The notes beneath the pieces were generated by a model. That model saw only the letters and a list, made by a program, of their open reading frames with translations. It searched no databases and was not told where the DNA came from. Positions 1 to 13,084 of a stretch of DNA of 13,084 nt are shown here, one piece after another. The DNA comes from an uncultured Ruficoccus sp. GTDB lineage: Bacteria > Verrucomicrobiota > Verrucomicrobiia > Opitutales > Cerasicoccaceae. The stretch covers positions 1-13,084 of the forward strand of contig OZ223499.1 of NCBI GenBank assembly GCA_965140785.1, written 5' to 3'. The first letter of the stretch is position 1, and each line of letters opens with the position of its first letter. A program made the position numbers and the translations under genes.

Positions 1-457
1 CTGAGACAACATCATTTCCACTACAATCAACAAGAAATTGATGGAATTGAGCATCAATTAAAATATATTGATGAATTTTAGAATAATCACTTAATTTTAA
101 AAATTTATCTTTGAATTCTAATAATTTTTTAAAACAAACTGGATCATTTTTTTCTATGATTTTTTGAATGCTAAAGTGTTCAATTAGTACTCTATATTCA
201 TATATGTCTAATATTTGTTTTGTTGATAATTTTCTAACAGTAACAGGTTTATTTGGGGTACTATCTAATAGTCCTTCTCCAATTAATTCATTTATTGCAC
301 TATGTACAGGAGATCTACTTACATTTAATTGAGAGGCAACATCAACTTCACTTATCTTATCTCCAGGAGCATATTTGCCAGAAATAATATCATCTCTTAA
401 AATTTGGTAAACTTGTTCTTTTATGGTTTTGACAATTCTGTTTTTTTCTTTCTCCAT
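1..457 (-). CDS. GntR-family (FadR/FCD subfamily) transcriptional regulator, 3' end beyond the left window edge
   Basis: Not in the ORF track. Manual translation from ATG 457: MEKEKNRIVKTIKEQVYQILRDDIISGKYAPGDKISEVDVASQLNVSRSPVHSAINELIGEGLL (GntR winged HTH) ... DAQFHQFLVDCSGN (FCD-type motif). SD-like GAGGGA on the minus strand at about 462-467. Frame is open to the window edge. Confidence 0.93.
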   Translation of the reverse strand, partial: MEKEKNRIVKTIKEQVYQILRDDIISGKYAPGDKISEVDVASQLNVSRSPVHSAINELIGEGLLDSTPNKPVTVRKLSTKQILDIYEYRVLIEHFSIQKIIEKNDPVCFKKLLEFKDKFLKLSDYSKIHQYILIDAQFHQFLVDCSGNDVVS

Positions 458-580
458 TTTTTCCCTCAGTAATTAATTGTTATTTAAATATACTATTAAA
501 CTTTACAAAAGGCTATTGTTTTTGATTAAACACTCTTAAATAGTGTAAAACATAAACATTTACTAAACAAAGTTTTTTTC

Positions 581-609
581 TTGACAAAAATGACATCTGT
601 AATAATAAT
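581..609 (+). promoter_or_regulatory. sigma70-type promoter of the larA-like operon
   Basis: TTGACA (581-586), 17-bp spacer, AATAAT (604-609). Predicted transcription start near 616. Confidence 0.7.
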
Positions 610-615
610 AAGAGA

Positions 616-645
616 ATAATGAATGATGCATGCATCATTCATTAT
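616..645. promoter_or_regulatory. Perfect 30-bp palindrome, candidate GntR operator
   Basis: ATAATGAATGATGCA|TGCATCATTCATTAT is its own reverse complement. It lies just downstream of the -10 box, between the divergent gntR and the operon. Confidence 0.75.
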
Positions 646-675
646 ATATTGTGCATGTATTATTGAGGAGAAAAA

Positions 676-1950
676 ATGATAAAGGATATTCTTCTTCCCT
701 ATGGTCAAAGTAAAATGCTATTAAAAATTGATGAAAATCGATTAAATGGTATTATTTCTGTTGATCAAGAAGAAACAAAAATAAAACCCAATGAAAAACA
801 AATTGTTCTTGATGCTTTAGCAAATCCTATTGGAAGTGAAACCCTATCAAAACTTGCAGTAGATAAAAAAAATATAGTAATAGTAACAAGTGATCATACA
901 AGAGCTGTCCCAAGTATGATTACAATGCCATTGCTATTAGAAGAAATAAGAAAAGTAAATGAGTCTGCAAAAATTACTATTTTAATTGCAACTGGTCTTC
1001 ACAGAGGGATGACTGATGAAGAGATGATTGAAAGATTTGGTAGTAAAATCTTTAACGAGCAAATAATAATTAATCATGATGCTTTTGATAATGATAATAA
1101 TCAATTTTTAGGTATTCTACCTTCTGGATCCAAGTTTGAAATGAATAAAATAGCTGTTGATGCTGATCTTTTGATTGCTGAAGGTTTTATTGAACCTCAT
1201 TTTTTTGCTGGTTTTTCGGGGGGAAGAAAAAGTATTCTTCCAGGAATTGCTTCGGCAACTTGTGTAAATATTAATCATAGTGCACCACAAATTGCATCAT
1301 CTTTTGCTACTACGGGAGTTCTTGATAAAAATCCTATACATGAAGATATGGCTAGTGCTGCTAGAATTTCAAAAATTGCTTTTATTTTAAATGTGCTTTT
1401 AAACGATGAAAAGAAAATAGTAGCCGCTTATGCGGGTGATGTTGAAAAAGCTCATAGAAAAGGATGCAATCAACTCATAAATCAGAATGGTATAAATTCA
1501 ATAAAAAGTGAAATAGTTATAACAACAAATGGTGGTTACCCTTTAGATCAGAATTTATATCAATGTCCAAAAGGTTTATCTAGTGCATTAGAGTGTGTGA
1601 AAGAAGATGGTATTTTAATTTTAGTTGCTTCCTGTAGTGCGGGCTTAGGTGGTGAGAACTTTGGAAAGATGATGCAAAGTGGGACACCCCAAGAACTATA
1701 TGACAGAATTCTATCAACACCCATGGAAGATACTATTTCTGAGCAATGGTGTGTTCAATGTTTTTCCGCTTCTTTGTTGAAATATAAGATAATACTAGTT
1801 TCTATGCTTGAAAAAGAGCTTGTTGAAAAAATGGGTTTTATTTATGCAAGTGATGTAAATACTGCTTTAGATATAGCTTATGAAATAAAAGGTAACAAAT
1901 CAAAAGTTACAGTAATCCCTGATGGTGTATCTGTAATTATAAAAAAATAG
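676..1950 (+). CDS. larA: LarA-family nickel-pincer-nucleotide-dependent 2-hydroxyacid racemase/epimerase (lactate racemase homolog)
   Basis: 424 aa. Motifs SDHTR, ATGLHR, GFIEPHFFAGFSGGRKSILPG, NHS and GGYPLDQNLYQxxKG are characteristic of LarA. SD GAGGAG at 665-670. Family is confident; substrate is not. Confidence 0.92.
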   Translation: MIKDILLPYGQSKMLLKIDENRLNGIISVDQEETKIKPNEKQIVLDALANPIGSETLSKLAVDKKNIVIVTSDHTRAVPSMITMPLLLEEIRKVNESAKITILIATGLHRGMTDEEMIERFGSKIFNEQIIINHDAFDNDNNQFLGILPSGSKFEMNKIAVDADLLIAEGFIEPHFFAGFSGGRKSILPGIASATCVNINHSAPQIASSFATTGVLDKNPIHEDMASAARISKIAFILNVLLNDEKKIVAAYAGDVEKAHRKGCNQLINQNGINSIKSEIVITTNGGYPLDQNLYQCPKGLSSALECVKEDGILILVASCSAGLGGENFGKMMQSGTPQELYDRILSTPMEDTISEQWCVQCFSASLLKYKIILVSMLEKELVEKMGFIYASDVNTALDIAYEIKGNKSKVTVIPDGVSVIIKK

Positions 1951-1962
1951 GAGAAAAATGAT

Positions 1963-2292
1963 ATGAGTAAAGCAATTAAGCTTAATGAAAAAGATAATGT
2001 TGCAACTGTATTTAGTGATGTTAAAAAAGATGATATTTTAGAAATTTTAACCCATAAAGGTGAATCCTGGAATTTGAAAGTACTAAACGATATTCCATAT
2101 GGTCATAAAATTGCGCTTGAAGATATTAAGATTGGACAGCAAATTACAAAATATGGTGAAGAGATTGGAATTGCAAGCAAAGAAATTGAAGCTGGGGATT
2201 ATGTCCATATCCATAATATTGAAAGTATTAGAGGCCGTGGGGATTGGAATGAAGAAAAACAATCTGAAATCACAACTAATATGGTTAAGTAA
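1963..2292 (+). CDS. SAF-domain small subunit of a UxaA/GarD-family dehydratase
   Basis: 109 aa. DNVAT...IPYGHKIALEDI..G..ITKYGEEIG.A...I.AG.YVH.HN is the UxaA N-terminal SAF domain. SD AGGAG overlaps the larA stop codon. Confidence 0.92.
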   Translation: MSKAIKLNEKDNVATVFSDVKKDDILEILTHKGESWNLKVLNDIPYGHKIALEDIKIGQQITKYGEEIGIASKEIEAGDYVHIHNIESIRGRGDWNEEKQSEITTNMVK

Positions 2293-2304
2293 GGAGAACT
2301 AATA

Positions 2305-3480
2305 ATGGCAAATAAGGAATATAAATTTTTTGGATATGTAAGAAAAGATGGGAAAGTTGGAACTCGAAATTATGTTGCAGTAATTCCATCTGTTGTTTGT
2401 GTAGATGAAGTTGTTGAATCAATAGTTAATAATACTTCTGGAACACAAGGTATTATTCATCATCAAGGGTGTTGTCAAACTCCTCCTGATTTAGAAAGAA
2501 TTACTGATTGTTTAATCAAAATTGGAGAAAATCCTAATGTTGGAGCTGTTTTAATTGTAAGTCTTGGTTGTGAAGGTGTTGATACCGATAGATTAGAAGC
2601 TGAAATAAAGAAAACAGGAAAACCTGTTGAAAGAATAAATGTTCAAGAATTAGGTGGTACAAGCCGTTCAATTCAAGTTGGTATGGATAAAGCTCAAAAA
2701 TTAATAAGAGAAATTTCTTCACAACAAAGAGAAGAAGTAGATATTTCTAATTTTGTAATGGGAATTAAATGTGGTGCATCTGATACTACTTCAGGTATTG
2801 CTTCTAATCCAGTAATTGGATATATCGCAGATAAGATTGTCGATCTTGGTGGTACTGTAATATTTGGAGAAACAACTGAATTTATTGGAGCAGAACATAT
2901 ACTTAAAAGAAGAGCAAAAAATGAACATGTTGCATCCGAAATTGGTAGAATCGTTACTGAAATGGAAAATAGAGCTAAAGCAATTGGTGTTGATATGAGA
3001 AAAGGTCAACCAACACCAGGTAATATCAAAGGTGGTTTAAGTACAATCGAAGAAAAATCTTTAGGAGCTATTGTTAAATCAGGAACAAAAACAATTGAAG
3101 GTGTTATTGATTATACTGAAGCTCCAAAAGGAAAGGGGCTTTGGATTAAAGATTCTCCAGGTCGTGAAATTGAACTTTTATCTGGCATGGCAGTTGCTGG
3201 AGCAGATGTAATATTGTTTTCAACAGGTCGTGGAGCACCTCAAGGCTTTCCAGTTGTTCCTGTAGTAAAAATATGTGGGAATCCAATTACCTATAACAGG
3301 ATGCAAAATGATATGGATATTAATGCAGGATTGATTACATTAGGTGAAAAATCTATTGCTGAGATTGGAGAAGAAACTTTTGAGATGCTACTTAGAGTGG
3401 CAAATGGTGAAAAGAGTAAAGGGGAATCAATTAATTACAATAAATCAATGGATTTCTATTGCTTAGGCCCAGTCATTTAA
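2305..3480 (+). CDS. UxaA/GarD-family (altronate/galactarate dehydratase-like) large catalytic subunit
   Basis: 391 aa. Motifs FFGYVRKDGKVGTRN, HHQGC, SLGCE, KCGASD, GETTEFIGAE, PTPGNIKGGLSTIEEKSLG, FSTGRG. SD AAGGAG at 2291-2296. Confidence 0.93.
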   Translation: MANKEYKFFGYVRKDGKVGTRNYVAVIPSVVCVDEVVESIVNNTSGTQGIIHHQGCCQTPPDLERITDCLIKIGENPNVGAVLIVSLGCEGVDTDRLEAEIKKTGKPVERINVQELGGTSRSIQVGMDKAQKLIREISSQQREEVDISNFVMGIKCGASDTTSGIASNPVIGYIADKIVDLGGTVIFGETTEFIGAEHILKRRAKNEHVASEIGRIVTEMENRAKAIGVDMRKGQPTPGNIKGGLSTIEEKSLGAIVKSGTKTIEGVIDYTEAPKGKGLWIKDSPGREIELLSGMAVAGADVILFSTGRGAPQGFPVVPVVKICGNPITYNRMQNDMDINAGLITLGEKSIAEIGEETFEMLLRVANGEKSKGESINYNKSMDFYCLGPVI

Positions 3481-3643
3481 TGTTATTCAAAAAATAGTTT
3501 TTAGTTTTTATTAACACTATTTGTATTGGATTATTATTTTAATTTATCGTTGTGAATATGAGCTATCTATATCAGCGAGGTACTTGTGTATTTATAGCTC
3601 TTTATGTTTGAAAATAAACAGAAAAATAAAGGAGGAGATTATT

Positions 3644-5026
3644 GTGGGTGATATAAATATTGCTAGAGTAATCATCGGATTAGTAGTAGCTATTGGATTA
3701 ATTTTTTATTGTTCAACACGTACTAAAATTCATGTTTTTGTTGCTATGATCCTTGGCGCGGTTCTTGCGGGATTATTAATCGGTTTGCCAATTGGTTCCA
3801 TAACATCGTCTATTAAAACAGGCTTTGGTGGCACTTTAGGTTCCATTGGTATTGTTATCGGTCTTGGAGTAATGATGGGTGCAATCTTTGAAGCAAGTGG
3901 CGCGGCAAAAAGAATGGCTATTACTTTCATTCGTGTCTTAGGAGAGGGGAAAGAAGATATTGCAATGGCTATAACAGGTTTTATTGTTGCTATTCCAGTA
4001 TTTTGCGACAGTGCTTTTGTTATTCTTACACCACTAGCTAAATCTTTATCAAGAAAAACAGGTCGTTCTATTGTAACTATTGGTTGTGCTTTAGGCGCTG
4101 CTTTATTAACAACTCATTCTCTTGTTCCTCCAACCCCTGGTCCATTAGCAATTAGTGGTTATTTCGGATTAGATATGGGTAAATTTATTTTACTTGGTTT
4201 ATTATATGCTCTTCCAATTTCAATTGCAGGTATTTTTTATGCAAGATGGGTTGGTAAGAAAATTTATAAAGTTCCTAATCCATTAGATAATGGTTCATTA
4301 ATTGATAGACCTTATACTAAAGAAGAATTAAATAGTTACTCTGGTGTTATTAATGACAAAGATATTCCTAGTACTTTCTTATCATTTTTACCTATTGCAC
4401 TTCCAATTGTATTAATTTTATTAAATACTTTAGCTAAAGCAGTTGGTATGGCAGACGGAACTTTAAGAAGTGTAATTGCATTAATAGGAGATCCTGTTGT
4501 AGCTGTAATGATTGGTTTATTAGTTTCAATATTTACCCTTGCAAGAAATATAGATAGAAAAGAAGTAATTAGCTTATTAGATAAATCTATTGAACAAGCA
4601 AGCGTTATTATATTTGTAACTGGAGCTGGTGGAGCCTTAGGTCAAGTATTAAAAGATAGTGGAGCAGGATCTGCTATTGCCAATATTATGTTAAATTCAA
4701 ACATTCCTGGTATTCTACTACCATTCTTTATGGCATATTTACTTAGAATAATTACTGGTTCAGCTACAGTTGGTATGTTAACAGCTGGTTCTTTAACAGC
4801 TCCAATTATTCTTGAAATGGCTACTGTAAACCCATATTTAGCAGGATTAGCTTGTTGTATTGGTTCTATTGGTATTACCAACGTACATGATAGTTATTTC
4901 TGGGTTGTAAATAAATCTATTGGTCTAACAGATATGAATGAAATGTTTAAAAACTGGTTCGGTTGTGTATTAACAATGTCAACTGTTGGTTTCGTTTTCT
5001 TAATGATTGGAAATATTTTTATGTAA
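3644..5026 (+). CDS. GntP-family (gluconate:H+ symporter-like) sugar-acid permease
   Basis: Highly hydrophobic. Motifs GFGGTLGSIGIVIGLG, AIPVFCDSAFVIL, HSLVPPTPGP, GAGGALG.VL, HDSYFWVV. Start revised from TTG 3521 to GTG 3644, which follows SD GGAGG at 3631-3635 (460 aa). Confidence 0.92.
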   Translation: MGDINIARVIIGLVVAIGLIFYCSTRTKIHVFVAMILGAVLAGLLIGLPIGSITSSIKTGFGGTLGSIGIVIGLGVMMGAIFEASGAAKRMAITFIRVLGEGKEDIAMAITGFIVAIPVFCDSAFVILTPLAKSLSRKTGRSIVTIGCALGAALLTTHSLVPPTPGPLAISGYFGLDMGKFILLGLLYALPISIAGIFYARWVGKKIYKVPNPLDNGSLIDRPYTKEELNSYSGVINDKDIPSTFLSFLPIALPIVLILLNTLAKAVGMADGTLRSVIALIGDPVVAVMIGLLVSIFTLARNIDRKEVISLLDKSIEQASVIIFVTGAGGALGQVLKDSGAGSAIANIMLNSNIPGILLPFFMAYLLRIITGSATVGMLTAGSLTAPIILEMATVNPYLAGLACCIGSIGITNVHDSYFWVVNKSIGLTDMNEMFKNWFGCVLTMSTVGFVFLMIGNIFM

Positions 5027-5050
5027 ATTATTTATATAAGTATTATATTG

Positions 5051-5095
5051 AAAATAGTTCTATTGCTAAATATTTGGTGATAGAACTATTTTGTT
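5051..5095 (+). terminator. Probable intrinsic terminator of the larA-dehydratase-gntP operon
   Basis: Long hairpin AAAATAGTTCTATTGCTAAA / TTTGGTGATAGAACTATTTT. All three mismatches are G-U pairs on the + strand. T-rich tail. Confidence 0.7.
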
Positions 5096-5149
5096 ATTAA
5101 CAATTATCTTTTTTATTTAAAAAGAAAAGCATTAATATATTTTATTCTA

Positions 5150-5178
5150 TTGACTATAAATGAGTTACTTAATATCGT
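5150..5178 (+). promoter_or_regulatory. Possible sigma70 promoter of the MFS gene
   Basis: TTGACT (5150-5155), 17-bp spacer, TATCGT (5173-5178). Confidence 0.45.
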
Positions 5179-5206
5179 TATGATAACTTAAAAACTGGAA
5201 ATATAT

Positions 5207-6442
5207 ATGTCAAAAATTAATAAATCTAAAAAAATTGGGATTAAAGATTCTTTTCAATTAAATTACAATGTAATGCCTTTTCTCTTGTCTGTGTTGTTTT
5301 TTGGAATAACAAATAGTATAGCAAAAGCTTTAATGAATAATTATCTTGCTGATATTATTAGGATTTCAAAAATACAATTAGGTGTTGTTGAATTTTTTAG
5401 AGAGCTCCCTGGCTTGTTTTTAATTTTCATTTTAGCTTATTTATATAAGCAAAGTGATAAAAAGAATTACCAAACAGCAATAATTATTTCAATGTGTGGT
5501 TTCTTAGGCCTTACATTTTTAGGAACCAATCTTTGGGTTGTTATTTTTTTCTTAGTAATGAATAGTTTTGGAGAGCATATTAGTATGCAGGTTAGACAAA
5601 GCTTAGCCGTTGAAATGTCTAGAGAAAATATGAATGGTAATTCACTTGGAATAATGCAAGGCTTTAGATCTTTAGGGAATATTTTAGGATTTTTAATAGT
5701 TCCAATATTGTTTTTAATATTATCTAAATTTGGATTTGGTAGAGATACTGCTAAAAGTTATAAAGCTATTTATTTTATTGCAATGTTAATTGCTTTTGTT
5801 GCATATATTTTTACATCTAAGATTCCTAAACTTCAATCAGAAGAAAAAGTAGGGCCAAAAATATATTTTCATAAAAAATATGGAAAATATTATATACTTT
5901 CCTTTTTTTATGGAGCTAGAAAACAAATATTTATTACATTTGCTCCGTTCGTATTAGTATTAAATTATGGAGCTAGTGCTTCATATATGGCAATATTATT
6001 TGCAATTACAGCAGGGTTATCTATAATCTTTGCACCTATTATTGGTAAGATAATTGATAAAGTTGGTTATAAGAAAGTAATGATAGGGGATACCCTCTTA
6101 TTAATTATAGTTTGTTTCTTTTATGGTTTTGCTCATAGATTATTTTCGCATAATGTCGCATTTTATGTAGTTAGTATAAACTATATACTTGATTCCATTC
6201 TTTCAATTTGTAGTATGGCTTCTTTAGTCTATTGTAAAGCTTTATCTGCAAATCAAGAAGAATTTGGTAAAACTATTACAACTGGTATTTCAGTTAATCA
6301 TTTAATTAGTATTATTATTGCGTTATTAGGTGGTTTAATTTGGCAACTTGCTGGGATTGAAATGTTATTTACCATTTCTGCAATATTAGGATTATTAAAT
6401 AGTATTTTTGCAGCAACAATTAAAGAAATAAAAAAAAGTTAA
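5207..6442 (+). CDS. MFS transporter, substrate unknown
   Basis: 411 aa with roughly 12 hydrophobic segments in two halves. MFS motif-A-like GKIIDKVGYKK in the C-terminal half. Confidence 0.88.
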   Translation: MSKINKSKKIGIKDSFQLNYNVMPFLLSVLFFGITNSIAKALMNNYLADIIRISKIQLGVVEFFRELPGLFLIFILAYLYKQSDKKNYQTAIIISMCGFLGLTFLGTNLWVVIFFLVMNSFGEHISMQVRQSLAVEMSRENMNGNSLGIMQGFRSLGNILGFLIVPILFLILSKFGFGRDTAKSYKAIYFIAMLIAFVAYIFTSKIPKLQSEEKVGPKIYFHKKYGKYYILSFFYGARKQIFITFAPFVLVLNYGASASYMAILFAITAGLSIIFAPIIGKIIDKVGYKKVMIGDTLLLIIVCFFYGFAHRLFSHNVAFYVVSINYILDSILSICSMASLVYCKALSANQEEFGKTITTGISVNHLISIIIALLGGLIWQLAGIEMLFTISAILGLLNSIFAATIKEIKKS

Positions 6443-6494
6443 ATTAGAATAAAGACTTATTAAATCATTAAATAAAATTATCTCATAAAATAAC

Positions 6495-6523
6495 TTGCTT
6501 TCAATATCTGTCATTATTATAAT
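6495..6523 (+). promoter_or_regulatory. sigma70 promoter of the YheO-like regulator (predicted leaderless transcript)
   Basis: TTGCTT (6495-6500), 17-bp spacer, TATAAT (6518-6523). ATG begins at 6531, after 7 intervening nt. Confidence 0.7.
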
Positions 6524-6530
6524 AGCACCT

Positions 6531-7169
6531 ATGATTTCTAAAGAGTATTTAATAATAATGTGTCAGTTTTTTAGTGAAATTCTTGGTCCAACATCTGAAG
6601 TGCTTCTTCATGATGCTAAAAATGGAGCCATTGAATGGATAAATGAAGATTCTATTTCTTGTCGAAAGATTGGAGATATTAATACAACATCAATTCTAAA
6701 ATTATTAAATTCTAAGTGTGAGAATAATAATACAAATAGAATAATTGGTGTTTTAAATACCTCTGAAAAAAATACATTGATTAGAACAAGTAATTTAATG
6801 ATTAGAGATGATGATGGAAATTTGCAATATGTAATATGTATAAATCAAGATATTACAGCTCTTGCTAATATCCAGCCTTTTATAAACCATATGTTTTCAG
6901 AAAAAGGAAAGAAAAATATTGAGTTTAACGACAATAATGATAATGCTGATATAGAAGAAATAATGACTAGTATTATTTTAGAAGAAGTTAAACACGCTGA
7001 TGTTTATAAATTAGAAACAAAATCTGCAAAAATGTCTGTTTTAATTAGACTTTATAATCGTGGTATTTTTAAAGTAAAACAAGCAATTCCAAAAGTATGC
7101 GAGGTCTTAGATATTGCTCAGCCAACGCTTTATAAATATCTTAAGCAAATAGAAAAAGAAGAAGAATAA
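6531..7169 (+). CDS. YheO/DauR-like transcriptional regulator (PAS_6 plus HTH_22)
   Basis: N-terminal FFSEILGPTSEVLLHD, R.IGD, IRTS...IRDDDG....ICINQD; C-terminal LYNRGIFKVKQAIPKVCEVLDIAQPTLYKYL. Start revised to ATG 6531 because the track's TTG 6495 is the -35 box. Confidence 0.88.
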   Translation: MISKEYLIIMCQFFSEILGPTSEVLLHDAKNGAIEWINEDSISCRKIGDINTTSILKLLNSKCENNNTNRIIGVLNTSEKNTLIRTSNLMIRDDDGNLQYVICINQDITALANIQPFINHMFSEKGKKNIEFNDNNDNADIEEIMTSIILEEVKHADVYKLETKSAKMSVLIRLYNRGIFKVKQAIPKVCEVLDIAQPTLYKYLKQIEKEEE

Positions 7170-7194
7170 TTTAAAAATAATTCGAGTTTGTTTT

Positions 7195-7232
7195 AATCAT
7201 TAATAGTACTTAACTATTGATGATTTTTTTTT
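7195..7232 (+). terminator. Intrinsic terminator after the YheO-like gene
   Basis: Stem AATCATTAATAGT / ACTATTGATGATT (one G-U), 5-nt loop, T run to 7232. Confidence 0.7.
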
Positions 7233-7473
7233 ATCCAAAATAAGCAAAATGGATAAAAATTTATAATAAATTCTCTATTTTAATTTCAAAATTGATTTAT
7301 TTTTTATTTTTCATTAAAATTTTATAATTATTAAAGTGATTAATTAAAGTTTTAAAGTGTTGTTATATATCTTTTTTAGTTTATTATTTTAAGATTATTA
7401 TTTTTAATATGATTTTTATCACATTAAAAATGAAAAAAACTTAAAATTTTATTTTTAATTATATAATAATATA

Positions 7474-7523
7474 TTGACACCTAAATGCGGATAGATTATT
7501 ATCTCTATGGATAAAAAATTATC
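7474..7523 (+). promoter_or_regulatory. sigma70 promoter with two overlapping candidate operator boxes
   Basis: TTGACA (7474-7479), 17-bp spacer, TATTAT (7497-7502). Boxes GATAG-ATTA-TTATC (7490-7503) and GATAA-AAAA-TTATC (7510-7523). Confidence 0.72.
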
Positions 7524-7537
7524 ATTTAGGAGCTATT

Positions 7538-8554
7538 ATGAAAGCGAAAGAATTTTCTAATAAAGTTTTAACAGGTATGAGCATCGGTATTGTTGCCGCC
7601 CTTGTTCCAAGTGCAATCCTTGGAGAAATTAGTAAAGCATTAGGACTTACTACAATAGTATTAATTACCGGTATGGCTACAAAATTTGCAGCTTTTGCAA
7701 TGGGATTATGTATTGCTGGTCAATTTAAGATGAAACCAATTCATTCTGTTGCACTTGCTATTTCAACAATGATTGGAAGTGGTGCTATAAAAATGGTTGA
7801 AGGATCTATGGTTTTAGCAGGATTAGGAGATGTAATAAATGCGGGTCTAACAGCAGCCTTTGCCGCTTTACTTCTTCTGTGGTTTGGTGATCGTTTTAAA
7901 AGTTATACTATGATATTAGTCCCAACTTTAACTATTGCAATAAGTGGACTTTTTGGTTTGTTTACTCTTCCTTATATATCAATGATTACAGGCGCTGTAG
8001 GGCATTTCATTGCTTGGTGTACAACTTTACAACCAATATTAATGGGGGCATTAATATCAATGAGTTTTGCAGTAATAATTATATCACCAATATCGACAGT
8101 AGGTATAGCTCTTGCCGTTTCTTTATCAGGAATAGGATCTGGTGCAGCAAATTTAGGAATTTGTGCTGCTGGATTTGGTCTTGCAATTGCAGGATTTGAG
8201 AAAAATGGTTGGGGAACATCTTTAGCCTCTGTATTAGGTTCTCCTAAATTACATATGGCTAATTTCCTAAAAAATCCAAAAATGACTTTGCCTTTAATTT
8301 GTAATGCTGCAATTCTAGGAATTTTAGCAGGTATTTTTGGTATCGTTGGAACACCTATGAGTGCAGGATTTGGAATTAGTGGATTAATTGGTCCTTTGAA
8401 TCACCTTGGTATTGTAGGTTTTAGTTTAATAAACTGGATAATTACAATTATTATATTCATTATATTACCTATTGTATTTGGTTTTATTTTTAAAAATATT
8501 TTCTTTAAAGGTTTTAAAATTTTAAGCGCAGATGATTATGCCGTTGAAATATAG
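7538..8554 (+). CDS. PTS EIIC-like membrane protein (PTS_EIIC_2/PfoR-like), no EIIA/EIIB partner in window
   Basis: 338 aa, Gly/Ala-rich hydrophobic. Motifs VLTGMSIGIVAALVPSAILG, GLGDVINAG, LQPILMG, IISPISTVGI...L.G...GAA.LG, LGSPKL.M.N, GTPMSAGFG.SGLIGP. SD AGGAG at 7528-7532. Confidence 0.85.
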   Translation: MKAKEFSNKVLTGMSIGIVAALVPSAILGEISKALGLTTIVLITGMATKFAAFAMGLCIAGQFKMKPIHSVALAISTMIGSGAIKMVEGSMVLAGLGDVINAGLTAAFAALLLLWFGDRFKSYTMILVPTLTIAISGLFGLFTLPYISMITGAVGHFIAWCTTLQPILMGALISMSFAVIIISPISTVGIALAVSLSGIGSGAANLGICAAGFGLAIAGFEKNGWGTSLASVLGSPKLHMANFLKNPKMTLPLICNAAILGILAGIFGIVGTPMSAGFGISGLIGPLNHLGIVGFSLINWIITIIIFIILPIVFGFIFKNIFFKGFKILSADDYAVEI

Positions 8555-8564
8555 GGAGAAGGTT

Positions 8565-9560
8565 ATGAAAGAAAAAATAAAAGTTACAGCGTTTGCAAGT
8601 CGCCCTGATGAAAGAAGTAGTTTTGATTTATTTGAAGATAAATTAAATTTAGAAATTAAACATGTTAGTGCTCAATTGTCACTAGATGTTGTTGAACAAG
8701 CAAAAGGAAGTATCGGGGTAACCGTATTAGGTAATTGTGATTGTTCAAAAGAAGTGTTAGAAGCTTTATCGAAATTAGGTGTAAAATATTTAGCTAGTAG
8801 AAGTGCCGGTTATAATAATATTGATGTTGAAGCAGCAAAGAAATTAAATATAAAAGTTAGTAATGCTCAATATTCTCCAAATTGTGTCGCAGATTTTGCT
8901 ATAATGCTTGCCTTGATGTTAAACAGAAAAGTATTAACAGGTTTAAAACGAAATATTGCTAATGATTTTTCATTGCCAGGATTACAAGGTCAAGAAATGA
9001 AGAATATGACTGTTGGAATTATTGGGACCGGAAGAATTGGTCAAGCAGTTATTAAAAATTATAGTGGTTTTGGGTGTAAAATTATTGGATATGATTTATA
9101 TGAAAACGAAGAAATGAAAAAGTATATTACTTACGTTGATTTGGATTATCTTTTTAAGAATTCTGATATTATTAGTCTTCATACCCCGCTTTTTGATAGT
9201 ACTTATCATATAATTAATAATGAAAGTATCGCTAAAATGAAGAAAGGTGTGAAAATTGTTAATACTGCAAGAGGTGAATTAATTGATACTCAGGCATTAA
9301 TTGATGGACTTAAATCAAGACAAATTGGTGGAGCAGGATTGGATGTTTTAGAAAGTGAGCAAGGAGTTTTCCACAGTGATTGCAGATTTAAAGGCTTTGT
9401 AAATGATCATATTTCAATTTTAAAATCACTTGACAATGTAGTTTTAACAAATCATTTTGCTTTTTATACTGATCAAGCAGTTGAAGATATGGTTTATTGT
9501 GGATTAAACAGTCTTTATCAATTTGTAAATACAGATACTGCAGATTTCGAAATTAAGTAA
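8565..9560 (+). CDS. NAD-dependent D-isomer-specific 2-hydroxyacid dehydrogenase (D-lactate dehydrogenase-like)
   Basis: RSAGYNNID, YSPNCVA, Rossmann GTGRIG, GYD acidic residue (NAD preference), ISLHTPL, NTARGELID, LDVLESE, H(F)AFYT. Start revised to ATG 8565 after SD GGGAG (331 aa). Confidence 0.92.
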   Translation: MKEKIKVTAFASRPDERSSFDLFEDKLNLEIKHVSAQLSLDVVEQAKGSIGVTVLGNCDCSKEVLEALSKLGVKYLASRSAGYNNIDVEAAKKLNIKVSNAQYSPNCVADFAIMLALMLNRKVLTGLKRNIANDFSLPGLQGQEMKNMTVGIIGTGRIGQAVIKNYSGFGCKIIGYDLYENEEMKKYITYVDLDYLFKNSDIISLHTPLFDSTYHIINNESIAKMKKGVKIVNTARGELIDTQALIDGLKSRQIGGAGLDVLESEQGVFHSDCRFKGFVNDHISILKSLDNVVLTNHFAFYTDQAVEDMVYCGLNSLYQFVNTDTADFEIK

Positions 9561-9580
9561 TTAAAATATATAAACAATTT

Positions 9581-9613
9581 AAAAGGCACCATTTAACTGG
9601 TGCCTTTCTTTTT
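9581..9613. terminator. Intrinsic terminator, probably bidirectional
   Basis: AAAGGCACCA-tttaac-TGGTGCCTTT followed by CTTTTT. A run on the 5' side. Lies between convergent genes. Confidence 0.85.
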
Positions 9614-9641
9614 AGGAGGGATTTATATATTGTTTTATTTA

Positions 9642-10148
9642 CTATTGGATTGAGTATTCAATTTTTACATTACTTACATAGTTACCAGCAGGAAGTTCTG
9701 AGTTACCAGACCAACTTAAGTTGAATTTATTAACTAGTAATGAAATATGTTTTCCAGCTACTAAAGTATCAAGTGAAGAAATTGTATTTACTTGTGGTTT
9801 AATATTTGAATCAAAATCATTTTTACCATTGTTTAAAGTTGTTTTAAAGGTATCAGGAGAAACTTTTACTGTAACAGCTAAGTCTTTATTCATATTAGAT
9901 GTAGCATTAATAGTAAAGTCTTTAGTTGAACCATTTTCAGTTAAAGGAGCTACAAAGATAGAATAATCTTCAACACCATTATTTAATACTTCATTGTTAT
10001 AAGCTAATTGATAAGAAACAGGAGTTTCTTTAATAGAAGTCTTTAATTGAACTTCAGCAGACTTACCAGAATGGGAAGGAGAATACATAGCGAACATAGA
10101 AGTCATTGCGATTGCACTTATAGTTAAGATAGTTAATAGTTTTTTCAT
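9642..10148 (-). CDS. Hypothetical secreted/exported protein
   Basis: 168 aa. Signal-peptide-like MKKLLTILTISAIAMTSMFA, Ser/Thr/Asn/Val-rich mature part. SD AAGGA on the minus strand at about 10159-10163. Has its own promoter and terminator. Confidence 0.85.
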   Translation of the reverse strand: MKKLLTILTISAIAMTSMFAMYSPSHSGKSAEVQLKTSIKETPVSYQLAYNNEVLNNGVEDYSIFVAPLTENGSTKDFTINATSNMNKDLAVTVKVSPDTFKTTLNNGKNDFDSNIKPQVNTISSLDTLVAGKHISLLVNKFNLSWSGNSELPAGNYVSNVKIEYSIQ

Positions 10149-10191
10149 AATTTAGTTTTCCTTTTAAATTAATTTGATTTGTTATGATTAA

Positions 10192-10220
10192 ACTATACAA
10201 TACTTTGTAACTTATGTCAA
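10192..10220 (-). promoter_or_regulatory. sigma70 promoter of the secreted-protein gene
   Basis: Minus strand TTGACA (10220-10215), 17-bp spacer, TATAGT (10197-10192). Confidence 0.75.
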
Positions 10221-10365
10221 CAATTATTTAACAAAAAATACAAAAAAATAATAAAAATAGTTAATTGCTTATAATGTAAAGAATTAAACATGTATAAGTT
10301 ATATAATAGTTATGTAACTTATGTAATAGGTGTTTATTATTAATAATAATGTTCATCAAATTGTT

Positions 10366-10404
10366 AAAAAAAAAGAAACCAAGGAATATTTAATTCCTTG
10401 GTTT
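10366..10404 (-). terminator. Intrinsic terminator of the small hypothetical gene
   Basis: 12-bp perfect stem AAACCAAGGAAT / ATTCCTTGGTTT (10376-10404). The A9 run at 10366-10374 reads as a U tail on the minus strand. Confidence 0.82.
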
Positions 10405-10465
10405 TGTAAAAGATCTAGACAAAAATAAACAATATTTGAAAAATATTACTAAAAAGAGAAGTATT

Positions 10466-10735
10466 TTATTTTTTAACTCTCCATCCATCTTCAATGATTT
10501 CTTTAATAGATGAATAAAATTTAATTAATAAATCTGTTTTTGAATCATATAATTTGTAATTTTTGATTATTGCGTCTTTTAATTTTATATATCCGCATTT
10601 CCCATTGCTGTTTTTCATTGTACAGCCTTTTTTATTTTTTGAAAAATCGGATCTAAAAATATCATAATCCAATGAAACTAGAGCATTTCTTGTTTTTACT
10701 CTTTCTTCATGATTCCAATCATCATAATTATTCAT
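10466..10735 (-). CDS. Small hypothetical protein (89 aa)
   Basis: Start revised from 10786 to ATG 10735 (MNNYDDW...), which follows SD GGGGAG (10750-10745). A terminator follows. No family recognised. Confidence 0.75.
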   Translation of the reverse strand: MNNYDDWNHEERVKTRNALVSLDYDIFRSDFSKNKKGCTMKNSNGKCGYIKLKDAIIKNYKLYDSKTDLLIKFYSSIKEIIEDGWRVKK

Positions 10736-11028
10736 AAATATAATCTCCCCTATTATAATTATATTTTTTGATTTGTGAGATAACAAAGTTAAGGATAGTC
10801 TGGCAAAATATTTAATTGTTATATATCTAATAATAGTATATATTTTATAAATAATAAAGTTTTTTATTTTAAAATACTTGATTGAAAATATCCAAAAAAT
10901 GAAAATTATATTGTGAAATAAAAAAATATAATTAATTGTTTAAGTTTAAATAGATTCCTATAAATAATTTATTACAAAAACATTTTTGATATTAAATATT
11001 TAGATATTATAATTAAAAAAAAGTTTGA

Positions 11029-11799
11029 TTAAGTGTTACATTTTAAAATAATTGATTTAGTTTTAAAGAAAGTTGTCCATTCTTTACTTGGTCTTTTATT
11101 TGTAATTACATACTTGATTTTATTAAAATCTTCAATTTTTGTTAAGCTAGATTTACCAAATTTTGTGTGATCAACAACTAAAAAAGCCACATCACTGTTG
11201 TTTATCATTTTAGCTGTAATTTGAGCTGCAAATTCATTGTCATGACTTAATCCAAAATCAAGAGATATGGAAGTTGGGCTTATAAAAGTTTTATCACAAT
11301 GTAATTTATTTAAGTTATCTATTGTAATATTTCCCCTAAAAGCATTTGCATTATTTGTTAAGTTTCCTCCTAAGCAGATTGTTTTAATTAATGGATTATT
11401 TGATACTAAATTAATAATAGACAGCGAGTTGGTTATAATTGTGGCTTTTAATTGTTTTAAGTTTAATTGTTTAGCAATGCATAAACTTGTTGAACTTGAA
11501 TCAAGCATTATTATATCTCCATCATTTATAAAAGAGGTTGAAATATTAGCTAAAGATTCCTTCTCTTTCATCATTACTTGTTCTCTGAGTTGGATTGGAA
11601 TGGATTTATCAAAAGTATCAATTTTATAGGCTCCACCATGTACTTTAATTATTCCAAAATTCTTTTTAGATAAATAATCTAAGTCACTTCTTATTGTTTC
11701 CATTGTAACATTTAACAAAGCTGCTAAATTTTTAACAGTAATAGTTTTTTCTTTATCCAATATGGTTTTTATTTGATCTCGTCTTTCTTTTGCTATCAT
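11029..11799 (-). CDS. DeoR/GlpR-family transcriptional regulator
   Basis: 256 aa. ERRDQI...V..LA..LNVTMETIRSDL...KVHGGA HTH. Sensor motifs IMLDSSST, IITNSL, LGG, VDHTKFG. Confidence 0.95.
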   Translation of the reverse strand: MIAKERRDQIKTILDKEKTITVKNLAALLNVTMETIRSDLDYLSKKNFGIIKVHGGAYKIDTFDKSIPIQLREQVMMKEKESLANISTSFINDGDIIMLDSSSTSLCIAKQLNLKQLKATIITNSLSIINLVSNNPLIKTICLGGNLTNNANAFRGNITIDNLNKLHCDKTFISPTSISLDFGLSHDNEFAAQITAKMINNSDVAFLVVDHTKFGKSSLTKIEDFNKIKYVITNKRPSKEWTTFFKTKSIILKCNT

Positions 11800-11965
11800 A
11801 TAGTTTCCTTAAAACAAAATTTAGTCTTTTTATAAAATTAGCATTAATATCTTATTAAGTAAAGAAATATTATGGTTTTAATAAAAAATCTTTTTCCTTG
11901 ACTTTTGGTTTTTTTCGTGTTTATATGATAGAAACAATGAAAAACAAAATAAAAAAAGGTGAATC

Positions 11966-13006
11966 ATGAACAGACTAGATGATGGAATGGCATTTATTTT
12001 AAAGTATGAAAATATTGCATGGTATAGCGAAGGTAAAGTTAGAATTTTAGACAGAAGGATTTATCCAATCGAGGTTAGATTTGTTGAATGTACGACTTAT
12101 AATGAAGTAGCTCAAGCCATTACAGATATGGTTACTCAAAGTTGGGGACCTTATTTTGCTGCAGGAATGGGGATGGCATTAGCCGCTTATCAAGCTAGAA
12201 GTCTTAAGGAAGTAGATTTTGTTAGTTTTATGCATAATGCAGGAATAGCTCTTTATACTGCTAGACCAACAACATCAGCTTTTATGAAAGAGATTGTTGA
12301 AAAATGTGAAGTAGCTGCTGTTAATGCAAAATTAAGAGGGAACTCAGCAATTGATGCGGCTTTTAATACAACAGTAGAATATTATGATGAAATATATACA
12401 TCCTGTAAAATCATGGGTAAATACCTTGTTGATAATTTTCCTAATAAAGGAACTGTAATGACTCAATGTTGGGCTGAAACTGTTGTTGGAATGATGCTTA
12501 AATCAATTAGAGAACAAAATAAAGATATTAAATTTTTCTGTCCTGAAACACGACCTTATTTTCAAGGTGGTAGACTTACTGCAAGTTGTATAAAAGATAT
12601 GGGTTTTGATGTAACTGTTATTACAGATAATATGCCAGGTTATGTATTAGAAAAAAAGAAAGTTGATGTATTTACTTCTGCCGCTGATGTAATTTGTATG
12701 GATGGTCATATAGTTAATAAAGTTGGAACTTTCCAAATTGCATTAGCTTGTAAATATTTTGGTATTCCATATTATGTTACTGGTAAGCCTAATTTATCTC
12801 ATAAAGATAAAGCTTCGATTGTAATTGAAGAGAGGGATCCAGAATTAGTATTACATGCACTTTCTCAAAAGTTTACTTATGAAGGTGTTAAAGGCTATTA
12901 TCCTGCATTTGATATTACTCCTCCTGAATTATGTGCTGGTGTTATTACCGATAGAGGGCAATTTGATTCACATTGTTTAGATGAATATTATAAAGAGAGT
13001 AAATAA
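11966..13006 (+). CDS. mtnA: MtnA/eIF-2B-family aldose-1-phosphate isomerase (methylthioribose-1-P or 5-deoxyribose-1-P isomerase-like), divergent subfamily
   Basis: 346 aa. Motifs ILDRR.YP, ARPT, ETRPYFQGGRLTA, VITDNM, AADVI..DG.IVNKVGT, IEERDP, YPAFDITPP. SD AAGGTG upstream. Symbol indicates family only. Confidence 0.85.
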   Translation: MNRLDDGMAFILKYENIAWYSEGKVRILDRRIYPIEVRFVECTTYNEVAQAITDMVTQSWGPYFAAGMGMALAAYQARSLKEVDFVSFMHNAGIALYTARPTTSAFMKEIVEKCEVAAVNAKLRGNSAIDAAFNTTVEYYDEIYTSCKIMGKYLVDNFPNKGTVMTQCWAETVVGMMLKSIREQNKDIKFFCPETRPYFQGGRLTASCIKDMGFDVTVITDNMPGYVLEKKKVDVFTSAADVICMDGHIVNKVGTFQIALACKYFGIPYYVTGKPNLSHKDKASIVIEERDPELVLHALSQKFTYEGVKGYYPAFDITPPELCAGVITDRGQFDSHCLDEYYKESK

Positions 13007-13007
13007 A

Positions 13008-13084
13008 ATGATAGATTTTTATGAAGAAAGAAATGCTGTAGCCCAAACAATGAGTCGTCTTTTCGCAAGAGGTTTAACAACTGT
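13008..13084 (+). CDS. Probable class II aldolase/adducin-family protein, N-terminus only
   Basis: Not in the ORF track. ATG 1 nt after the mtnA stop. MIDFYEERNAVAQTMSRLFARGLTT resembles the N-terminal helix preceding the GN(I/V)S motif of FucA/MtnB/Ald2-like proteins. Only 25 codons visible. Confidence 0.65.
   Translation, partial: MIDFYEERNAVAQTMSRLFARGLTT

Follow-up and report, generated by a model that had tools for sequence, protein, structure and literature searches.

What does an operon do in which a LarA-type racemase homolog is joined to a split UxaA/GarD-type dehydratase, and from which organism does it come? We analysed a 13,084-nt stretch of contig OZ223499.1 (the window), in which the following features were located.

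2..457, minus strand: GntR-family regulator with an FCD (FadR-type) ligand domain (Pfam GntR 1e-16, FCD 2e-05)
581..609, plus strand: sigma-70-type promoter-like site, TTGACA-17-AATAAT (an 11/12 consensus match only)
616..645, no strand assigned: perfect 30-bp palindrome, candidate GntR operator (arms 616-630/631-645, 100% complementary)
676..1950, plus strand: LarA-superfamily protein, 424 aa (Lar_N, PF09861, 5.9e-63; LarA_C, PF21113, 1.7e-50)
1963..2292, plus strand: small dehydratase subunit with a SAF domain, 109 aa (Pfam SAF 3.7e-4)
2305..3480, plus strand: large subunit, UxaA/GarD-superfamily dehydratase, 391 aa (GD_AH_second 1.4e-36, GD_AH_C 1.1e-87)
3644..5026, plus strand: GntP-family permease (GntP_permease, PF02447, 3.9e-117)
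5051..5093, plus strand: AT-rich terminator-like hairpin (19-bp stem, dG -20.4 kcal/mol, z -4.79 vs shuffles)

All four co-oriented genes (LarA homolog, SAF, UxaA/GarD-type large subunit and GntP) and the divergent GntR/FCD gene that the initial annotation described are present, and the gaps between LarA and SAF and between SAF and the large subunit are both 12 nt. The GntR/FCD copy is truncated in the window because the contig ends there; its N-terminal 152 aa are present, and it is transcribed divergently from the operon. A near-identical locus encodes the full-length protein of 225 aa (L012:7105-7782), and the GntR winged helix and the FCD domain are found in both copies, consistent with membership of the GntR/FadR type. 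The contig was binned with a Ruficoccus assembly. This origin does not hold, because the contig, at 28% GC vs roughly 60% GC in the assembly (GCA_965140785.1), is foreign to the binned genome, and a Sphaerochaetaceae chromosome contig matches OZ223499.1 at 99.5-99.6% identity. Judged from composition and sequence match, the true origin of the contig is a Sphaerochaetaceae lineage, not the genome of its bin.

The -35 hexamer of the promoter-like site is invariant in four aligned spirochaete loci, although promoter-like sites as a class showed no enrichment (25 found vs 31.2 expected). Directly past the -10 hexamer starts the palindrome, the core of which, ATGCATGCAT, is also invariant in four spirochaete loci, and we infer that it is a candidate GntR site. 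The single terminator proposed earlier is borne out by the hairpin at 5051-5093, which is followed by the U-rich tail UUUUGUUAUU and is stable relative to shuffles (z about -4.8); a consensus terminator scan did not report it. The single promoter proposed with it is represented by the site at 581-609, but the start of gntP bears on this claim. The gntP ORF (3521-5026, plus strand) is open from TTG 3521; its true start is probably GTG 3644, which lies behind the ribosome-binding site AAAGGAGGAG and which a 460-aa GntP ortholog in L015 fits. This start leaves a gap of 163 nt before gntP that could hold a promoter of its own, and therefore a single promoter is not established.

The LarA-SAF-dehydratase adjacency was found in 14 of the 54 loci of a public genome-contig collection, in Sphaerochaetaceae, Spirochaetaceae, Oscillospiraceae/Angelakisella, Dorea and Desulfovibrio piger (L012, near-identical to the window, is one of the 14), and in 6/6 further Sphaerochaetaceae loci as far as their contigs reach. 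The linkage thus recurs elsewhere, as a check suggested in the initial annotation had asked. Since the gene order recurs in 20 further loci it is beyond chance, and the five-gene cassette is real and widely conserved. Across these 20 loci, which span four phyla, the 12-nt-spaced LarA-dehydratase adjacency persists with changing flanks: the flanking genes are different in every locus examined, and in the window and the annotated related loci the cassette has no conserved kinase, aldolase or sulfite-exporter partner. The cassette is self-contained. A GntR homolog adjoins the module in 4 of the 14 collection loci and in all six of the further Sphaerochaetaceae loci. The transporter varies by lineage (GntP, TRAP, TTT), with GntP accompanying the module in spirochaete and Angelakisella loci and TTT and TRAP transporters in the D. 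piger locus L024 and the Oscillospiraceae locus L018. Beside the module in the same two loci lies an enolase-superfamily 'galactonate-dehydratase-like' gene (copies 49% identical), and in L024 the LarA gene comes just after a TctCBA transporter and a Cys-less second SAF/GD_AH pair (Cys-poor, L024:2262-3557). In a quick tree of the LarA proteins, 34 unlinked rows formed one clade (SH-aLRT 98), and the other side held 15 linked rows together with L017, whose contig stops just past LarA, and L025, a truly unlinked locus. Dehydratase adjacency therefore characterises one side of a branch with good support, and this branch, together with the adjacency conserved in four phyla, argues for the functional coupling of racemase/epimerase and dehydratase that had been proposed.

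The protein has the two-domain architecture of the LarA superfamily (Lar_N and LarA_C), exceeds the NCBIfam cut-off for lactate racemase (equivalog NF033504, 545.6 bits vs 460), and is about 50% identical to the solved LarA structures (E 1e-129 vs apo-LarA 2yjg and 1.7e-110 vs 5huq); databases name its homologs lactate racemase. Its residue string is RHHFFKHWC. The equivalents of the catalytic H108 and H174 and of the NPN-binding R75, K184 and H200 are present in the window protein and in 20/20 linked homologs, and the protein is predicted to be an NPN-dependent racemase/epimerase. At the positions of F175, F176 and W358 of LarA1 from Lactiplantibacillus plantarum it carries F, F and W, and Cys at the position of T359, so that it matches the LAR-group pattern (F, F, W, E/Q) at three positions with Cys at 359. 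It shares domain architecture, F-F-W at the specificity positions and all catalytic and NPN residues with the LAR group, which includes the Enterocloster asparagiformis enzymes LarAH42 and LarAH43 (PMC11770544), and the Cys with LarAH42, which we compared by description. Unlike the LAR group, the linked LarAs form a separate clade, always beside a split dehydratase, and every one of them has an E-Q-W-C pocket motif. A sister D-Q-W-C clade occurs in lactate-utilisation contexts (with a lactate permease, or with GlcD-like and ETF genes). Gluconate-epimerase-type enzymes have an E-V-A-H pocket whereas lactate racemases carry F, F, W (PMC11770544 section 6), and on these residues the pocket of the window protein is lactate-racemase-like, not gluconate-epimerase-like. 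We rejected an assignment to LarAH group 5, the Mar1-type malate racemases, as the score is under the cut-off (NF052595, 286.4 vs 462 bits) and W-C stands where H/Q-K is required at 358/359. Like group 5 (Mar1, Desulfitobacterium hafniense; PMC7583248), whose neighbours include COG2721 'altronate dehydratase' (Table S1 therein), the window LarA is genetically linked with a dehydratase of the UxaA/GarD type and a transporter for organic acids, but its pocket lacks the malate-racemase Lys and its transporter is a GntP protein where group 5 has TctABC.

The domain set of the UxaA/GarD superfamily (COG2721), SAF, GD_AH_second and GD_AH_C, is complete over two adjacent genes. The small subunit aligns with the galactarate dehydratase model TIGR03248 over model positions 2-78 (2.7e-11) and is the counterpart of the N-terminus of one-piece GarD/UxaA. 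The large subunit matches GarD 6u7l (E 1.7e-58), and in this alignment its Cys32, Cys56, Cys89 and Cys156 fall opposite cysteines of GarD. GarD galactarate dehydratase proper was rejected, the score being far under the equivalog cut-off (TIGR03248, 239.9 bits vs 730.85). The four cysteines are conserved in all linked large-subunit homologs examined, and from their spacing they probably correspond to the conserved Cys134/173/208/276 of D-arabinonate dehydratase, as given in PMC6336799. According to that paper, the one-piece UxaA, GarD (6u7l), D-idonate and D-arabinonate dehydratases share these domains and the four cysteines; unlike them, the window enzyme is split into two genes and its context has no downstream keto-deoxy-acid enzymes. 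The split into a small SAF and a large subunit recalls SuyAB, whose SuyB, known here by its description in section 8 of that paper, reportedly lacks the four cysteines that the window large subunit keeps.

At roughly even chances, we favour a GntR-repressed cassette that catabolises a small (C3-C4) chiral 2-hydroxy acid with a leaving group at C3. GntP would import the acid, the LarA-type enzyme would interconvert both C2 configurations, and the two-subunit, iron-dependent UxaA/GarD-type dehydratase would remove water from the one accepted configuration, which by family analogy may be L-like (2S). This stereochemical argument takes its C2 configurations from background chemistry, not from the sequence analysis. 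The enol product would tautomerise to a 2-oxo acid, and no further dedicated enzyme would be needed. A C3-C4 2,3-dihydroxy acid is the favoured substrate class, because the LarA pocket is lactate-racemase-like and the dehydratase keeps the cysteines that SuyB reportedly lacks; hexonates, aldarates and sulfolactate seem less likely. No keto-deoxy-acid kinase or aldolase comes with the module, which makes hexonates and aldarates unlikely and favours C3-C4 acids such as glycerate, and most of the substrate pairs proposed initially lose ground on this account and on that of the F-F-W-C pocket. The permease exceeds the family cut-off (TIGR00791, 321 bits vs 292.75), and no substrate-specific GntP equivalog reached its cut-off. 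Enzymes of the lactate-racemase group racemise lactate, glycerate, 2-hydroxybutyrate and 2,3-dihydroxybutyrates (PMC11770544 Table 2). Our first guess for the reaction is DL-glycerate to pyruvate, in which D-glycerate, the common form, would pass by way of the racemase to a dehydratase specific for the L form.

An unlikely alternative is that LarA in its real host does not work with NPN, being either dependent for its activity on cofactor from an external source or engaged in other chemistry. The cassette differs from LAR-group systems in having no lar maturation genes nearby or, mostly, genome-wide: LarB, LarC and LarE were all below cut-offs in three near-complete, cassette-bearing Sphaerochaetaceae genomes (G041, G042, G043) and in G045, and a LarC hit came up in one of ten genomes with the cassette vs 5/5 control genomes with an unlinked LarA. 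Among 81 sampled Sphaerochaetaceae genomes, many of which are MAGs of unknown completeness whose larBCE may lie on plasmids or unbinned contigs, LarA homologs were found in 40, LarC in 3, LarB in 2 and LarE in 2, and in 39 of the 40 a complete larB/larC/larE set was not detected, the exception being G063. The binned assembly (G000), to which the contig does not belong, is without larBCE too. Cassette-bearing bacteria thus do not seem to be capable of synthesising NPN, the nickel cofactor of the flipping enzyme, and because the source lineage is without detectable larBCE, the loading of its LarA homolog is in doubt. Against the alternative, the residues for catalysis and NPN anchoring show strict conservation across phyla, down to about 50% identity; such conservation in every linked homolog argues for selection on an NPN site, and D. 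piger holds both the cassette and larBCE. The initial premise that LarA uses NPN is nonetheless questionable for the source lineage.

The naming of the homologs, the score above the NF033504 cut-off and the sister clade in lactate contexts would also suit an ordinary lactate racemase that merely neighbours an unrelated dehydratase, but lactate has no C3 leaving group and yet the adjacency is kept in 20 loci and four phyla, and the cassette has no lactate permease or lactate dehydrogenase, making this very improbable. It is also rather improbable that the substrate is a longer sugar acid, with tetronate, pentonate, hexonate or aldarate epimers converging on one 2-keto-3-deoxy acid. The one-piece relatives act on altronate, galactarate, D-idonate and D-arabinonate, and a heteromeric L-fuconate dehydratase is deduced from gene context (both in PMC6336799); the permease belongs to the GntP family; and the enolase-superfamily sugar-acid dehydratase homolog adjoining the module in D. 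piger and one Oscillospiraceae locus is a hint of a longer sugar acid in those lineages at least. However, lactate racemases typically have such an F-F-W pocket, and gluconate epimerases have E-V-A-H instead; the cassette has no conserved KDG-type kinase or aldolase partner; and the GarD equivalog score is far too low.

We give similarly little probability to a dicarboxylate module, in which LarA would epimerise tartrate stereoisomers and one isomer would be dehydrated to oxaloacetate, a central metabolite. Tartrate epimerisation is known for LarAHs of the malate-racemase type (PMC11770544 Table 2), LarAH group 5 shows 100% association with COG2721 as well as with TctA/TctC transporters (PMC7583248 Table S1), and TTT and TRAP transporters lie beside the module in L024 and L018; but the window LarA is outside group 5 and has W-C in place of H/Q-K, and the spirochaete and Angelakisella versions use the GntP permease. 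A small chance is likewise left to sulfolactate, with LarA racemising (S)- to (R)-3-sulfolactate, in place of the SlcC/ComC dehydrogenase pair, and a split SuyAB-type sulfo-lyase releasing pyruvate and sulfite. SuyAB is the characterised heteromeric member of the superfamily (PMC6336799), one 83%-identical homolog is automatically named '(2R)-sulfolactate sulfo-lyase subunit beta', and (S)-sulfolactate must be inverted before SuyAB acts, as the discussion of PMC11193023 states; the position of the D. piger LarA after the Cys-less SAF/GD_AH pair and TctCBA would also fit. The proposed C2 inversion and C3 elimination to pyruvate indeed parallel SuyAB with its two-dehydrogenase 'racemase' SlcC/ComC (PMC11193023, bioRxiv 10.1101/2023.08.01.551581, PMC6336799), but in the cassette inversion would fall to one LarA-type enzyme. 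The retained cysteines speak against sulfolactate, as do the absence from the window and the annotated loci of a TauE/SuyZ-type sulfite exporter, sulfite reductase and sulfolactate dehydrogenase, the lack of a cationic pocket residue where malate racemases carry Lys, and the searchable literature, in which no link between LarA and sulfolactate was found.

Some evidence counts against the favoured reading. LarAH42, which shares the Cys at the position of T359, is only very weakly active on glycerate (12 M-1 s-1), and the glycerate-preferring LarAH43 has Gln there (PMC11770544), which by analogy would weaken the case for glycerate. The lineage-varying transporters and the enolase-superfamily neighbours in L024 and L018 count against it too, and the missing larBCE in cassette-bearing Sphaerochaetaceae leaves a working NPN enzyme unexplained.

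As the initial annotation supposed, no pathway with this gene set is described in the searchable literature. A LarAH-COG2721 association was tabulated in 2020 for LarAH group 5, which is another LarA group (PMC7583248, Table S1). A natural dedicated glycerate dehydratase was not found in the searchable literature either. The nearest precedent for a one-step conversion of glycerate to pyruvate, the favoured cassette reaction, is a side activity of dihydroxy-acid dehydratase. This enzyme is of the IlvD/EDD-type family. Its promiscuous D-glycerate dehydratase activity is used in cell-free cascades and is reportedly a weak side reaction and a target of enzyme engineering (PMC6982167). In contrast, the putative cassette enzyme would be dedicated, natural and of an unrelated family, and such a dedicated glycerate dehydratase would be novel but also unprecedented.

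The window is contig C28 in full and has a G+C content of 28.4%, whereas 44 of the other 49 contigs of G000, the Ruficoccus assembly into which it was binned, lie at 55–66% and five at 38–49%. Along 9,947 nt it is 99.5% identical to L012, a locus on a 2.38-Mb contig of a Sphaerochaetaceae MAG, and a further 3,311 nt match the adjoining stretch of that contig at 99.6% identity. The LarA gene is absent from all four same-genus relatives of G000. The window contig thus comes from a low-GC Sphaerochaetaceae genome and ended up in the bin of an unrelated high-GC one. Because it is foreign to G000, we based host-level arguments on three cassette-bearing Sphaerochaetaceae genomes (G041, G042 and G043) and not on G000; a 28% GC contig in a 60% GC bin would have misled us both on the host and on the argument from missing cofactor genes. 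Metagenomes containing the stretch include salt-marsh and marine ones (shares 0.6). The deviant-GC contigs of G000 (C9, C15, C20, C41 and C44, at 38–49%) may be mis-binned too.

The initial annotation had described a cassette of GntR/FCD, LarA, SAF, GD_AH and GntP genes, and this gene set was borne out within the first 5.1 kb:

2–457, minus strand: GntR/FCD regulator, N-terminal part, cut by the contig end
676–1950, plus strand: LarA homolog
1963–2292, plus strand: SAF protein (small subunit), 109 aa
2305–3480, plus strand: GD_AH_second + GD_AH_C protein (large subunit), 391 aa
3521–5026 (ORF), plus strand: GntP permease

The first three plus-strand genes are separated by 12-nt gaps. The 218-nt divergent region contains a promoter-like TTGACA-17-AATAAT at 581–609 (as a class, such sites are not enriched in the region, with 25 found vs. 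31.2 expected) and, 3' of it, a perfect 30-bp palindrome at 616–645, which we infer to be a putative GntR operator. The palindrome core, ATGCATGCAT, and the -35 hexamer do not change across four spirochaete loci. On the 3' side of gntP, 5051–5093 forms a hairpin with a 19-bp stem and a U-rich tail (dG -20.4, z -4.8). The most likely start of gntP is GTG 3644, which is preceded by AAAGGAGGAG and agrees with the 460-aa GntP ortholog in L015, a related locus. Since this start leaves a 163-nt gap before gntP, a second promoter is possible there; of the single promoter and single terminator claimed initially, a promoter-like site and a hairpin are present, and the promoter may not be the only one.

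The rest of the contig carries other genes. Directly past the operon terminator lies an MFS transporter to which we could assign no specificity (5207–6442), found elsewhere only in L012 and L013. A second small module at 6495–9560, kept in L012 and L013 and missing from L015, consists of a YheO-like PAS/HTH regulator (6495–7169), a PTS_EIIC_2-family membrane protein (7538–8554) and a D-2-hydroxyacid dehydrogenase (8532–9560), whose start overlaps the stop of the preceding gene and which scores 301 bits on a generic VanH/D-lactate dehydrogenase model, under the cut-off of 540. Two minus-strand ORFs, 9642–10148 (168 aa) and 10466–10786 (106 aa), match neither Pfam nor NCBIfam and fall where the contig is richest in AT (about 20% GC). 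At 11029–13006, a DeoR regulator is divergent to an MtnA-like gene of the S-methyl-5-thioribose-1-phosphate isomerase family (NF004326, 319 bits, cut-off 271), an arrangement resembling the beginning of a methionine-salvage or DHAP-shunt-type operon that the contig end truncates. In the source chromosome, the region upstream of the cassette (L012:3–5660) encodes the C-terminus of a type I restriction R subunit, a GmrSD-type endonuclease and an SMC-like ATPase, followed by MsrB; the first three make this a defence-gene neighbourhood.

Scanning one genome per species, we obtained 54 loci with relatives of the window LarA protein, none of them from E. asparagiformis. LarA is immediately followed by the SAF and large-subunit genes (named 'linked') in 14 of these (L012–L016, L018–L021, L023, L024, L026, L036 and L060), which come from Sphaerochaetaceae, Spirochaetaceae, Oscillospiraceae/Angelakisella, Dorea and Desulfovibrio piger and of which L012 is essentially the window itself. 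A GntP gene lies 3' of the module in ten. The remaining 40 loci lack a SAF/GD_AH gene; in one of them, L017, the contig stops 171 nt past LarA, too early for linkage to be judged. A family search gave six more Sphaerochaetaceae loci (LarA 55–61% identical), all with GntR, LarA and SAF, five with the large subunit and four with GntP, the absent genes being lost to contig ends. In a quick maximum-likelihood tree of LarA, from which the fragments L057 and L058 (<350 aa) were left out, 34 unlinked rows form one clade (SH-aLRT 98), and the other side holds the 15 linked rows together with L017 and L025. The initial annotation had named linkage in other genomes and LarA phylogeny as checks, and both speak for a coupling of the two enzymes: the LarA-SAF-large subunit order recurs, and the linked LarAs fall apart from the unlinked clade. 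The large subunit is conserved well above LarA (81% vs. 61% identity in Treponema sp. OMZ 840, where the two genes lie on contigs of equal length). Among 200 further Spirochaetota genomes, only three had a match at E ≤ 1e-100, with identities of 46–48% throughout, an uninformative outcome.

The large subunit matches E. coli galactarate dehydratase, GarD (6u7l), at 1.7e-58 and scores 239.9 bits on the GarD equivalog model (cut-off 730.85), and the small SAF protein aligns with that model's first 78 positions. The small protein thus corresponds to the N-terminal stretch of GarD, implying that the pair is a split UxaA/GarD enzyme. In the section of Watanabe et al. dealing with this superfamily (PMC6336799, section 8), the characterised heteromeric member is the (R)-sulfolactate sulfo-lyase SuyAB, gene neighbourhood leads the authors to infer a heteromeric L-fuconate dehydratase, and four cysteines are described as kept throughout, SuyAB excepted. 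Cys32, 56, 89 and 156 of the window large subunit line up with four GarD cysteines and are invariant among all linked homologs examined, indicating that the window enzyme is of the dehydratase type and not of the SuyB type, from which it differs in keeping the cysteines, SuyB being known here by description and not by aligned sequence. D. piger has a second SAF/GD_AH pair that lacks three of the four. Databases auto-name the large subunit 'UxaA family hydrolase', 'altronate dehydratase large subunit', 'galactonate dehydratase' or '(2R)-sulfolactate sulfo-lyase subunit beta' and the cassette LarA 'lactate racemase'; these names probably mislead.

The LarA homolog reaches 545.6 bits with the NCBIfam lactate-racemase model (cut-off 460), lies far under the cut-offs of the malate-racemase, LarAH10, LarAH14/15/16 and hexonate-epimerase models, and aligns over its full length with LarA proteins of solved structure (2yjg, 1e-129; 5huq, 1.7e-110). 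The equivalents of LarA1 R75, H108, H174, K184 and H200, which comprise the two catalytic histidines of LarA and the residues holding the nickel-pincer nucleotide (NPN), are all kept. Four residue positions have been used to predict LarA specificity (Urdiain-Arraiza et al., PMC11770544, section 6): lactate racemases have F, F, W and E/Q, gluconate epimerases E, V, A and H, and malate racemases H/Q-K at the last two. The window LarA homolog has F, F, W and C. Enzymes of the lactate-racemase group also racemise glycerate, 2-hydroxybutyrate, 2,4-dihydroxybutyrate and 2,3-dihydroxybutyrates (PMC11770544, Table 2), and LarAH42, a characterised homolog with Cys at the fourth position, was weak on all substrates tested (PMC11770544). 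Every linked LarA carries the specificity-site motif E-Q-W-C; the remaining LarAs comprise 12 unlinked W-E, four W-Q, 19 D-Q-W-C, E-Q-W-N in L025, and three gapped or distant sequences. We considered Cys at position 359 as a marker of a new substrate and dropped it, because the unlinked D-Q-W-C clade occurs in lactate-utilisation contexts. In this sister clade (L050, L041), LarA neighbours an L-lactate permease in Coprococcus catus and lies beside GlcD-like oxidase, acyl-CoA dehydrogenase and ETF genes in a Lachnospiraceae strain, both classic contexts of lactate utilisation. A Cys here can thus go with plain lactate racemisation and has no diagnostic value.

We annotated all ORFs of at least 120 aa with Pfam and found the cassette flanks mutually unrelated in the window, L012, L015, L016, L019 and L074–L077; they include restriction genes, MsrB, ABC transporters, PTS genes, DnaJ and polysaccharide genes. 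The annotated loci have no conserved adjoining keto-deoxy-acid kinase or aldolase, glycerate kinase, sulfite exporter or sulfolactate dehydrogenase. This lack of consistent companion genes suggests that the product needs no dedicated enzyme, which pyruvate, oxaloacetate or 2-oxobutyrate would fit. Two neighbourhoods are exceptions that oppose too simple a picture. The D. piger locus (L024, 42–11232) has a sigma-54 activator (PrpR_N), the Cys-poor SAF/GD_AH pair and TctC-TctB-TctA, then the module with LarA and the Cys-type SAF/GD_AH pair, and last an enolase-superfamily dehydratase homolog; in the Oscillospiraceae locus L018, a LysR gene, a TRAP transporter and an enolase-superfamily protein come after the module. 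The two enolase-type proteins are 49% identical to each other and resemble galactonate dehydratases, with scores under every cut-off. The L024 island, whose Cys-poor pair is SuyAB-like, is itself a candidate locus for a sulfonate or an acid sugar, and D. piger is a sulfite reducer with larBCE.

From the pocket, the dehydratase type and the self-contained cassette, we propose that GntP would bring in a C3–C4 2-hydroxy acid whose C3 bears a hydroxyl or another leaving group, that the LarA homolog would convert its C2 configurations into each other, and that the dehydratase would take water off one of them, yielding a 2-oxo acid. We regard this general mechanism of import, C2 inversion and dehydration as evenly poised between right and wrong. 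The conversion of DL-glycerate to pyruvate is the first candidate reaction, and a tentative one that, taken alone, we rate as less likely than not. The substrates known for the dehydratase family (D-altronate, D-arabinonate, the reacting end of galactarate and (R)-sulfolactate) are all L-like at C2, so a glycerate-acting member would be expected to take L-glycerate; D-glycerate is the common natural form, which would provide a rationale for an obligatory racemase-dehydratase pairing. Where PMC6982167 treats D-glycerate dehydration, it appears as a promiscuous enzyme activity that engineers try to improve. Against glycerate, LarAH42 with its Cys is poor on this substrate, and the glycerate-preferring LarAH43 has Gln (PMC11770544). 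The lactate-utilisation setting of the unlinked D-Q-W-C clade and the enolase-type neighbours, the latter hinting at longer acids in some lineages, also count against it.

LarA enzymes require NPN, which is made by LarB, LarE and LarC. G041, G042 and G043 are near-complete, one being a 3.0-Mb chromosome record. LarC has no match in these three genomes, and the LarB and LarE models give sub-cut-off matches only (about 40 and 31 bits or less), taken to be other AIR-carboxylase-fold and PP-loop proteins. LarC was present in one of ten cassette-bearing genomes tested, that of D. piger, where LarB and LarE are present too, and in five of five controls with unlinked LarA (three Clostridiaceae/Peptostreptococcaceae isolates, Faecalimicrobium and Coprococcus catus). 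Of 81 evenly sampled Sphaerochaetaceae genomes, 40 had one to five LarA homologs (E ≤ 1e-30), three had LarC (G063, G075 and G092), and LarB and LarE were each found in two (G063 and G092); G063 alone has a LarA homolog alongside the full set of three maturation genes. Many of the sampled genomes are MAGs of unknown completeness, relatives are not independent and plasmids may lie outside assemblies, but incompleteness alone would not leave 39 of 40 LarA-bearing genomes without a complete larBCE. The source genome, G041, has a second LarA homolog, 31% identical, at G041:C2:900802–902001.

The NPN-binding residues are strictly conserved, while the cofactor genes are mostly missing. Possible explanations are that the cofactor is taken up from neighbours, that it is made by an unknown biosynthetic route, or that this LarA functions without NPN. 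None of the papers listed in our search on salvage or cross-feeding contained the term nickel-pincer. The 2014 Nat Commun article by Desguin may count genomes with LarA and without larBCE, so the pattern may be in print. In their passages on these genes, PMC11796402 and PMC13524815 discuss the reverse case only, larBCE without LarA. Uptake enters a wider joint reading, which we consider rather improbable: Sphaerochaetaceae (and probably some gut Oscillospiraceae) without NPN synthesis would load an intact LarA with NPN or a late precursor from neighbours, NPN would be a shared, vitamin-like organometallic cofactor of anaerobic communities, and the cassette would be the first dedicated natural racemase-dehydratase route from glycerate (or a 3-substituted lactate) to pyruvate.

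The module matches no described pathway in the searchable literature, in keeping with the candidate undescribed pathway of the initial annotation. We found no paper pairing 'lactate racemase' with 'altronate dehydratase' and no literature link between LarA and sulfolactate, the matches opened being author names (Lopez-Lara, Lara Rajeev). Desguin et al. (2020, Table S1) list 19 COG2721 genes, plus TctA/TctC, around 15 group-5 LarA homologs (tested member Mar1), a LarA group different from that of the window. What is new here is the corrected provenance, the cysteine test that sets the enzyme apart from SuyB, a substrate range narrowed to small acids and the absence of cofactor genes across the family.

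In summary, the cassette is real and conserved, and combines two known enzyme families with a puzzling cofactor dependency. LarA homologs without larBCE across a family are the reverse of the case treated in PMC11796402 and PMC13524815, and they make the source of the cofactor directly testable. Should glycerate be its substrate, the dehydratase would offer a natural counterpart to the activity that engineers now try to improve in a promiscuous enzyme. The cassette would represent a compact, horizontally mobile route for a small chiral hydroxy acid, present in spirochaetes of marine and salt-marsh origin, in gut Clostridia and in Desulfovibrio.
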